64,000 nucleotides of DNA from positions 24,691 to 88,690 of IMG/VR virus record IMGVR_UViG_3300003691_000002. One strand, 5' to 3'. Shown piece after piece: positions 1 to 64,000 of the stretch (positions are counted from its first letter, which is position 1; each line of letters starts with the position of its first letter). This DNA comes from a virus. A model generated the notes under the pieces. That model saw nothing but the letters and a program-made list of their open reading frames with translations, ran no database searches and had not been told where the DNA came from. The position numbers were made by a program, and so were the translations under genes.

Positions 1-2
1 TT

Positions 3-3000
3 GAAAAGTTAAAAGATTCTTTTATGGAGGTACTTGCTTCTGTAGGAGTTACTATAACTAGGCAAAATTTAGACTTTTTATTAGAGACTCACAAAAAATT
101 TGATGATCCAGGAGAAGCTCTTGCTTTTATGGCTACTCAAGCAGTAAGGGCTGTAAAAGAAATTGGTAAAACAAGTCCTGGAGCAGAAGTGCTTAGAAAT
201 TCAGCTTTTGTAAATTTAGCTTCTGGAGAAGCTTTCTTTTTTGATAAAGGCTCAGATGCTTCTTTCTTTTCTGTTGGTAAAAGTAGATGGTTATATTCTT
301 TATATTCCCACCTAGAGAAAATATTTATAGAATGGAAAAATAATCCTGAAGCATTAAGGTCTCATTTTAATAGTTCAGCCTGGACTAAAGGTAGTTTTTA
401 TGCTAAAAAATTATTAGCTCTTGATTTAGAAGATGATGTAACAGATGAAGAAAGATTAGAGTTAATGCAACAAAGACTTGAAGATTTAGATGTCTTTGTA
501 TTTAACTCTTTTCAAACAGATAGAGCAGCTAAAGAGGCAGTAGATAATAAAAGTATTGAGTATATAGATAGGATAACTGACTATATCAATAAAATGCTTA
601 ACCATCATAAGAATGGTAAAACTTTTCATAACACTGCTTTAGCAGGAGATAAAAATAACCAATATCAAATAGTTTGGGGTGATTGGGTTCATCAAGAAAC
701 TAATGCTGAAAAAGGTACAGACGGTAAATTAATAATTAACGAGGATGTTAAAGATATTTTCTGGAATTATTTTAAAGCAGAATATTATCGTATAGAAGAA
801 GCACATCAAAGACTAGAAAATCAGGAAGAGCCTATTGTTAATTATGATCAAAAAGCCCTAGAGATGAGCTTATTTCCATCTCTTTCACCTGTTCAAAATG
901 GTAAAAATGTAGCCAAGCCAAAAGGTCTTAGTAAGCCTATTTATTATAAAGGGCGTCCTATATATAAAGACATAGAATCTAGAAAAGCAGATATTATGCC
1001 TTTAATCGTAGAGGCATTACATACTAAAATAAAAGAAACTTATAAAATATTAGAAGACGCAGGAGTTTTATATTATACATATCAAGGATTTAGAAAGCTT
1101 AGAAATGTAGATTTTGATATTTTAAGAAGTTATATTCCTACAGATAATTTACAAAGACCTGTTAGACCTCTTTCTGAAAAAGCAAAAGATACAAGAAGAG
1201 CTAATATTGAAAATGGTTTATTTAGTTTAATATCAGATGTTACTGTAAACAGTTTAATTTCTCAAATAGAGTACTCTATGCTTATAGCTGGGGATGTAGC
1301 TTTTTACAAAAACTTTAATGATTACAAAAAAAGAATACAGCAAACATATACAGACGGACAGTATTTAAATAGATTGTCCTCAGATGAAGTTTATTTTAAT
1401 ATTGCCGTAATTAATAGTGTAAAAGTTCCAGCTGTTAATTTAGACCTTATTAAAAAACATATAGATGATCCTTCAATTATAGACGCATATTCTAATGTAA
1501 ATAATGCTGATGGACAGGCTTGGATTACTCCTCAAAGGTGGAAATTTATTATGGATAAATTAGGTAAATCAGGACCTATTTTAGATTCTACCTATAAAAA
1601 AATGTTTGAAAGAGAACCTGTATTTACTTTAGAAGAATTAAAATTACTAGCACAGCCTTTAAAGGGTGTATATTTTAGTAATAGAAATGGGCATCCTATA
1701 TATTTAAAGTATTCTCAAGCTGTTATATTGCCTAATCTTATGCGCAATACTCCTATAGAAAAGTTGTATAAGAAAATGGTAGAAGATGAAAATGGCAATG
1801 AATTGCCTTTTAATGAACAAACTCACGAGCTTGTTACTTTGGATGGTATTAAAGTAGGCGCAATAGCTCCTACAACAGTACATAAAGCAGATGGCTCTAT
1901 AGCAGAGGATATTCAACTAAATCAAATGCAGCTTGAAAATTATTATTGGAAGCTGCAACAAGACCTTCCCACAAAAGGAATTAAACCTAGGGATTTAGGT
2001 AGCCAAATACAAAAAAATGTATTTCAAGGAATTGCTTTCTTTCCTGTGGAAGAAAGGTTTGATCTTGGTGGGAAAGAGCTTGATAAAAATGAAATGATTA
2101 AACATCTACATAATATATTTGGCGTAATGTCAAATAGATCGATGTTAGATTTAGTACAAAGTTTGGGAATTAATTCTAAAGGGGAGATTAAAAATGTAGA
2201 TGCTCTTTATAGAAATATTATTCAACAACTAAGTAAAAGAGATACCCCTAATCAAGTAATGATTGAAGCATTACAATATGGAGTTTCTCCTTTTGGTATA
2301 CCTGGAAGTTATGAACTATTTCAAAATGTCTTTAGTAAGATATGGAATGATAACACTATAAAAATTAAAACAAATGGTGCAGGGTATATTCAAATGTCTG
2401 ATTTTGGACTTAGTTATGATGAGGCTAAAAGGAAAAAAGGAATAAGATTTACTCCTTGGTTTGATAAAGAGGCTGGAAAACTTTCACCCCCTGTAATTGG
2501 GATTAATCCTGTTACAGGAAAAGAAGTGATTAAGCCTGCTGGCATATTTCTATCTGGTTCTTTTATTGCAAAACATATACCTGATTACAGAAAATTTACA
2601 GATGAACAACTTTTTGGTAAATATGATGCAGAAACTGGAGAATTATTAGAACGAGGCAAAATAGATGAAAGGATATTAAAGAATATTGTGCACTATCGTA
2701 TCCCTAATCAAGGGTTTTCTTCTAATGACCCTGTTACTGTAATGGGTATACTCCCAGATGAGATAGGAGATACTGTAGTTGTTTATACAGGTATTACTAC
2801 TAAAACAGGTTCTGACTTTGATATTGATAAAGGATATTTAATGATGCCTGCTTATAAAGCAGATTATCCTGAAGGAATAAAAGTAGAAGTTAGAAAATAT
2901 ATAGAATATCAAAACTGGACTTATGAGGATGTTATAAATGAATTATATAATTTACAAGTATTACCTAAAAATAATAAAAAATTAAATTATAATATTTTAA

Positions 3001-6000
3001 TTGATTTTATTATCAATGACCCTACTTATGAACACTACGATGAATTTAGAAGTGTTTTAGAAATTCAAAAATTACAAAGAAAAACAGCTAAAAAATTAAT
3101 TTATATTGAACCTGATCACAATGCTCCACTGGAAACACAAACTATGGAGCAATTACAAAATCATTTATTAGAAGCTTATATATCAGTTTTTACAAATAAA
3201 AACAACTATAAGTTGTTAATGAATCCTATTGATTCTTCTGTTATTGAAAATGATATTAAATCATTTTTAGATGTACCAGAAACTTCTGATCTTTCTGGCT
3301 TCTCTGGTATAGAAGATTTGGAATTGAAAAATAAATTAATGACAGGAAAAGCAGGATTAGGACAAGCTGTTAACTATACTGTTGATTATGGTAGGGGCTC
3401 TATGGCTAATTTATCTATGTTAGATGCCACTTTCCCTATGGGAAGAGATACATTAGATAGGCAAAGTAGTTTAGAATTAACTGATGAAGATTTAAAATTC
3501 TATGTAAAAGAGTTTAATTCTAAGATGCCTAAAGAATTACATATAACTTATGAATTTGCACAGGAAAATCTAAGAGATATAGAGATTGCAACTTCTTTTA
3601 TGACTATCATTAACGGGTTTGTAGATGTTGCTAAAGATGATTATTTAGTACAAGGTAATTGGAATTTAGCTACTAATGCTGTAGGTCTTAGTATGCTTAG
3701 AGCAGGAACACATCCTTTTATTATTACCAGGTTTTTATATCAACCTATAGTAAGAGAATATGTTAATTTCTTAGAAAGAGTTAATTCTCAAACTTTAAAA
3801 AGAGAAGGTAGTAGAATTAAATTATTTAAGCTAGAAAAAATACTAGACGAATTTAAAGAAAACAGTAATCTTACTTTAAATGGTAATACTATAAATGTAT
3901 ATCAGTTAATGAAAAGGCATTTAGGGTATTCTGATGTACAATTTTTAAATAAAAAACGTATTGAAAAAAGTGAAGAAAGTATTGAAAATACTTATGAGAG
4001 ATTATATGAAGAATTGCACGAAGCCTTTGATTTAGGTGCAGAAGATCAATATGAAGAAATACAAGAGATAGCTGAAAAAGCTAGAGACCTTTTATATTCT
4101 TATTTTTTAAGTCCTCAAACATCAGGTGTAAGTTACTTTTCATTAAAACATTTAACTAATCAAATTAAAAACCCTACTCTAGCAGGGCAAAAAGGTTACT
4201 TAGAATATTTTGAAGACACAAGAAAATTAGGTAGGAATTTAAATAAAGTAGTACAGGCAAATAAAACAGACGTAGAGGGTAAAGGTAAAAATGCTACGAG
4301 TAATTTAATTAAATTAAATATTATAAATAAGTTATTAACTTATATTGAAGAAGAAGAAGTTGCTGGTTATGAAACAATGCTTTTTTATGATGGTAAAATG
4401 ACATCTGTTGCACACGCTATTAATAATAGTCTTAGTGAGCCTTTAAAAATAATGTTAAATAACCCTACATTATTTCCTACAGTTAATAGCTCTGCTATTA
4501 AAACTTTTAATTATATTTCAAGAAGACTTAGTAAATTTAAATTAGACAATCAAGATTTAGGAGATACTCTTGAAAGAAATTATTATTCTTATTTAATGTC
4601 TGGTTTTGGTCCTTTTCAATTAAATACAGAGCAAAGGAAACAACTGTTGCTTAATATGCCTGATAGGGTAAGAGCTATGCAAATTTTATACCCTGAAAAT
4701 GCTTTGTTAGAAGAGCTAGTGTTGATTACAAGTGAAGATACTGGAATTACTTATATAAATTCTACTATTAGTAAAAAAACTCCTGATAGAATAAAAGAAA
4801 TGGTTTCTGCATGGGAAGATCTTTTAGAAGAAGAGGCATTTTTTGCAGAAGATTTAATTAAATATTCTTATATACATTCAGGATTTAACAGAAGGATAAA
4901 TTCATTTCATGAGTATATCCCTCCAAAATGGTTTAATTTAAATAGATTAAATTCTTATCTTTACCAGTTAGATAAAGATCTTCCTGATGTTGTTGATATA
5001 AATTTTGTAGATCAGTTCTTTAGAAATAATATAAATATTTCTTTTGGAAGTGTAACATTATGGCCTGGTAACTCTACTTATGACTATACTATAGACAAAT
5101 CAGGAAAATTAGTTAGGTTAGGCCCTGTAATTGAAGACAAATCAGAAGCTAAATACTTAGCAAAAAGAACTATACGTTCTAGCAATCCTAATATTCCTGA
5201 TAGAGATGTTTATTATAAATTAATAGGTATTAAAAGTACTAAAGCGGGGCTTAGAGGTATTTATGTTATTACTTCTCCTTTAGGTCTTATAGATGGTAGA
5301 AATAGATTTACAGAATATAATATATTAAATAAAAACAATGTTGCTTATAATTTTTCTATGTTTGATGCAATTAATGAGCAGAGTTTTAAAAAGATTGATT
5401 TAATGAGTATTGTTAATACTATTGAAAATAATTCAAAAGATATTACAAATTTAGATAAAGATGTATTCTTAGACACTCCTGTAGTTGATGAAGAATTTAT
5501 GGCTGGTGGGTTTAGAACAGAAGAGTTACAAAGTAGTGATATAGAAAATGAGCAGCCTCCTACAAGAGTAGAGGTTAATAAAATTATATCTGGAGGACAA
5601 ACTGGGATAGATAGATTAGGATTAGAAATAGGACAAGAGCTGGGGATATTAACAGGAGGAACTGCTGCTCCAGGTTTTGTTACTGAGGAAGGTAAAGATG
5701 ATTCTTTAGCTGATTTTGGTGTTGAAGAAATATCAGAAGATTTACAGCAAGGTAAAAAAGGCAGACAATTTTATTTACCTAGAACAGAGCAAAATGTCAT
5801 TAATTCTGATGGTACTGTATATTTTAGTGAAAATAAAAGTTCAGCTGGACTTAGAGCAACTAAAAATTTTGCAGATGGTTATGATAAACCTTTTATTTTA
5901 AATCCTACAGCAACAGAATTAAGAGAATGGATAGACAAAAATAATATACAAGTAATAAATGTTGCTGGTAATAGAAGCAGTAAAATGTCAGAGGAGTTTG

Positions 6001-6086
6001 TAGAAATAGTAAGAGAAACTATGATAGAAGCATTAACTCCTCAAGAGCTTTCTACAAAAGAGGGTGATAACTTTGATTTTTGTTAA
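3..6086 (+). CDS. Virion-packaged two-barrel DNA-dependent RNA polymerase (crAss-like, phi14:2 gp66-type), 5'-truncated by the window; C-terminal SLOG-like domain
   Basis: Frame is open from position 3, >2020 aa. Catalytic loop GSDFDIDK (DFDID at 2814-2828) is preceded by YRIPNQG. C-terminal IISGGQTGID...RTEQNVINSDGT...INVAGNR domain. Confidence 0.9.
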   Translation, partial: EKLKDSFMEVLASVGVTITRQNLDFLLETHKKFDDPGEALAFMATQAVRAVKEIGKTSPGAEVLRNSAFVNLASGEAFFFDKGSDASFFSVGKSRWLYSLYSHLEKIFIEWKNNPEALRSHFNSSAWTKGSFYAKKLLALDLEDDVTDEERLELMQQRLEDLDVFVFNSFQTDRAAKEAVDNKSIEYIDRITDYINKMLNHHKNGKTFHNTALAGDKNNQYQIVWGDWVHQETNAEKGTDGKLIINEDVKDIFWNYFKAEYYRIEEAHQRLENQEEPIVNYDQKALEMSLFPSLSPVQNGKNVAKPKGLSKPIYYKGRPIYKDIESRKADIMPLIVEALHTKIKETYKILEDAGVLYYTYQGFRKLRNVDFDILRSYIPTDNLQRPVRPLSEKAKDTRRANIENGLFSLISDVTVNSLISQIEYSMLIAGDVAFYKNFNDYKKRIQQTYTDGQYLNRLSSDEVYFNIAVINSVKVPAVNLDLIKKHIDDPSIIDAYSNVNNADGQAWITPQRWKFIMDKLGKSGPILDSTYKKMFEREPVFTLEELKLLAQPLKGVYFSNRNGHPIYLKYSQAVILPNLMRNTPIEKLYKKMVEDENGNELPFNEQTHELVTLDGIKVGAIAPTTVHKADGSIAEDIQLNQMQLENYYWKLQQDLPTKGIKPRDLGSQIQKNVFQGIAFFPVEERFDLGGKELDKNEMIKHLHNIFGVMSNRSMLDLVQSLGINSKGEIKNVDALYRNIIQQLSKRDTPNQVMIEALQYGVSPFGIPGSYELFQNVFSKIWNDNTIKIKTNGAGYIQMSDFGLSYDEAKRKKGIRFTPWFDKEAGKLSPPVIGINPVTGKEVIKPAGIFLSGSFIAKHIPDYRKFTDEQLFGKYDAETGELLERGKIDERILKNIVHYRIPNQGFSSNDPVTVMGILPDEIGDTVVVYTGITTKTGSDFDIDKGYLMMPAYKADYPEGIKVEVRKYIEYQNWTYEDVINELYNLQVLPKNNKKLNYNILIDFIINDPTYEHYDEFRSVLEIQKLQRKTAKKLIYIEPDHNAPLETQTMEQLQNHLLEAYISVFTNKNNYKLLMNPIDSSVIENDIKSFLDVPETSDLSGFSGIEDLELKNKLMTGKAGLGQAVNYTVDYGRGSMANLSMLDATFPMGRDTLDRQSSLELTDEDLKFYVKEFNSKMPKELHITYEFAQENLRDIEIATSFMTIINGFVDVAKDDYLVQGNWNLATNAVGLSMLRAGTHPFIITRFLYQPIVREYVNFLERVNSQTLKREGSRIKLFKLEKILDEFKENSNLTLNGNTINVYQLMKRHLGYSDVQFLNKKRIEKSEESIENTYERLYEELHEAFDLGAEDQYEEIQEIAEKARDLLYSYFLSPQTSGVSYFSLKHLTNQIKNPTLAGQKGYLEYFEDTRKLGRNLNKVVQANKTDVEGKGKNATSNLIKLNIINKLLTYIEEEEVAGYETMLFYDGKMTSVAHAINNSLSEPLKIMLNNPTLFPTVNSSAIKTFNYISRRLSKFKLDNQDLGDTLERNYYSYLMSGFGPFQLNTEQRKQLLLNMPDRVRAMQILYPENALLEELVLITSEDTGITYINSTISKKTPDRIKEMVSAWEDLLEEEAFFAEDLIKYSYIHSGFNRRINSFHEYIPPKWFNLNRLNSYLYQLDKDLPDVVDINFVDQFFRNNINISFGSVTLWPGNSTYDYTIDKSGKLVRLGPVIEDKSEAKYLAKRTIRSSNPNIPDRDVYYKLIGIKSTKAGLRGIYVITSPLGLIDGRNRFTEYNILNKNNVAYNFSMFDAINEQSFKKIDLMSIVNTIENNSKDITNLDKDVFLDTPVVDEEFMAGGFRTEELQSSDIENEQPPTRVEVNKIISGGQTGIDRLGLEIGQELGILTGGTAAPGFVTEEGKDDSLADFGVEEISEDLQQGKKGRQFYLPRTEQNVINSDGTVYFSENKSSAGLRATKNFADGYDKPFILNPTATELREWIDKNNIQVINVAGNRSSKMSEEFVEIVRETMIEALTPQELSTKEGDNFDFC

Positions 6087-9000
6087 TTATGAAGTGTGCA
6101 GTACAATTTAAAACAAAAGAGTTTTTACAAGACAATAATTTAATTGACTCTAATAATAATGTATTAAACTTAGAGGAATTTAAAAAAGCAGCAAGAACTC
6201 TTGATAATTTAGCTTTTTCTAAGTATTCAGTAGATACCTTAGACAATAGTTTATTTTCATTAAGGAATGAGGCTGATGGGATAAAGGTAGAGTATAATGA
6301 AAATATGTTTAATATTTTGCAAAATGCAGAAGCGGAATATTATACAGAATCTTTTCAATCTTTACTTGAAAAATATAAGCAAAAAGTTAACTCGTTACGT
6401 GTTAATAATAACTATGTTGAAGGTGATTTAGTAAGCGCTTTAGAGGATATAGAATTTACAGAAGTAACTGCAAGTACTACTTTATTTAATACGGAAAGAC
6501 CTTCTAATGCTAATGAGGCTATAAAAAGAATTTTAGAAGAAGATTTAGATGGGGAAGTTAGGGAACTTTTAGAGCAAATAGTAAGGAAATTTCCTGAGCT
6601 TAAAACTAAAATTCAATATGTTAGTGCTAAAGCTTTACTTGCTAAAACAAATGAGCCTGCTAATGTGATGGTCTATGACAGAATAAATAATGTTATATAC
6701 GTTAGCCCTGAACTAATTAAAGAAAGAGGTTACTCTGCTAGTTACATAAGTAACACATTTGTACATGAGGTAATGCACTCTGTTACTCTAAAGGCTTTAT
6801 TAGACCCTACAACCATAGAGCAAGAGCTTTTCTCAGAGCAAGTGGCACTGGAGTATACCAGACTAAAAGAAAAGGCGTCAGAAGAGCTTAAAAACAGTAA
6901 AGGATTTGCCAATAAAGAGGAGTTTGTAGCAGAAATGTTCTCTAATCCTGATTTTAGACAGGAAGTGAATAGATTAGACAAGAATTTTTTCGATATGCTT
7001 ATTAACTTAATAAGACGCATATTTGGATTCAAAAAAAATAATGTTTATAATAGGTTAATTAAATCAGGAGTAAGAGGATTTTCTCAAGAAAATATTAATA
7101 ATGAAAATGCTCCAGTTTATTATCTTAAAACAGATGAAAATTTTAAAGTAGATAATACTACTTTTGATAAAAGACTTGCTAATACTATAAAGAAAATCAA
7201 TAATTCTATTGATCAAAATATAAAACAAATTAAAGGTAAATTAGAATATCGTAAAGAAACTAATTATAATACAGAAGTATTAGATGAAATACTTTTAACA
7301 CTTCAAGCAATAGAAAATGATATTCAAACTACTATTCCTTTAGAGCAAATTAAAGCAATTAATGATTTTGTAAAATTAATTCAAAGATCTTTAAATACTT
7401 TAAATGCAGGACTTGCAAGAAGAGACCCTGAAAATTTAGAATACACTCGTAATCTTATTCAAAATTATACTGATATTATTTCTTATTATGAGGTTATAGA
7501 AGAAATTAAAGATATTGTTGTTGATTTAGAAACTTCTCGTCCAGAAAATATTTCCGAAGAAGATATAAAGAAGATAGCTGGAGCTACTAATTATACTTTA
7601 GGATTATTTTATAATGTACAAGGACAGCTGCATTCGTTAATTAAAGAACATATGTTTGATACTTTAAATGATATTAAATATCATAAAGAAGTAGAGAATA
7701 AACATTATCAAAGATTAAAACAAGAACATAAAGATGCTAATCTTATAGGAGATAGGGAACAGTGGATTATACAAATGATGTCTACTCGTGATAAAGAAAG
7801 AATAGATGAAGATGTTAAAATAGCTACTGAAGAATTAATTGCTAATCCTGTATTTGATATTAGTTCTTTTACTCTTAAATTTGTTTCTAGTGTTAATGTA
7901 GGTTCTAAATTTGTTCAAATATTAGAACATATGTTAAATGAAATATACACAGAAAGAAATAGTGAAAGAGAAAAAGCAGATCAAGAATTTCAAGATATTT
8001 TTACAGAAGCAGTTCAAACTAAAGGAACAAATAATATTAAAAAACTTTATAGTAATCTATATGAACAAACTGCTGATGGAACTTATTATTTAAAAGGAGA
8101 ATATTCTGTTAAATTTTTAGATGAGGTAATAGGTAAAATCAATACTGTTAGAGAAAAATATGATGAGCAAATTGAAGAACTTCAATTAACTTACTTAGGT
8201 ACAGACCCTGATAGTGATTTTTATCAAGCTCAAAATGATAAGGTAAGAGCTTTAGTTGAAAAAAGAAATACAGAAATAAAAGCTATTGAAGATGCTAATT
8301 ATGATTATGGCGCTGAAAATGAAAAAATAATTAAAGATAAATGGAAAAATGATTTATCTTCTTTATCTGAAATAGATAAAAAACTTTTAAGTTTCTTTAC
8401 TAAATCTTCAGAAGATATTCGTAAGCTTTCATATTCTGCTCCTATAATGATGAGCAATATTAAATATTATGGGAATGGAAAATTTTACACTTTACCTAAA
8501 ATTTCTAAATCTGATACAGAAAGATTAATTGTAGATAAAAATGCAGTAGGTTATGTAAAAGATAAATTTGCAGATAGAAATGTAAGAGTTGATGACGTAG
8601 GGTATGTAGAAGAAATGTCTACAGTTGCAGGTAAAAAGATTTTACAGAAAAAATTGTGGTATAGAGACCCTGTTGGAGTATTTGATTCTAAAAATCAATC
8701 TTTAGATTTAATGACGATATTCCGTTTAGATTATATAAACGCTCTTAATTATAATATAAGACATCAACATGAAGATAAATTAAATTATTTATTAGAAATA
8801 GCTTCTGCAAAAGAAAAGTTTTATAAAAAGAAAGGAAATTTATTAGTAGTCAATCCTAAATTAGAGCAAGCAAAAGTAATTGATGGTGAACAATCTAATA
8901 CTGCTGCTTTAATGAAACATATGATGGAAACTAGATTTTATGATGTAATGGCTAAAACAGGTACTACTTTTTTAGGAATGGAAGCGCATAAAATAGTCGA

Positions 9001-10342
9001 TATGCTTAATAGTACATCTGCACTACTTACTTTGTCTTTAAATTTTGCTTCAGGAACTGCTAACGTAATAAATGCTAATGGGCAATTATTTATAGAAAGT
9101 TTTGCAAAGGGTTATCATATAACAGCAAAAGACATAGCTAAAGCTAATGCTTTATATGGTAATAATTTACCTGAAATATTGAAAGATACTACAAGACCTG
9201 TAAATAGGTCTTTAGTTAATCAGATTCATGAATACTTTGATACTCAAGGATTAAGAAATATGTCTAATGTTAATTTTATTATAACAGACATGCTTAAACT
9301 TGGTATGAATAAAGAAGCTTTAAGAGTATTTCAAGAGTCTGGAGAACATTGGATTCAATCTACTGTAGCTTTAAGTATTTTAAATAATATTAAAGTTTTA
9401 AATGAGAATAGTCAATTTATTGATAAAGATGGTAAAGTAGTAAAATCTAAAGACAAAGCAGCATCTGTTTTAGATATGATGTCTGTAGATAAAACTACTG
9501 GTGCTTTACAAATAAGTGATAAATTTACTTATACTACTCATTCTAAATTAACTAAATGGAATGAAGGAGGTAAAGAAAATGTAACTAGTTTAATCCATAA
9601 AAAATTAGACGATATAATTGGTAACTACAGACAGACTCATCAGCCAGAAGTAATGAAACATTGGCTAGGAAAACTTGTATTATTATATCGCAAGTTTTTA
9701 GTACCAATGGCTATTTATAGAGGTAAAGGATTAAATACTGTAGGAATAAGAAAAGAAAACTTACAAGAAAAAGATAGACCTTTTAATTATGCCTTACAAG
9801 AATATGATGAAGGTTATTATACTACATTTTTTAGATATGTTTTAGATTCAATTAAAAGAAGAAAATTCTATTTACTTTCTAAAGGGGAAGTTTGGAAAAA
9901 TCTTACTGATTTTGAAAAACATAACATAAAAAAGTTTGTAGTAGAAACAGTTATGATATATGGTATGCTTCCTTTACTTGTAGAGTTTGCTGCAGCTTCT
10001 GCTAAAGCAGATACTTCTCAAGATGATGAAGAATACTTATTCTTTTTAATATATCAAATTCGTAGATTAAGAACAGAATTAGCACAATACAGAAGTTATA
10101 ATGAAGCTTTTAAAATGTTAAGATCCCCTATTCCTTCTGCACGTTTGTTTGAAACTACTTTAGATATATTTACTACATCACTTAATCCTACTAAATGGGG
10201 AGAAGTATATGAAAATGGACATAATAAAGGTAAAAATAAAATTATTACTAAAACTATGAAACAAATTCCAGTAGCTAAAGAATTCTATAGAACTTATAAA
10301 GATTTATTTGAATTTCAAAATAGTTATTTTGGTAATAGATAA
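6080..10342 (+). CDS. Large virion cargo/ejection protein with zincin-like metallopeptidase motif
   Basis: 1420 aa. FVHEVMH (HExxH, 6764-6778) followed by EEFVAE. Directly follows the vRNAP, as in the crAss cargo-protein triad. Confidence 0.7.
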   Translation: MLIMKCAVQFKTKEFLQDNNLIDSNNNVLNLEEFKKAARTLDNLAFSKYSVDTLDNSLFSLRNEADGIKVEYNENMFNILQNAEAEYYTESFQSLLEKYKQKVNSLRVNNNYVEGDLVSALEDIEFTEVTASTTLFNTERPSNANEAIKRILEEDLDGEVRELLEQIVRKFPELKTKIQYVSAKALLAKTNEPANVMVYDRINNVIYVSPELIKERGYSASYISNTFVHEVMHSVTLKALLDPTTIEQELFSEQVALEYTRLKEKASEELKNSKGFANKEEFVAEMFSNPDFRQEVNRLDKNFFDMLINLIRRIFGFKKNNVYNRLIKSGVRGFSQENINNENAPVYYLKTDENFKVDNTTFDKRLANTIKKINNSIDQNIKQIKGKLEYRKETNYNTEVLDEILLTLQAIENDIQTTIPLEQIKAINDFVKLIQRSLNTLNAGLARRDPENLEYTRNLIQNYTDIISYYEVIEEIKDIVVDLETSRPENISEEDIKKIAGATNYTLGLFYNVQGQLHSLIKEHMFDTLNDIKYHKEVENKHYQRLKQEHKDANLIGDREQWIIQMMSTRDKERIDEDVKIATEELIANPVFDISSFTLKFVSSVNVGSKFVQILEHMLNEIYTERNSEREKADQEFQDIFTEAVQTKGTNNIKKLYSNLYEQTADGTYYLKGEYSVKFLDEVIGKINTVREKYDEQIEELQLTYLGTDPDSDFYQAQNDKVRALVEKRNTEIKAIEDANYDYGAENEKIIKDKWKNDLSSLSEIDKKLLSFFTKSSEDIRKLSYSAPIMMSNIKYYGNGKFYTLPKISKSDTERLIVDKNAVGYVKDKFADRNVRVDDVGYVEEMSTVAGKKILQKKLWYRDPVGVFDSKNQSLDLMTIFRLDYINALNYNIRHQHEDKLNYLLEIASAKEKFYKKKGNLLVVNPKLEQAKVIDGEQSNTAALMKHMMETRFYDVMAKTGTTFLGMEAHKIVDMLNSTSALLTLSLNFASGTANVINANGQLFIESFAKGYHITAKDIAKANALYGNNLPEILKDTTRPVNRSLVNQIHEYFDTQGLRNMSNVNFIITDMLKLGMNKEALRVFQESGEHWIQSTVALSILNNIKVLNENSQFIDKDGKVVKSKDKAASVLDMMSVDKTTGALQISDKFTYTTHSKLTKWNEGGKENVTSLIHKKLDDIIGNYRQTHQPEVMKHWLGKLVLLYRKFLVPMAIYRGKGLNTVGIRKENLQEKDRPFNYALQEYDEGYYTTFFRYVLDSIKRRKFYLLSKGEVWKNLTDFEKHNIKKFVVETVMIYGMLPLLVEFAAASAKADTSQDDEEYLFFLIYQIRRLRTELAQYRSYNEAFKMLRSPIPSARLFETTLDIFTTSLNPTKWGEVYENGHNKGKNKIITKTMKQIPVAKEFYRTYKDLFEFQNSYFGNR

Positions 10343-10365
10343 ATAATTTAATTTTTTAATTAATA

Positions 10366-10403
10366 AAAAAAGAGCATCTTTATAAATTAAAGATGCTCTT
10401 TTT
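10366..10403. terminator. Bidirectional intrinsic terminator between the convergent late and early blocks
   Basis: Perfect inverted repeat AAAAAGAGCATCTTTA / TAAAGATGCTCTTTTT with A/T tracts on both sides, between convergent stop codons. Confidence 0.85.
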
Positions 10404-10434
10404 AGTAAAACAAATGGTTATTTAATAATTATGT

Positions 10435-11187
10435 TTATTTTTTTATTCTTAAATTTGATAAATCATACATAGTGAGTTCTATATTATCTAAACGATTAAA
10501 TTGTTTTACTAATTTATCAAATGTTCTTTTATGATTAACTTTTAAAAATTTTAATGCTTGCTTAAAAGTAATTGATTCAGTTATTATTTTTCTTTCTCTT
10601 ATATATCTTTTTGCTTTTGTTTTGTAATCAACTTTATCCATATGTTTTAAAAATATATTCTGTTTTATTAACTTTTCTAAATCTTTTTCTGTTTTTTGTG
10701 TATTAATAAAACACCTAGTAAAAATATGTTCATTTTTACTTATATCTTTTAAATCTTTTTCTTTAAAATAAGTACGATTTAATTTTAATAAATACATCCG
10801 CATATCACTTTGATTAGAACTAGTATACTTTTTACTAAATACTATTTCTATAAAAGGAAAATATGTTTTAAAAAGTTTTTTTACTTTGTCATAAGACCAT
10901 TCTTTTTCATTAATATCTATTACCCATAATGGTTTCATCATCATATAAACTTTAAAAAAAATAATATAGACAATATTTTTTTTTATTTCTTCTTGATTTT
11001 TAAATTCAAAATGTCTATTGACACTATAAAAAATAGAATCTATATTACTTATAGAGCCTACTTGACAATTACCAGTAATATTATAATTTAATTTTGATCT
11101 ATAAGTTCCAAATACATTATCAAAAGATATTTTTACAGTGTGATCTGTTGAAGAATCTGATTCTGTAAATTCAATAAATGCTTTCAT
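10435..11187 (-). CDS. Hypothetical protein
   Basis: 250-aa ORF in the operon. NCQVGSISNI...YTSSNQSDMRMY pattern weakly resembles ORF 32693-33439. Confidence 0.7.
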   Translation of the reverse strand: MKAFIEFTESDSSTDHTVKISFDNVFGTYRSKLNYNITGNCQVGSISNIDSIFYSVNRHFEFKNQEEIKKNIVYIIFFKVYMMMKPLWVIDINEKEWSYDKVKKLFKTYFPFIEIVFSKKYTSSNQSDMRMYLLKLNRTYFKEKDLKDISKNEHIFTRCFINTQKTEKDLEKLIKQNIFLKHMDKVDYKTKAKRYIRERKIITESITFKQALKFLKVNHKRTFDKLVKQFNRLDNIELTMYDLSNLRIKK

Positions 11188-11190
11188 TTT

Positions 11191-11730
11191 TTAAAATCTA
11201 GTTTTTAATCTTTTATTTATTTCTTCTAATGTTATAGGCTCATAATGTAATTGTTCTGCTGAAACATTAAAATAATTAGGATGTAATATTTCAACATCTT
11301 TTTTAAATTCAAAATCCCAAGTATAAGCATGTATATTATTTTCATGTAAATGACCATGAATATTTATACTTGCTCTATAAGTTAATTCTTTAGGATGTAT
11401 AGGTATATGAGTTAATAAATATTTATTTTTATATTTTATAGGCCCTGAAACATGATCTACATGTTTTAATAATTCTCTAACATCTTGTCTTCTGTCGTGA
11501 TTTCCTAAAACTACATATTTCTTTCCTTTTAATAAATCTAATAATTCATAACCTGCTTTCTTCTCCATAGTAATATCACCTAATATATAAGTGACATCTT
11601 TTTTATGAACAACTTTATTCCAAGTTTCAATAATATGTTTGTTCATTTTTTGTGCATTTTCAAATCCTCTGAAAGAAGCACAATTTTCGTGATTAAAATG
11701 TAAATCTGAAATAAATCTTACTACGCCCAT
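11191..11730 (-). CDS. Calcineurin-like metallophosphoesterase
   Basis: Motifs SDLHF, LGD, GNHD, LTHIP, HGHLH. Start probably MGVVRF rather than the longer ORF call. Confidence 0.9.
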   Translation of the reverse strand: MGVVRFISDLHFNHENCASFRGFENAQKMNKHIIETWNKVVHKKDVTYILGDITMEKKAGYELLDLLKGKKYVVLGNHDRRQDVRELLKHVDHVSGPIKYKNKYLLTHIPIHPKELTYRASINIHGHLHENNIHAYTWDFEFKKDVEILHPNYFNVSAEQLHYEPITLEEINKRLKTRF

Positions 11731-12026
11731 ATTTGTGGAATTAAAGTTGATATATACCATCCTAATAAAAATCCTACACTGCTAGGTATTGGAAATAAAA
11801 TATTTTTTCCAAATTTACTAACGTATTTATTTCTATTAAGTATTTTACTTTCTAATTGTTTTAATCCATAGTAGGCAAAAAAAATAAACCACCATAAATT
11901 ACTAATTACTGCTCCAATAACTATTGCGCTAAAGAAGCCGTAAAGAAAATTAACAAAAGCATGTTTTGTTATTTCTTGTATTGATACTTCTGTATCTAAA
12001 ACTTTTCTTTTTTTAGTATAGTGCAT
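11721..12026 (-). CDS. Small membrane protein
   Basis: 101 aa with two or three hydrophobic segments. Confidence 0.65.
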   Translation of the reverse strand: MHYTKKRKVLDTEVSIQEITKHAFVNFLYGFFSAIVIGAVISNLWWFIFFAYYGLKQLESKILNRNKYVSKFGKNILFPIPSSVGFLLGWYISTLIPQIWA

Positions 12027-12921
12027 TCTCTCTAAATGTTTTTAAAAAGCTAAGATTAATTTTATTTATTATTTCAACATAATTTAATAATATAAAATTT
12101 CTAATAAATAGTTCATTTTCTTTTGCAGAATAAAAAAAATACATTATTGTTTTTAACATATGATCAAAAGAAAATTCTTTAAATAAATTATCATGAATTT
12201 TATTATCTTCATCAAAAAAATTTTCAATATAATATGCTTGTAAAAAATCAATACAAAAATTTAATTTTTCTTCTTCTGTTAGCATATTAAAACATTTTAT
12301 TGAATAATGATTTGGTAATAAAAAACTTACTTTATAAACAGCAGATTTTAAATACATAGTATCTGTTTTATAAAATAATTGTACAATTTTGCCTAATGAT
12401 TTTTTAAAAGGGGTTGCTTTTTTAATATCATCTTCATAGCAAGTTTGTGCGCTATATGTTGAAAAGTAATCTCCTGCACTTATGGCTTTTTGTATCTTTT
12501 CATTTGTTATATATCCATTACAATTTAATTGTTCAAGTAATTTAGGATACATATAATGAAAACCTAACATTCTATTATGCCAAACTTCTATATCATAATG
12601 AATCTTAAATAAATTAAGACTATTAAAAATAAAAGTAGTAATAGGAGATGCTATTTTTGTTTTATTAAAAGCTAATTCATACCTATAATAATATTTGGCA
12701 TATTTTAAATGCAATGGGTTATAAAAACATAATGTATCTAAAAAGCTATCTACATTTTTATATAATCTAATTCCTTCATCTTTAAAATAAAGTTCATATT
12801 CTTTATTTTTAATAGAGTCTAAAAAATCATCAACTTCATGATCAAAAGCAATAAATTCTTTATCTATAATATCATGAGATGAATTGTAATAATTAATAGC
12901 TATATCTCCTATTACTAACAT
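12013..12921 (-). CDS. NrdC.11-like protein (degenerate Pol-beta nucleotidyltransferase-like N-terminus)
   Basis: N-terminus MLVIGDIA...DKEFIA resembles the hhhGSxA...DxD pattern of T4 NrdC.11-like proteins, but is degenerate. Confidence 0.4.
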   Translation of the reverse strand: MLVIGDIAINYYNSSHDIIDKEFIAFDHEVDDFLDSIKNKEYELYFKDEGIRLYKNVDSFLDTLCFYNPLHLKYAKYYYRYELAFNKTKIASPITTFIFNSLNLFKIHYDIEVWHNRMLGFHYMYPKLLEQLNCNGYITNEKIQKAISAGDYFSTYSAQTCYEDDIKKATPFKKSLGKIVQLFYKTDTMYLKSAVYKVSFLLPNHYSIKCFNMLTEEEKLNFCIDFLQAYYIENFFDEDNKIHDNLFKEFSFDHMLKTIMYFFYSAKENELFIRNFILLNYVEIINKINLSFLKTFRENALY

Positions 12922-12923
12922 TT

Positions 12924-14123
12924 TTATTTTTTAATGTGATTTATACATTCTTTTAGGTTATTAAAATAAAACATTTTTAAATTTGAAATATTACTAAAAA
13001 TTTTATTAAACCAAACTTCTTCTTGGGTATTTTTAGTTACAAATATAAAAACTCTTCCTATTTTATTATTCTTTCTTAATCTTCCGATTCTTTGAATAAA
13101 ATCTTTATCTGTACTATAATAAGACATTATAATACAATTATCAACATTATTAAGATTTGCTCCTTGTTTTAATTTTTTAAAACTTCCTATAACATTTGTA
13201 ATTCCTTTTTCAAAGTTATCTCTTATTGCTGTATTTTCTGCATCAGTGTTACGAGAGCTTACAACATTATTTGTAACTTTATATAAGGAGTCTAAAGAAT
13301 TACTAAATATTATAGTTTTACTTTTTAAATGTTTTAAAATTTCTTTTGTTGCAGCTATTTTTGAAGGTAAATTATATAATATATTACTTCTTTTATGAGA
13401 AGTTATTCTTATTTTTAATTTTTTAGTTTCTTCGTCAGAAATAAACCACGCTGTTTTATGTTGTTTATCCCAATATGAGTATGCTGCATCTTCAGTTTGA
13501 TAGAATCTTTTCTTTTTATTACCTGCTTCTATAGTTTTATTTTTGTTATCTAATTCATGATTTATAACAAAAATTTCTAATTCTCTGGTTGTACCATCTT
13601 TTTGACCGTCTTTAACAGTATATTTAAAACAAATAGGAGCTATTTTATTTAATAAATCTCCTTTAGTATAAGATACAATTTCTGTTTCATATAAAGTTTT
13701 AGTATTAATAGTAGCAGATAATCCTATAATTGCATCATATTTATTATTAAAATAAAATTTAGAATATGCAGGAGTTAAAGAATCATGTATTTCATCAGCA
13801 ATTACTAATCCAATATCATTTCTTCCCTTCCATTTATAAACTGTTTGATAACAATAAAAATGTAAATTATAGTCTTCTAAAACATTTTTATCAAAAAGCT
13901 TGTTAAACTTATCAATATCATTTTTTAAATCTTTAATTCTATCTGTTGCTTCTGCTAAAAATAAATGTATTTTACCATCATTTTTAGGCATTGTATATAA
14001 AGCATGTAAAGATATAAAAGTTTTTCCTAAACCAGTTATGATTTCACAAGTACCTTTTTTATCTTTTTCGATCCATTTATGTAAAGCTTCTGTTTGAATT
14101 TTATTTCTAACAGAGTCTAACAT
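12924..14123 (-). CDS. Superfamily 2 DExH helicase (ResIII/Ssl2-like)
   Basis: TGLGKT, DEIH, GLSAT, QRIGR motifs. Confidence 0.9.
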   Translation of the reverse strand: MLDSVRNKIQTEALHKWIEKDKKGTCEIITGLGKTFISLHALYTMPKNDGKIHLFLAEATDRIKDLKNDIDKFNKLFDKNVLEDYNLHFYCYQTVYKWKGRNDIGLVIADEIHDSLTPAYSKFYFNNKYDAIIGLSATINTKTLYETEIVSYTKGDLLNKIAPICFKYTVKDGQKDGTTRELEIFVINHELDNKNKTIEAGNKKKRFYQTEDAAYSYWDKQHKTAWFISDEETKKLKIRITSHKRSNILYNLPSKIAATKEILKHLKSKTIIFSNSLDSLYKVTNNVVSSRNTDAENTAIRDNFEKGITNVIGSFKKLKQGANLNNVDNCIIMSYYSTDKDFIQRIGRLRKNNKIGRVFIFVTKNTQEEVWFNKIFSNISNLKMFYFNNLKECINHIKK

Positions 14124-14141
14124 AAAAAATTTTTTTTAAAT

Positions 14142-14173
14142 AAAAAAAAGGGCAGTGAAAACTGCCCTTTTTT
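14142..14173 (-). terminator. Intrinsic terminator after nrdA
   Basis: AAAAAAGGGCAGT-GAAA-ACTGCCCTTTTTT hairpin with flanking tracts. Confidence 0.85.
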
Positions 14174-14174
14174 A

Positions 14175-15803
14175 TTATGCTTCACAAGCTACACATTCAT
14201 TAATGTCTCTTGCAAAAGATTGTGCTGCACTTTGACTAAATTGATAATACAAAGTTTTAATTCCTTCTTCCCACGCATATAAATAAAGTTTATTAATTTC
14301 TTTAGCTGGTACAGAAGGATGAATCATAAGATTCAATGATTGACTTTGGTCTATAAATTTTTGTCTTTGTGCTGCTTGTAATATTAATTCTTTTGGACTT
14401 ATTTCAATAAAAGATTTAAATACTTCTTTTGTTGGAAAATCTAAATGTTGACAACTTCCATCATTGTCTAAAATAGATTGCCATACTTCAGGAGTATTTA
14501 GATCATATTTTTCAAGTTCCTGTTCAAGTATTTTATTTTTATATACAGATTTAGATTTAGCTAAATCTTTTACAAAATAATTAGACTTAATAGGCTCAAT
14601 TCCCATTGAAACTTGTCCTAAAATAAAACTACTAGATTTTGTAGGTGCTATAGCTAAAAGAGTAGTATTAGCAAATCCTTCTCTTAAACATTTATAACCT
14701 AAATGTTCATAACACCATCGAGAAGCATAGTCACTTCTCTCTTTTAAAGTAGAAAATATTTCATGATTTATTTGTTTAGTTTTTAAAGATTCAAATTCAA
14801 TAAGTTTAGATTGTAAATAAGAATGATATCCTAATACACCTAAACCTAAAGCACGATGTTCTTTAGCAAATTTATGTGCTCTTCCCATTCCTGGTAATTT
14901 AGAAGACTTTTCAATAAAATCTTCCATAACAGCATTTAAAAAAAGAACATAAGTTTCTATTGCGTCTGTATTTTTTATTTCATCCCAATGCAATAAATTT
15001 ATACTACCTAAACAACAAACAAAAGAACTATAAGAATCAGTTGGTAATTGTATTTCTGAACATAAATTACTTGCTGTAATTTCTAATCCTAATTCTTTAT
15101 AAGGAGTATTATTGTTACTGTTATCTTTAAACATAATATAAGGAAATCCAAACTCACTTCTTCTTTGAAGAACTTTAGCCCAAACTTTTCTGTTTGGAGA
15201 TTCTGGATTATTTATCATATCATGTAACCAATCGTCTGTAACAGTTACAGCATATTGTAAATTTTGTATAGGATTTCCTTCAATACCAATATCTAAAAAA
15301 TCCATAATATCAGGATGTTCAATAGGTAGATATAAAGCACAGGCACCTCTTCTAGCATCTGATTGTTTACATTTGTCTATAATAGTATCGTACATTACAG
15401 CATAATGTACAGGACCGTCTGCTTTACCTCCAGTACTAATATTAGCACCACGAGGTCTAATATTACCTAAATAAGCAGAAGTACCACCTCCATATTTAGA
15501 CATCATTCCTATTTCTCTACCTGCATTCAAAATACTGTCTAATGTATCGTCTACATTAGAACCATAACAACTAATCGCTAATGCACGTTCATAACCAAAG
15601 TTGGTCCATACAGGAGTAGAAAGAGAATAAAATCCTCTTTGCATATAATCCTCAAATTTTTGAGAAAAATTTTTAATTCCTAATATTTTTTCTGCGTGAT
15701 TAGCAATATCTTTAATTCTTTGTTCAGGAGTAATATTTTCTTTTAAATATCCCCTTGACAAAAATATTCTACTTTCTTCATTTAGCCAATAATACTTTTT
15801 CAT
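14175..15803 (-). CDS. nrdA: Ribonucleotide reductase class Ia alpha subunit (short form, no ATP cone)
   Basis: ISCY, SNLCSEI, VCCLGS, APTKSSS, KTLYY, C-terminal CVACEA. Confidence 0.95.
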   Translation of the reverse strand: MKKYYWLNEESRIFLSRGYLKENITPEQRIKDIANHAEKILGIKNFSQKFEDYMQRGFYSLSTPVWTNFGYERALAISCYGSNVDDTLDSILNAGREIGMMSKYGGGTSAYLGNIRPRGANISTGGKADGPVHYAVMYDTIIDKCKQSDARRGACALYLPIEHPDIMDFLDIGIEGNPIQNLQYAVTVTDDWLHDMINNPESPNRKVWAKVLQRRSEFGFPYIMFKDNSNNNTPYKELGLEITASNLCSEIQLPTDSYSSFVCCLGSINLLHWDEIKNTDAIETYVLFLNAVMEDFIEKSSKLPGMGRAHKFAKEHRALGLGVLGYHSYLQSKLIEFESLKTKQINHEIFSTLKERSDYASRWCYEHLGYKCLREGFANTTLLAIAPTKSSSFILGQVSMGIEPIKSNYFVKDLAKSKSVYKNKILEQELEKYDLNTPEVWQSILDNDGSCQHLDFPTKEVFKSFIEISPKELILQAAQRQKFIDQSQSLNLMIHPSVPAKEINKLYLYAWEEGIKTLYYQFSQSAAQSFARDINECVACEA

Positions 15804-15805
15804 AG

Positions 15806-16780
15806 TTAAAATAAGTCACTTCCTGTGATAGGTTTTGATTTTTTGTTATAATCTATTTGTTTTTTGTAAAAAAAGTCTCCTTCTTTAGTAGATTTTAACT
15901 CTACTTCAAACCAAAGAGTAGGTTCTAATAATTCAATGTTAACTTCAAATAAAGGTTCTAAACCAATTTTTTCTAAAGAGTTATTAAATCTATTTTTAAT
16001 AAATTCCTGCACAACTCTTTGAGGTAAAAAATCTAATTCTCCCTTTTCAAAAATCCAATCTAATACTTTGCATTCAGCTATATAAGCTTTTTTGCAAGCA
16101 GAATAAATTAATTTATTAAAATCTTCATCAAACCACTCAGGGTTTTCTTTTTTTATAATATTGATAATTTCAACACCAAAATTACCATGTATATCTTCTT
16201 CCTTTGATGTAGCTTCTACTACATTAGATATACCTTTAAACAGATTTTTGTCTTTATTAAAAGACATTAAAATCAAAAATTGGCTAAATAATGACACATG
16301 TTCAATAAAAAGAGAAAAAAGTAATACACTTTTAGTATAAAGCTTATCACTCTTGCTACGTGTACCATCTAAATATTTAGTAAGATAGCTAATTCTATCT
16401 TTTATAGCTGGTACTTCTATTACCTTTTCAAATTCTTTTTGTAAACCTAATACATTTAATAATTCTGCATAGGCATCTTTGTGTCTTACTTCGGATTCAG
16501 CAAAAGTCATTCCAACATCTCCTATTTCAGGTATAGGCATTCTTTTATACATGTCTGCCCAAAATGTTTTAACACTGACTTCTATTTGTGCTATTCCTAG
16601 CATGGATCGTTTAATTGCTTCCTTTTCAACTTCAGTTACGTTTACTTTATAATCAGATATATCAGAAGTAAAATTAAATTCTGTATGCAACCAATAAGAA
16701 TGTCTAATTGCATTTTTAAATTTAATTAATTCTGGATATTGATATGGAAGAATATTAATCCTTTTCTTAAATATACTCAT
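15806..16780 (-). CDS. nrdB: Ribonucleotide reductase class Ia beta subunit
   Basis: Ferritin-like ligands ESEVRH..AY, IEHVSLFSQF, KEEDIH, DFF. Adjacent to nrdA. Confidence 0.95.
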   Translation of the reverse strand: MSIFKKRINILPYQYPELIKFKNAIRHSYWLHTEFNFTSDISDYKVNVTEVEKEAIKRSMLGIAQIEVSVKTFWADMYKRMPIPEIGDVGMTFAESEVRHKDAYAELLNVLGLQKEFEKVIEVPAIKDRISYLTKYLDGTRSKSDKLYTKSVLLFSLFIEHVSLFSQFLILMSFNKDKNLFKGISNVVEATSKEEDIHGNFGVEIINIIKKENPEWFDEDFNKLIYSACKKAYIAECKVLDWIFEKGELDFLPQRVVQEFIKNRFNNSLEKIGLEPLFEVNIELLEPTLWFEVELKSTKEGDFFYKKQIDYNKKSKPITGSDLF

Positions 16781-16806
16781 AAGCTAATATACTTACTAAC
16801 TTATTA

Positions 16807-17364
16807 TCAAATGTGTAATGTTTGTTTGTTTAATTGAATTGTTTCTTTTTCTTTAGACATTATATCTGATAATTCAGCATCATCAGAAAGAGTAACATTC
16901 AATTCTTTTTCTATTGATTTTTTTAAAATCTCTTCTCTATATAAAATATGTTTTATTCTTAATAAAAAACCAATAGCATCTGGCTTCCTATGATAAATAT
17001 GTGTAAAAAACTCTAAAATAAGTTCTTTAGCATCTTCTTCATATAAAGAATACTTACCTTGAATAAAACAATTATATTCATATAAATATTCTTCTGGAAA
17101 CTTAAATACTAATACAATAGTTTCTTTAGAAGAATCAATTAAATCTATAAAATATTCATTATTTGTTAATGAATATTCATATTGTTTAAAATCATCTGTA
17201 TCTATATATTCTAGTTCTACAAATATACAATTTTTATATTTATTTTCACTATCAAAAATATAAGTATTAAGAATATTATTGTAATATTTTTTATTAAAAT
17301 TTACAACTTCTGATAATAATGGTAGTAAGTAAGTTTTTGATTTGTTAGACTTACTTTTTTTCAT
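16807..17364 (-). CDS. Conserved hypothetical phage protein
   Basis: 185 aa. NKSKTYLLP...GKYS...DAEL pattern; in operon. Confidence 0.7.
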   Translation of the reverse strand: MKKSKSNKSKTYLLPLLSEVVNFNKKYYNNILNTYIFDSENKYKNCIFVELEYIDTDDFKQYEYSLTNNEYFIDLIDSSKETIVLVFKFPEEYLYEYNCFIQGKYSLYEEDAKELILEFFTHIYHRKPDAIGFLLRIKHILYREEILKKSIEKELNVTLSDDAELSDIMSKEKETIQLNKQTLHI

Positions 17365-17377
17365 TACATAAAAATAT

Positions 17378-18379
17378 TTATTCTAAAGTTATAAATGAAT
17401 CTTCTAATTTTAACCTTCCTTTAGATTCATAAATTTTTTTAGATAATTTAAATTCGTTGTGATTAATATGCCATTTTATTTCTTCTAACAACTCATTTAA
17501 ACCTTTATATTTTATACCAGAAGTATCGGTAAAACCGTTTTTAGATGCCTTTAGCCATTTTTTAGTTGTTTCATATACTAAAGGAATCCTTTCATATCGT
17601 GAGATATATAAAAATTCAAAAGGTAATAATTTATATCCTTTTAATCCTGTTAATTTTAAAAAAGTAGGGAATGCAAGGGTATAAATTAAAGCTTGGAGAT
17701 CATATCTCCATTTTAAAAGACTTGTTATAAATTTACTACAACTATCTTTTCCTGTTTTCAAGTCAATAAATTTTACAGTCTTTTTTTTGTGGTCTATTAA
17801 AACTTTATCAATAATGCCTCTAATTTTGAAGCCTGATTTTTCAAACGTAAATTTAAATTGATTATAATGTTCTAAATTATTATTAAAAATATAACTAGAA
17901 TTTTCGTGGGTTAATAATACTTCCACTACTTCTTTTGCAAACTCTAAATCTTCAGAACTTACAATAGTTTTATTTTTAGAATCAAATTTAGCATGAATAT
18001 AATTCCAAAATTCTTCAGAATTTAACTCTTGTAAAATACGTTCATCTTTCCAGCGAGGCCATAACTTATTTTTTTTACAAAGTTCTAGCATCTCTTCTAT
18101 AGAGGGTATTTCAATATAATTATCTAAAATTATATTGCATAATTTAGCAAGATTACCTATAGGCTTACCGCCATCAAATACAAGATAAATCTTATTAAAA
18201 TTATGTTTATTTAGCAATAAATCATCTATAAGAGAACCAAGTCTAATTCCATCAGAGTCTATTTCTTTTTTAACTCTAACAAGTGCTTCCGCACCATTTT
18301 TGTTAAAATCGACAATACGACTATAAGATAAGGCACGATCAAATTTCTCTAGATCATATAATGCATCTAATTCATTCAT
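17378..18379 (-). CDS. PD-(D/E)XK exonuclease (RecE/exonuclease VIII-like)
   Basis: LSYS, RGIIDKV..D...IDLKT, YDLQALIY motifs. Confidence 0.85.
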   Translation of the reverse strand: MNELDALYDLEKFDRALSYSRIVDFNKNGAEALVRVKKEIDSDGIRLGSLIDDLLLNKHNFNKIYLVFDGGKPIGNLAKLCNIILDNYIEIPSIEEMLELCKKNKLWPRWKDERILQELNSEEFWNYIHAKFDSKNKTIVSSEDLEFAKEVVEVLLTHENSSYIFNNNLEHYNQFKFTFEKSGFKIRGIIDKVLIDHKKKTVKFIDLKTGKDSCSKFITSLLKWRYDLQALIYTLAFPTFLKLTGLKGYKLLPFEFLYISRYERIPLVYETTKKWLKASKNGFTDTSGIKYKGLNELLEEIKWHINHNEFKLSKKIYESKGRLKLEDSFITLE

Positions 18380-18425
18380 TTAAAATTTAAACGACCACTT
18401 TTTAATTGTTTTTGTTTCATAAGCA

Positions 18426-18869
18426 TTATAAAATTTTTAAATAAACACCAGGATTTTCTTTGTCGTAAGAATAATAATTTCCTTTCAACAAAAGTGGAAA
18501 AGGTAAAAAATAATCCATATTATCATCTTCAATAATGTTATGTGCTACTAATAAATCTGCAATTATCTGCACAGCATTATGAAAATCAAATTTATGTCTA
18601 GTTCCACGTACAAAATGGATACCTATTTTTAATGGGTATTTTTCCTTTTCCACTTGAGCTTTAAATTCCTCAATGTATTCTAAAAATAAATTAGGTCTAG
18701 TTATATATTCTTTAACTGTTTTTTTACTTGCAGAAAAAGATTGTATACCTAAACTTCTTAAATATTTAGTTACTGTTTTGGAATGAAAAACTCCTCTTTT
18801 AGTTTTAATTTTACTGTTTTTTAAACTTGGAACATTTCCAGGTATAAATACTTTACCATGTGATTTCAT
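18426..18869 (-). CDS. RusA-like Holliday junction resolvase
   Basis: IPGNVPSLKN, FDFHN...IADLLV..IIEDDN, DKENPG. Likely start MKSHGK. Confidence 0.75.
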   Translation of the reverse strand: MKSHGKVFIPGNVPSLKNSKIKTKRGVFHSKTVTKYLRSLGIQSFSASKKTVKEYITRPNLFLEYIEEFKAQVEKEKYPLKIGIHFVRGTRHKFDFHNAVQIIADLLVAHNIIEDDNMDYFLPFPLLLKGNYYSYDKENPGVYLKIL

Positions 18870-19593
18870 TTTTATTGTGTTCACTAAGTTTTTGATTAAT
18901 TTCGTCAAGGACAGAAGCAGACCATACTTTTGCTCCTTTTTTATAACCAACTTCTTTAATTAAATCATCAACAATAAAAACATCATGTTTTTCCGTATCA
19001 ATACAATGTTTAAATTCATTAGCAATATCTTCTCCTAAAAATAAAAAACATAAATATGCTTTTTTATTTAAAACAGATAAAATAAATTCAGTAAAATTTT
19101 TCCAAATATTCTTATGTTTGAATCTTTCCTTTCTACTTAATGTTTGAAAAGAAGGCAATAAAAAAACGCCTTGTTTCATATAAGAATTCATGGTAGGACT
19201 AAAATTTAAATTTAAAGTACCAAGAGCATTTTCTATAGAAGTATTCCAATAATGAGAAAAAAAAGGTAATCCAAATTCAGTAAGAGAATTAATTCCACAT
19301 CCTCCTACTAAAGCATGAGGATACACTCCATTAGGTATAATTACAACTTTTATACGAGAAAATTCAGTAAGTCTAAAATTTTCAAATAAATTTTCTTTTT
19401 TTGGAAAAACAATTTCTTCGTAATCATTTTTATAAACTTCATTTAAAAAAATCATCAAATTATATAAATAAGTTGAAGACATAAATTTTTGAGATTTTTT
19501 TAAAACTTTATACCAAGATTTTCCAAATAATTTTTTATAATCAATATTTAATACATAAGGAACTTTTACTTTCTTTATATTATTTAAATCCAT
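18853..19593 (-). CDS. Uracil-DNA glycosylase family 1-like protein with degenerate active site
   Basis: UNG scaffold (W..VL, VFPKKENLF..F.LT.F..IKVVI, QGVFLL, H..IW..FT). GQDPY is replaced by PNGVY and HPSPLS is absent. Confidence 0.75.
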   Translation of the reverse strand: MDLNNIKKVKVPYVLNIDYKKLFGKSWYKVLKKSQKFMSSTYLYNLMIFLNEVYKNDYEEIVFPKKENLFENFRLTEFSRIKVVIIPNGVYPHALVGGCGINSLTEFGLPFFSHYWNTSIENALGTLNLNFSPTMNSYMKQGVFLLPSFQTLSRKERFKHKNIWKNFTEFILSVLNKKAYLCFLFLGEDIANEFKHCIDTEKHDVFIVDDLIKEVGYKKGAKVWSASVLDEINQKLSEHNKNEITW

Positions 19594-19595
19594 TT

Positions 19596-21302
19596 TTAAA
19601 AATTATTTTCTAAATCTCTTAGTACTTCTTCTTCTTCTACTTGTTGTATTATTTCTGCTACTGCTGGTACTTCTTCATTATGATTAACAAATCTTATATT
19701 TGCAGCTTGAAGGTTACTACGATTAACCAAAGAATAAAAAGCATTTTTAAATTCTTTTTTTGAATTATTTAAAATATATCTAAAATCTACAGAAACAGGA
19801 GGACTATACAAAAGATTAGATTCATTAAAAAGAACAGGAGCTTCACCTTCTAATACTTTATTTTTAAAGTATTGTTGTCTTTTTCTCCAATAATCTTTTA
19901 TAACTTGTGCAAGTTTATTATCTTGAATTTCACTAATAATTATATAATTTAAATTTAATTTAGTAATAAGTCTTAAATCATTTTTAAGTAATTTATCAAC
20001 ATTATTATTAACAAATTTTATAATAGCAATACAAGTAAATAAATAAAAGATTACTTTATTAACATCAAAAGTAGGAGTATGAATTCTAAATTCTACAGTT
20101 TTTTTATTTCCAAAAACTATTGGAATTAAATTAACCCAATGATACCTACTTCTAATATTCCATTTAGCATTTCCATTAGGGTCGCTTGGATGATTTATAA
20201 CTTCATCCAAGTTACTTTTATAATGACTAAATGGAATTCCTCCTGATAATTGAGAAAATAAAACATCAAATCCTACTTCAGGCTTACTAAGTAATGAATA
20301 ATAAAATGTATCTCTATCTAATTCTTTAGTATAATCTTTTCTTTTTACTCTATATTTTTTACTTTTATATAAAGGAAAAGCAGAATAAAAATCATCTTGA
20401 ATTAAATAAAGAACTTTATATAACCCTAATAAATGTTTTGGAGTTCTTTTTAAACCTGCTACATGTAAATGTAAAGAACATTCATAATCTTCTTTAGTAT
20501 ATCTTTTAAGTTTTTTTAAACTTTTAATTAAACTAAAAACACCTTTAACACCTGAATAAGGAATAGTAGCATATTCTAAACCTTGTATACTTCCATCTCT
20601 TAAAGGAATTAATCCTAATTTTTTACAATCTCTTTCAGGAACTTTTCCTCTTACAGTTTCAAATTCAAAACCAAAACTATAATTTTCTTCAAAAAAATAT
20701 CTAAATTGTTTTAAAAAACTATCTATTTCTATATCTACATTACATTTATTATAAATTTCTATAGCAGTATTTAAATAATTTTTTGAATCATATAACAAGC
20801 CTCTTTTTTCTTCTTGATTACATTCAGGTAATGAAATAAATTTATATGCTCTTGTACGCTTAACATGTTCATATATTTCAGTTTCTAAATTATATTTATA
20901 ATAACGTGAGTTATTAAAAATATTATCATTTAAAACATTAAAAAATCCCTCAGAAGATTCTACTAATAAAGGAGCTATTTTATCTAAAGGAGATAAACTA
21001 AAATGTCCAAAAATAAGTTTATCTTTTTCAATACCTATTACTCCTTTAACAAATGTGTTATCTTTTTTGATTATATATCTTCCAATTCTATGATCAAAAA
21101 TTATTCTTTCTGTTTCAGCCCTATACCATTTTTTAACTTCTGGGATATAATATACATCTCCAGAATTTTTAATATGTATATTACCTTTTTTATAATATTT
21201 ACCATACATAAAACGGCAATTTATAATAGGTAATTTTTCTTGTGAAACAGTTGTGACTAATTTATTTTTTATATATTTACTACTCATAATAAAATTAATC
21301 AT
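19596..21302 (-). CDS. Putative amidoligase (COOH-NH2 ligase, Amidoligase_2-like)
   Basis: FGFEFET, RDGSI.GLEY, CSLHLHV, RYHWVNL, TVEFR motifs. Confidence 0.85.
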   Translation of the reverse strand: MINFIMSSKYIKNKLVTTVSQEKLPIINCRFMYGKYYKKGNIHIKNSGDVYYIPEVKKWYRAETERIIFDHRIGRYIIKKDNTFVKGVIGIEKDKLIFGHFSLSPLDKIAPLLVESSEGFFNVLNDNIFNNSRYYKYNLETEIYEHVKRTRAYKFISLPECNQEEKRGLLYDSKNYLNTAIEIYNKCNVDIEIDSFLKQFRYFFEENYSFGFEFETVRGKVPERDCKKLGLIPLRDGSIQGLEYATIPYSGVKGVFSLIKSLKKLKRYTKEDYECSLHLHVAGLKRTPKHLLGLYKVLYLIQDDFYSAFPLYKSKKYRVKRKDYTKELDRDTFYYSLLSKPEVGFDVLFSQLSGGIPFSHYKSNLDEVINHPSDPNGNAKWNIRSRYHWVNLIPIVFGNKKTVEFRIHTPTFDVNKVIFYLFTCIAIIKFVNNNVDKLLKNDLRLITKLNLNYIIISEIQDNKLAQVIKDYWRKRQQYFKNKVLEGEAPVLFNESNLLYSPPVSVDFRYILNNSKKEFKNAFYSLVNRSNLQAANIRFVNHNEEVPAVAEIIQQVEEEEVLRDLENNF

Positions 21303-23115
21303 TTTCTTCTAAATCGATTGATAAAACAGAAACTAAATTTTCAATATAATCAGAAGTAAAATCTATTATATGTTGGCCAATTGCATTTTGTGATAATTTT
21401 TCATCTTCTTCTAACAAATCTAAGACTGCTTTATTATCTAAAATAGAATTTTCAACTAATTGCAAAATTTCTTCTGAGATATTATCTACTGTTTCTTTTT
21501 CTTCTTCTTTTTCTTCTTTATATGCTTCTAGAATTTCATCTACAATTTCTGTAGAGGATTTTGCTACAATATTACTAAAAACATTAGTTTTAATTGTTTC
21601 ATAATATGTACAAAATCCTTTATTAATAGTATAAATTCTAGAAGCTCCTAAAGGAGCAATTATTCCTGTAAAAACTTGACCATTTAATATTAAAGGTTGT
21701 TTATTTGTTAAAATACTATTTACAGGGTGAACAGAAGCAAAAGAAAGCCTGGAAGGATTTAACATATTTGGATTATTATCTTCAATTGTTTTTACAGCTT
21801 CCCAATCAAAAGTAGATCTTAATTCTATGCCTTTATATATTGGTTTAATAAAAGCATCTATATTAGTAAAGTCTTTATCTTTAAAAGGTATAAAAGTAGT
21901 TTTAGAAGGTTTAATTACAAAATCTTGTGCTTCTAAACAGAAATTAGAGTTTTTTAGATTTTTTAGTCTCCTTCTAGCTGCTTTTAAATCATCTTGAGAT
22001 AGTAAATAAAAACCACATCCTTTTATCCAAGTATATAATCCTGTAACTAAATGACCATTTCTTTTATATCTAAAATTATTAAAATAAATATTCTTTCCAG
22101 AAACATTTATTTCTTCATAAAAAAGATCATAAGAAGAAGTAGCCACGTCTGGTAAAACATACTGTCTTTTTTCAGGAAGAAAGTTATAATCTCTTTTTTT
22201 AGCCCCTCCTCTTGCGTAGTTAGATTTATTATTTTCTTTTGGTTTACTAGAAACATAATATTGATTGTGCTTTCTAGTTATTACTGTTTTTTCTGCTGTT
22301 TTTAAGCAACCATTTTTAACTTTGTAAACAGTATTAAAATCTAAGTTAATAATGTTTTTACCACCAATAATTTTTAAACCTTCTTCTTGAGAAGAAAGAT
22401 AAAGACTATTTTTATTTTGTTGCCAAGCATATAAAGGTCTTTCTTCTGTTCCTTCTAAAGCATTAAAAGTTTTTTTAGATTTACCTTTATAAAAATAAAT
22501 AGTATTAGGTTCATCAACTTTAAACCAAATTAAAGCTGCAGCCCCTTGATATTGTTCTAATACTGAGTAATCATCAGTTTTAGATAAAATTTCTAATAAA
22601 ATTTCACTATCTATTTTTGGTACAACAACAGTAGAATTTGCTTTTTTTACTTCTTTATCGGTCTCTACTTCAAACTTATTAGCTAATGTAATATCATTGT
22701 GTAATGTACCATTATGAACACCTACAAAAATTGTTTTTTTGTTTTTATTTTTAAAACCAAAAGGATGAGCATTTTCTTCAGTATGAGCACCCCTAGTAGC
22801 TTGTCTAGTATGGCCTATTACTACAGGATATTTATAAGGTTTTTTATAACCATTTGCTAAAACAAAATCTCTATAGAGTTTATTTTCTCCAGTTCCTTTT
22901 TTAATAGCATTATCTGATACAACTCCACAAGAATGTATTCCTCTTGCTTGGTTTAGTATCCCTAATAAATCAAATTTTAATTTATCAAAGTCTTTTGGAG
23001 TTTTACCTGCCCAAGCAAAAATACCACAAAATAAAATATCATGTTTATTTTTAAAAATAATATTTAATCCTGTAGAAATAGTTAATAATATTAATATTAA
23101 ATTAAGTAAATTCAT
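21295..23115 (-). CDS. Class II (Ntn) glutamine amidotransferase with hydrophobic N-terminal leader
   Basis: CGIF, RG.HSCG, GHTRQAT.G, NAHPF, HNG, DSE motifs. Confidence 0.9.
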   Translation of the reverse strand: MNLLNLILILLTISTGLNIIFKNKHDILFCGIFAWAGKTPKDFDKLKFDLLGILNQARGIHSCGVVSDNAIKKGTGENKLYRDFVLANGYKKPYKYPVVIGHTRQATRGAHTEENAHPFGFKNKNKKTIFVGVHNGTLHNDITLANKFEVETDKEVKKANSTVVVPKIDSEILLEILSKTDDYSVLEQYQGAAALIWFKVDEPNTIYFYKGKSKKTFNALEGTEERPLYAWQQNKNSLYLSSQEEGLKIIGGKNIINLDFNTVYKVKNGCLKTAEKTVITRKHNQYYVSSKPKENNKSNYARGGAKKRDYNFLPEKRQYVLPDVATSSYDLFYEEINVSGKNIYFNNFRYKRNGHLVTGLYTWIKGCGFYLLSQDDLKAARRRLKNLKNSNFCLEAQDFVIKPSKTTFIPFKDKDFTNIDAFIKPIYKGIELRSTFDWEAVKTIEDNNPNMLNPSRLSFASVHPVNSILTNKQPLILNGQVFTGIIAPLGASRIYTINKGFCTYYETIKTNVFSNIVAKSSTEIVDEILEAYKEEKEEEKETVDNISEEILQLVENSILDNKAVLDLLEEDEKLSQNAIGQHIIDFTSDYIENLVSVLSIDLEEND

Positions 23116-23918
23116 TTAATTAAAATATTTGATTCTTCTATAATAGATTTTCTTAGTTCTAATATTTCTTCATTAGACATTTCATGAGCATTTAATATAG
23201 CGTTCTCATGTTTATATTGTAGTTCTTTAAAATAAGGAAAACTAGCTAATTCTATAGCTGCTAAAGTATTAACAAAAATAGTTGTTTGTAATTCTTTTGT
23301 TTTTAGCCAAAAATTAGAAAGAGTTCTGTATTCTAAACCATAAAATTTATCTCTATAATTGCCTAATTGCCCGTAATATTGTTTTCTTTCTTTATCTGGG
23401 TCAATAACTAAAGCTAATAACCCTAAAGTAATATCTAAAGCTTTCACTAATCTCATATTAGCTAAATCATTAGGAGAAGTATATCCTATATGAATATGTC
23501 CCCCACACATTCTAGTGGTGTAATCTTCAGAAAATTGTAATTGATTTTGCTCAAAAGTATATACATTAAAATCAGGATCACAACCAAACATACGAGCTTG
23601 TCTACTAGTTAACTCTTCCTTTTTAAAAGTATGTGTAGTTGAAAAATCTAATTTATGATTTTTATTATTTAATTTTAGATAAATATTTAAATAATCTAAA
23701 ACTAATTGTATATTATTTAGAAATTCTTTTTCAGAAACGCATGGAGGAATATTAAATTCTACCATTACATTGTCTTCTTGAACAAAATATCCTTCTTTAT
23801 TTAAAACAGGTTTTGGATTGTTTTTAGTTCCTCCAATTAGCCCTTCTGCAGAAATAATTTGTGATCCATCATTCACAAACAATTCTGGGTCAGCTCCTAT
23901 TGTTACATTTTTATACAT
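23112..23918 (-). CDS. phiEco32-like COOH-NH2 ligase type 2
   Basis: IGADPELF, GLIGGTK, QEDNV..EFN, FGCDPD, GGHIHIG, GLEYRTLSNFW. Confidence 0.9.
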   Translation of the reverse strand: MYKNVTIGADPELFVNDGSQIISAEGLIGGTKNNPKPVLNKEGYFVQEDNVMVEFNIPPCVSEKEFLNNIQLVLDYLNIYLKLNNKNHKLDFSTTHTFKKEELTSRQARMFGCDPDFNVYTFEQNQLQFSEDYTTRMCGGHIHIGYTSPNDLANMRLVKALDITLGLLALVIDPDKERKQYYGQLGNYRDKFYGLEYRTLSNFWLKTKELQTTIFVNTLAAIELASFPYFKELQYKHENAILNAHEMSNEEILELRKSIIEESNILIK

Positions 23919-24609
23919 ATAAATAATCTAAAATAATATTTCTTATAAAATCTAAAGTTTCTTGAGGTACTCCTTCAAATTCAGGATGTCCTTGTATAGC
24001 TAATCCATTTATTTTAGGATAATAAACTATTTCTGGTTCAATAAAATTATTTGCTAATTCTATCTCTTCATTTTTTCCATTTAAATAAGTATCGCTTTCA
24101 AAAAATTTTGACCAAGCAATAAGCTTATAATCATCTTCAGGTAAATTAAAAGGATACATCATTTGATGGTGTGTAGAAGTCATATCAAAACTTTTAAACC
24201 TATTATTGCCCCGCATTACCTCTATGAAATGATTTTTAGTATGATTTGTTACGTGTTGAATTAATTTACCATCAGCACGAACAGTCAAATATTGGGCTCC
24301 TCTACAAATACCTAATTTTTTTATTTTATAAGGTAAATAATTAAATAATAGACCACATCTTAAATCTCTTTCTTCATTAACAAATGTATGTCTACCATTT
24401 TTTTCTCCATATAAATTAGGATTTACATCTTCCCCGCCAGTATAAATAAGCAAATCTTTATCTAAATTTATTTTTATTTTACTGGTATTTAAATCATCAA
24501 GAAATTTTTTTATATTATTTACTTCTATAAATTCAATTTCTTCATTAAAAACAAAACTTAAAAATTTTTTATAATTTTTGTTTAATAGAGATTCACTGAT
24601 AATTTTCAT
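23911..24609 (-). CDS. Class I glutamine amidotransferase / peptidase C26 (gamma-glutamyl hydrolase-like)
   Basis: TGGEDV.P, GICRGAQ, STHHQ, QGHPE (Cys-His-Glu triad). Confidence 0.9.
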   Translation of the reverse strand: MKIISESLLNKNYKKFLSFVFNEEIEFIEVNNIKKFLDDLNTSKIKINLDKDLLIYTGGEDVNPNLYGEKNGRHTFVNEERDLRCGLLFNYLPYKIKKLGICRGAQYLTVRADGKLIQHVTNHTKNHFIEVMRGNNRFKSFDMTSTHHQMMYPFNLPEDDYKLIAWSKFFESDTYLNGKNEEIELANNFIEPEIVYYPKINGLAIQGHPEFEGVPQETLDFIRNIILDYLYV

Positions 24610-25399
24610 TTATTTTTTTATTTATTATTTTTGGTAATATTTCTTTATATTTTTCAGCTGTAATTTCTCCAAAAGAAGGTGCTGAATTAATTTCAATAAT
24701 AACAAAAGCTGGAAATTTATTATTAGATTGAACTCTTACATCAACAGCCCCAAAATCTAGACCTACTGCATTAAGAGCTTTTACAGACTCATTTACAATA
24801 TAATCCCAATTATCAGGTTTGTCAAAAAGTTCATTTTTTTCTAATATCCAAACACAATTTAAATTATTTTTAAACCATTTATGTTCATCTGGAGTATTAT
24901 TTTTAATCATTTTTCTACAAGAATAAAAAACACCATCTTTTGTAACATGAAGTCTATATTCTTTATTAAAATTATAAAAACGCTCAAAAATAAAATTATT
25001 TAATTCTCCAGAATGCTTATTTAAAAAAGAATTTAAATCTGTAGCATTATCAATTTTTTCATTACCATTATTCCTACTTCCAAATCTTCTTTTAGCTATA
25101 ATAGGAAAAGGCATATTTTCAAAATTTACTATTTCTTTAGTAATGCAATTAAAAAAATTGTAATTTTTATAAAAAGTAAACCATATAGGAGTTCTTACAT
25201 CTGCTTCTAAAAATTTATTTTTCATTTTTAATTTATCAGATGAGTTTTTTACTGCTTCTATTGTGTTTACCTCAATATTTGCATTTGATATAGTAGTTGA
25301 ACCAAATCTAACAACTACTGTTTTTTCAACTTTTGGTAAAATTCTTCTCAATACATTATGAGAAGGATGTCTACTTCTAATTCGTGGTCTATACTTCAT
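24593..25399 (-). CDS. ATP-grasp peptide ligase (RimK/YheC-D-like)
   Basis: DKL, FPIIAK..FGS, EYRLHV, LDFGAVD, EINSAP. Confidence 0.9.
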   Translation of the reverse strand: MKYRPRIRSRHPSHNVLRRILPKVEKTVVVRFGSTTISNANIEVNTIEAVKNSSDKLKMKNKFLEADVRTPIWFTFYKNYNFFNCITKEIVNFENMPFPIIAKRRFGSRNNGNEKIDNATDLNSFLNKHSGELNNFIFERFYNFNKEYRLHVTKDGVFYSCRKMIKNNTPDEHKWFKNNLNCVWILEKNELFDKPDNWDYIVNESVKALNAVGLDFGAVDVRVQSNNKFPAFVIIEINSAPSFGEITAEKYKEILPKIINKKINENYQ

Positions 25400-25814
25400 C
25401 TACAATTTTATGTACTTTATTAATCATACTTTGATCATTCCAATCTCCAGAATCAACTATAGGTAAATTTTTTAAATCTATTCTATTACCTGCCAGGTAA
25501 ACAAAAGCATTTCCCCAAGGAGTAGGAATAATATCTTTATTATAAAGATTATTTTTTCCTTCCCCAATATAGCCTTCAAGATTATCTAATTGTTTTGCTG
25601 TATTTTCATTATCTATTTCAAAAACATCCATTGTAATAGAAGTTGCACTTCTATTTGTTTCTATTATAGCAGGAAATGCTCCTAAACTAAACATTGTATA
25701 AATAGGTTCTGTTCTAAAAGTTCCTAAATGTTTTGAATCTTTTAAGAAAGTTTTATAATTATTATGTCCTAATCTTAAAGTTCCATAAACTGCTACTAAT
25801 ACTTTATTTTTCAT
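25389..25814 (-). CDS. Gamma-glutamylcyclotransferase (AIG2-like)
   Basis: VAVYGTLR.G..N, LD.LEG, SGDW. Confidence 0.9.
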   Translation of the reverse strand: MKNKVLVAVYGTLRLGHNNYKTFLKDSKHLGTFRTEPIYTMFSLGAFPAIIETNRSATSITMDVFEIDNENTAKQLDNLEGYIGEGKNNLYNKDIIPTPWGNAFVYLAGNRIDLKNLPIVDSGDWNDQSMINKVHKIVDEV

Positions 25815-25816
25815 AT

Positions 25817-26845
25817 TTAAAAAGGTAAATAAATTTCTTTTTTATATATCTCTATACTTTTCTTTCTTCCCCAAACTTTTATTAAATCACTAAAATCTTT
25901 ACATTGATATCTATCAGGTATAGTAATTGATTTTAGTCCAAATTTTGTAGCTAATTCTTTAGCTTTAATTTGTCCAACATTTTCTTCTTTATCATAATCA
26001 TTGTCATACCAAATATAAATATGTTTAAATCTTTCTTTTAACTGATCTATAATATGTTGTTTGGGTAATACTGTTTCTGATTGTAATGCTACAGCAGGAA
26101 TTCTTAAATTTTCTACAATTGCCATTACATCTTTTAATGATTTTGTAATAATTAATTCTTTATGTCTTAAAGGTAATTGTTCCCATCCTTGCCAAACAGA
26201 ATAATTATGATTATTTAAAAATTTATATTTTTTATTATAAGGTTGATATATTTTTAAAGATGTTTTATTATCTTTTTTCTCAACATAAGAATAAGCATAT
26301 TTATCTGCTTTTACAGCAGAACCTTCTTTATTATAAAAAATATAACTAATAGGGGAAACTCTGTATTTTTTTAATGTATATAAAGAAATTCCAAATTTTT
26401 CCCAAAACATTATATCATGTTCTTTCCATTGTCTTGTTTTTTTTGCTAAGATTTTTCCAGAACTTTCAGATAATAATTTTTCTCTGCTTTTTGTATTTTT
26501 TTCTTGTTTATAATTAGAAGCTTCAATTTCTTTATAATTAAAATGCCATTTTAAATTAAAATCAACAATAATTTTATTTAATGCTTCATAATAAGATAAA
26601 TTAAACAATAGTTTAACAAATTCTATACAATCACCTTTATACTTAAAATCATTAAACCATATTTCTCCTGTTTTTTTATTTAAAAAAAATCTCAACGAAG
26701 GAACATTTTCTTCTCTAAATAAAGATTTATAGCTTTTAGATAAAGCAATATCTTGTTGCATATAATATCTATATATATCTATATCTTGTATATAAGAAAA
26801 AATATGTTCCTTAGAAGGATCTTTTTTATTTAAATTAATAGTCAT
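25817..26845 (-). CDS. DNA primase (DnaG-like TOPRIM, crAss type)
   Basis: S.FREEN.PS, FNDF..GD, KIYQP, ITKSLKDVM, WYDND, KDFSD. Confidence 0.85.
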   Translation of the reverse strand: MTINLNKKDPSKEHIFSYIQDIDIYRYYMQQDIALSKSYKSLFREENVPSLRFFLNKKTGEIWFNDFKYKGDCIEFVKLLFNLSYYEALNKIIVDFNLKWHFNYKEIEASNYKQEKNTKSREKLLSESSGKILAKKTRQWKEHDIMFWEKFGISLYTLKKYRVSPISYIFYNKEGSAVKADKYAYSYVEKKDNKTSLKIYQPYNKKYKFLNNHNYSVWQGWEQLPLRHKELIITKSLKDVMAIVENLRIPAVALQSETVLPKQHIIDQLKERFKHIYIWYDNDYDKEENVGQIKAKELATKFGLKSITIPDRYQCKDFSDLIKVWGRKKSIEIYKKEIYLPF

Positions 26846-26976
26846 TACATTGGAGGTGTTAATACCATATAAATACTACCAAGAATAGCTATTAAAACCA
26901 TTGTCCAAATTAAGCTAAAACCTATTTTTTTAGCTGTATGTTTTTTTATAGCATATTTTTTATAATCATTTTTCAT
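26845..26976 (-). CDS. Small single-TM protein (43 aa, not in ORF track)
   Basis: MKNDYKKYAIKKHTAKKIGFSLIWTMVLIAILGSIYMVLTPPM; stop overlaps the primase ATG. Confidence 0.55.
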   Translation of the reverse strand: MKNDYKKYAIKKHTAKKIGFSLIWTMVLIAILGSIYMVLTPPM

Positions 26977-27073
26977 TGTTTTTTTGTTTATAATTAATCC
27001 GCAACAGTTCAATTAGTCCTGCTGTAATACCAATTAGAGCTAACCATAATATCGGGTCATTAATTGCTCTCAT
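26966..27073 (-). CDS. Small single-TM peptide (35 aa, not in ORF track)
   Basis: MRAINDPILWLALIGITAGLIELLRINYKQKNNEK; overlaps the next start. Confidence 0.5.
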   Translation of the reverse strand: MRAINDPILWLALIGITAGLIELLRINYKQKNNEK

Positions 27074-27087
27074 CGTTGTTTTAGTTT

Positions 27088-27258
27088 TTAATTTTTGTTT
27101 AATTCTGTTAAACAAACATTCATAATATAAGTCTGTTCTTTTTTTAATTCTTCAGGAAAAACTTGTAAAGCAAATTGATATAGAAATTCAAAAAATTCTT
27201 TATCTGCTTTAAATTCTTTTTGTTTTTCTTTTTGTGTTTTTCTATAAACAACTTCCAT
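27088..27258 (-). CDS. Small hypothetical protein (56 aa, not in ORF track)
   Basis: MEVVYRKTQKEKQKEF... open frame filling the gap in the operon. Confidence 0.5.
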   Translation of the reverse strand: MEVVYRKTQKEKQKEFKADKEFFEFLYQFALQVFPEELKKEQTYIMNVCLTELNKN

Positions 27259-27268
27259 AATTAGTTTT

Positions 27269-27301
27269 AAAAAATAAGGGGGAAATTAATCCCCCTTATT
27301 T
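27269..27301 (-). terminator. Intrinsic terminator after SSB-like gene
   Basis: AAATAAGGGGGA-AATTAA-TCCCCCTTATTT inverted repeat. Confidence 0.8.
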
Positions 27302-27310
27302 AATTAATTA

Positions 27311-27895
27311 TTAACTCCAATTCTCTACATCTTGAACAGGATTATCTTGTTTCATAACGCCTTCATCAGTGTCAGGAATAAGTTTTTCCATTAAATCACT
27401 TGGTTTTTTAAATAAAGTAGGTTTTTCACCTGCTCTTTCTATAAAATCAAAAAACCTAAGACTCAAATAACCTTTTTTATTAGGATAAGCTAATGTACCA
27501 AAAGTAACATAAACATTATATTTATGATTACTTGCATTTTCTTTTACTAATTTAAAAAGAACATCAAAAGCTTCTTTTGTGCTATTAACTTCTGGAAAAA
27601 CATAGTCTTTCCCCATAACAACCTTTGCAATTTGCAAAACTCTATTAATTTGAAGTTTAGCATATTTTTGATTAGCTTCTTCTGTTTTTTGAGGATTAGG
27701 TTGTGGATAATAAAAACCCTCATTGATAACAGCGCCTGTTTCATCTGTTACGATGAGTTTATAATCAGGTCTATTTTCTGGTTCATCTACTGCTCTTTTT
27801 TCAATAGCAATATCTACACCTTCTACTAGTCCTGCCTGTCCATTATTAAAAATAGGTTTTGAAGTGTTAAATTCGTTACTGTTTAAATCTATCAT
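27311..27895 (-). CDS. Putative single-stranded DNA-binding protein
   Basis: Follows the Sak4-like ATPase; acidic C-terminal tail ending DVENWS. Confidence 0.55.
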   Translation of the reverse strand: MIDLNSNEFNTSKPIFNNGQAGLVEGVDIAIEKRAVDEPENRPDYKLIVTDETGAVINEGFYYPQPNPQKTEEANQKYAKLQINRVLQIAKVVMGKDYVFPEVNSTKEAFDVLFKLVKENASNHKYNVYVTFGTLAYPNKKGYLSLRFFDFIERAGEKPTLFKKPSDLMEKLIPDTDEGVMKQDNPVQDVENWS

Positions 27896-27932
27896 ATTGT
27901 TTTAATTCCGTCCATATACCTACCACTTTTTA

Positions 27933-28703
27933 TTAATTAATAAAAATATCTGTCCAATTTATTTTTATTTCATCAGTTTGTGGGTCTGATTCGGCAACAA
28001 TAATTTCTTTGCCCTTCAGATGAGGTGATCTTGCTCCTGATAACAAGTTAGGAGAAGAATTAAAATTAATAATAGTTTGATTGTCTTTTCGATATAAATA
28101 TCCTACAGCATCTACTTGAGAACAAAGAATAGAAGAAGCTTTACCAGTTAAAGCAAGACCTCTTTCTGTCATTTCTTTGCCTTCTCTTTCAACTAATTTG
28201 TCTTTTACATGTCCTAATATAATTAAAGTATCACAAATTTCTTTTAATTCGTTAATAACCATACTAAGAGCATCTCTAGTATATTTATAACCTGCACCGT
28301 TTGGTAAAGTAGTAACATCTGTACCAACCCAGTTTCTACCCATTGAAGTTTTTTTATACAATTGATTAGCAAGAGGTAAAACAATATCTTCCAATGCCGT
28401 TACAGTATCAATTGCAATATAAGGATAAATTTTCTTACCCTTTTCTTCATTTTTCTCTTTAATAAGTTCAATGTACTTTTTTAAAGTAGAAATAGGTAGT
28501 TCTTTATTTTTAGATGCTTCTTTAATAATATCAATTTTTAAAGCATCTACAAAATGAGAACCAGATTCTAAATCAAAAATTAAACAACCAGGTAAAGCTG
28601 CTACAAGAGTAGTTTTACCCATTTTTGGCTGACTAAATATAACCACTGTTTCAGGGTTAACTCGATCAGCCTCAATTTTTTTAAATGGTAATTCCATCAT
28701 CAT
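27933..28703 (-). CDS. Sak4-like AAA ATPase / single-strand annealing protein
   Basis: SQPKMGKT, DLESGS, IAIDTVT, ILGH, GY. Confidence 0.85.
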   Translation of the reverse strand: MMMELPFKKIEADRVNPETVVIFSQPKMGKTTLVAALPGCLIFDLESGSHFVDALKIDIIKEASKNKELPISTLKKYIELIKEKNEEKGKKIYPYIAIDTVTALEDIVLPLANQLYKKTSMGRNWVGTDVTTLPNGAGYKYTRDALSMVINELKEICDTLIILGHVKDKLVEREGKEMTERGLALTGKASSILCSQVDAVGYLYRKDNQTIINFNSSPNLLSGARSPHLKGKEIIVAESDPQTDEIKINWTDIFIN

Positions 28704-28752
28704 ATTATATCTTATGTTTTTAATTAATAAAACACAGATACATTGTTAAAGT

Positions 28753-29808
28753 TTATGATAATGCCAACATTTCTGCCGGAATTTTACCTTGAGATTTATA
28801 TCCTTTTAAGATATAATCATCAATCTCACTTTTTTCTAAGTCTTTTAAATTTTTTAAATTTTTTTTAATTTTTAAAGTACAATTACTAAATCTAAAATTT
28901 GTACTTCTTTTTAATTGTGTTTTTACGGCTTCAAAATGAGGATGATATATGTGAACATTCCTCAAATCCCCAATTAATTTTCCTGGAATATAACCTGTTA
29001 TTTTAGAAAGTATATGCATTAATAAACCATAAGAAGCAATATTAAAAGGTAACCCTAAGAAAGTATCTACAGAGCGTTGCTCCCATACTAAATCAAATCC
29101 ATATCCACCTTTTTTAAGAGGATAACACATAACTTGAAATCCTTTATGACATGGTGGTAGAGCCATCTGGTCAAGTTCCCCAGGATTCCAAGCAGTTACA
29201 ATAAGCCGGGTAGACATAGGAGTTTTAATCATATCATAAATGAGATAATCAATTTGGTCTAAATAACTACGTTTTAAATACTCTATCCTAGTATTTCTCC
29301 AATTATATGAATGTTTTTCATAAACTGGCAAAGAATCTACAAACCATTCACGCCATTGAGCTCCATACACCCTTCCTAAATCTCCTAATGTATAATCAGG
29401 AATACTTTGAAATTGATATAATTCTTCTATAGTTCTATTTAAAATAGTTTCTATAAATTCTTCAAATGTAAAAATATTTTGTGATTGAGCAAAACCTTGT
29501 CTTACTAAACTATTATAACGCTCTTTATAATGATTATAAGCATCTTTATTCCAGATATGAATATCATTATCAATAAGATATTTAATATTGGTATTTCCTT
29601 TTAAAAACCAAAGAAGTTCTCCTACTACACCTTTCCAATATAATGTTTTAGTAGTTATAGCTGGGAAACCTTCAGACATATTATATTCAAACCTATAACT
29701 TGGTATTTCTCTTCTTAAAACTTCTTTTCTATTAGGGTCTTGATAATCATAACCTGAATTAAAAATTTTATTTAAAAGAGTATGATATTTTTTATCAATT
29801 AATGCCAT
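28753..29808 (-). CDS. thyA: Thymidylate synthase
   Basis: ELLWFL.G, IWN, YGAQWR, LPPCH, QRSVD.FLGLPFNIASY, HIY. The Asn specificity residue is dUMP-type. Confidence 0.95.
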   Translation of the reverse strand: MALIDKKYHTLLNKIFNSGYDYQDPNRKEVLRREIPSYRFEYNMSEGFPAITTKTLYWKGVVGELLWFLKGNTNIKYLIDNDIHIWNKDAYNHYKERYNSLVRQGFAQSQNIFTFEEFIETILNRTIEELYQFQSIPDYTLGDLGRVYGAQWREWFVDSLPVYEKHSYNWRNTRIEYLKRSYLDQIDYLIYDMIKTPMSTRLIVTAWNPGELDQMALPPCHKGFQVMCYPLKKGGYGFDLVWEQRSVDTFLGLPFNIASYGLLMHILSKITGYIPGKLIGDLRNVHIYHPHFEAVKTQLKRSTNFRFSNCTLKIKKNLKNLKDLEKSEIDDYILKGYKSQGKIPAEMLALS

Positions 29809-29913
29809 TTATTTCATTTTTTTTCTTTTTTAATTTTCTAAAATATCTTTTAATATCTATATCAGGTCTTTGATGTAAATAATGTCTTCTTCTTGAATAT
29901 TTACTCATAATTT

Positions 29914-30660
29914 TTATTTTGGAATTTTTGGTATTAAATCATAATTAGATTTAGCTTTTTTACTTCCAATAAGGTTTGCTAAACAAGTATATTCTTTTCT
30001 AGAAATTCTTTTTAAAGTTTTATGACTTATTTTTCTATGACAGGGAGAAATATTAGAATGATTAAAAATTTTTTGATAACCTAAATTGTTCCAATCTAAA
30101 TTTTTATTATAAATTCTTAATAAAAATTTTAAACTATCTTCTCCCTTTTCTCTTTTATTTTGTATAAGTTCTTTATAATAAGAAGTTCTTTTTAAACCAT
30201 TACTATGCCAAAAAATTCTTAAAAAATTTAAAATAATAAGATTTTTTAAATATGAATTTGTAAAAAACTCATAATAAATATAACTTTTATCGTTGTAAGT
30301 TACTAATTTACAAGTAGTGAATTCATTAATATAAGATATTGTAGCAAGTAAAGCTTTTTCATCTCTTTTATTCCATTTATGTCTTGTATTATTTTCTAAC
30401 TTATTAGCTCTAAATTTTGATATGAATATTCCTTTTACATTTTTAATATCTGTACCATTAGCAACATATTCTGTATCATTATTTAAAAAATTTTTAAGTC
30501 CTGCAAAACAAAAAGTATTACTAACTTTTTGAAATTTTTGTTTTGATAATTTTCTATTACTTGTTAAATTACGATCACTATATACAAATAAATAACAATC
30601 GTAAGAAGGAACAGCTCTTACAAAACATGGTACTTTTGGGTCATAATAATCTAAATTCAT
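29914..30660 (-). CDS. Hypothetical protein
   Basis: Long ORF; the likely start MNLDYY follows the upstream stop at 30662. Confidence 0.65.
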   Translation of the reverse strand: MNLDYYDPKVPCFVRAVPSYDCYLFVYSDRNLTSNRKLSKQKFQKVSNTFCFAGLKNFLNNDTEYVANGTDIKNVKGIFISKFRANKLENNTRHKWNKRDEKALLATISYINEFTTCKLVTYNDKSYIYYEFFTNSYLKNLIILNFLRIFWHSNGLKRTSYYKELIQNKREKGEDSLKFLLRIYNKNLDWNNLGYQKIFNHSNISPCHRKISHKTLKRISRKEYTCLANLIGSKKAKSNYDLIPKIPK

Positions 30661-30661
30661 T

Positions 30662-31048
30662 TTAGGATAATATGGTAGTATTATTTTTTTCTTTGAATTG
30701 TATAGTGCCGTTTTGTATTTTAAAATATTTAATCGGTTTATTATGTTGTTGAGCATACTTAATTTCTGCTTGAACCCCTGTAGATTGTAATACTTTATTA
30801 TAGCCTTCTTCTGGTATAAGTACAAATACTTCATCACAAAAATCTATGAATTGATAATCAATTTTTTGCCAAAATTCCCAATTACCTGGAACTTCATATT
30901 CTGATATTAAAGTTAAAGGATGACTATGTGTTATAGGACTAAATACATTATATCCTTGTTGTAATAATAAAATAGTAGCAATATTTACTTGTTTATAAGA
31001 ACTGTCTCTCATTCCAGAATAAGGAACTGCTAAATATATTTTTTTCAT
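30662..31048 (-). CDS. DUF1937/DUF4406-like nucleoside deoxyribosyltransferase-fold protein
   Basis: IYLAVPYS, FSPITHSH, W...D..FI..CD.V.VL, STGVQAE...A. Confidence 0.8.
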   Translation of the reverse strand: MKKIYLAVPYSGMRDSSYKQVNIATILLLQQGYNVFSPITHSHPLTLISEYEVPGNWEFWQKIDYQFIDFCDEVFVLIPEEGYNKVLQSTGVQAEIKYAQQHNKPIKYFKIQNGTIQFKEKNNTTILS

Positions 31049-31350
31049 TTATTATTTTTTTCTTTTTTCTTCTTATTCAATGGTATAAAAGTGCCTATGC
31101 TACTTCCTATCATATAACCTAAAATTGGAAACCAACTATCCTTGAGAATAGCATTTACACCAATGGTCATAGATAATAGCCATAATACTGATATAACATT
31201 AGTACTTATTATTGCTTTTGTTATTTGTAAATTATTTACATGAATAATATTTAAACTACGAGCATAAAAAAATATTATTTGTAATATACAAATTAAAAAA
31301 GAAGAAAAATAAATATTATCAAGCCATTGTATCATCTTTGAATCTGTCAT
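31045..31350 (-). CDS. Small three-TM membrane protein
   Basis: Hydrophobic segments; Y..GSSIGT motif. Confidence 0.65.
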   Translation of the reverse strand: MTDSKMIQWLDNIYFSSFLICILQIIFFYARSLNIIHVNNLQITKAIISTNVISVLWLLSMTIGVNAILKDSWFPILGYMIGSSIGTFIPLNKKKKEKNNK

Positions 31351-31642
31351 CTAAATCTTTACGAAATAAAAACATATAAGATAAAAACATAGCATTACAT
31401 AAAATGTGTCCTACATGATAAAGTTTACTTTCTTTATCATTATCTTCTCCTTCCATAAAAGAAATTATATGTCTTTGCATACTTTCTAATATTTCTGTCC
31501 ACTTTAAACCTTTTTTCCAATTGTGTGCATCATATTTGTTAGCTCCAAACATTAATACTTCTACCATTGGTTTTAAAGCAGAAAAAGAAACTAAAGACCA
31601 TTTTAATTTATTTTTATTTTCTCTTATTCCTAAATTTTTCAT
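31319..31642 (-). CDS. dATP/dGTP diphosphohydrolase domain protein (DUF5664-like)
   Basis: K..WSLV...AL..MV.VL.FGA.KY..HNW.KG, S..RH, D.ES.L.H..H..CN.MFL. Confidence 0.9.
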   Translation of the reverse strand: MKNLGIRENKNKLKWSLVSFSALKPMVEVLMFGANKYDAHNWKKGLKWTEILESMQRHIISFMEGEDNDKESKLYHVGHILCNAMFLSYMFLFRKDLDDRFKDDTMA

Positions 31643-31648
31643 AAAAAT

Positions 31649-31672
31649 ATTCCCCTCAATTAAGAGGGGAAT
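31649..31672 (-). terminator. Hairpin / probable terminator after helicase exon 2
   Basis: ATTCCCCTC-AATTAA-GAGGGGAAT inverted repeat followed by a T-rich run on the minus strand. Confidence 0.6.
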
Positions 31673-31676
31673 TTTA

Positions 31677-32615
31677 TTAATTATTAATTTGTTTTAAAGA
31701 AGTATATACTTTTTGCATATTTGTTATATCATCTGGTTTAGGTAATTCTTTAAAAAAATTAACTGCACCATCAAAAAACAAAGGAGCAACAGTACCTCCT
31801 CCTCCACTTCTACCTCCCAAAATTTCTAAAAATCTGATATGATCTCTAAAAGCTTTAATATCATACCCCATATATTCTGGAAGTTCATGTCTAAAGGGAC
31901 TAAATAATCCCATAATTAAATCAGCATCACGTTGAGTTAATTTACAATCACCTAATCCATTCAAGGTAGGTTTAAGTTTATTAGCTTTAGCGTGTTCAAG
32001 AGATTCTTGAGAAGCTGCTTGTTGTTGAATAACAACAGGTATATAATTATATTTATTTCTAAGTAAAATCAAATAATCAGAAGATAATTTTGTAATAGCT
32101 TGGTGTAAACTTGTATTATTTTCAGGAGTAATAAGTCCAACATGATCTATTATTATCATAACATATTCATCTGGATTATTAGGCTGATAATAATCATCTA
32201 TCTCTATTTTTTGTGTTTTACCTGTTTTGGGATCAGTAATCTCAATTTCTTTTTTATGTTGAGTACCATTAGCTTGCGCGTATTCTCTTAGTATTTTATA
32301 AATTCCAAAAGGATTTCTAATGTTATCTATAAAAGTTACTAATTCTTCTATTTTTTCAAAATAAGGTTTGTATTCCTCTATTTTTTTTAAAATTTCTGGT
32401 GACAATATTTTACTACTTTTAGTACTTCTAAGATCACTAGGAGCCACTCTAATGCCTTCTTTTAAATATAATATATTAGAAAAAGCAGAGAGCATTTTTT
32501 GTTCTTTAGACATTTCTAAACTAAAATAAAATATTTTTAATTTTATGTTTAGATTTTCATCAATTACTTTGCGAATAGGATTATAAACAAATAACCAATC
32601 AGTTATTTGCGTTTT
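31677..32615 (-). CDS. dnaB: Replicative DnaB-like (SF4) helicase, exon 2 (starts at Walker A KT)
   Basis: KTQ, FSLEM, IIIDH, IQQQ, LGDCK.TQRDAD, GR motifs. Lacks the first part of Walker A, which is encoded at 34789-34953. Confidence 0.9.
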   Translation of the reverse strand, partial: KTQITDWLFVYNPIRKVIDENLNIKLKIFYFSLEMSKEQKMLSAFSNILYLKEGIRVAPSDLRSTKSSKILSPEILKKIEEYKPYFEKIEELVTFIDNIRNPFGIYKILREYAQANGTQHKKEIEITDPKTGKTQKIEIDDYYQPNNPDEYVMIIIDHVGLITPENNTSLHQAITKLSSDYLILLRNKYNYIPVVIQQQAASQESLEHAKANKLKPTLNGLGDCKLTQRDADLIMGLFSPFRHELPEYMGYDIKAFRDHIRFLEILGGRSGGGGTVAPLFFDGAVNFFKELPKPDDITNMQKVYTSLKQINN

Positions 32616-32692
32616 CAATTTGTTACTAAAAAAGAAAATTCTTTTTCGATTAGGCCATTTCTGCCTAATTCTATAATTTAATATATAAAAAA

Positions 32693-33439
32693 TTATTCTA
32701 CTAATATTACTTCCTCATAAACAACTGAATCAAATACTACTGCATTTGAAAAATCTAATTCACTTTTATTAATAATCCAAACTTTAATATTGTTACTAGA
32801 TTTTACATTATGGGTTGTGTGAGTTAAAACTGAAGGATAATTAGATAAAACAGTATCAATAATACCATATCTAAGTTGAGCTTTTACTTCTGGTATTTCT
32901 TCCTCTTCTGCATCATTAAATTTATTATTTTCATCTGCTATATTAGTAGATAATAAAAAAAGAGTATTATCCATTTCTTCCATAACAGTGTTTATAGTAG
33001 ATGCAAAAATAGCTTCTGTAACAATATTTTTATCTTTTACTAAATTGTTATAAGTTAAAAATTCATCAAATACTTTATTATTTAGTAAAGAAGAAATAAA
33101 AGGATTAATTCCATAAATTTCTAAAATAGCACAACTAATAGGAGATTGTGTGTAAGAAAAGTTATCAAAAATATTTTTTAAAGTAAATATTTTTCCTTCA
33201 TTATATATTAAAGATAAATCTGTATTTTTTTGATGTAATTTTAACTTATTAATATCAAATTTTTCTTCTTCTTGTTTAACAATTTGGAAAAGTGATTTAC
33301 TATATTGTTGAAGAAGATTTAAATCATTTATAATTTCATATTTATCTTCTGTTTCATTTTCAACATTATAGATTTTATTAACAGATATTCTAAAATTTTT
33401 AGAATTTGTACATCTAATTTGTGTTGTCTTGAGATTCAT
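32693..33439 (-). CDS. Intron-borne hypothetical protein (in the P9 loop)
   Basis: 248 aa. Small N-terminal beta domain (IRC.N...ISVNKIY.V...Y.IIND...Y.K.LF). No homing endonuclease motif seen. Confidence 0.75.
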   Translation of the reverse strand: MNLKTTQIRCTNSKNFRISVNKIYNVENETEDKYEIINDLNLLQQYSKSLFQIVKQEEEKFDINKLKLHQKNTDLSLIYNEGKIFTLKNIFDNFSYTQSPISCAILEIYGINPFISSLLNNKVFDEFLTYNNLVKDKNIVTEAIFASTINTVMEEMDNTLFLLSTNIADENNKFNDAEEEEIPEVKAQLRYGIIDTVLSNYPSVLTHTTHNVKSSNNIKVWIINKSELDFSNAVVFDSVVYEEVILVE

Positions 33440-33489
33440 TTTTATAATTTTTTATATTTTATATTTATAGTTCGGACTGTCTCATCAAC

Positions 33490-33606
33490 CTAATTACAAC
33501 ATTTTTTACATTGTAATGCTTGATGTAATAAATAATCAGGTACATAAAATATATTTGTACAATTATTATTACAACATTCTTTTGGTTTTTTTACATTATA
33601 ATCCAT
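33490..33606 (-). CDS. Intron-borne Cys-rich mini-protein (38 aa, in the P8 loop; not in ORF track)
   Basis: MDYNVKKPKECCNNNCTNIFYVPDYLLHQALQCKKCCN; the start overlaps the end of the upstream ORF; zinc-ribbon-like Cys pairs. Confidence 0.6.
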   Translation of the reverse strand: MDYNVKKPKECCNNNCTNIFYVPDYLLHQALQCKKCCN

Positions 33607-34030
33607 ATTTTTTTAATTTTTCATCAAGTAATGGTTTTTCTTCATCTGGTAAAGAATCCCAATATTCCATTAAAATAAAATATACTTTTTTATAATCAGG
33701 TTGTTCCTTGTCAGTCTCTACACCGTTTTGTAAAATTAATTCAATTTCATACAAAGTATTTATAGATGTTCTTTTTCCATTTTGATAATCTATACATAAT
33801 TGTTTAATTTTATCAAGTGACGGCACGGGATTGTCTTCAACTAATAAATTGTAATCTGGTTTATTATACCAATCTTCTCTATATTTAGTTTTTTCTTTTT
33901 CAATTTCTTGAACTTTTTCATCTACTAATTGTTTAAGAAGTTCTATTTCATTTTTATGAAAAATTAGATTAAAATTTAATTTATATTGAATATTTTGTAA
34001 ATCTACATAATTTATTGGTATTTTTTTCAT
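33596..34030 (-). CDS. Intron-borne hypothetical protein overlapping the ribozyme core
   Basis: 144-aa ORF. The codons for EDNPVP and NGVETDKEQPDY are the intron Q and R/P7/P3'/P8 elements. Confidence 0.65.
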   Translation of the reverse strand: MKKIPINYVDLQNIQYKLNFNLIFHKNEIELLKQLVDEKVQEIEKEKTKYREDWYNKPDYNLLVEDNPVPSLDKIKQLCIDYQNGKRTSINTLYEIELILQNGVETDKEQPDYKKVYFILMEYWDSLPDEEKPLLDEKLKKYGL

Positions 34031-34068
34031 TGATTACATTTTATAATATTAAAGATTTTCCCCGTTTG

Positions 34069-34353
34069 CTAAAATTTTTCTTGCACAAATTTTAAAAACT
34101 CTGCAATAATTTTATCAGGATTTTCATTTTTATAAATTTGGCAAAATTGGCGTGCTAACTCTAATAATGATTCATAGTAATCATCTTGAATTAACTGAAT
34201 GTTCCTAATTTCTATTAAATTAGGAAATTTAACAGGAAGTTTTCTTTGTAGACTATTAACATTGTCTACTCTTACAAATTTTGTTATGATTTTCTCATCA
34301 AAAATTGTATCATCATCTGTTTCTACAAGTAATTCAAGAAAGTATGTTTTCAT
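34069..34353 (-). CDS. Intron-borne hypothetical protein
   Basis: 94 aa, ATGA-coupled to the upstream ORF. Confidence 0.7.
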   Translation of the reverse strand: MKTYFLELLVETDDDTIFDEKIITKFVRVDNVNSLQRKLPVKFPNLIEIRNIQLIQDDYYESLLELARQFCQIYKNENPDKIIAEFLKFVQEKF

Positions 34354-34733
34354 TTTCTTTTACGAGAATAAATTATTGAAGAGTCAGGTAATAAAATATA
34401 ATCTTTGCCTCTAAAAGCATATCTAAGAATATCTTTTGGATTTTTCTCTATACTTTTTCCTACTACTCTATTATTTATATCCATTAAATAAATACTTCTT
34501 GTATTATTTCTTTTATTAATATTGATAGTAGGAGTAAGTAAATTTAATTTTGCTTTTTTAGAAATTCTTTTAGATAAAACTTTAATAGTTTTATAAATAA
34601 CATCTTTAAGAACTATATTTTCTCCAGTAATTTCTTTTAAAGCGTGTAAATTAAATCCTTCTTCTTCGGGAAAAAATTCATTTATTACCTCTAATACAAT
34701 TAATTCTTTTTCATTTTTTGTATCTACATTCAT
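34350..34733 (-). CDS. Intron-borne hypothetical protein
   Basis: 127-aa ORF starting 55 nt inside the intron. Confidence 0.7.
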   Translation of the reverse strand: MNVDTKNEKELIVLEVINEFFPEEEGFNLHALKEITGENIVLKDVIYKTIKVLSKRISKKAKLNLLTPTININKRNNTRSIYLMDINNRVVGKSIEKNPKDILRYAFRGKDYILLPDSSIIYSRKRK

Positions 34734-34788
34734 TTTAACTTAATTCGGAATTTGCTGTAAATGTTACCACTTACAGGGGCAAAACTTT

Positions 34789-34953
34789 ACCCACTTTCGT
34801 ATTCGCAGTTAGTAAATAATATTTACCTTGTTCAATACCTGGATTTTCATTTTCAAAACGAGGTAATCCCCAAGGAATACAATTCACATGACCGTCAAGG
34901 ATTCTGTCTCTACGATCATTTATATCTTTTAAAACTCTATTATATAAGCTCAT
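34789..34953 (-). CDS. dnaB: Replicative DnaB-like helicase, exon 1 (55 codons)
   Basis: NCIPWGLPRFE...PGIEQGKYYLLTANTKVG is the SF4 helicase N-terminus and first part of Walker A. Spliced product is 367 aa. Confidence 0.9.
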
Positions 34954-35570
34954 TAAGATAATTTACTTGTCCAATCGTCATCTGTATTGGCTCCTTGTAG
35001 AATTTCATCTACATATGCAGAAAGACGAGAAGCTTCATTTTTTTTAGTGTCTTGTTTGTATATAAAATAATCTGCTCTTTGAAGAAATCTAGGGTCTCTA
35101 CCTTCAGTATTAATATAAAGATCAACAGCTTTTAAAATCACATCTAATTCAATACCTTTATTGGCTTGAATCCATCTTTTTAGTTTTGATTTAACAGCGG
35201 TTCTATCTCCCATAGCTCCTACTTTAAGACCTTTCCATTTACTCCTAAAAACATCTACAAAATTATCAATTTGTTCATTTAATTTTCGATCAGATATTTT
35301 TATTGTTTTTTTCTTTTTTTCAAATTGTAAATCTGCAGATATAGTATAGAATTCAATTAATTCTTTACCTGCTTCTCTAAGAGTAATATTATTTGTAGTA
35401 ATTTTAATTAATTTTTTATCTTCTAATGTTTTTAAATTCTCTTCAGTTAAAGAATCAACATTAGGAGATAATTTATCACCACTAAACAAATAATATAGAA
35501 ATAATAATTCATCAAAAGTTATTTTATAATAATCAAGAACATTTTTGTCAATAATCAAAAAAGTCCTCAT
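34953..35570 (-). CDS. Putative replication initiator / helicase-associated winged-helix protein
   Basis: wHTH-like N-terminus (LKTLEDKKLIKI...TLREAG); stop overlaps the helicase ATG. Confidence 0.45.
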   Translation of the reverse strand: MRTFLIIDKNVLDYYKITFDELLFLYYLFSGDKLSPNVDSLTEENLKTLEDKKLIKITTNNITLREAGKELIEFYTISADLQFEKKKKTIKISDRKLNEQIDNFVDVFRSKWKGLKVGAMGDRTAVKSKLKRWIQANKGIELDVILKAVDLYINTEGRDPRFLQRADYFIYKQDTKKNEASRLSAYVDEILQGANTDDDWTSKLS

Positions 35571-35754
35571 TTGTGTCTGTATAATTTACATTGATACTAT
35601 GAATGTAATCCTCTGCTATTTCAGAAGAAGTTTTACCAGTTCCTTCACATATATTACATTTTTTTTTATATTTGCCTCTAAGAACTATTTCTCCTGTACC
35701 TAAGCAACAAGGACATTCTACATCTTTACTCATATTTAAATTGTTAAAATACAT
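35548..35754 (-). CDS. DnaJ-type zinc-finger protein
   Basis: CPCCLGTG and CNICEGTG (CxxCxGxG twice). Confidence 0.75.
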   Translation of the reverse strand: MYFNNLNMSKDVECPCCLGTGEIVLRGKYKKKCNICEGTGKTSSEIAEDYIHSINVNYTDTNEDFFDY

Positions 35755-35998
35755 CCTTAAAAGATAAAGTGTATTGATGTCCTCCTATGTCAATGTTTCT
35801 ACTTTTTTCTTGTTCAAGAATATTTATAATTTCATATATAGACATATCAAGTTCAAACCACTCTAACAATTTATTTTTTATAGTGATTAAATCATCTTTG
35901 TAGATTTCATATAAATAATCTACTGCAAATTGAGGTTTATCATAAAAAGTAATAAATTGTTTTAAACTTTCAAGTTTTTTTGTATCAATTTTTGTCAT
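35744..35998 (-). CDS. Hypothetical protein
   Basis: 84-aa ORF in the operon. Confidence 0.6.
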   Translation of the reverse strand: MTKIDTKKLESLKQFITFYDKPQFAVDYLYEIYKDDLITIKNKLLEWFELDMSIYEIINILEQEKSRNIDIGGHQYTLSFKDVF

Positions 35999-35999
35999 A

Positions 36000-37967
36000 T
36001 TAATGATTCCAGAAATTAGTTATTACAGCAGAAGCCTTTAATGGTATAATTTTACACCATTTATCTCCTGCTTTTTTCATACACTTTTCTAAGTTAGTAG
36101 CTACTAACTCTGCAATCTCTTGGTTACATTCTACATTAATTTCATCATGTACTATATTAGTAATAAATACTTTTGTTTGCAGATTTGATTTAAGTATCCA
36201 ATTTCTAAATAATATAGTAGCATATTTTGTAATACTTCCTGCTTCTCCTTGAATAGGATAATTTAAAGCATTACGTTTAATTTTACTTACTTCTGTAGGA
36301 GATTTAGGTTCATAAAACCAATTTTTCCTATTAGTAATATTATCAATTAAAATATAACCTGTTTTGAGAGTTCTACGTTGTACTGTATCAAAATAAAGTT
36401 TTAAACCAGGAAAGGCTTTAAAATAAGCGTCATAAACTTTATCACCTACTTCCGTAGATACTCCTAAATTTTCAGCAATAGTATAGCCATTGCCACCATA
36501 GTTAATGGCAAAACCAGCAGCTTTGGCTATTTGCCTTTTATCTTTGTGATTGTCTTTAATTTCTTTTAGAGATAAATTTGCAAGTTCTGGAAATATTTTA
36601 GATGCTACAAAGCTGTGCATATCTCCAAGACCTTGTTTATAAAAAGAAATTAAATCTTCATCACGAGATTTATTTGCAAGAATAATTTGTTCTTGTCCAG
36701 AATAGTCTGCATTTACAATTTTAAATAAGGAAGGTGCATCAAATGCTTTTCTGAACTCTTCTTTTGCTGGTATATTTTGAAGATTAGGACCACTGCTACT
36801 AATGCGACCAGTGGCAAGAATTTGTTTATAATTACTATGTAATCTACCTGTAATTGGATGAATATGTTTAAAAAAATCTTTTCCAAAGGTAGTACAAGAT
36901 TGTTCATATTCTTTGTATAATAAATAATCTTCAATAAAAGTCTTTAAATCTTCTGGTATATCTTTATTAATTGTATTTAAAGAGCTTTTAACAACATTAG
37001 CATTAACAGTATAAGATAATTCTTTTGTAGTAGTAGAAACAGCTTGTGGGCATATATTCAAATGTTTAAATAAATCTACAACCTGTTTAGGACTACCCCA
37101 ATTTATATTGGTTTTAATTTCATTTGAAAATAAATCTAATTGTTTTTCTATAAATTTACTATCACCTAAATTATTTAAAACAAAATTATTTAGTTTATTT
37201 TCGTACTGTTTAAATATAACTAAATTATCTTCATAAGTTTTTAACCATATTTCTTTATTGAAATGCATTCCTTTATATTCAATGTCACCTAAGACTTCTA
37301 TGAATAACATTTCTAATTTTAAACATGGCATTAAATTATGTCTTACAATTTTATTGAGTTGTGCTGTTCTTATTTTAAGAGGATAATAAATATCCCAAGC
37401 ACCATACTCAATTTCTTCTTTTTTAAAATCTTTTTGACCAATAGTACTAAAATTAGACCTGGTGTTTTTGTCTATATCTATATCTAAATACTTTTGGACA
37501 ATAGCTTTTAAAGAGAAGTTTGTTTTATAACCATTTTTTAAAATTTGCTCCACAATCATAGTATCGTATAAATTATTTATACGAACATTATAATTGTGTA
37601 ATATATGTTTATATTCAAATTTTAAATTGTGCCCTACTACTACAACAAGAGGGTCTGTAAGTAAAGACAATATACTGGTTATATTATTAATTTTTCTTAC
37701 ATCAATAATATATTGTCTTTCTAAATCACCTATCTGAAACATTATTATTTCAGATAAGTAAGGATCTAATCCTTCTTTGTTTTTATAAATCTTACCTTTA
37801 TAAAATTTATCTTTTATTTGTTTGTCAATCTTTCCGCCAAACTTACGGGTTGTTTCTATATCTAATGAGATTATTTTTTTCTCTTTTAGATAATTATAAC
37901 AATCTTCTAAAGTAGCACTCTTAAACTCAGAATGATTAAATCCTATTGTAAAAATGCTTAAATTCAT
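36000..37967 (-). CDS. polA: Family A DNA polymerase with 3'-5' exonuclease
   Basis: DIETT, HNLKFE, YGAWD exonuclease motifs; TGRISS..PNLQNIP, ADYSGQE, R..AKAAGFAINYG, NYPIQG, VHDE. Confidence 0.95.
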   Translation of the reverse strand: MNLSIFTIGFNHSEFKSATLEDCYNYLKEKKIISLDIETTRKFGGKIDKQIKDKFYKGKIYKNKEGLDPYLSEIIMFQIGDLERQYIIDVRKINNITSILSLLTDPLVVVVGHNLKFEYKHILHNYNVRINNLYDTMIVEQILKNGYKTNFSLKAIVQKYLDIDIDKNTRSNFSTIGQKDFKKEEIEYGAWDIYYPLKIRTAQLNKIVRHNLMPCLKLEMLFIEVLGDIEYKGMHFNKEIWLKTYEDNLVIFKQYENKLNNFVLNNLGDSKFIEKQLDLFSNEIKTNINWGSPKQVVDLFKHLNICPQAVSTTTKELSYTVNANVVKSSLNTINKDIPEDLKTFIEDYLLYKEYEQSCTTFGKDFFKHIHPITGRLHSNYKQILATGRISSSGPNLQNIPAKEEFRKAFDAPSLFKIVNADYSGQEQIILANKSRDEDLISFYKQGLGDMHSFVASKIFPELANLSLKEIKDNHKDKRQIAKAAGFAINYGGNGYTIAENLGVSTEVGDKVYDAYFKAFPGLKLYFDTVQRRTLKTGYILIDNITNRKNWFYEPKSPTEVSKIKRNALNYPIQGEAGSITKYATILFRNWILKSNLQTKVFITNIVHDEINVECNQEIAELVATNLEKCMKKAGDKWCKIIPLKASAVITNFWNH

Positions 37968-37978
37968 ATTTAAAATAT

Positions 37979-38221
37979 TTAGTCTTGTCTAACTAAATAC
38001 TTTTTACAAAATAAATTTAAGATTTTAATATAAATGTGATTTTTATTATATTTATATATTCTTTGGGTGTCGTTATGAAAAATATGAAGATATAAATTTC
38101 CTTTTAATATAACAAATTTTTCACGTATTCTATATTCTTTAATACTTTTTCTTTTAAGATTTGCAAGTATTTTTTTTCTACGCCATACATATTTATTTTT
38201 AAAAGTTTTTACATGTATCAT
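37979..38221 (-). CDS. Hypothetical basic protein
   Basis: 80-aa ORF in the operon. Confidence 0.5.
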   Translation of the reverse strand: MIHVKTFKNKYVWRRKKILANLKRKSIKEYRIREKFVILKGNLYLHIFHNDTQRIYKYNKNHIYIKILNLFCKKYLVRQD

Positions 38222-38224
38222 AAT

Positions 38225-38419
38225 TTAAAATACTAGATTGTAATTTTTTTCTTCTAATATGGAATATAAAAATTCTGCTACAAATACACTTTTTTCATTA
38301 ATTAATTCTATGTCAGAACTTAATGTAGTATATAAATTAATAATACACCCAAAAGAATAAGCTTGTTCAATAAGTTCTATGTAATATTCTAAAATAGCTA
38401 ATATATCTTTTTCTGACAT
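38225..38419 (-). CDS. Hypothetical protein
   Basis: 64-aa ORF in the operon. Confidence 0.5.
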   Translation of the reverse strand: MSEKDILAILEYYIELIEQAYSFGCIINLYTTLSSDIELINEKSVFVAEFLYSILEEKNYNLVF

Positions 38420-38445
38420 TTTTATATAATTATAGCATAAATAAT

Positions 38446-38709
38446 TTATTTAAAAAATCCTATAAAAAAAAGAACAATAAAAACTAAATACCCAATGGGC
38501 AATATAATTTTCTCATAAACTGCCTCTGTTTCTGCGTCCAATAAAAAAGTTTTTGTGTAAAATACAATACTTACACCTGTAAAAATTAAGAAGAAACCAG
38601 AAATAAGGCTTAAATAATCTCCTCCATTAATAATTTGATGTATAAGCATACCTATTCCCAGTAATATTACCAGGAATGGGTATACTTGTTTAATTAAATT
38701 TTGTTTCAT
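38446..38709 (-). CDS. Three-TM membrane protein
   Basis: 87 aa, three hydrophobic helices. Confidence 0.7.
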   Translation of the reverse strand: MKQNLIKQVYPFLVILLGIGMLIHQIINGGDYLSLISGFFLIFTGVSIVFYTKTFLLDAETEAVYEKIILPIGYLVFIVLFFIGFFK

Positions 38710-38716
38710 TTTATTA

Positions 38717-39352
38717 TTAATTTAAAATAATACCTATTGATAAGAATCCTGATGGATTTTCAAACATTTGCCATTTAGAATTATCACCATTTAATGCTTT
38801 TATATCATATCTGGCAGTGAAAGAGCCTGAAAATTCTAAATAAAATCTAGAATGAAATATTCTATCCCATCTAATTTTACCTATTATACTTGGATTAAAA
38901 GTAGTTAGTTCTGGATTAAACATAACCATTCCATCTCTTCCTACAAATTCACCTTGCACTCCAGTTAAAAAAGCAAGAGTAGAATCGTTATTGGGATCAG
39001 CAAAATATCCACTTCTAAGACTAAATGTAGCTATTTCTCTATTAATAGATATTCCTATAGAGGTATAATCTATTTGTTGAAATACGCTTAAAAATAAATG
39101 TCCTTCCCAATAATCTCTATTAATGCTAAATCCACCTTTCCATACAAATGCTTGAGTGTTTCTTCTAACACCTTCATCATTTTTTTTACCGCCTACAATA
39201 GCATTTTTAACGTCAAAACCATTTATAATAGAGATTCTATCTTCTCTATCAGGTTGCCAACCTATTTGTCCTGTACAAGTAGCTGTGTATATAATTAATA
39301 TTGCTGCAATAAACATTTGCAACGATATTCTTGAATAACTATAATCTTTCAT
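38717..39352 (-). CDS. Putative outer-membrane beta-barrel protein with signal peptide
   Basis: Hydrophobic leader ending ..TCTG-Q; alternating amphipathic strands; C-terminal GFLSIGIILN strand. Confidence 0.6.
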   Translation of the reverse strand: MKDYSYSRISLQMFIAAILIIYTATCTGQIGWQPDREDRISIINGFDVKNAIVGGKKNDEGVRRNTQAFVWKGGFSINRDYWEGHLFLSVFQQIDYTSIGISINREIATFSLRSGYFADPNNDSTLAFLTGVQGEFVGRDGMVMFNPELTTFNPSIIGKIRWDRIFHSRFYLEFSGSFTARYDIKALNGDNSKWQMFENPSGFLSIGIILN

Positions 39353-39365
39353 TGTTAAAGTTTTT

Positions 39366-39410
39366 AAAAAGACTAGTAAATAGAATTCCGCCTAAATTCC
39401 TCTACTAGTC
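39366..39410 (-). terminator. Terminator-like hairpin
   Basis: Minus strand GACTAGTAGAGGAATT...AATTCTATTTACTAGTC followed by TTTTT. Confidence 0.6.
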
Positions 39411-39492
39411 TACATATTGTCATATAATAAAATCCTCCTAATTGAGTCAACTATTTTTATTAGAAAACATAATCTTATTAATTAAAAGGAAT

Positions 39493-39523
39493 AAAAAAAG
39501 AGCCCAACAATTGTTGAGCCCTT
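39493..39523 (-). terminator. Intrinsic terminator downstream of the tRNA region
   Basis: Minus strand AAGGGCTCAAC-AATT-GTTGGGCTCTTTTTTT. Confidence 0.75.
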
Positions 39524-39566
39524 TCCATCTAAAAACTAATCATGACAACATGAAAAACAACTCTTT

Positions 39567-39782
39567 TCAGAGTGTGAGTTTAGTTCCTTTATTATTACAT
39601 AAAGTAATAAGCATGTTCTCCCTATTTACCTGGTTTGCAAATCTTCTTGCAAATGATAAATATCTAAATTTTTTCTTTTTCACAGAAAATGTATTATTTT
39701 CTTTATTTTTTATTTTAAATATTACTTGATAAGGAGATTTAATATTTTTGTTTTTTTTTCTTTTTTTTAAAGTTGCTTTCAT
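39567..39782 (-). CDS. Hypothetical basic protein
   Basis: 71 aa, Lys-rich. Confidence 0.5.
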   Translation of the reverse strand: MKATLKKRKKNKNIKSPYQVIFKIKNKENNTFSVKKKKFRYLSFARRFANQVNRENMLITLCNNKGTKLTL

Positions 39783-39801
39783 ATTATTTATTTTAGTTTA
39801 G

Positions 39802-39886
39802 TAGCTCAGAGAGGATTTGAACCTCCACGCTCTTTCAGAGCAAGGGATTTTAAGTCCCTCGTGTCTACCAATTCCACCACTGAGCC
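39802..39886 (-). tRNA. tRNA-Leu(TAA)
   Basis: GGCTCAG acceptor, GGAATTGGTAGAC D-arm, AGGGA-CTTAAAA-TCCCT anticodon arm, long variable arm, GGTTCAAATCC. No encoded CCA. Confidence 0.95.
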
Positions 39887-39906
39887 TTTAAATATTTATT
39901 TGTTTG

Positions 39907-39980
39907 TAAGCCTAGTAGGACTCGAACCTACAACCACCAGCTTAGAAGGCTGGTGCTCTATCCAATTGAGCTATAGGCTT
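39907..39980 (-). tRNA. tRNA-Arg(TCT)
   Basis: AAGCCTA acceptor, GCTCAATTGGATAGAGC, CCAGC-CTTCTAA-GCTGG, GGTTCGAGTCC. No encoded CCA. Confidence 0.95.
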
Positions 39981-40035
39981 TTTTAATTTATTTTTTAAAG
40001 AATTGTTAAAGTTATGCGTATACTATTTCTATCTC

Positions 40036-40239
40036 TCAGGGTTTAGAATTTAATAGTTTTCTGTATCGTTGATAAAAGACAACTTCTTTTATGTCTTTTT
40101 TGTAGCGAACAACTCTGACGTACGGATTAGTTAACCACAACCAAAATCTAAACTTGGTTATGGCTTTTGGAAATTTAACAGCATCTCCTTTTCTTTCTCC
40201 ATAGAAAACTTCTGAGGGTGTGATAAGTTTGTACATCAT
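40036..40239 (-). CDS. Hypothetical protein
   Basis: 67 aa, flanked on both sides by the TAAACCYTGAGA repeat. Confidence 0.6.
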   Translation of the reverse strand: MMYKLITPSEVFYGERKGDAVKFPKAITKFRFWLWLTNPYVRVVRYKKDIKEVVFYQRYRKLLNSKP

Positions 40240-40313
40240 CTCTCAAGGTTTAGAATTAGTGCCAATCTATTTTACAATTACATTTTCCCTCAATTTTTTT
40301 AAATTTTCTTCAC

Positions 40314-40622
40314 TCACCTCGTTATGCTTTTGTATTTTTCAACAACCAAAACAAACATTTTATCAACTATAACAGATTGCCCGTAAATATGACTCCCTTC
40401 TATTGAGTGTTTTTGGTTGCCCTGCCTTTCAAAGCACCTCATCATTTCAAGAGCCTCCAATTCGGCTAATTTTCGATTACTGTTTATCTCATTAGCTTTT
40501 TTTATAGTAAAAAAATATCTATCTCTTTCCATTTGTTTTTTTGCATATATTTTTATTGATTTATATCTTCCCGTACTAAGTTTAAAAACAGCCCACTTAT
40601 CGCCTATTTGTACTGCTGTCAT
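40314..40622 (-). CDS. Hypothetical protein
   Basis: 102-aa ORF whose ATG is part of the boundary repeat. Confidence 0.6.
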   Translation of the reverse strand: MTAVQIGDKWAVFKLSTGRYKSIKIYAKKQMERDRYFFTIKKANEINSNRKLAELEALEMMRCFERQGNQKHSIEGSHIYGQSVIVDKMFVLVVEKYKSITR

Positions 40623-40734
40623 TTCTCAGGGTTTATGGTTATTACGAGTTGTGTGTAATGCTACGTTACCACCATGCATAACATTGTATATAGTTAATGC
40701 GCCGATGAAGGTCGGTGCTTAATTAAATAGGTTG

Positions 40735-40877
40735 TAATTAATTGGCGTTAGACAGGTGGCTCGTTTTGTCTAAGTTCTTGTACCATCCACCTATAAATCT
40801 GCAAAGGCGGCTCGTTTTATGCAGAAGGCTGTACCCTACCAAACGGATTATTTTTCAAACCCACGCCAATATAATTA
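40735..40877 (-). ncRNA. Candidate structured ncRNA: closing stem plus two tandem pseudoknot-like units
   Basis: ATTGGCGT/ACGCCAAT closing stem; two units share loop GG(T/C)GGCTCGTTT and TGTACC but have different stems that both pair. Confidence 0.5.
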
Positions 40878-40901
40878 AGTAATCTTTAACTGTTTTGCCA
40901 T

Positions 40902-41210
40902 TTATTTTTTTATAAATGTACCTTTGTGATAAGTATAAAAGGTTGTTTGATCTACTGTATCACCATTTATTAGTTTTTTAGTGGTGATATGATGTGATTT
41001 AGGTTTTTTATCCATCCAGATACTTTTAATGTAAGCAAATTTACCATAATTGTTAGTATAGGTTACTACCAATACTTCATCAGTTATTTCATGATATTTA
41101 TCTTCATCAAAAACACTGTGTATTTCACCATTGTCAAGAAGAACTTCTTTTCTACTGCTACATGATACAATAAAAAAAGTTAATACGAGTAATAATAAGA
41201 ATTTTTTCAT
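40902..41210 (-). CDS. Lipoprotein
   Basis: MKK + hydrophobic stretch + lipobox IVS-C. Confidence 0.75.
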   Translation of the reverse strand: MKKFLLLLVLTFFIVSCSSRKEVLLDNGEIHSVFDEDKYHEITDEVLVVTYTNNYGKFAYIKSIWMDKKPKSHHITTKKLINGDTVDQTTFYTYHKGTFIKK

Positions 41211-41234
41211 AGTTGTATTGTTTAGTTTTAATTA

Positions 41235-41480
41235 TTAAAGTCTTAATTTTGATCTTAATTTAAGATTATAAATTTTATTATTTTTAATAATAAGATTTAA
41301 ATCTCTTAATATAGGTTTTCTACAACGATTAAATATATTTACATCAAAATTTTCATCTGAACATTTAAATATATAACCACTTGAAGTATTTTCTGGTTTA
41401 AACCAAATTACATTTTTAGTAAGTTGTGTGGCATAAGCTGAAAGTTTAGCTGCTTTTACAGCTGATGAGGTTGAAATCAT
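41235..41480 (-). CDS. Hypothetical protein
   Basis: 81-aa ORF. Confidence 0.55.
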   Translation of the reverse strand: MISTSSAVKAAKLSAYATQLTKNVIWFKPENTSSGYIFKCSDENFDVNIFNRCRKPILRDLNLIIKNNKIYNLKLRSKLRL

Positions 41481-41521
41481 AATTAGTAGTTTTTAAAATT
41501 ATAAAGTTTTATAAAAATTAA

Positions 41522-41576
41522 CCCAAAGTTGTCAATATTAAATAAACCTTACAACATTTAATTTGACAACTCTGGG
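41522..41576. other. Long intergenic inverted repeat
   Basis: CCCAAAGTTGTCAA ... TTGACAACTCTGGG with a loop of about 27 nt. Confidence 0.55.
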
Positions 41577-41592
41577 ATTAATTTATTATTTT

Positions 41593-41961
41593 TCATTGTG
41601 GAGTAGCAACAAACTTTGCTACAAGGTCTTGGTAGTCATTCGACTCCTCCTGGGTCATTCCCTTGAGACTGACCTGCTCTGGGTTGTTCAACATAGACTC
41701 ATAGTCTAGTATAACCTCGTTATTTGTCAGTGGCTTATTGTCCACTAGAGATCTCATCCATGCCTTGTGCATGTTGAAGGATACCACGTTAAGGACATAG
41801 ACCTTTGTTATCCATTCTCTGGATAGGTGGTATTCTTGTGGGTTATTGAAGTATCCTAACACAAATTCAAGGCTCTTGCCTTGACGGATGAACTCTTCTA
41901 TTTGTTTTTCTTCTGACATCTTGCTCGATTTAATGTGGTTAAGTGTGGTTGCCAGATTCAC
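41593..41961 (-). CDS. Hypothetical early protein
   Basis: 122-aa ORF (start may be the internal MSEEK); visibly higher GC than its flanks. Confidence 0.65.
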   Translation of the reverse strand: MNLATTLNHIKSSKMSEEKQIEEFIRQGKSLEFVLGYFNNPQEYHLSREWITKVYVLNVVSFNMHKAWMRSLVDNKPLTNNEVILDYESMLNNPEQVSLKGMTQEESNDYQDLVAKFVATPQ

Positions 41962-42031
41962 TCAGCTCTGGTCTGGGCATTATCCTCTTGGTTATAGTAC
42001 AAGAGTAACTAGGGATCGGGAGTGAGTGCTA

Positions 42032-42256
42032 CTATTGTTCACACTCTATGTACTCCCTTAGCTCTTTTTTGAGCCTACTGCACCGCATAGTACTTGCTCC
42101 CTTGTTGTGGAAGAACAAAACTGTCGGTGGTAGCTCATCGAGGATTGCTCGGGCTTGTCCCACTGTACGGATATCGTAGTAGTCAGCCCATGATTTGAAG
42201 CGGACTGAAAAACGATACTTGTCAATACGGTGGGCATTAATTCGTTTGGTTGCCAT
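42032..42256 (-). CDS. Hypothetical early protein
   Basis: 74 aa, GC-richer. Confidence 0.65.
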   Translation of the reverse strand: MATKRINAHRIDKYRFSVRFKSWADYYDIRTVGQARAILDELPPTVLFFHNKGASTMRCSRLKKELREYIECEQ

Positions 42257-42341
42257 AATATTGATTAGTTAGTTATTTAATTATTGATTAAATAATAACC
42301 TCACCTTCATCAGTTGCCTGAATCCAGTGAGGTTTAAATTG

Positions 42342-42500
42342 TTATTTAATTGGCTCTGTAAAGAATTGTATTCCAGTTTTATAATTATGAGAAAACTTTG
42401 TAGCTAATGCTTCTTGCATAATTTTTGCCATTCCTTCATTTTGAAATGCTCCCCATTCTCCTCCTTTATTATCTTTCACTATGTGTGTGTATTCAAACAT
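42342..42500 (-). CDS. Small hypothetical protein (52 aa, not in ORF track)
   Basis: MFEYTHIVKDNKGGEWGAFQNEGMAKIMQEALATKF... Confidence 0.55.
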   Translation of the reverse strand: MFEYTHIVKDNKGGEWGAFQNEGMAKIMQEALATKFSHNYKTGIQFFTEPIK

Positions 42501-42889
42501 GACACTATATTTATATTGTTAAACCTGACATAATGTTTATGCGTTATGTTTCGTCTTAATTTTCAAAGACTCATCAGAGGTTCTTAATAGCTGTAAAAGC
42601 TATAAAATATTGTGAGATGTAAAAATACACAATTTAAAAAGAGAGGAAAAGGTGTGAAGAGGTATAGTACAACATATTAAGCGATGAACTAAGTCATACT
42701 ATAAATGGTAAATCCAAACTACACACCTATTATCCTCTCTCAGGCTTTTAGAAGCCTTCTAAGAAACTTTAACAATGGATCTGTACCAACATACCACTGC
42801 TACTCTAAAAGTCTCTTAAACGGGCTTATTTAAAGCCAAACAAACAAAACACCGAGTAAACTGAATCCTCGATATGCTTTTTAACCACG

Positions 42890-42912
42890 AAAAAGGGGAT
42901 TTAATCCCCTTT
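42890..42912 (-). terminator. Intrinsic terminator
   Basis: AAAGGGGATT-T-AATCCCCTTT inverted repeat with an A-tract, right after the stop at 42915. Confidence 0.75.
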
Positions 42913-42914
42913 CA

Positions 42915-43340
42915 TTAGGTGGCTTCTCCCGCCAGCTCTGCTGCGGAGACCACCAACTTGTCAATGTCTTCTTGGGACAAGGTCCCAAAGACATCAGCAC
43001 TAGTCAGTGCAACTGACTGTGGTGAATACAAAGACACGTAGAATTCTTCTTCGTTGTCTTCTTTAGGTGAGAGCAACAACTGACAAGTTTTGTCCTCACT
43101 TTTGCCAGTTAACTTGTCAAAGTTCTGGTCAAATTGCCATTTCCACAACATACCTGTTGTTGGAATGTCTTGCCCAGAAGCATTCTTGAATGTGAACTGG
43201 GTGGTAGCGAACTGGGTTTTACCCTTGTTCTTACCTGTTCTAGTGGTTAAAAATTTCGGCTCGTCCGGAAGTTTTCCACTAATCACTGCGTCTGCTAAGT
43301 AAGCAGGTTTGTGATCCCATGTTAATGTTGGAGTCAACAT
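42915..43340 (-). CDS. First gene of the leftward early block; hypothetical (possibly OB-fold/SSB-like)
   Basis: 141 aa, beta-rich, acidic tail, has its own terminator. Confidence 0.7.
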   Translation of the reverse strand: MLTPTLTWDHKPAYLADAVISGKLPDEPKFLTTRTGKNKGKTQFATTQFTFKNASGQDIPTTGMLWKWQFDQNFDKLTGKSEDKTCQLLLSPKEDNEEEFYVSLYSPQSVALTSADVFGTLSQEDIDKLVVSAAELAGEAT

Positions 43341-43497
43341 AATTTTGTTTTTTAAGGATTAAATAAACATTTGTTTTTGTGTGGGGTACTCCCACAAAAC
43401 TGAAAAAGAGTGGGGGTTGATATTGGATAATAACCCACACCCATCCATATTAATTTTTTTTTCCAAAAAATTTTTTTTAAAAAATTTATTTTTTTTC

Positions 43498-43528
43498 TTG
43501 TATATGTCAATTTTTTTTTGTATATTTG
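43498..43528 (+). promoter_or_regulatory. Bacteroidota sigma-A type promoter (-33 TTG / -7 TAnnTTTG)
   Basis: TTG-N20-TATATTTG, upstream of 43548. Confidence 0.8.
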
Positions 43529-43547
43529 CAGCATATAAAAACACATT

Positions 43548-43844
43548 ATGAAACTAGATACAATTTTTTTACAATTTGTGCCAAATAAAATACTAAAAAA
43601 GTATTCCCAAACATGGGCTGAAAAACCAAAAGCCACCTTAGCAGAATTTGCAGAGGCTTGTTCTAATTCTAAACATACTAATTTTTACACAGATTGGCAA
43701 GACATTAAAGAACATTATCAAGGTTATCTAAGAGGAGAAGTAAATCTAAGGTACCCAGAAGGTATATTACACCCTGATAGAGTTCTTTTAAAAATAATGA
43801 GAGAAGCAAACAAACAAATTAACCTTGATAATCATGAGTTTTAA
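43548..43844 (+). CDS. Hypothetical protein
   Basis: 98 aa, first rightward gene. Confidence 0.7.
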   Translation: MKLDTIFLQFVPNKILKKYSQTWAEKPKATLAEFAEACSNSKHTNFYTDWQDIKEHYQGYLRGEVNLRYPEGILHPDRVLLKIMREANKQINLDNHEF

Positions 43845-43858
43845 AATTAAAAATAAAT

Positions 43859-44176
43859 ATGGTAACAGCAGTAGTGAGTAAATTTACAAATTTACCAGAA
43901 TTAGAAGAATTTTTAACAAGTATAACAGAAGGAGAACTAGTAGATAGAACTGTTCTTTTAGAGTTTACAACAGACAGAGAAGCATACTACTTTTATAAAG
44001 AAGTTGTTAAATTTGATTCCCCTTGGCAAAAATATTATAAACAAAAAGATAATAGTGAAGTAGTAACAATAGATTATTTAATTGCCCCAAACAACATAAA
44101 AGTCTACCCAAAGATTCTTGAAGCAGCAGAAGAAAAAAATAAAGATGGTTTTATGTTTGGTCAGGCCGAGGCTTAA
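43859..44176 (+). CDS. Hypothetical protein
   Basis: 105-aa ORF. Confidence 0.7.
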   Translation: MVTAVVSKFTNLPELEEFLTSITEGELVDRTVLLEFTTDREAYYFYKEVVKFDSPWQKYYKQKDNSEVVTIDYLIAPNNIKVYPKILEAAEEKNKDGFMFGQAEA

Positions 44177-44202
44177 AACAAATTAAAAAAAATTAAAAAA
44201 AC

Positions 44203-44233
44203 TTGCATATGTCAAAAAATTTTTGTATATTTG
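44203..44233 (+). promoter_or_regulatory. Bacteroidota sigma-A type promoter
   Basis: TTG-N20-TATATTTG; near-duplicate of 43498-43528 (TTGYATATGTCAA...TTTTGTATATTTGCA). Confidence 0.8.
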
Positions 44234-44330
44234 CATCAACAAAGAAAAGTAGCAAAAGAAATAAAAAGTAATTATTATATATATTATATATATTATATAT
44301 TAAAAAATTATTATATAGCTTTTATCAAAA

Positions 44331-44570
44331 ATGGAAGAATTAAACGAGATAATTGAGTTTGCAATAGCCCAAAGAGAAGCAGGTTATTCTTTACTTGAAA
44401 CTCAAAATAACATGGAGGAGCATTTTAAGCTTATTTTAGAAGGAAAAATCCCTGATATATATCTAGGCATTCAAATCTCCCAAAACGATCAGAAACTTTA
44501 TCTAACAATCTATGATAAAGGATTATTAACCTTAGTAAAAACAACGATAATATTCGATGTCGAGTTATAA
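44331..44570 (+). CDS. Hypothetical protein
   Basis: 79-aa ORF. Confidence 0.65.
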   Translation: MEELNEIIEFAIAQREAGYSLLETQNNMEEHFKLILEGKIPDIYLGIQISQNDQKLYLTIYDKGLLTLVKTTIIFDVEL

Positions 44571-44721
44571 GATTTATAAAATAGTAAACAAAAATGGAGT
44601 TAATCCAGGACTTCCTGGATACTATGACAGAGCTACTGCAGAAGAAATAGCAGAGCAGCACAATAAAAAATATCCAAACGACAAATACACAGTAGTAGAA
44701 CAAATAACACATAACATTTAA
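44557..44721 (+). CDS. Small hypothetical protein (54 aa, not in ORF track)
   Basis: MSSYKIYKIVNKNGVNPGLPGYYDRATAEEIAEQHNKKYPNDKYTVVEQITHNI fills the gap between neighbours. Confidence 0.6.
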   Translation: MSSYKIYKIVNKNGVNPGLPGYYDRATAEEIAEQHNKKYPNDKYTVVEQITHNI

Positions 44722-44724
44722 AAT

Positions 44725-45231
44725 ATGACTCAATACATAGCATTAGCAATTTTCTTTTTAGCTCTTTTAACTGTAGGATTTTTACAATTAAAAGGTAAGA
44801 AAAATAAACAGCCTAAACCACAAAGACCTTCTTACAAACCTGTAAGCACTTTAAAAGGAACTAAATTAGAAAATGATATATTTAATTTAATTAACGAGCA
44901 AAGAGAACTAAGAGGTATTGCTCCCTTAGTAAAAGATGACAATGCTGTAAGATACGCAAAAACAAGATTAAATGATTTTCCAACAAAGGTAGGTCAAGTT
45001 AACCATGATGGCTTTAATCCTACCCCTTTAAAAGCAAAAGGATACATAAGAGTGGGAGAAAATGTAGCTCATGGTTACAAAGATGCAGAGAGAGTGGTCT
45101 TTGCTTGGATGAATTCTAAAGAGCATAGGGCTACAATTCTTAACCCAAGTATGAATATTCTAGGAGTTAAAGTCAAACTAGATAAAAAAAATAAAAAGAA
45201 ATCATTCTTTGTAACAATATTTGGAGCATGA
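44725..45231 (+). CDS. Membrane-anchored CAP/SCP domain protein
   Basis: N-terminal TM; LIN..R...G..PL, NHDG, GENVA.G, WMNS..HR..IL. Confidence 0.9.
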   Translation: MTQYIALAIFFLALLTVGFLQLKGKKNKQPKPQRPSYKPVSTLKGTKLENDIFNLINEQRELRGIAPLVKDDNAVRYAKTRLNDFPTKVGQVNHDGFNPTPLKAKGYIRVGENVAHGYKDAERVVFAWMNSKEHRATILNPSMNILGVKVKLDKKNKKKSFFVTIFGA

Positions 45232-45368
45232 AAAACAGATTAGGACTTACTACTCACGAGAGAATAGCCATGTTAGAAGATGATATTGATAGACTAAATA
45301 AAAGAATTAATAACTTAGTATCAGCACTAACTACAAAAGCTCCAAAACAACCTAAAAAATATAAATAA
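45228..45368 (+). CDS. Small coiled-coil protein (46 aa, not in ORF track)
   Basis: MKNRLGLTTHERIAMLEDDIDRLNKRINNLVSAL...; ATGA and TAATG coupling on both sides. Confidence 0.55.
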   Translation: MKNRLGLTTHERIAMLEDDIDRLNKRINNLVSALTTKAPKQPKKYK

Positions 45369-45559
45369 TGTCAAAGATAAAAACACATCCAGTAGAGTTT
45401 TATAAAACCTTTTGGAAAAAAGAATGGAGATGGAGAATTAAAGCTAGTAATGGAAAAATTATAGCTAGTTCATCAGAAGGATATAAAAACAAACAAGATT
45501 GTATATACAATGCACATAGTACAGCAAAAAGCATCGTCGAATTCTTCAAACAGGTTTAG
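45368..45559 (+). CDS. YegP/DUF1508 family protein
   Basis: EWRWRIKASNGKIIASSSEGYKNKQDC. Confidence 0.85.
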   Translation: MSKIKTHPVEFYKTFWKKEWRWRIKASNGKIIASSSEGYKNKQDCIYNAHSTAKSIVEFFKQV

Positions 45560-46106
45560 TTTTTTTACACTAGCCTTTTCAGTAACACTCTTTGCAATCC
45601 TTGGTTTGTTTAACTGTTCTAAAGCAGTCTATGATAGAATTAATCCTATCTCTATATCTGAGCAAAACGAGTATAGAAGTAATATAATCCTAAGAGATGG
45701 CACTTCTATAGAAACAGATAAAATATTACAGCCACATGTAGAAGAGTTCTTTAGAGAAGCTTATAGATATAATTATCCAGTAGATAGTCTTTTTGCAAAC
45801 TTTGAAGGTATCTATGTAGATGATTTAGGTAAAATGGCAGGAGTTACTATTCCTTACAAAGGAAGTAAGTTTTGTATTATAGATAGAAAAAACGTAATTA
45901 GTTATAATCGTACCCGAGTAGTAGTATTTCATGAATTAGCGCATGTTTTATTTGGTGGAAATACAGATCATTGTCATACCAATTGTGATCATATTTTTTC
46001 AGCAACTATGAGCACTAACTTTTATGGTTCAAATTGGGAAGCCCAAAAAGCAACATTATTTTTAAATATTCCGCATTATGGAGAATCAAAAGGAGAACAT
46101 CCGTAA
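45510..46106 (+). CDS. Secreted or membrane-anchored zinc metallopeptidase (zincin)
   Basis: Hydrophobic leader; VVFHELAH...DH motif. Confidence 0.7.
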   Translation: MHIVQQKASSNSSNRFSFFTLAFSVTLFAILGLFNCSKAVYDRINPISISEQNEYRSNIILRDGTSIETDKILQPHVEEFFREAYRYNYPVDSLFANFEGIYVDDLGKMAGVTIPYKGSKFCIIDRKNVISYNRTRVVVFHELAHVLFGGNTDHCHTNCDHIFSATMSTNFYGSNWEAQKATLFLNIPHYGESKGEHP

Positions 46107-46196
46107 AAAAAGATTAAAGAAAAAAAGAAACGTAAAAAAACAAAAGTTTACAAATAATAAATTAAACCAAAGAGATTATATATTTTTTGACGAACA

Positions 46197-46475
46197 ATGG
46201 AATATACCAGATTAGAAATATTTAATAAATATCTTGAAATAAAAAAAGATATAATTGACAACTTAAATGAAGTATATAATCGACAAAACTATTATTCAAA
46301 AAAATATAGAGGAAATATTTCTACCGATATTAACGTAGCAATTTCAGAAGAAGGGGATTATAAAAAAATTCAAATCTTTGTAAGAGCAAAAGGTATTTAC
46401 ATAAAAGAAATAATTCTCTATAATTTAAGTGGGTATTATAAGTCTACTATAAAATCAAATTTAATAAATGGGTAG
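46197..46475 (+). CDS. Hypothetical protein
   Basis: 92-aa ORF. Confidence 0.6.
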   Translation: MEYTRLEIFNKYLEIKKDIIDNLNEVYNRQNYYSKKYRGNISTDINVAISEEGDYKKIQIFVRAKGIYIKEIILYNLSGYYKSTIKSNLING

Positions 46476-46764
46476 TTTTTTAAAACGGCAAAAAAGAATA
46501 GCAGAAAAAGAAAAAATAAATGCTTCTGCAAGAAAAATAAAAAAAATAAAACGTATTTTAAACAGGCTTGATGACGTAGCCAGAGGCATAGTAAAAGATG
46601 GGGTACCTCTTACTAAAGCAAATGTCGAAGTTTATGGGGCTTACTATATGGGTAGAGGATTAGATGAGATGGAACAAAACATAGTGCTTAGTAAAGTCAC
46701 TCAAGTATATGAAAAATTAGGAATTAAACCCAAAGAAAAAAGTGAAGAAAATAACAATACATAA
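46468..46764 (+). CDS. Hypothetical protein
   Basis: 98-aa ORF. Confidence 0.6.
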   Translation: MGSFLKRQKRIAEKEKINASARKIKKIKRILNRLDDVARGIVKDGVPLTKANVEVYGAYYMGRGLDEMEQNIVLSKVTQVYEKLGIKPKEKSEENNNT

Positions 46765-47029
46765 TATAAAAGATTTTATTTTTGGTAATTTATATTACTA
46801 TTATAAAAAAATATTACCTATACCAAAATACATAGAAGAGCAATTAGAATATAGAAAAAGTAAATGTAAAGACGATTGTATACCACAGGGTAAATGTATC
46901 ATTTGTCAGTGTCCTCCACTTAAAAAACATACAGTTGTAAAGTCTTGTAATCCTGATAGATTTCCTGATTTAATGAAAGAAGAAGATTGGGAAAAATTTA
47001 AAGAAAATGAAAAACTTCGTTTCACCTAA
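46742..47029 (+). CDS. Cys-rich hypothetical protein
   Basis: CKDDC...GKCIICQC...SC pattern. Confidence 0.65.
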   Translation: MKKITIHNIKDFIFGNLYYYYKKILPIPKYIEEQLEYRKSKCKDDCIPQGKCIICQCPPLKKHTVVKSCNPDRFPDLMKEEDWEKFKENEKLRFT

Positions 47030-47195
47030 AACATCTGCTTTAGAAGCATTACAAGACATAGAAAAAATATTGGAGGGCTTAAAAGAATTAGAAACAGAAG
47101 ACACTTACTATACTTATGATTTACAATTAAGACCTTACAACGAAAAAGGTTATAAATGGGAATTGAAGTTAAAATTAGAAAAGCATGAGCGATAA
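47007..47195 (+). CDS. Hypothetical protein
   Basis: 62-aa ORF in the operon. Confidence 0.55.
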   Translation: MKNFVSPKTSALEALQDIEKILEGLKELETEDTYYTYDLQLRPYNEKGYKWELKLKLEKHER

Positions 47196-47493
47196 AGAAA
47201 AAGTATTAAAGTATTTTACAGAGCTTGTGGAATTTTTAGAATACCACAACTCTATGTCCCCTTTTCCCGTTTATGACTCTGAGTTTGTAGAAGTAACAAA
47301 ACAAAAATTAGAAGAAATGAAACAAAGGGAAAATTATGATGATTTACCTGTCACTGCTTGTAAATATTGTAATAGCTTATCGTTAGTTGTGGATGAACAG
47401 GAAAATGATGTTTGTACTAAATGTGGAGCTATTAATGAGGTAAATATATTTGACAATATTTTTAAGTATCTAGAAACTAAGGATGGACAATAA
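47185..47493 (+). CDS. Zinc-ribbon protein
   Basis: CKYC.SL...CTKCG. Confidence 0.7.
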   Translation: MSDKEKVLKYFTELVEFLEYHNSMSPFPVYDSEFVEVTKQKLEEMKQRENYDDLPVTACKYCNSLSLVVDEQENDVCTKCGAINEVNIFDNIFKYLETKDGQ

Positions 47494-48130
47494 AGATAAA
47501 AGAAAATTAAAAAATGAGCCTAGATTAAATGTAACTCTTAATGAAGAACAAAAAGAAGTAGTAAAAGCTTTTTATGAGTATGATGTAAATTTTATATTAG
47601 GAGATTTTGGATCAGGTAAATCACTAGCAGCAGTATATACAGCTATTGCTGCATTTAGAAAAAAACAATTTAATAAAATATGGATAACACGCCCAATTCT
47701 AAAGAGCAATCTAGCAACCTTGCCTGGGAATATAGAGGAGAAGATGCATCCTTATGTCTTCCCGATTTTACAGAATTTAGATGTTTGCCAAGGAAAGCAG
47801 ACAACAGAAAGACAGAAGAAGAATGGGGAGATAGAGATTATGCCAATCTCGGTGGCAAAAGGTGTTACCTTCATGGATAGTGTAGTTATTGTAGACGAAT
47901 TCCAGGATATGAATTACCAAGACTTTAGAACAATACTAACTCGTTTAGGAAAGGATAGTAAAATTATCTTTTGTGGTAGTACACAACAGATAGACCAAAG
48001 TATGAATGGCAGTAGCTGTATACATAATGTACTAAAGTTAAAGGAGTCTGGGTTAGTAGGGTGGACAGAATTAACAGCTAATCATAGGAATGAAGTGTTG
48101 ACTAAGATTATAAATTATTTAGAGAAATGA
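47483..48130 (+). CDS. phoH: PhoH-like ATPase
   Basis: GDFGSGKS, ITRP, LPG.IEEK, KGVTF, VDEFQD, LTRLG..SK..FCG...Q.D, NHR. Confidence 0.9.
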   Translation: MDNKDKRKLKNEPRLNVTLNEEQKEVVKAFYEYDVNFILGDFGSGKSLAAVYTAIAAFRKKQFNKIWITRPILKSNLATLPGNIEEKMHPYVFPILQNLDVCQGKQTTERQKKNGEIEIMPISVAKGVTFMDSVVIVDEFQDMNYQDFRTILTRLGKDSKIIFCGSTQQIDQSMNGSSCIHNVLKLKESGLVGWTELTANHRNEVLTKIINYLEK

Positions 48131-48513
48131 AGAACTCAAGAATAGCTAATATAAATATAAAGTTAAAAGACTTATTTTATAAATGGATTGAATTCACACA
48201 TCCCTTTCATAAATTACCAGGTCAACAACAAAAAATATTGGCTTTATTTTTGTATTACCATTTTATTTATAAACAACAAATAACAAATGATAAAATCCTT
48301 TGGAAAACTGTATTTGACTATGACACTAAAATGTTAATAAAACAAGAGCTTGGCATTAAAGACCCAGGGTTTCAAAATGTAATGTCTTCCCTTAGAAAAA
48401 AAGGTATTATTAAAGATAAACAAATCCAGTCTTTTTATATACCTAACTTAGAAAAAGATTCTAATAACTTTAAAATTATTTTTAACTTTAATATTATAGA
48501 TGCAAAGAGATGA
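48127..48513 (+). CDS. Putative winged-helix DNA-binding protein
   Basis: IKQELGI....FQNVMSSLRKKG.I pattern. Confidence 0.5.
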   Translation: MKNSRIANINIKLKDLFYKWIEFTHPFHKLPGQQQKILALFLYYHFIYKQQITNDKILWKTVFDYDTKMLIKQELGIKDPGFQNVMSSLRKKGIIKDKQIQSFYIPNLEKDSNNFKIIFNFNIIDAKR

Positions 48514-48769
48514 AAAAGAAATAAAAGATTTAATACACAGGATAGGATTAAAACACAACCTTCCAGATAATGTTGTTAAACAAATAGTAGAGTCACCTTT
48601 TTTATTTGCAAAAGAAGTTACAATTAATATAGACTTTAAAGAGATTAAAACACTGGAAGATTTAGAAAAAACAAAAACAAATTTTTATTTTTTAAGACTA
48701 GGGAAACTACACATACCCTTATTAAAAACAAAACTAGATATAATTAAAAGAAAATGGACAATATCTTAG
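48500..48769 (+). CDS. HU/IHF-like DNA-binding protein
   Basis: LI..IG.K.NLP...V..IV..PF helix pair followed by F.RLGKL strand. Confidence 0.55.
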   Translation: MQRDEKEIKDLIHRIGLKHNLPDNVVKQIVESPFLFAKEVTINIDFKEIKTLEDLEKTKTNFYFLRLGKLHIPLLKTKLDIIKRKWTIS

Positions 48770-49065
48770 AGAATGTTACAAAAGAAGAAGTACTGGCAAT
48801 GATAGATAATTTTCCTATCAAACCAATGAGTACTAAAATTATTGCCACTATTAATAGTGAAGTATCTTTAAAATCCCAAGAAAATGAGATGGAAGATGTT
48901 CAATATGTAGTAGCAGTAGGAGACGAAGTAAAAGAAGTATCTCCAGGGGATTCAGTTATATTAGATATTACAAGAATACCCAATGCGTGCCAAATAGTAA
49001 AAGTGGGAGATTTTACTTTTCAATTTTTAACAGAATTTCAAATAAACGCAATTGATAACAGATAA
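48754..49065 (+). CDS. GroES-like co-chaperonin
   Basis: IKPM..KII, VVAVG..VKEV.PGD.V, E..I.AI. Confidence 0.7.
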   Translation: MDNILENVTKEEVLAMIDNFPIKPMSTKIIATINSEVSLKSQENEMEDVQYVVAVGDEVKEVSPGDSVILDITRIPNACQIVKVGDFTFQFLTEFQINAIDNR

Positions 49066-49067
49066 TT

Positions 49068-49262
49068 ATGGAAGAAAATTTAAAATTATTACAAGTAATA
49101 GAAAATGCTTTAAACCTAGCTAATCAAAAGGGAGCATTTAATTTAAAAGAAGCGTCGTTTGTAGCTTCAGCATTTGAAAGATTAGCAAAGAATTTGCAGG
49201 ATGAAGAGGTGCTTACAGTGCCAGAACCAAAATCTTCTGACAATGAAAAAAGTAAAAAATAA
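49068..49262 (+). CDS. Hypothetical protein
   Basis: 64 aa; ALN.A..KGAF.L.EA pattern. Confidence 0.65.
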   Translation: MEENLKLLQVIENALNLANQKGAFNLKEASFVASAFERLAKNLQDEEVLTVPEPKSSDNEKSKK

Positions 49263-49819
49263 TGAAGCTAATTAAATTAGAAAATTGGGCAATAGTAGCC
49301 TCCGAGGAAACTTGGGGGCTACAGCCTTTTGCTGCTATTTTAAAAAGAGATAAAACAAAAAATAAAGAAATAGCACATAAAGAATTATTATATATTTATT
49401 ATTTTTGTAGTATTAAATCTGATTATTTATCAATCCCAGAAGATAAAAGAGGAGAAGAAATAAAGAAAGATGTAGGATTGCCTGATAAATGGACGCAAGA
49501 TGAAGTAATAACTAATGCTATTAATTTTTATAATAGTTTTGATAGTCCCCTGGAGACTTTATATAGACAGACACTTACGGCTGTTCAAGCTATTGGAAAG
49601 TATTTAGAAAACACAGAAGCGTTATTAGCAGAAAGAGATGTAGCAGGTAAACCAGTTTATGATATATCTAAAATAACTACTTCTGTGCAAAGAGTTCCAA
49701 AGCTTATGGCAGATATAAAAGCTGCTTATAAAGAAGTAATAAAAGAACAAGAAGATAACGAAAACAAAACTAAAGGAAGTAAAAAGTTTAATACATATGA
49801 AGACCTCGACGGATTTTAA
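49262..49819 (+). CDS. Conserved crAss-like protein (terminase small subunit candidate)
   Basis: Helical, 185 aa, near TerL; function inferred from position only. Confidence 0.4.
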   Translation: MKLIKLENWAIVASEETWGLQPFAAILKRDKTKNKEIAHKELLYIYYFCSIKSDYLSIPEDKRGEEIKKDVGLPDKWTQDEVITNAINFYNSFDSPLETLYRQTLTAVQAIGKYLENTEALLAERDVAGKPVYDISKITTSVQRVPKLMADIKAAYKEVIKEQEDNENKTKGSKKFNTYEDLDGF

Positions 49820-51230
49820 AGAGATAGAGTATAACAAAGATTTGCTATTTGAAGGTGTTACTGAAATGGCAGAGGCTGTAGGTTCTACTATGGGACCTTA
49901 TGGTAAAACAATTATTATTAAAGATGAGACAGGAACACCTAAAATTACTAAAGATGGTGTTTCAGTGGCTAAGTCTGTTTATTTTCATAACCCTATAAAG
50001 TATACAGGAGCTATTTTGGCTAAACAAGCAGCTATGAAAACAGTAGAAGAAGCAGGAGATGGAACCACTGCTACTACAGTTATTTTAAATAAACTTATAA
50101 ATAATAAAACCTTACAAGAACTAGATGAAAAAACAAGGCTAAAATATTTCAATGAAATAGAAGAAACTGTATATAAATATTTAAATAAAATAGCTACCAA
50201 AGTTAATCATTACGACTCAGACCTAATAGAAAATTTAGCAGCTGTATCTTCTAATGATTCCTATATTGGTAAGCTGATATCGGTTGCTTTTAAACCTACA
50301 GACAATGTAGTAGTTAAAAAAACAGATAAAACTCAGGACTCTGTTAAGACTGTTAATGGTATGAATATACCTACTGGGATATTTGATAATGCTTTTATTA
50401 ATGATCCTAAAACACAGTCTGTAGTGTATGATAAATGTCATTTTATTCTAATCAATGAACATGTAGATAATTTAAAAAAATATGCTGATTTTTTAGAAAA
50501 AATAACTGAAGATAATCCTTTACCTGTTATTATTATGGCAGAGCATTTTTCAGACTCTGTTATTAATCAATTAAGAAGTGTTTATAATAGTGGTACTTTA
50601 AAACTTGCTCTTATAAAAACCCCTGGGTATGCTGAACATAGACAAAACTTAATAAAAGACTTTAGTAAAACTATAGCTCCTGAAGTTAATCCTTTTCTAA
50701 AAGCAGTTCATTATGGGGTTATTAATTCTATTGTAGCCAGTAAAAAAGAAGTTGTTATTCAGTATGACAGGGATACCTCTGCAGATAACTATTTAAAAGA
50801 GCTTAAAAAAATAGAAGAAACTGGATATACTAAAGAGCTTTTACAACGTCGTATACAAATGTTAGAATCATCTTTGTCTGTTATTGAAGTAGGAGCAGAC
50901 ACTGTGGTAGAGTTAGATGAAAAATACGATAGAATAGAAGATGCAGTATTAGCAGTTAAATGCGCTATAGAAGAAGGATATGTAGCAGGTAGAGGAAGTG
51001 CTTTACAATTGTATGTTCAAAAATTTGGAAATAGCAATCCAGTAGCTTCTTCTTTACTTGCTCCTACTACTTGGATTTATAACAATGCAGGCGAAAGTAT
51101 AGAGTATAAAAATTCAGAAGAGCTTTTACAAGAAGGTATTATAGACCCTGTAAAAGTAATTAAAACTGCTGTTAAAAATGCTTTTTCTGTAGCTAAAACT
51201 ATGCTAAATACTAAAGCAATTATTGTATGA
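49797..51230 (+). CDS. groEL: GroEL-like chaperonin (477 aa, shortened)
   Basis: TMGPYG, ITKDGVSVA, AGDGTT, PGY...R, VGA...E..E..DRIEDA..A, G.G, IIDP.KV. Confidence 0.9.
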   Translation: MKTSTDFKEIEYNKDLLFEGVTEMAEAVGSTMGPYGKTIIIKDETGTPKITKDGVSVAKSVYFHNPIKYTGAILAKQAAMKTVEEAGDGTTATTVILNKLINNKTLQELDEKTRLKYFNEIEETVYKYLNKIATKVNHYDSDLIENLAAVSSNDSYIGKLISVAFKPTDNVVVKKTDKTQDSVKTVNGMNIPTGIFDNAFINDPKTQSVVYDKCHFILINEHVDNLKKYADFLEKITEDNPLPVIIMAEHFSDSVINQLRSVYNSGTLKLALIKTPGYAEHRQNLIKDFSKTIAPEVNPFLKAVHYGVINSIVASKKEVVIQYDRDTSADNYLKELKKIEETGYTKELLQRRIQMLESSLSVIEVGADTVVELDEKYDRIEDAVLAVKCAIEEGYVAGRGSALQLYVQKFGNSNPVASSLLAPTTWIYNNAGESIEYKNSEELLQEGIIDPVKVIKTAVKNAFSVAKTMLNTKAIIV

Positions 51231-53482
51231 TAGAAATGAATAAATACCAAACCCCTTTATCTAAAGAGCTTCAAGAAGAAACTCCAAAGGAGGTTTGGGA
51301 CAATGTTTTAGAATATATATCACAAGTCAAATTTATTCAAAATTTAATAGATAAAGATCGTAAGTATGTCAAAGACTTACCTGTGGCTACTTATAAAAAT
51401 AGCAAAGGAGAAGATATAGAATATGAAGATGGTAGGAAACACATAGATATTACTCAGCCCCATATTTTAGAGGATATGGATTATTTTAGAGAAGCTGCTA
51501 TTAATTTTAAAAAAAATGGTAGATACACTAATTTAGTTCCTAATAGTAATCCTCGCTCAGAGTATGGACAATTTTGGAAAGAAGAGCTACGTCGATGGGA
51601 GTATGGATTAGTTAGACCAGATGGGGAATGGATTCCAGGGGAATTATATTTTTACTGGAACTATTCCCAAATCTGGATGGGAGATCAAAGAGACAAAGAA
51701 AAAACCTCTAAGCGGGGTCAAAGGGTAAAAGAATTCCCTAAGCCTTGGTTAGGGGATTATTTGTTTTTTCATTATGTAGATCAAGCCAAGGAAAGGGGTA
51801 TGCATGGAAAGCTTCTTAAAGCAAGGGGTGTAGGATTTTCATTTAAAGCAGGAGCTTGGTCACCTCGTAATATGTATGTGCATAGAGGAGAAGGTAATCC
51901 TAATTTCCACCTTGCTTCTGATAAAACATTCTTATCTGGAGATAAAGGTATATGGGGTAAAGTATTGGCTACTCTTGATTTTATAGCAGATAACACTCCA
52001 CTTCCTCGTATGAGGCTTGTGGATGGTAAAAGAGCTATGGAGGTTCAGTTAGGATATGAAGATGAATATGGTCGTCGTAGAGGAGTATTATCTTCTGTAT
52101 TTGGCATATCTTTAAAAGATAATCCTGACAAAGCAAGGGGTATTAGGGGTCCTTTTATTCATTATGAAGAAGATGGGTTATTCCCTAACTTAGAAAAAGC
52201 TTGGAACGTAAATAGACAAGCTGTGGAAGATGGGGGACTTGCTACAGGATTTATGCTTGCTGGAGGTACTGGTGGAGTTGAAGGTGCTTCTTTTGAAGGT
52301 TCAGAAAAATTATTTTATAAACCAGAAGCTTATAATATTTATGGTATACCCAATGTATATGATAGAAATACAGATGGGCAAACTAATTGTGGGTTTTTCT
52401 GGGGTGCTTATTTAAATCGTAATTTATGCTATGACCAGGAAAATGGAGAAACTGATGTTATTAAAGCATTAATAGAAATTTGCACAGAAAGGTTTAAAAT
52501 TAAATATAGCTCCTCTGACGCATTGGCTTTAACGCAGAAAAAAGCAGAGCTACCAATTACTCCTCAAGAAGCTGTTATGCGCACAGAAGGAACTGTTTTC
52601 CCTGTGGCAGAGCTTAAAGAATACCTTGAAAACATAATGGTAAAAAGAGATTCTTTCCTAGCTGAACATTATGTAGGAGAACTTATTACTAATCCAGCAG
52701 GTATAATAGAATGGAGACCTACAGATAAACATCCTATTCGTTCTTATGATGTTACAGGAGATAGAACGGGTTGTTTAGAAATATTTGAAATGCCTAAAAC
52801 AGGAGCAGAAGGAAATATTGTAAGAGGTAGATATATAGCAGGAATTGACCCTATTGATGCTGATACTGGTCCTTCTTTATTTAGTATGCTTGTAATGGAT
52901 ACTTTTACAGATAGAATAGTAGCAGAATATTCAGGTAGACCACGTACAGCTAATGAAGCTTATGAAATAGCTTTAAAAACTTTAAAGTTTTATAATGCAG
53001 AAGCAAACTATGAGATGAACTTAAAAGGGTTATTTTCTTATTTTGATAAACATAATGCACTACATTACTTGGCAGATACTCCGCAAATATTAAAAGATAT
53101 GGAGCTTGTAAAAGCTACTAACCTCTATGGTAATAAAGCTAAAGGAACTAGAGCTAACGCTCAAATAAATTCCTGGGGAAGATTACTTCAAGCGGATTGG
53201 CAAAGGAGTAAAGCTTATGGAGCTGATGATGATCCTAGATTAAATCTTCATAAAATAAGATCGTTAGCTTACCTTGAAGAATGTATAAAATGGAATCCAG
53301 ATGGTAACTTTGATAGGGTATCTGCAGGAGTAATGTTGTTTATACTTAGAGAAGATAGAGTCAAAAGAACAGAAAGTGCTAGAAAGAATAATGAGCAAGT
53401 AGGAACAAAACTAGCAAATGATCCATTTTTTAAGAAAAATTATAAAATAAACGGATATAATGATATAATTATGGATATATAA
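51227..53482 (+). CDS. terL: Terminase large subunit
   Basis: KARGVGFS (crAss-type Walker A), YEEDG, GGTGG, AGIDP nuclease motif, GNFDRVSA. Confidence 0.9.
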   Translation: MIEMNKYQTPLSKELQEETPKEVWDNVLEYISQVKFIQNLIDKDRKYVKDLPVATYKNSKGEDIEYEDGRKHIDITQPHILEDMDYFREAAINFKKNGRYTNLVPNSNPRSEYGQFWKEELRRWEYGLVRPDGEWIPGELYFYWNYSQIWMGDQRDKEKTSKRGQRVKEFPKPWLGDYLFFHYVDQAKERGMHGKLLKARGVGFSFKAGAWSPRNMYVHRGEGNPNFHLASDKTFLSGDKGIWGKVLATLDFIADNTPLPRMRLVDGKRAMEVQLGYEDEYGRRRGVLSSVFGISLKDNPDKARGIRGPFIHYEEDGLFPNLEKAWNVNRQAVEDGGLATGFMLAGGTGGVEGASFEGSEKLFYKPEAYNIYGIPNVYDRNTDGQTNCGFFWGAYLNRNLCYDQENGETDVIKALIEICTERFKIKYSSSDALALTQKKAELPITPQEAVMRTEGTVFPVAELKEYLENIMVKRDSFLAEHYVGELITNPAGIIEWRPTDKHPIRSYDVTGDRTGCLEIFEMPKTGAEGNIVRGRYIAGIDPIDADTGPSLFSMLVMDTFTDRIVAEYSGRPRTANEAYEIALKTLKFYNAEANYEMNLKGLFSYFDKHNALHYLADTPQILKDMELVKATNLYGNKAKGTRANAQINSWGRLLQADWQRSKAYGADDDPRLNLHKIRSLAYLEECIKWNPDGNFDRVSAGVMLFILREDRVKRTESARKNNEQVGTKLANDPFFKKNYKINGYNDIIMDI

Positions 53483-53527
53483 AAGCTATGAATTAAAAAA
53501 ATTACAATAAAAAAAGTAATAAAACCA

Positions 53528-53558
53528 TTGCTTTTAGCTTTTAAATTTCTTATATTTA
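53528..53558 (+). promoter_or_regulatory. Bacteroidota-type promoter upstream of portal
   Basis: TTG-N20-TATATTTA (one mismatch to TAnnTTTG). Confidence 0.6.
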
Positions 53559-53576
53559 CATGTTTAAACAAAAATA

Positions 53577-55964
53577 ATGGGTAGAATTAATTCACTTAAT
53601 GCTCCTCCACAAAGACTTCCTTGGAGTAAAAAAACTAAAGAGTGGAGGAAAGAAAACTTAGACAGTGCGGATAAGCATTCTTTTTATCACAATGAATCTG
53701 TACGCCAAAGTTTAAGGAATAAGATCATAAATTTAAATCTATATAATGGGCTTGTCAATATAAAAGACTTAACTGATGTTGTCAATCCTTTTCATATGGA
53801 TGCTTCTTTTATACCTGATAATATTCCACACCATCCTATTGCAGTACCTAAAATTAACTTACTTGTAGGAGAAGAAAGTAAGCGTAGGTTTGATTGGAAG
53901 TTTGTAGTTAGTAATCCTGACGCTGTTTCTGCTAAAGAAGAGCAAAGACATAAGGCTTTAATGGAAAGACTTGTAGGGTTTGTTAATGCTAATTACTTAG
54001 ATGAAGAAGCAGAAAAGAAATTACAAGAATTAGAAAAATGGTTAAAATATGATTGGCAAGATATGCGTGAACGCATGGCTAATCAAATTGTAAGGCATTA
54101 TTATAAAGAACAAAACTTTCAAGATATATTTTTAAAAGGGTTCAAAGACGCCCTTATAATGGGAGAAGAAATATATCAAATAGATATTGTTCACGATGAA
54201 CCATTACTTCAAAAGCTTAATCCTTTAAAAGTTCATTCAGTAAGAAGTGGTAACTCTGATAGAATAGAGGATTCTTCTATTATAATTATAGAAGACCATT
54301 GGAGTCCTGGTAGAATTGTTGACACTTTTTATGAAGAGTTAAAGCCAGAAGATATTGATTATATTTTAGAATATACTACAACTAAAAGTAGTGGTAGTTA
54401 TGCTGATGACCATAATAATCATGTTCTTTTAAGAGATTCTTTAGAAGGAGTAGAACATCATCATTTATATGAAAATTTATTTTCAATTGCAGAAATAAAC
54501 GGACATTATTTTGGTTCTGACTTTACTGATGAGAATGGTAACATACGAGTATTTAGATGTTATTGGAAGTCTTTAAAGAAAGTAAAAAAAGTAAAATTTT
54601 ATGATGAGATTGGAGAAGTTGATTATAAAATAATGTCAGAAGAATATGTACCAAATAAAGAAATGGGGGAAGAAGCCACTTCTTTATGGGTAAATGAATG
54701 GTGGGAAGGCACTAAGATTGGAAAAGATATATACCTTCAGATGCGACCACGTCCTGTACAATTTAATAAATTTAATAATCCTTCTTATTGTCATCCAGGT
54801 ATTGTAGGACAAATATATAATACAAATCAAAGTAGAGCAGTGTCTTTAATGGACAGAATGAAAAACTACCAGTATATGTATGATGTAATTTGGGATAGGT
54901 TAAATAAAGCTATTGCTACAAATTACGGTAAGATATTTGAACTTGATTTAGCTAAAGTTCCTGCAAACTGGGAAATAGAGAAATGGTTACATTTTGCTAT
55001 TGTAAATAAAATAGCAGTAATAGATTCTTTTAAAGAAGGTACCCAAGGAGCTGCTACTGGTAAATTAGCGGGAGGTATGAATACTCAAGGTGGTAGAGCT
55101 ATTGATATGGAGACTGGAGCTTATATACAGCAACATATCCAGTTACTTGAGTATATTAAAAATGAAATGTCTGAGATTGCAGGAGTAACTAAGCAAAGAG
55201 AAGGAGCAATACATCAGAATGAAACTGCTTCTGGCGTAGAAAGGTCTGTAAACCAATCTTCACATATTACAGAGTATTGGTTCCATCAACACGAACAGGT
55301 AAAGCTAAGAGTATTAGAATGTTTCTTAGAATCTGCTAAAGTTGCTTTAAAAGGAAATAATAAAAAAGTACAAAACATATTAGATGACGAAAGTATACAA
55401 ATCATTAATATTGATGGGGATGCTATTAGCGATATTGACTATGGTGTGGTATGCACTAGTTCGTCTAAAGCGCAAGAGCTAGAAATGTTCCTAAAACAAA
55501 ATGCCCAGGCTTATATGCAAAATGGTGGAAGCTTTACTTCTTTAATGGATATTTACTTTAGTCCTTCACTTGCTGATATGAGGCGTAAATTAGAAATTGC
55601 AGAAGAAGAAGCTTATGCTAGAAATTCTAAACAAGCAGAAGAAGCTAATAAATTAGCACAACAAGCCCAAGCAGATGCTAAAGCTTTAGAAGATGCTAAA
55701 CTAATGCTTGAAGATGTTATGAATCAAAGAGACAATGAAACTAAAATTTATATTGCAGAGCTAGGATTGCTTAATAAAGAGCCTGAAGGGGATGGTATTA
55801 TAGACCCAATGGAGCAAAAGAAGTTTGATCTAGATGTTAAAAAACAAAAAGAAGAGTTAATGATTAAAATGAAAACATTAGATCAAGATATGAAAAAACA
55901 TAAAGATAATGTCAAATTAAAAGAAAAACAATTAGCTAAAAAACCTGCAACAAGCGCAAGTTAA
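53577..55964 (+). CDS. Portal protein
   Basis: 795 aa directly after TerL; PKINLLVGEE..R.F, AGVTKQREG, coiled-coil C-terminus typical of crAss portals. Confidence 0.9.
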   Translation: MGRINSLNAPPQRLPWSKKTKEWRKENLDSADKHSFYHNESVRQSLRNKIINLNLYNGLVNIKDLTDVVNPFHMDASFIPDNIPHHPIAVPKINLLVGEESKRRFDWKFVVSNPDAVSAKEEQRHKALMERLVGFVNANYLDEEAEKKLQELEKWLKYDWQDMRERMANQIVRHYYKEQNFQDIFLKGFKDALIMGEEIYQIDIVHDEPLLQKLNPLKVHSVRSGNSDRIEDSSIIIIEDHWSPGRIVDTFYEELKPEDIDYILEYTTTKSSGSYADDHNNHVLLRDSLEGVEHHHLYENLFSIAEINGHYFGSDFTDENGNIRVFRCYWKSLKKVKKVKFYDEIGEVDYKIMSEEYVPNKEMGEEATSLWVNEWWEGTKIGKDIYLQMRPRPVQFNKFNNPSYCHPGIVGQIYNTNQSRAVSLMDRMKNYQYMYDVIWDRLNKAIATNYGKIFELDLAKVPANWEIEKWLHFAIVNKIAVIDSFKEGTQGAATGKLAGGMNTQGGRAIDMETGAYIQQHIQLLEYIKNEMSEIAGVTKQREGAIHQNETASGVERSVNQSSHITEYWFHQHEQVKLRVLECFLESAKVALKGNNKKVQNILDDESIQIINIDGDAISDIDYGVVCTSSSKAQELEMFLKQNAQAYMQNGGSFTSLMDIYFSPSLADMRRKLEIAEEEAYARNSKQAEEANKLAQQAQADAKALEDAKLMLEDVMNQRDNETKIYIAELGLLNKEPEGDGIIDPMEQKKFDLDVKKQKEELMIKMKTLDQDMKKHKDNVKLKEKQLAKKPATSAS

Positions 55965-56010
55965 AAGCTATAAGAAATCTGTTTAAATTTAAATTAACTT
56001 AAAATTACTA

Positions 56011-56041
56011 TTGACAAATATAATAAAATTGATTATATTTG
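56011..56041 (+). promoter_or_regulatory. Bacteroidota-type promoter for the capsid operon
   Basis: TTG-N20-TATATTTG. Confidence 0.75.
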
Positions 56042-56059
56042 CTAAATACGGGAGAAATT

Positions 56060-57196
56060 ATGGAAGAACAAAATGACACAGGACTTGATATGAGTCTTTT
56101 CAATTCAGATGGAATTGAATTAAACATGGAGGGGGCTCCAGACGATGTTAAAGATTTTTTAAACACAGAGGAAAAGCCTCCTGAAGAAACGGAAACAGAT
56201 AAAGAAACTGTAGAAGAACCAGAAGATATTAATGCACCTGATGAGGACGAAAGTCCAGAGGACGTAGTCGGGGAAGAAGGTCTAGAGGATGGTAGTGACG
56301 ATGATGATGCTACTTCTCCCAATCTCTTTTCTTCCTTTGCGTCGGAACTTCATTCTGAAGGATTGCTACCATCAATAGACCTTGAAAACACAGAGATTAA
56401 AGATATTAATGATTTAGCTAATGTCTTTAAAACTCAGATGGAAGCACAAACCAAAGAATATCTAGTTAATAAATTAGGGGAAGAAGGTTACGATGCTTTA
56501 GAAAAAGGGGTTAGTTTGGCAGAATACCAAGCATACCAACAAAGAACTACTAATCTAGAAAGTATTACTGATGAAGTTTTAGAACAAAATATAGAACTTG
56601 CTAAAGAAGTTATACTTCAAGATTATATTAATCAAGGCTTAGACCCTGATAGAGCTAAAAGAATTTTAGCAAAAACCATAGATTTAGGAGAAGATCAAGT
56701 ATTAGCAGATGCTAAAGAATCTATGGAGAGTTTGAAAAAGTTTGAAGCTCTAAAATTAGAACACATAAAAGCTGAAAATGAGCAAAGACAATTAGAAATG
56801 GCTCGTCAGCAAGAAAAAATAGATAACGATTTAAAAAACGCTATTTATAAGACACAGGAAATTATCAAAGGTCTCCCCATTACTAAGCAAATGCAAGACC
56901 AGGTTTATAAGTCAATTACAACTATTGTAGATCAAGCACCTGGAGGAGTAAATGAAAACAAGCTAATGAGTGACCGAAGAAAAGATCCTATTAACTTTGA
57001 TACTAAACTATACTATATCTACGAACTTACAAAAGGATTTGAAGATTTTTCAATGTTTGGAAAAGCAGAAAAAAAGAAAGCAGTTTCTGATTTTGAAAAA
57101 GCATTAAAACAAGCAAGAGTAGTAGATAATGGAAATCCCTCATATACACAGGACCCAGAAAGTTATGGTGGTATCGGTTCAGAAATTGTAATATAA
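56060..57196 (+). CDS. Acidic scaffold-like capsid assembly protein
   Basis: Very acidic N-terminus and coiled coil, between portal and MCP. ATG at 56060 lies downstream of the promoter. Confidence 0.7.
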   Translation: MEEQNDTGLDMSLFNSDGIELNMEGAPDDVKDFLNTEEKPPEETETDKETVEEPEDINAPDEDESPEDVVGEEGLEDGSDDDDATSPNLFSSFASELHSEGLLPSIDLENTEIKDINDLANVFKTQMEAQTKEYLVNKLGEEGYDALEKGVSLAEYQAYQQRTTNLESITDEVLEQNIELAKEVILQDYINQGLDPDRAKRILAKTIDLGEDQVLADAKESMESLKKFEALKLEHIKAENEQRQLEMARQQEKIDNDLKNAIYKTQEIIKGLPITKQMQDQVYKSITTIVDQAPGGVNENKLMSDRRKDPINFDTKLYYIYELTKGFEDFSMFGKAEKKKAVSDFEKALKQARVVDNGNPSYTQDPESYGGIGSEIVI

Positions 57197-57231
57197 TACA
57201 TATTAATATAAATTAAAAAAACAATTAAATT

Positions 57232-58749
57232 ATGAGTTTAGGTAAGTTTGTAATGACCAAAGGTAAAGCTTGGTCTGGGTTGACTCTAAAAAACCATATT
57301 GGTGCTATTTTTGGTAGTCAACCTCAACTGGTTTCTCCTCTTACAACTGTCCTTTTACAAAACTCAGGGATGAAGAATCTGGATACTACTCTTTCACTCT
57401 TTCCAGAGAAAACTCTTGAAACCTCTGATGATTTTGTTTGGAAAGTAGTAGGTAGTGACGAGCGTAATATTCCGCTGGTAGAAGCTAGATACGCAGGTGC
57501 AGTAGTTCAAAGTAGCGACACTGGAGTTGGTGCTGGTCGTACTGTAATTGAGTTAGTATTTGGTGAAAAGTGGTTTACTAAAGTTCATGTGATTGCTGGA
57601 AATTATCCTGATGAGTTCCAGTATCGCATCTTAGAAGAGCCATACGAAGAAGGTGGAAATTATGTTTATGTTGCCGAAGTGTTTGGTGGGCAAGAAACAT
57701 TAAATGGTGTACCTGGAAGTGACTTAGTTGGAGGCGTAAGATTTAGCATTGAGTCTGCTTACGTTGAAGATGAACTGTCTACTGAAGGTGCTGGAATTCA
57801 ATTTACTTCTCCATACTTAATGAGAAACAGCGTATCTACGCTTCGTTTCGAGCATAAAGTATCTGGAGCAATGATTGATATGAAAGTACAGCCAGTATAT
57901 TTTGCAGGTATTGAGACTAGAGACCCTAATACAGGTAAAACACATAAGTCTGTTACCTGGATGCAGGAAGTCTACTGGCAGTTTGAAAAAGCTATGTCAC
58001 GAGTTAAAGCTCGTACGCTTATGTTTGGTAAGACCAACCGTGATGAAAATGGTCGATTCCTTAACAAAGGAAAATCTAATATTGAAATTAAAGCTGGTTC
58101 TGGTATTAGGGAGCAGATGGAAGTATCTAACACTACTTCATATAACATCTTCTCTATCTCAATGCTAGAAGATTTGCTTTACGAACTTTCTGAAGGTAAG
58201 CTAGATTGGGGTGAGCGTAAGTTTATGCTCCGCACTGGAGAAAGAGGTGCTGCCCAATTCCACAGAGCTGTAACTAATGAAGCTTCAGGATGGACTGGTG
58301 TAGGATTTGATAACACCAATACAAATGCTATCCAGAAGACCTCTTCTATGTTCCACCCTAATGCTTACTCTGCTGGATTCCAGTTTACAGAGTGGAAAGC
58401 TCCTAACAACATTCACGTAATGTTGGAAGTAGACCCAATGTATGATGACAAGGTAAGAAACAAAATCTTCCACCCAGATGGAGGTGTAGCTGAGTCTTAT
58501 CGTTATGACATTCTTTACATTGGTTCTATGGAAGAGCCAAACATCCAGAAGATTAAAGTTCGTGGTGATGATGAATTAAGAGGTTACAAAGCTGGTATCA
58601 GAGACCCATTTACAGGTCGTAGAGGAGGAGTAATGCAACACATGGAAGATTCTAGTACTATGACTGCAATGTGCAGCTCTGGTGCAATGGTAAAAGATTC
58701 TTCTCGTACTGCTACTCTTAAACCTTCTATTCTGGCTGTAGTAGCTTAA
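57232..58749 (+). CDS. Major capsid protein (crAss-like)
   Basis: 505 aa; WSGLT..NH, GSGIREQ, TGERGA.QF, DPMYDD; codon bias of a highly expressed gene; position in the head module. Confidence 0.9.
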   Translation: MSLGKFVMTKGKAWSGLTLKNHIGAIFGSQPQLVSPLTTVLLQNSGMKNLDTTLSLFPEKTLETSDDFVWKVVGSDERNIPLVEARYAGAVVQSSDTGVGAGRTVIELVFGEKWFTKVHVIAGNYPDEFQYRILEEPYEEGGNYVYVAEVFGGQETLNGVPGSDLVGGVRFSIESAYVEDELSTEGAGIQFTSPYLMRNSVSTLRFEHKVSGAMIDMKVQPVYFAGIETRDPNTGKTHKSVTWMQEVYWQFEKAMSRVKARTLMFGKTNRDENGRFLNKGKSNIEIKAGSGIREQMEVSNTTSYNIFSISMLEDLLYELSEGKLDWGERKFMLRTGERGAAQFHRAVTNEASGWTGVGFDNTNTNAIQKTSSMFHPNAYSAGFQFTEWKAPNNIHVMLEVDPMYDDKVRNKIFHPDGGVAESYRYDILYIGSMEEPNIQKIKVRGDDELRGYKAGIRDPFTGRRGGVMQHMEDSSTMTAMCSSGAMVKDSSRTATLKPSILAVVA

Positions 58750-58769
58750 TAAAATGTATATTAACTAAG

Positions 58770-58804
58770 TAAGATACGGGGAGCTTAGTGCTCCCCAAAT
58801 CTTA
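58770..58804 (+). terminator. Stable hairpin after MCP (terminator or stabiliser)
   Basis: TAAGAT.CGGGGAGC-TTAGT-GCTCCCC..ATCTTA; lacks a clear U-tract. Confidence 0.55.
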
Positions 58805-58822
58805 TGATTTAAAGGGAGAAAA

Positions 58823-59668
58823 ATGGAAGAAAAGTTTAAACTACCTTCTCGTAGGGTAACAGTTAAGTTTGTTCCTAGAAAAAAAGGAATGGCTGCAAAT
58901 GTAGATGATAATCATGTAATTGCTGGAGGTATGTTGCCCAATGCAAAAGATACTTTTTATTGTCCATTGCAAAGGTCTGGTGGAATTGCTAACATTTTAA
59001 GTAAAAAAGAAAAAGAATATCTTGAACAAGAACTAGGATTAGACCTTTCTGTTTACGGAGATTTTTGGAAAACTTTTAATGTTAAATTAGGAAAGAGTGA
59101 TGCAGGTAATAGATTTGATACTAGCAATCCTCTTGAATTTATTTCACTAAGAATTTTAGAACAATATACAGATCAAATTGCTCCTTCTTGGAAAGAAAGA
59201 AAAAATAAGCCAAGTTATAAGTATGCTATTACTGAACAAGGGGAAGAGCAAGATGAAAAGAAAATAAAATTAGACTTAAAGAAAGAAGCTTTTAAGAAAT
59301 ATGGTAGAATTGAAGAAGATAAAGATGCTTTGATTGGTGTTCTTAAACTTCTGGAAAATAAACCAATTTCTAAAGAGTCCAAACTTTCTTGGATTCAAGG
59401 ACAAGTAGAAGCTTTCTTAGATCAACATCCTGGAAAGTTTGTACAACTTATGACTGACCCTTATTTAGAAACTAAATTGCTTTTAAATAAAGCTGTTGAA
59501 GCAGGGGCAGTTAAAAAGAATGGAAATTCTTATAGAACTATTGATGGATTAGATTTGTGCAATTCTGGGCAAAAACCTACCTTTAATAATGCTGTAAGAT
59601 TTTTAAATGAAGATAAAAACCAAGAAGTAAGACTTCTTATTGAGTCTAGAATTGAAAACAGTAACTAA
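58823..59668 (+). CDS. Conserved crAss-like head-module protein
   Basis: 281 aa directly downstream of MCP. Confidence 0.7.
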   Translation: MEEKFKLPSRRVTVKFVPRKKGMAANVDDNHVIAGGMLPNAKDTFYCPLQRSGGIANILSKKEKEYLEQELGLDLSVYGDFWKTFNVKLGKSDAGNRFDTSNPLEFISLRILEQYTDQIAPSWKERKNKPSYKYAITEQGEEQDEKKIKLDLKKEAFKKYGRIEEDKDALIGVLKLLENKPISKESKLSWIQGQVEAFLDQHPGKFVQLMTDPYLETKLLLNKAVEAGAVKKNGNSYRTIDGLDLCNSGQKPTFNNAVRFLNEDKNQEVRLLIESRIENSN

Positions 59669-60429
59669 TGACTGTAGCTGAGTTTAGTAACGAGTTTGAT
59701 ATTTACTATAATAGTATTTCTACTAATAGTTCACCTAATGTAGATGCATATGAAAAATCTGTGTATCTTACTAAGGCACAACTTGAGATAGTAAATAATT
59801 ATTTTAATCCTAGAGGTAATAAATACGGACAAGGATTTGAACAAAGTTCTAAACGAAGATTTGATCTTAATGAGTTAGTTAGACCTGGAGTAAGTACTGC
59901 AGAGGCTAGTAACTTTACAGATGAGGATAAAATATCTGAAGATTCTCAATTTTTTACAATACCTTTAGATTTATATATGTTTATACAAGAGAGTGCTAAA
60001 GTTTTTTCTGAAGATGCTTGTATAAATAATACTTATTTAGATGTAGTTCCAAAAACACATGATGAATATAACAATCAGATAAAAAATCCTTTTAAAAAAC
60101 CAGAAGATTCAGTAGTTTGGAGATTAGATATTTATTCTAAAGAAGGACTTTCCCAAGCGGAAAAAGCTGTAGAATTAATATCTCCACACACTGTAACTGA
60201 ATATAAGTTTAGGTATATTATAAGACCTGAACCAATTGTTTTAGTTGATTTAGCTGCAAATTTTCCGTATGAAAATTTAAGTATAGATGGAGTAACAGAT
60301 GCTCAAACATGTAAGCTTTCTGACCATATACATAGAGAAATACTTAACAGGGCTGTTGAAATGGCTGTTGCCGATTTAGCTCCTGGTAAGTTACAGCAAA
60401 AATTAACAATGAACGCAAGAAATGAATAA
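59668..60429 (+). CDS. Head-tail ring/adaptor protein
   Basis: EFS.EFD..YN, YEKS.YLTKAQ, Y...P.PI, C.L...IH.EI..RAVE.A; crAss ring-protein-like. Confidence 0.7.
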   Translation: MTVAEFSNEFDIYYNSISTNSSPNVDAYEKSVYLTKAQLEIVNNYFNPRGNKYGQGFEQSSKRRFDLNELVRPGVSTAEASNFTDEDKISEDSQFFTIPLDLYMFIQESAKVFSEDACINNTYLDVVPKTHDEYNNQIKNPFKKPEDSVVWRLDIYSKEGLSQAEKAVELISPHTVTEYKFRYIIRPEPIVLVDLAANFPYENLSIDGVTDAQTCKLSDHIHREILNRAVEMAVADLAPGKLQQKLTMNARNE

Positions 60430-60461
60430 TCTAATATAAACTTTTTAAAAATTATTAAACA

Positions 60462-61481
60462 ATGAGTGTATTTGGCCCAAACCAAGTAGAGGAGCTAATT
60501 ATTGGTAATGCGGTAGCTGCTGAAACTACCCTAGCCACTTTTATTGCTTCTGCTACTGATAAGGAAATTAAATGCTTATCTTCTAATGGGACTGCTCCTG
60601 CTAGTGGCGTAGATTTCTATGTTGTGCAGAAAACAGCTGACACTGGAGAAGCTGTTAATGGATATGAATTTAGTGATGTTGTTCCTGCTGACAAAGTAGA
60701 AAGTGTAATCTTAGCAGAGCATGAAGCAGAGACATTAAAAGCTGTTACTGTAAATGGTTTTGATGGTGCTGCTGCAGGTTCTGCAAATAAAACTTTTGCA
60801 GTAGAAATAAGAATCCTAAATGACGGAGGTTCTTTATCTCCTGAAAACTTCTCTATTGTTTCAGGTTACTATGTAACAGGTGCAACTGCTGCTACTGGAA
60901 CAGCTATTAGAGATGGTATCTTAGCAAGTCTTAATTATAATTTAAGCAAACGAGGTGGTAATGAACTAGTACTTACTACCCCTGATGTTGGAGAAACTGA
61001 CCTTGTTATTACTGGTGCTGCTCAAGCAGTAGTTCCTGGTAAGATTGTAGGTCGTCAAATTGAATTTGAAGTAACTGCTAAAGTATTTGACAATAACGCA
61101 GTTAATCAAACCAACCTTGGAGAGCTAGTAACTACTGTTGATGCTACTAATGACCCAGGAAAAGGAACTGGTAAGTATGCTGTTAACCTAGAATGGTTTA
61201 CTAAAGGATATAAGTATGAGGTATATCGTCAAACTGGCTATCCTGCTGACTTCACTGAAAGGACTCCTTTCTATGCTAGTCAAAGTGCTACTTATAACAG
61301 TATCCACATCAAGTATAAAAAAGATAGGATTTCTCCTACTTTAGAAGAGCAACCAAGAGTGCTTACTATTCTTGTAGTAAAAACTGATTTGGCTTCTAAC
61401 GCTAATACTAATGCGGTACTAGCAGATTTGAGAACTATCTTAGGTACAGGTAATGTACCTTCTGATCTAGCTACTAGCTAA
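60462..61481 (+). CDS. Structural protein (auxiliary capsid-like)
   Basis: 339 aa, Ala/Thr-rich; NQV, GK....LEWF..G...YR..GYP. Confidence 0.65.
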   Translation: MSVFGPNQVEELIIGNAVAAETTLATFIASATDKEIKCLSSNGTAPASGVDFYVVQKTADTGEAVNGYEFSDVVPADKVESVILAEHEAETLKAVTVNGFDGAAAGSANKTFAVEIRILNDGGSLSPENFSIVSGYYVTGATAATGTAIRDGILASLNYNLSKRGGNELVLTTPDVGETDLVITGAAQAVVPGKIVGRQIEFEVTAKVFDNNAVNQTNLGELVTTVDATNDPGKGTGKYAVNLEWFTKGYKYEVYRQTGYPADFTERTPFYASQSATYNSIHIKYKKDRISPTLEEQPRVLTILVVKTDLASNANTNAVLADLRTILGTGNVPSDLATS

Positions 61482-61507
61482 TCAGAAAGCTTTTATATAT
61501 CTGAATT

Positions 61508-61545
61508 TAAAGGAGGGTTGAGTCATTGACTCTTCTCTCCTTTAT
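61508..61545 (+). terminator. Terminator-like hairpin
   Basis: TAAAGGAGGG..GAGTC-ATT-GACTC..CTCTCCTTTA followed by a T-rich run. Confidence 0.6.
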
Positions 61546-61559
61546 AATTTTAAAAAATT

Positions 61560-62171
61560 ATGATATACATAAATAATTTTTCCATCTCAGATGATGGTAC
61601 AGAAATTTTAGTTTACGCAGAAACAGATGAAGGATATATATTAGACAGCCTTAATTTCTGGACAGATGCAACTTTTAAAAATGAAAGCGACGCTATTGAC
61701 CTAACTTCCTTATTATCTCAAACTTCTAATAAAGAAGTTTTTTCTATTACAGCTGAAGACGTTGGACTAACTACTTTTTTTGATGGTATATTTTTTATAG
61801 AATTTACTACTACTGCGCCTGATAATGGAGATGATTGTAATAATTGTAATAATCCATTAGGTGTAGCTACTAAATTAGTTTCTGCTTATCTTTGTCTTTT
61901 AGAGCACGTACTTGCTTTAGACGTATGTAAAATTGGATGTAGTAACACGGGATGTAGTTGTACCAGCTCTTGTCAAGTAACAAATATATATCAGCATATT
62001 AACGCATTATCTATAGCTTTAAAGCTTGGTACATACACTGAAGCTATATATTTATTAAACCAAATTCGTAAATTATGTACTACCTGTTCTGAGTGCCTAG
62101 ACTTGGATGGTTTTAGTGCTAATCAAGGATTAGGATATTATACTTCTAATAATATATTAGTTTTACAATAA
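61560..62171 (+). CDS. Cys-rich structural (tail hub/collar-like) protein
   Basis: 203 aa with clustered Cys, in the structural module. Confidence 0.55.
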   Translation: MIYINNFSISDDGTEILVYAETDEGYILDSLNFWTDATFKNESDAIDLTSLLSQTSNKEVFSITAEDVGLTTFFDGIFFIEFTTTAPDNGDDCNNCNNPLGVATKLVSAYLCLLEHVLALDVCKIGCSNTGCSCTSSCQVTNIYQHINALSIALKLGTYTEAIYLLNQIRKLCTTCSECLDLDGFSANQGLGYYTSNNILVLQ

Positions 62172-62431
62172 TGGACGCAGATTATAGAGATAAAGTTGTT
62201 TTAGGGACAGTATACAAAGCGAGTAAAAAAGCAAGTATATATGGTACTCTGTGTTTAAAAGAACTAGAAATATTAGATATAATTCTTTTTTTAAAAAATT
62301 ACTGTCCTGTGGAGTTATCTGATGAGCAAGATAAATGTTTAGAAGAAATGGCTTTAACTATACTTAGTAAGTATCCTGAAATTTGTACTTACAGAATTAA
62401 GAATCTTAATGATAAAAAATTTATAACATAA
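62171..62431 (+). CDS. Small structural protein
   Basis: 86 aa, coupled to the upstream gene. Confidence 0.55.
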   Translation: MDADYRDKVVLGTVYKASKKASIYGTLCLKELEILDIILFLKNYCPVELSDEQDKCLEEMALTILSKYPEICTYRIKNLNDKKFIT

Positions 62432-62432
62432 G

Positions 62433-64000
62433 ATGGCAACTATTATACCTTGTGAAAATATAGAACAAGAAGTAGATATTCTATTACAGAAGTTTAGAGC
62501 TTGTTACAAACCTACAGCAGAAGATTTAGATCAATTAAGTAATCTAGTTTATTCTGCTTCTTTGTGTGGTACGGGAGAAGGAAGTATTCCTACTTTTGAT
62601 CAAAATAACCTTTTCCCAGTAAAATCTACTGCACAAAATACAATTAGAATAAATGATCCTGCAACTGCAATTAATGCTTTACCTCAGTTTGTAGTCGATG
62701 AAAAAGAGATTATGATTTTTTATCATACTCGTACTATAGAAAGCGATGATTTACAAACTATATTTAGAAATGAATATTATGTTTTAAGAACAGGCAAGGG
62801 TACTTATGGGGCAGGGGGTACTGCAATTACTAATAATAATTTATTATTAATTAGGTTTACTGAAAGTACTTTAGGTACTCCTCCAGGCTCTACATCCCCC
62901 CCAAGAGTTTTGAATCTTTATGCCGATTCTACTGGGGGAGCTACTATTAGTACACCTCATACTATTCTAAACAACTTAGATGAGTTAATTACTATTACAG
63001 ACTCTCAAGATACTTATTTTGCAGTATATGAAACAGAAGCAGCTTTAGAGCCAGGGGCTTATAATCTATATAGATTTATAGGCGCTGCAGGGGATTATGG
63101 TAATGGTCCAGATGATTCTATTATTGGAGACTTTTTATTAATAGATACTATAGACCCTTCTGATGATAACAACACATCTAATGGTCAAATTAAAATTAGA
63201 GAAATAAATGTTCCAGCAATTATAGACCCAAATGGAACTTTTACTACTTTATCTGCTGCTATTAATGGAAGTTTTAACCAACAGATTAATGCTTCAGCAA
63301 ATGAAATTGTAATTTTTATTGCAGATTTTGTATCAGAAGAACCAGTACTAACTCCTACAGAAACTATTAATATAGTAACTCAAAAATGGGCTTGGAAAAA
63401 TGGAGAAGCTACAAGTATAAATACAGGCAGTACTGACGATGATTTTGTTTTAATTGAAACTGTAGGAACAACTACAGTTAATACTCCTGGAGGAGTTAAT
63501 CCTGCAGCAGTTTATTATGTTCAATGGAACGATGTAACAGATGTTAATGACGCAGTAGATGCTGTTAATTCTTTATCTGGTGCTGATAGAGTTGTATTAA
63601 ATGATAATTTAGTTTTAGTAAAAGTATCATTAGATGATGGTACTAATAATTATAAATTATGGGAATTTACAGGAGCAGTAGGAGGAAATGGAACTTATGG
63701 GGTTGCAGGTTCTACTGCAGTAGCTGGAGATTTCAATGGTACTCCCGTAGCAGACGGTACAGAATTTGATGGGGTTATAAAAGCTTCTAATGTATTGTAT
63801 GATGATACTGTAACTAATCTTGGAGTATTTAATGTACAAGAAGCTATTGAGGCTTTAGACACTGCTATAGATGCTGCAGTAAGCCCAACAGGTCTTGAAG
63901 CTATTAATGAAGGAAACGGAATTGGTTGGAGACTAATAGGACGTAATCCTGCTAACTATGGTAATATAGGAGCAAATTCTGTAGACTTTTCTAACTCTAC
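62433..64000 (+). CDS. Tail fibre / receptor-binding-like protein, 3'-truncated (not in ORF track)
   Basis: MATIIPCEN... frame checked at both ends; Thr/Gly/Asp-rich with repeated G(T/D)YG motifs; ends TGLEAINEGNGIGWRLIGRNPANYGNIG. Confidence 0.7.
   Translation, partial: MATIIPCENIEQEVDILLQKFRACYKPTAEDLDQLSNLVYSASLCGTGEGSIPTFDQNNLFPVKSTAQNTIRINDPATAINALPQFVVDEKEIMIFYHTRTIESDDLQTIFRNEYYVLRTGKGTYGAGGTAITNNNLLLIRFTESTLGTPPGSTSPPRVLNLYADSTGGATISTPHTILNNLDELITITDSQDTYFAVYETEAALEPGAYNLYRFIGAAGDYGNGPDDSIIGDFLLIDTIDPSDDNNTSNGQIKIREINVPAIIDPNGTFTTLSAAINGSFNQQINASANEIVIFIADFVSEEPVLTPTETINIVTQKWAWKNGEATSINTGSTDDDFVLIETVGTTTVNTPGGVNPAAVYYVQWNDVTDVNDAVDAVNSLSGADRVVLNDNLVLVKVSLDDGTNNYKLWEFTGAVGGNGTYGVAGSTAVAGDFNGTPVADGTEFDGVIKASNVLYDDTVTNLGVFNVQEAIEALDTAIDAAVSPTGLEAINEGNGIGWRLIGRNPANYGNIGANSVDFSNS

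What the first reader, a model, noticed from the sequence alone, without database searches (positions are those of the whole stretch)
31677..34953. Replicative helicase split inside Walker A by a 2.17-kb group I intron that carries a five-gene cargo
Seen in sequence: the ORF track shows two helicase fragments, one ending ...TANTKVG(KVLPL*) and one starting KTQITDW. Joining 34789 to 32615 gives an in-frame 367-aa SF4 helicase with Walker A ANTKVGKT. The 2173 nt between them carry the group I hallmarks on the minus strand. P1 is exon GGGU with intron GCCC (34780-34777), placing a U.G pair at the 5' splice site. P10 is GUUUU (34785-34781) with 3' exon AAAAC. P2 is CUGUAAGUG-GUAA-CAUUUACAG. P4 is CGGGG/UCCCG, P5 UCUUUAA/UUGAAGA, P6 UGCCG/CGGUG, P7 GACUG (33716-33712)/CAGUC (33479-33475). 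P8 is 12 bp, CAACCUGAUUAU/GUAAUUAGGUUG. P9 is CUAUAA/UUAUAG, followed by a UUAGGC/GCCUAA hairpin and the omega-G at 32616. The core is broken into separate blocks spread over 2 kb, with five ORFs (127, 94, 144, 38, 248 aa) filling or spanning several loops. Established: phage group I introns usually carry either no ORF or one homing endonuclease. Inference: this intron acts as a multi-gene container inside an essential gene, linking accessory-gene expression to helicase production. I do not know of a described equivalent, but could not search.
Basis: partly seen in the sequence, partly recalled or inferred. Interest (0 to 1): 0.95.

Follow-up and report, generated by a model that had tools for sequence, protein, structure and literature searches.

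The report
Gene-carrying self-splicing intron in phage helicase
A marine crAss-like phage has its essential replication helicase gene cut in two by a 2.2-kb group I intron whose loops are filled with four or five protein genes, an arrangement shared by dozens of related phages, including one that can be grown in the laboratory.

Summary
On the minus strand, a DnaB-type helicase is interrupted inside its Walker A codons by 2173 nt (34788..32616). Joining 34789 to 32615 gives a stop-free 367-aa protein whose junction (KVG|KTQ) matches uninterrupted alleles.

The insert has a group I core. P1-P9.1 all pair in the window, and all but P8, which I did not count, show compensatory changes across 16-29 relatives. 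P7 switches G-C/A-U in 29 of 29, P9.1 has 19 stem types with 126 of 126 cells paired, and U.G sits at the 5' splice site in 16 of 16. Rfam RF00028 misses the window but scores compact introns that carry the same J8/7-P7' string.

Both exons are under purifying selection. Some relatives have a 9-nt mini-exon between two introns.

Five sense ORFs fill a J3/4 insertion, L5-L8 and L9, and one reads through the catalytic core in a conserved frame (26 of 26). Cargo differs between relatives and is free-standing next to an uninterrupted helicase in others.

Cultured Cellulophaga phage phi14:2 carries the same intron, unannotated.

No RNA data could be laid. First readers of this scan noted the same stretch in another window, and no one had followed it up.

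The parts
34789..34953 (-). Helicase exon 1 (55 codons, ends ...ANTKVG). The frame runs 6 more codons into the intron to a TAA at 34773-34771, inside P2.
   Evidence: A homologous N fragment is found in relatives by tblastn. dN/dS is 0.15-0.28 between intron-bearing genomes where computable, which is 7 of 10 pairs.
32616..34788 (-). Group I intron, 2173 nt, 22% G+C
   Evidence: The borders are fixed by uninterrupted alleles (L012: AAAGTAGGT^AAAACACAA).
31677..32615 (-). Helicase exon 2 (312 codons plus stop), starting KTQITDW
   Evidence: Pfam DnaB_C, 34.2 bits against a cut-off of 27. dN/dS is 0.08-0.22.
34777..34792 (-). P1. Exon GGGU plus intron AA (34792-34787) pairs with UUGCCC (34782-34777), with a U.G pair at the 5' splice site. 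GUUUU at 34785-34781 could form P10 with the first bases of exon 2 (32615-32611).
   Evidence: U.G in 16 of 16 sequences. One compensatory G-C to A-U change occurs in L128, which sits in another exon context. P10 was not tested.
34755..34776 (-). P2 hairpin CUGUAAGUG-GUAA-CAUUUACAG
   Evidence: 8 of 9 pairs show changes on both sides, and 91.5% of cells are paired.
34747..34750 (-). P3 5' strand UUCC (partner GGAA at 33707-33704)
   Evidence: 9 pair types in 19 sequences, 34 of 36 unique cells paired, and 3 of 2000 shuffles as good.
34350..34733 (-). ORF1, 127 aa, in an insertion between P3 and P4
   Evidence: No family or homologue was found.
34069..34353 (-). ORF2, 94 aa. Its start overlaps the ORF1 stop (ATGA). 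It lies in the same P3-P4 insertion.
   Evidence: No family was found.
34049..34064 (-). P4 5' strand CGGGG (34064-34060), then AAAA, then P5 5' strand UCUUUAA (34055-34049)
   Evidence: P4 has 4 types, all fully paired. For P5, 0 of 2000 shuffles were as good.
33596..34030 (-). ORF3, 144 aa. It starts in L5 and reads through P5', P4', P6, J6/7, P7, P3' and the P8 5' strand.
   Evidence: In relatives the reading frame across the core is the same in 26 of 26 (16 different spacings) and open in 25 of 26.
33820..33840 (-). P5 3' strand UUGAAGA (33840-33834), J5/4 CAA, P4 3' strand UCCCG (33830-33826), P6 5' strand GCCGU (33824-33820)
33692..33726 (-). P6 3' strand ACGGU (33726-33722), J6/7, P7 5' strand GACUG (33716-33712), P3 3' strand GGAA (33707-33704), P8 5' strand (33703-33692)
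   Evidence: The last P7 pair is G-C in 12 sequences and A-U in 17, paired in 29 of 29.
33490..33606 (-). ORF4, 38 aa, Cys-rich, in L8. Its TAG stop lies in the P8 3' strand.
   Evidence: Its DNA is 74% identical over 90 nt to a hypothetical gene of Flavobacterium crAss-like phages.
33475..33497 (-). P8 3' strand GUAAUUAGGUUG (33497-33486), J8/7 AUGAGA, P7 3' strand CAGUC (33479-33475)
   Evidence: The same string in compact introns aligns to P8'-J8/7-P7' of Rfam RF00028 (L212, 91.5 bits).
32693..33439 (-). ORF5, 248 aa, in the P9 loop. It belongs to a ~200-aa protein family with a DUF6501-like N-terminus.
   Evidence: (604 cluster representatives at E<=0.001). In my loci, 14 of 17 family genes lie in L9 of this intron family and 3 of 17 lie just upstream of uninterrupted helicases.
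32671..33470 (-). P9. CUAUAA (33470-33465) pairs with UUAUAG (32676-32671) around ORF5.
   Evidence: 123 of 126 cells paired and 6 types. The distance between strands is 5 to 981 nt in relatives.
32650..32668 (-). P9.1 hairpin UUAGGC-AGAAAUG-GCCUAA
   Evidence: 126 of 126 cells paired and 19 stem types, with a conserved loop.
32616..32627 (-). 3' terminal motif AGUAACAAAUUG, ending in the terminal G (32616)
   Evidence: (G/A)UAACA, then a few bases, then G| ends the nine same-site relatives. The same ending is seen in compact introns.
31649..31672 (-). Terminator-like hairpin just after the helicase stop codon
   Evidence: No sense-strand terminator-like site lies inside the intron.

Best explanation
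The 2173 nt between 34788 and 32616 (minus strand) are one group I intron in the DnaB-type replicative helicase gene of a marine crAss-like phage.

Inferred mechanism: the helicase pre-mRNA folds into the P1-P9.1 core. A free guanosine attacks after the U of the U.G pair in P1 (after 34789). The terminal G (32616) then docks, and the exons are ligated. This restores the Walker A loop (GKT) and yields a 367-aa helicase.

The periphery of the intron carries protein genes:
- Two ORFs lie in an insertion between P3 and P4.
- One ORF starts in L5 and is translated straight through P5'-P8.
- A small Cys-rich ORF lies in L8.
- A 248-aa ORF lies in L9.

These are accessory genes of the replication module rather than recognisable homing endonucleases. 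Close homologues of the cargo of related introns stand free, in the same order, next to an uninterrupted helicase in other phages.

Shown here: the anatomy, the exact junction, covariation of the helices, purifying selection on both exons, and conservation and turnover of the cargo.

Inferred only: that the RNA splices, with or without help, and how and when the cargo is expressed.
For: (1) Junction.
- Uninterrupted alleles (L012, L014, L018-L033) read ...KVG|KTQ... across the exact join.
- The conceptual splice gives 367 aa with no stop.

(2) The interruption is conserved.
- It lies at the same site in L001, L002, L004-L007, L010 and L011, and 4 nt upstream in L013 and L016.
- It is also present in L044, L066, L136, L165, L202 and L220.
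- Of the 119 nearest helicase clusters, 93 are of C-fragment length (303-339 aa) and 26 are full length (368-381 aa).

(3) Core helices covary.
- P1 and P2: 92.8% of cells paired, 9 pairs with changes on both sides, 0 of 500 shuffles as good, and slid controls at 32-57%.
- P3-P7: 591 of 615 cells paired in 29 members. Compensatory types occur in P3 (UUCC/GGAA, UUCA/UGAA, CACC/GGUG, CUUU/GAAG, CUCC/GGAG, CUCA/UGAG) and in P4 (CGGCG/CGCCG, CGGUG/UACCG, CGAGG/UCUCG), and also in P5 and P7.
- P9: 123 of 126 cells paired. P9.1: 126 of 126 cells paired.

(4) Group I hallmarks.
- U.G at the 5' splice site in 16 of 16.
- G at the intron's 3' end in all nine same-site relatives.
- A stop in the exon-1 frame 6 codons into the intron.
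- J6/7, J8/7 and P7 strings like those that RF00028 aligns in L212, L184, L079 and L062.

(5) Mini-exon. L004, L005 and L007 have a 9-nt mini-exon (AAAGTGGGT, AAAGTAGGT, AAAATTGGT, coding K-V/I-G) between this intron and a second, compact intron. Only RNA splicing can use such a piece.

(6) Selection. dN/dS is 0.15-0.28 for exon 1 where computable (7 of 10 pairs) and 0.08-0.22 for exon 2, at near-saturated synonymous divergence.

(7) The same intron family sits in DNA polymerase A genes (L046/L195, L171) and in other exon contexts (L068, L128).

(8) Cellulophaga phage phi14:2 has the same exon 1 (annotated g024), the same P1-P9 strings, four ORFs (g025-g028) and exon 2 (g029).
Against: - No RNA evidence.
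- Rfam RF00028 gives no match in the window even at E<=10. It also gives none in five same-site relatives at E<=1, none in a closer search of L007 at E<=10, and none in 5 of 9 compact pattern-bearing loci. Large insertions would defeat the model, but the test as run was not met.
- P3 is only 4 bp, and its strands lie about 1 kb apart.
- An insertion between P3 and P4 is not a usual site for peripheral elements. This is my recollection, not something I tested.
- Ribosomes translating ORF3 would unfold P4-P8.
- No homing endonuclease is recognisable in the window's copy.
- Two of 19 P3 pairs have one mismatch each.
- For L001, L049 and L165 the P3 5' strand was located by a short motif inside ORF-bearing sequence, where chance matches are possible.
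Confidence: 0.88

Rival explanations
1. The intron is real but dead or dying. The helicase gene is a pseudogene in two pieces, and another helicase does the work.
For: - The window's copy has no recognisable endonuclease.
- Rfam gives no match.
- There are no RNA data.
Against: - Both exons evolve under purifying selection among intron-bearing genomes: dN/dS 0.08-0.28 in the pairs where it could be computed.
- Every core helix pairs perfectly in the window and matches the family consensus.
- The state is shared by most of the nearest relatives (93 of 119 clusters).
Confidence: 0.04
2. The helicase works as two separate polypeptides (60 aa plus 313 aa) without any splicing.
For: Gene callers and the phi14:2 record annotate two separate genes.
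Against: - The break falls between the K and T codons of GKT, the Walker A motif.
- The C piece has no ATG at its start. It is only a TTG-started ORF.
- L004, L005 and L007 keep a 9-nt piece coding K-V/I-G between two inserts, and this piece cannot be translated on its own.
- In L013 and L016 the break is shifted by 4 nt, out of frame, yet the pieces rejoin exactly to SKVGKT.
Confidence: 0.02
3. The insert is removed at the DNA level (site-specific excision) before or during replication, in the manner of an intervening element.
For: A short AAA is present at both borders.
Against: - No recombinase is found among the ORFs.
- The conserved, covarying RNA helices have no role in this model.
- The insert is present in assembled virion or metagenome contigs of many phages.
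Confidence: 0.02
4. The intron is real, but some of the 'cargo' is not. ORF1 and ORF2 (singletons) or ORF3 (conserved only where it overlaps the RNA core) are not functional proteins.
For: - ORF1 and ORF2 have no homologue in my 260 loci. The big protein search was run for ORF1 only and returned only ORF1 itself.
- In the ORF3 family, only the stretches that overlie P5'-P6 and P6'-P8 are conserved.
Against: - ORFs of this length are far beyond chance at 22% G+C.
- The ORF1 stop and the ORF2 start overlap (ATGA).
- The spacing between P4' and P7 varies over 16 lengths, all equal to 2 modulo 3, in 26 of 26 members. This points to translation through the core.
Confidence: 0.1

Closest known systems
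Phage group I introns with one homing-endonuclease ORF (T4 td, nrdB and nrdD; cyanophage Pf-WMP3 DNA polymerase IA2 intron). The T4 examples are recalled. Pf-WMP3 is known to me from a search listing only.
   Same: - A group I core in an essential nucleotide or replication gene.
- Insertion at a highly conserved catalytic motif.
- A stop codon for the upstream frame soon after the 5' splice site.
- ORFs looped out of peripheral helices.
- Some relatives do carry GIY-YIG or LAGLIDADG genes.
   Different: - There are four or five ORFs instead of none or one, placed at four structural positions.
- None is a recognisable endonuclease in the window.
- One ORF is translated through P5'-P8.
- Size is 2.2-3.8 kb.
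Hexacoral mitochondrial ND5-717 group I intron (PMC6545197, abstract read)
   Same: A group I intron that works as a container for several ordinary genes.
   Different: - There, all genes lie in P8, in an organelle.
- The giant forms are removed by back-splicing of a permuted precursor.
- Here the genes lie at several sites, in a phage mRNA that is also open to ribosomes.
Group I introns of gut crAss-like phages, Delta and Zeta groups (PMC7886860, passages read)
   Same: - Same virus order.
- Introns in core replication and structural genes.
- Fragmented annotation.
   Different: - Those introns were found through endonuclease domains in MCP, PolB, primase and similar genes.
- The passages I read describe neither a helicase Walker A intron, nor multi-gene cargo, nor the marine Steigviridae-like lineage. 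The paper's supplements were not seen.
Fungal cob intron with five endonuclease ORFs (Exserohilum turcicum; PMC11835236, passage read)
   Same: Several ORFs in one group I intron.
   Different: All five are homing endonucleases, and the intron is mitochondrial. Here the cargo is of unknown function and partly shared with free-standing genes.

Membership tests
Group I intron | U.G wobble pair at the 5' splice site within P1, formed with an internal guide sequence | tested here: met
   U.G in 16 of 16 aligned family members. In L128 the guide co-varies with a different exon.
Group I intron | Terminal G immediately before the 3' splice site | tested here: met
   G at 32616. All nine same-site relatives end in G, as does phi14:2.
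Group I intron | Core helices P3-P9 in the canonical order, with the P3/P7 pseudoknot, supported by covariation | tested here: met
   - P3, P4, P5, P6 and P7: 591 of 615 cells paired in 29 members, with compensatory types.
- P9: 123 of 126 cells paired. P9.1: 126 of 126.
- The proximal 6-7 bp of P8 are nearly invariant, which is uninformative.
Group I intron | Conserved joining strands (J6/7, J8/7) and the P7 guanosine-site region as in the curated model | tested here: inconclusive
   By eye, the window's strings match those that RF00028 aligns in L212. No model-based score was obtained for the window itself.
Group I intron (Rfam RF00028) | Covariance-model score at or above the gathering score (50 bits) | tested here: not met
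   - No match in the window at gathering or at E<=10.
- No match in L004-L007 and L011.
- Compact introns with the same J8/7-P7' string score 56.7-91.5 bits in 4 of 9 loci.
Group I intron | Guanosine-dependent self-splicing with exon ligation | not testable with these tools
A bench test is needed.
Mobile (homing) group I intron | Encodes a homing endonuclease | tested here: not met
   No endonuclease family was found in the window's five ORFs. Relatives have LAGLIDADG_2 (L011, E 3e-34) and GIY-YIG+NUMOD1 (L004).
Subgroup IA2 (td-like) | Subgroup-specific features such as P7.1/P7.2 | not tested
   - The resemblance to T4 td strings is recalled only.
- No annotated intron was hit by blastn of the core against the phage records.
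- The window has no room for P7.1/P7.2 between P7 and P3'.
DnaB-like helicase (Pfam PF03796 DnaB_C) | Profile score above the curated cut-off, and an intact Walker A after joining | tested here: met
   34.2 bits against a cut-off of 27 on exon 2. ANTKVGKT is restored by the join.

The most novel reading that the evidence does not exclude
The intron is a swap platform and a switch for replication-module genes.

Swap platform: accessory genes move between free-standing positions beside the helicase gene and loops of its intron. The same gene order is seen free in L014 and intronic in L016.

Switch: an ORF is translated through the catalytic core in a conserved frame, so translation of the cargo and folding of the ribozyme exclude each other on any one transcript. 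The ratio of helicase to accessory proteins would then be set by a contest between ribosome and ribozyme.

In addition, the widespread ~200-aa L9 protein family (ORF5, with a DUF6501-like N-terminus) would be either a helicase partner or a new kind of intron mobility or maturase protein.
Probability: 0.3. Interest if true: 0.9.

Novelty: new variant of a known kind. Interest (0 to 1): 0.77.

Why it matters
Phage group I introns are textbook examples of minimal selfish elements: a ribozyme plus at most one endonuclease gene.

Here a whole lineage of abundant marine crAss-like phages keeps an essential helicase gene interrupted by an intron that is about 90% coding. The cargo differs from phage to phage, and one reading frame is laid over the catalytic core.

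What follows from this:
- An intron can serve as a tolerated landing place for accessory genes inside an essential gene.
- It raises a testable question of how a 2-4 kb, ribosome-covered RNA still folds into a ribozyme.
- It corrects annotation. In phi14:2 and in many metagenomic genomes the helicase is called as two unrelated genes, and a 60-aa 'hypothetical protein' is really exon 1.
- Because phi14:2 and its host are in culture, every inference here can be tested at the bench.

Tried and rejected
**Rfam**
- Whole window at gathering: two tRNAs only.
- The intron region at E<=10: only chance-level microRNA and snoRNA rows.
- Five relatives at E<=1: nothing.
- L007 3200-6050 at E<=10: nothing relevant. 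The compact upstream intron of L007, which has canonical-looking strings, was also missed. I therefore treat RF00028 as insensitive for this lineage.

**RNA evidence**
- The look-up of sequencing runs listed three marine-sediment metatranscriptome runs of one study, holding 0.16, 0.13 and 0.06 of the sampled words.
- They were never laid, so they say nothing about expression, splicing or habitat.

**Function of the cargo**
- Pfam, PHROGs and the Atlas gave nothing usable for the window's ORFs.
- PHROGs gave nothing for ten cargo proteins of relatives.
- A profile of the ORF5 family against PDB sequences gave one chance-level row.
- ORF5 has no paralogue in its own 88.7-kb genome record at E<=0.01.
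- Sigma-70-type promoter matches are at chance level: 36 found against 30.7 +/- 5.2 expected. Bacteroidota-type or phage promoters were not modelled.

**Readings considered and rejected**
- Intein: stops follow the break.
- Group II intron: no GUGYG start or domain V-like end was seen when reading.
- Translational bypass: 2.2 kb is too far.
- Alternative genetic code: the insert holds separate ORFs in three frames.

**Rows dropped**
- L075, L100 and L177 were dropped before the counts. Their match to the P7 anchor was weak, and they lack the P4' string.
- L011 was not in these counts because its P8/J8/7 differs from the search pattern. It has a LAGLIDADG gene between P7 and P3'.

**Not seen**
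- Supplements of the papers are closed. Supplementary Fig. 12 of PMC7886860 may list further crAss introns.

Full report
**1. What is in the window**

On the minus strand an ORF of 60 aa (34953..34771) ends ...LLTANTKVGKVLPL*. An ORF of 313 aa (32618..31677, TTG start) begins (M)KTQITDW.
- The second ORF is a DnaB_C helicase: Pfam 34.2 bits against a cut-off of 27.
- The nearest named relative is the helicase of Cellulophaga phage phi14:2 (54% identity), followed by gut crAss-like phages. The phage is therefore a member of Crassvirales.
- The genome record is 88,690 nt, and the window is its bases 24691-88690.
- Joining 34789 to 32615 gives 367 aa without a stop, reading ...KYYLLTANTKVG|KTQITDWLFV....

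**2. The two pieces are normally one gene, and the break is exact**

I ran tblastn of both pieces on 43 related viral contigs.
- A contiguous helicase is present in L012, L014, L018-L027, L030-L033 and others. L012 reads AAAGTAGGT AAAACACAA (KVG KTQ) across the site.
- Ten loci have 2.3-3.8 kb between the pieces at the same place: L001, L002, L004, L005, L006, L007, L010 (the same sequence as L007), L011, L013 and L016. Six more turned up later: L044, L066, L136, L165, L202 and L220.
- Among the 119 best helicase clusters other than the window's own, 93 have the length of the C piece (303-339 aa) and 26 are full length (368-381 aa). Some short ones may be cut by contig ends.
- Between five intron-bearing genomes, synonymous sites are near saturation (pS 0.40-0.81). 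dN/dS is 0.15-0.28 for exon 1 where it could be computed (7 of 10 pairs) and 0.08-0.22 for exon 2. Both pieces are therefore still under selection as protein.

**3. Relatives that only RNA splicing can explain**
- In L004, L005 and L007 the first piece ends three codons earlier (...ANS). An extra insert follows, then nine bases (AAAGTGGGT, AAAGTAGGT or AAAATTGGT, coding K-V/I-G), then the insert homologous to the window's. A 9-nt coding piece between two inserts makes sense only as a mini-exon.
- The upstream insert has a compact core with the strings AAUUGCUGGAAA, ACAAUCAGCAGCCAAG, UCAGAGACUA and AAGAUAUAGUCC. In L004 and L005 it also has a GIY-YIG+NUMOD1 gene. Rfam did not score it. L062, which shares the AAUCAGCAGCCAAG and GGUUCAGAGACUAG strings, scores 56.7 bits with RF00028.
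- In L013 and L016 the break lies 4 nt upstream (AAGGT|...ATTG|AGGAAAAACT). The pieces still rejoin to SKVGKT, again with U before the 5' site and G at the intron's end.

**4. The group I core**

The non-coding ends and three internal blocks are conserved in the relatives. I collected more family members with two patterns from the P8'-J8/7-P7' block:
- 11 loci from viral contigs.
- 100 stretches from viral contigs.

The looser pattern occurred 231 times in the 258 loci then held. With the window added, 32 non-redundant copies also had the P7 block within 900 nt. Three weak ones (L075, L100, L177) were dropped, leaving 29.

Counts per helix:
- **P1 and P2** (tool count on 16 sequences): 92.8% of cells paired, against 80.9% in shuffles (0 of 500 as high) and 32-57% when slid. 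U.G at the splice site in 16 of 16. Eight of nine P2 pairs change on both sides.
- **P3**: 19 sequences, nine types, 34 of 36 unique cells paired, and 3 of 2000 shuffles as good. Two types have one mismatch each.
- **P4**: 22 of 22 sequences fully paired, with three compensatory variants.
- **P5**: 18 types, and 0 of 2000 shuffles as good.
- **P6**: 26 sequences. Three pairs hold in all 26 and two pairs in 24 of 26.
- **P7**: G-C in 12 sequences and A-U in 17 at the same pair, 29 of 29 paired.
- **P9**: 123 of 126 cells paired, six types, with the strands 5 to 981 nt apart.
- **P9.1**: 126 of 126 cells paired, 19 stem types, around a conserved AGAAAUG loop. Only 21 of the 29 members had the anchor used for P9 and P9.1.

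In the window every one of these helices is fully paired. Coordinates are in the parts list.

L186 has P3, six bases and then P4 in the usual way. The helicase clade has a hairpin plus UUAGCUAA inserted there, and the window has ORF1 and ORF2 at that place.

Compact introns with the same J8/7-P7' string are recognised by RF00028 in 4 of 9 loci tried: L212 at 91.5 bits, L184 at 73.3, L079 at 69.2 and L062 at 56.7. The other five (L190, L193, L238, L068, L186) are not. In the L212 alignment that string is placed on P8'-J8/7-P7'-P9 of the model.

**5. The cargo**

The sense strand holds ORFs of 127, 94, 144, 38 and 248 aa, which cover about 91% of the intron. The antisense strand has nothing over 71 aa. 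None of 2000 shuffles had four ORFs of 90 aa or longer.

All nine same-site relatives carry four to seven ORFs of 60 aa or more, on the same strand. The sets differ between relatives.
- The family of ORF3, which overlaps the core, is in 9 of 10.
- The ORF5 family is in 4 of 10.
- ORF1, ORF2 and ORF4 are singletons.

The core-overlapping ORF is conserved only where it overlies RNA core: KDNPVPSLD and NGVETxKEQP. However, the distance between the P4' and P7 anchors takes 16 different values, all equal to 2 modulo 3, in 26 of 26 members. The frame is open across the core in 25 of 26. In most members the ORF ends at the UAG inside the P8 3' strand. In the window it is ORF4, in another frame, that ends there. 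ORF3 and ORF4 may therefore be one older gene that has split.

ORF5 belongs to a real family.
- A profile of four members finds 604 cluster representatives at E<=0.001, and 243 at E<=1e-10, most about 200 aa long.
- Of 81 aligned members, 47 match DUF6501 at the N-terminus.
- Nothing informative turned up in PDB sequences.
- In my loci, 14 of 17 genes of this family lie 49-347 nt after the P7' string, that is in L9. This includes L128, whose intron sits in a different exon context.
- The other three (L014, L147, L117) lie just upstream of an uninterrupted helicase.
- In L014, the genes between the replisome-organiser homologue and the uninterrupted helicase include homologues of the L016 intron cargo in the same order, at 61%, 39% and 35% identity.

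The cargo is therefore made of ordinary, exchangeable replication-module genes. No function could be assigned. Endonuclease genes occur in some relatives only: LAGLIDADG_2 in L011, and GIY-YIG in L004, L005 and L013.

**6. A cultured phage has it**

In NC_021806.1 (Cellulophaga phage phi14:2):
- g024 ('hypothetical protein') is exon 1.
- The 5' site reads AAAGTGGGT|AGACAGATTTGCCCC followed by a GUAA hairpin and CUCA.
- The P4, P4', P7 (with P3' UGAG) and P7' strings are all present.
- g025-g028 lie inside the intron. g027 is the core-overlapping ORF and g028 belongs to the ORF5 family.
- The intron ends ...UUAUAGAACGAUAG| at 15765.
- g029 ('DnaB') is exon 2.

The intron spans 13150-15765, or 2616 nt. 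I found no paper that mentions this (searches; passages of PMC7886860 and PMC10136315 read).

**7. How it most likely works, and what is not shown**
- The helicase gene starts one base inside the stop of the replisome-organiser homologue. It ends at a terminator-like hairpin (31672-31649). No sense-strand terminator-like site lies within the intron. One transcript across exon 1, intron and exon 2 is therefore the simplest reading.
- Ribosomes on exon 1 stop at the TAA in P2.
- Splicing by the standard two-step group I pathway is inferred from the anatomy. It has not been observed.
- How the long-range helices form on a translated RNA is open, and so is whether the cargo is read from the pre-mRNA, from the excised intron or from internal promoters.

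**8. Comparison and verdict**

This is a group I intron by every structural criterion I could test. It is not recognised by the Rfam model.

It differs from known phage introns in four ways:
- the number and placement of its genes;
- the absence of a recognisable endonuclease in this copy;
- a reading frame kept across the catalytic core;
- twin introns around a 9-nt exon in relatives.

Multi-gene group I introns are known in mitochondria, so the kind is not new. In my searches the phage variant is.

Noticed in passing
L261 (NC_021806.1 12982-16707): Cellulophaga phage phi14:2 is cultured. Its record annotates helicase exon 1 as hypothetical g024 and exon 2 as a truncated DnaB (g029). The 2616-nt intron between them and its four ORFs (g025-g028) are not annotated as such.
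   Followed up: yes
L004 2230-6003; L005 2394-6003; L007 3265-6003: There are two introns 9 nt apart in the Walker A codons, separated by a mini-exon coding K-V/I-G. The upstream one is a compact intron that carries a GIY-YIG+NUMOD1 gene in L004 and L005.
   Followed up: partly
L017, L035-L040 (about aa 225); L016 (aa 231/232); L041-L043 (aa 162); L044 (aa 105/106): The same helicase gene is interrupted at four other sites in relatives, by inserts of about 0.3-1.6 kb. The insert of L038 holds an RF00028 match of 54.3 bits (7941-8180).
   Followed up: partly
L046/L195, L171: The same intron family (same P8'-J8/7-P7'-P9-P9.1 strings and the same GUAACA...G 3' end) interrupts family A DNA polymerase genes. 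In L195 the polymerase is split between residues 424 and 425 of the window's polymerase.
   Followed up: partly
L014 3456-5754; L147 706-1389: Homologues of intron cargo genes stand free, in the same order, between the replisome-organiser gene and an uninterrupted helicase. In L147 the ORF5-family gene is the immediate upstream neighbour of the helicase.
   Followed up: partly
window 33820-33840 and 33692-33726, within ORF3 (33596-34030): The ribozyme core from P5' to P8 is also read as protein. The frame across it is the same in 26 of 26 family members despite 16 different loop lengths.
   Followed up: yes
window 33499-33588 (ORF4): This stretch is 74% identical over 90 nt to a 'hypothetical protein' gene of Flavobacterium psychrophilum crAss-like phages (FpV4, Fpv1-3 and others).
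   Followed up: no
L184 1658-1886: A metagenome contig carries a group I intron (RF00028, 73.3 bits) inside a bacterial 16S rRNA gene. A 184-nt insertion further along the gene was not examined.
   Followed up: no
window 39802-39980: Two tRNA genes lie on the minus strand (Rfam 57.7 and 75.3 bits).
   Followed up: no
L261 1-582 (NC_021806.1 g018x): The PolB gene of phi14:2 is annotated as a join of two pieces, so that genome has at least one more interrupted replication gene.
   Followed up: no
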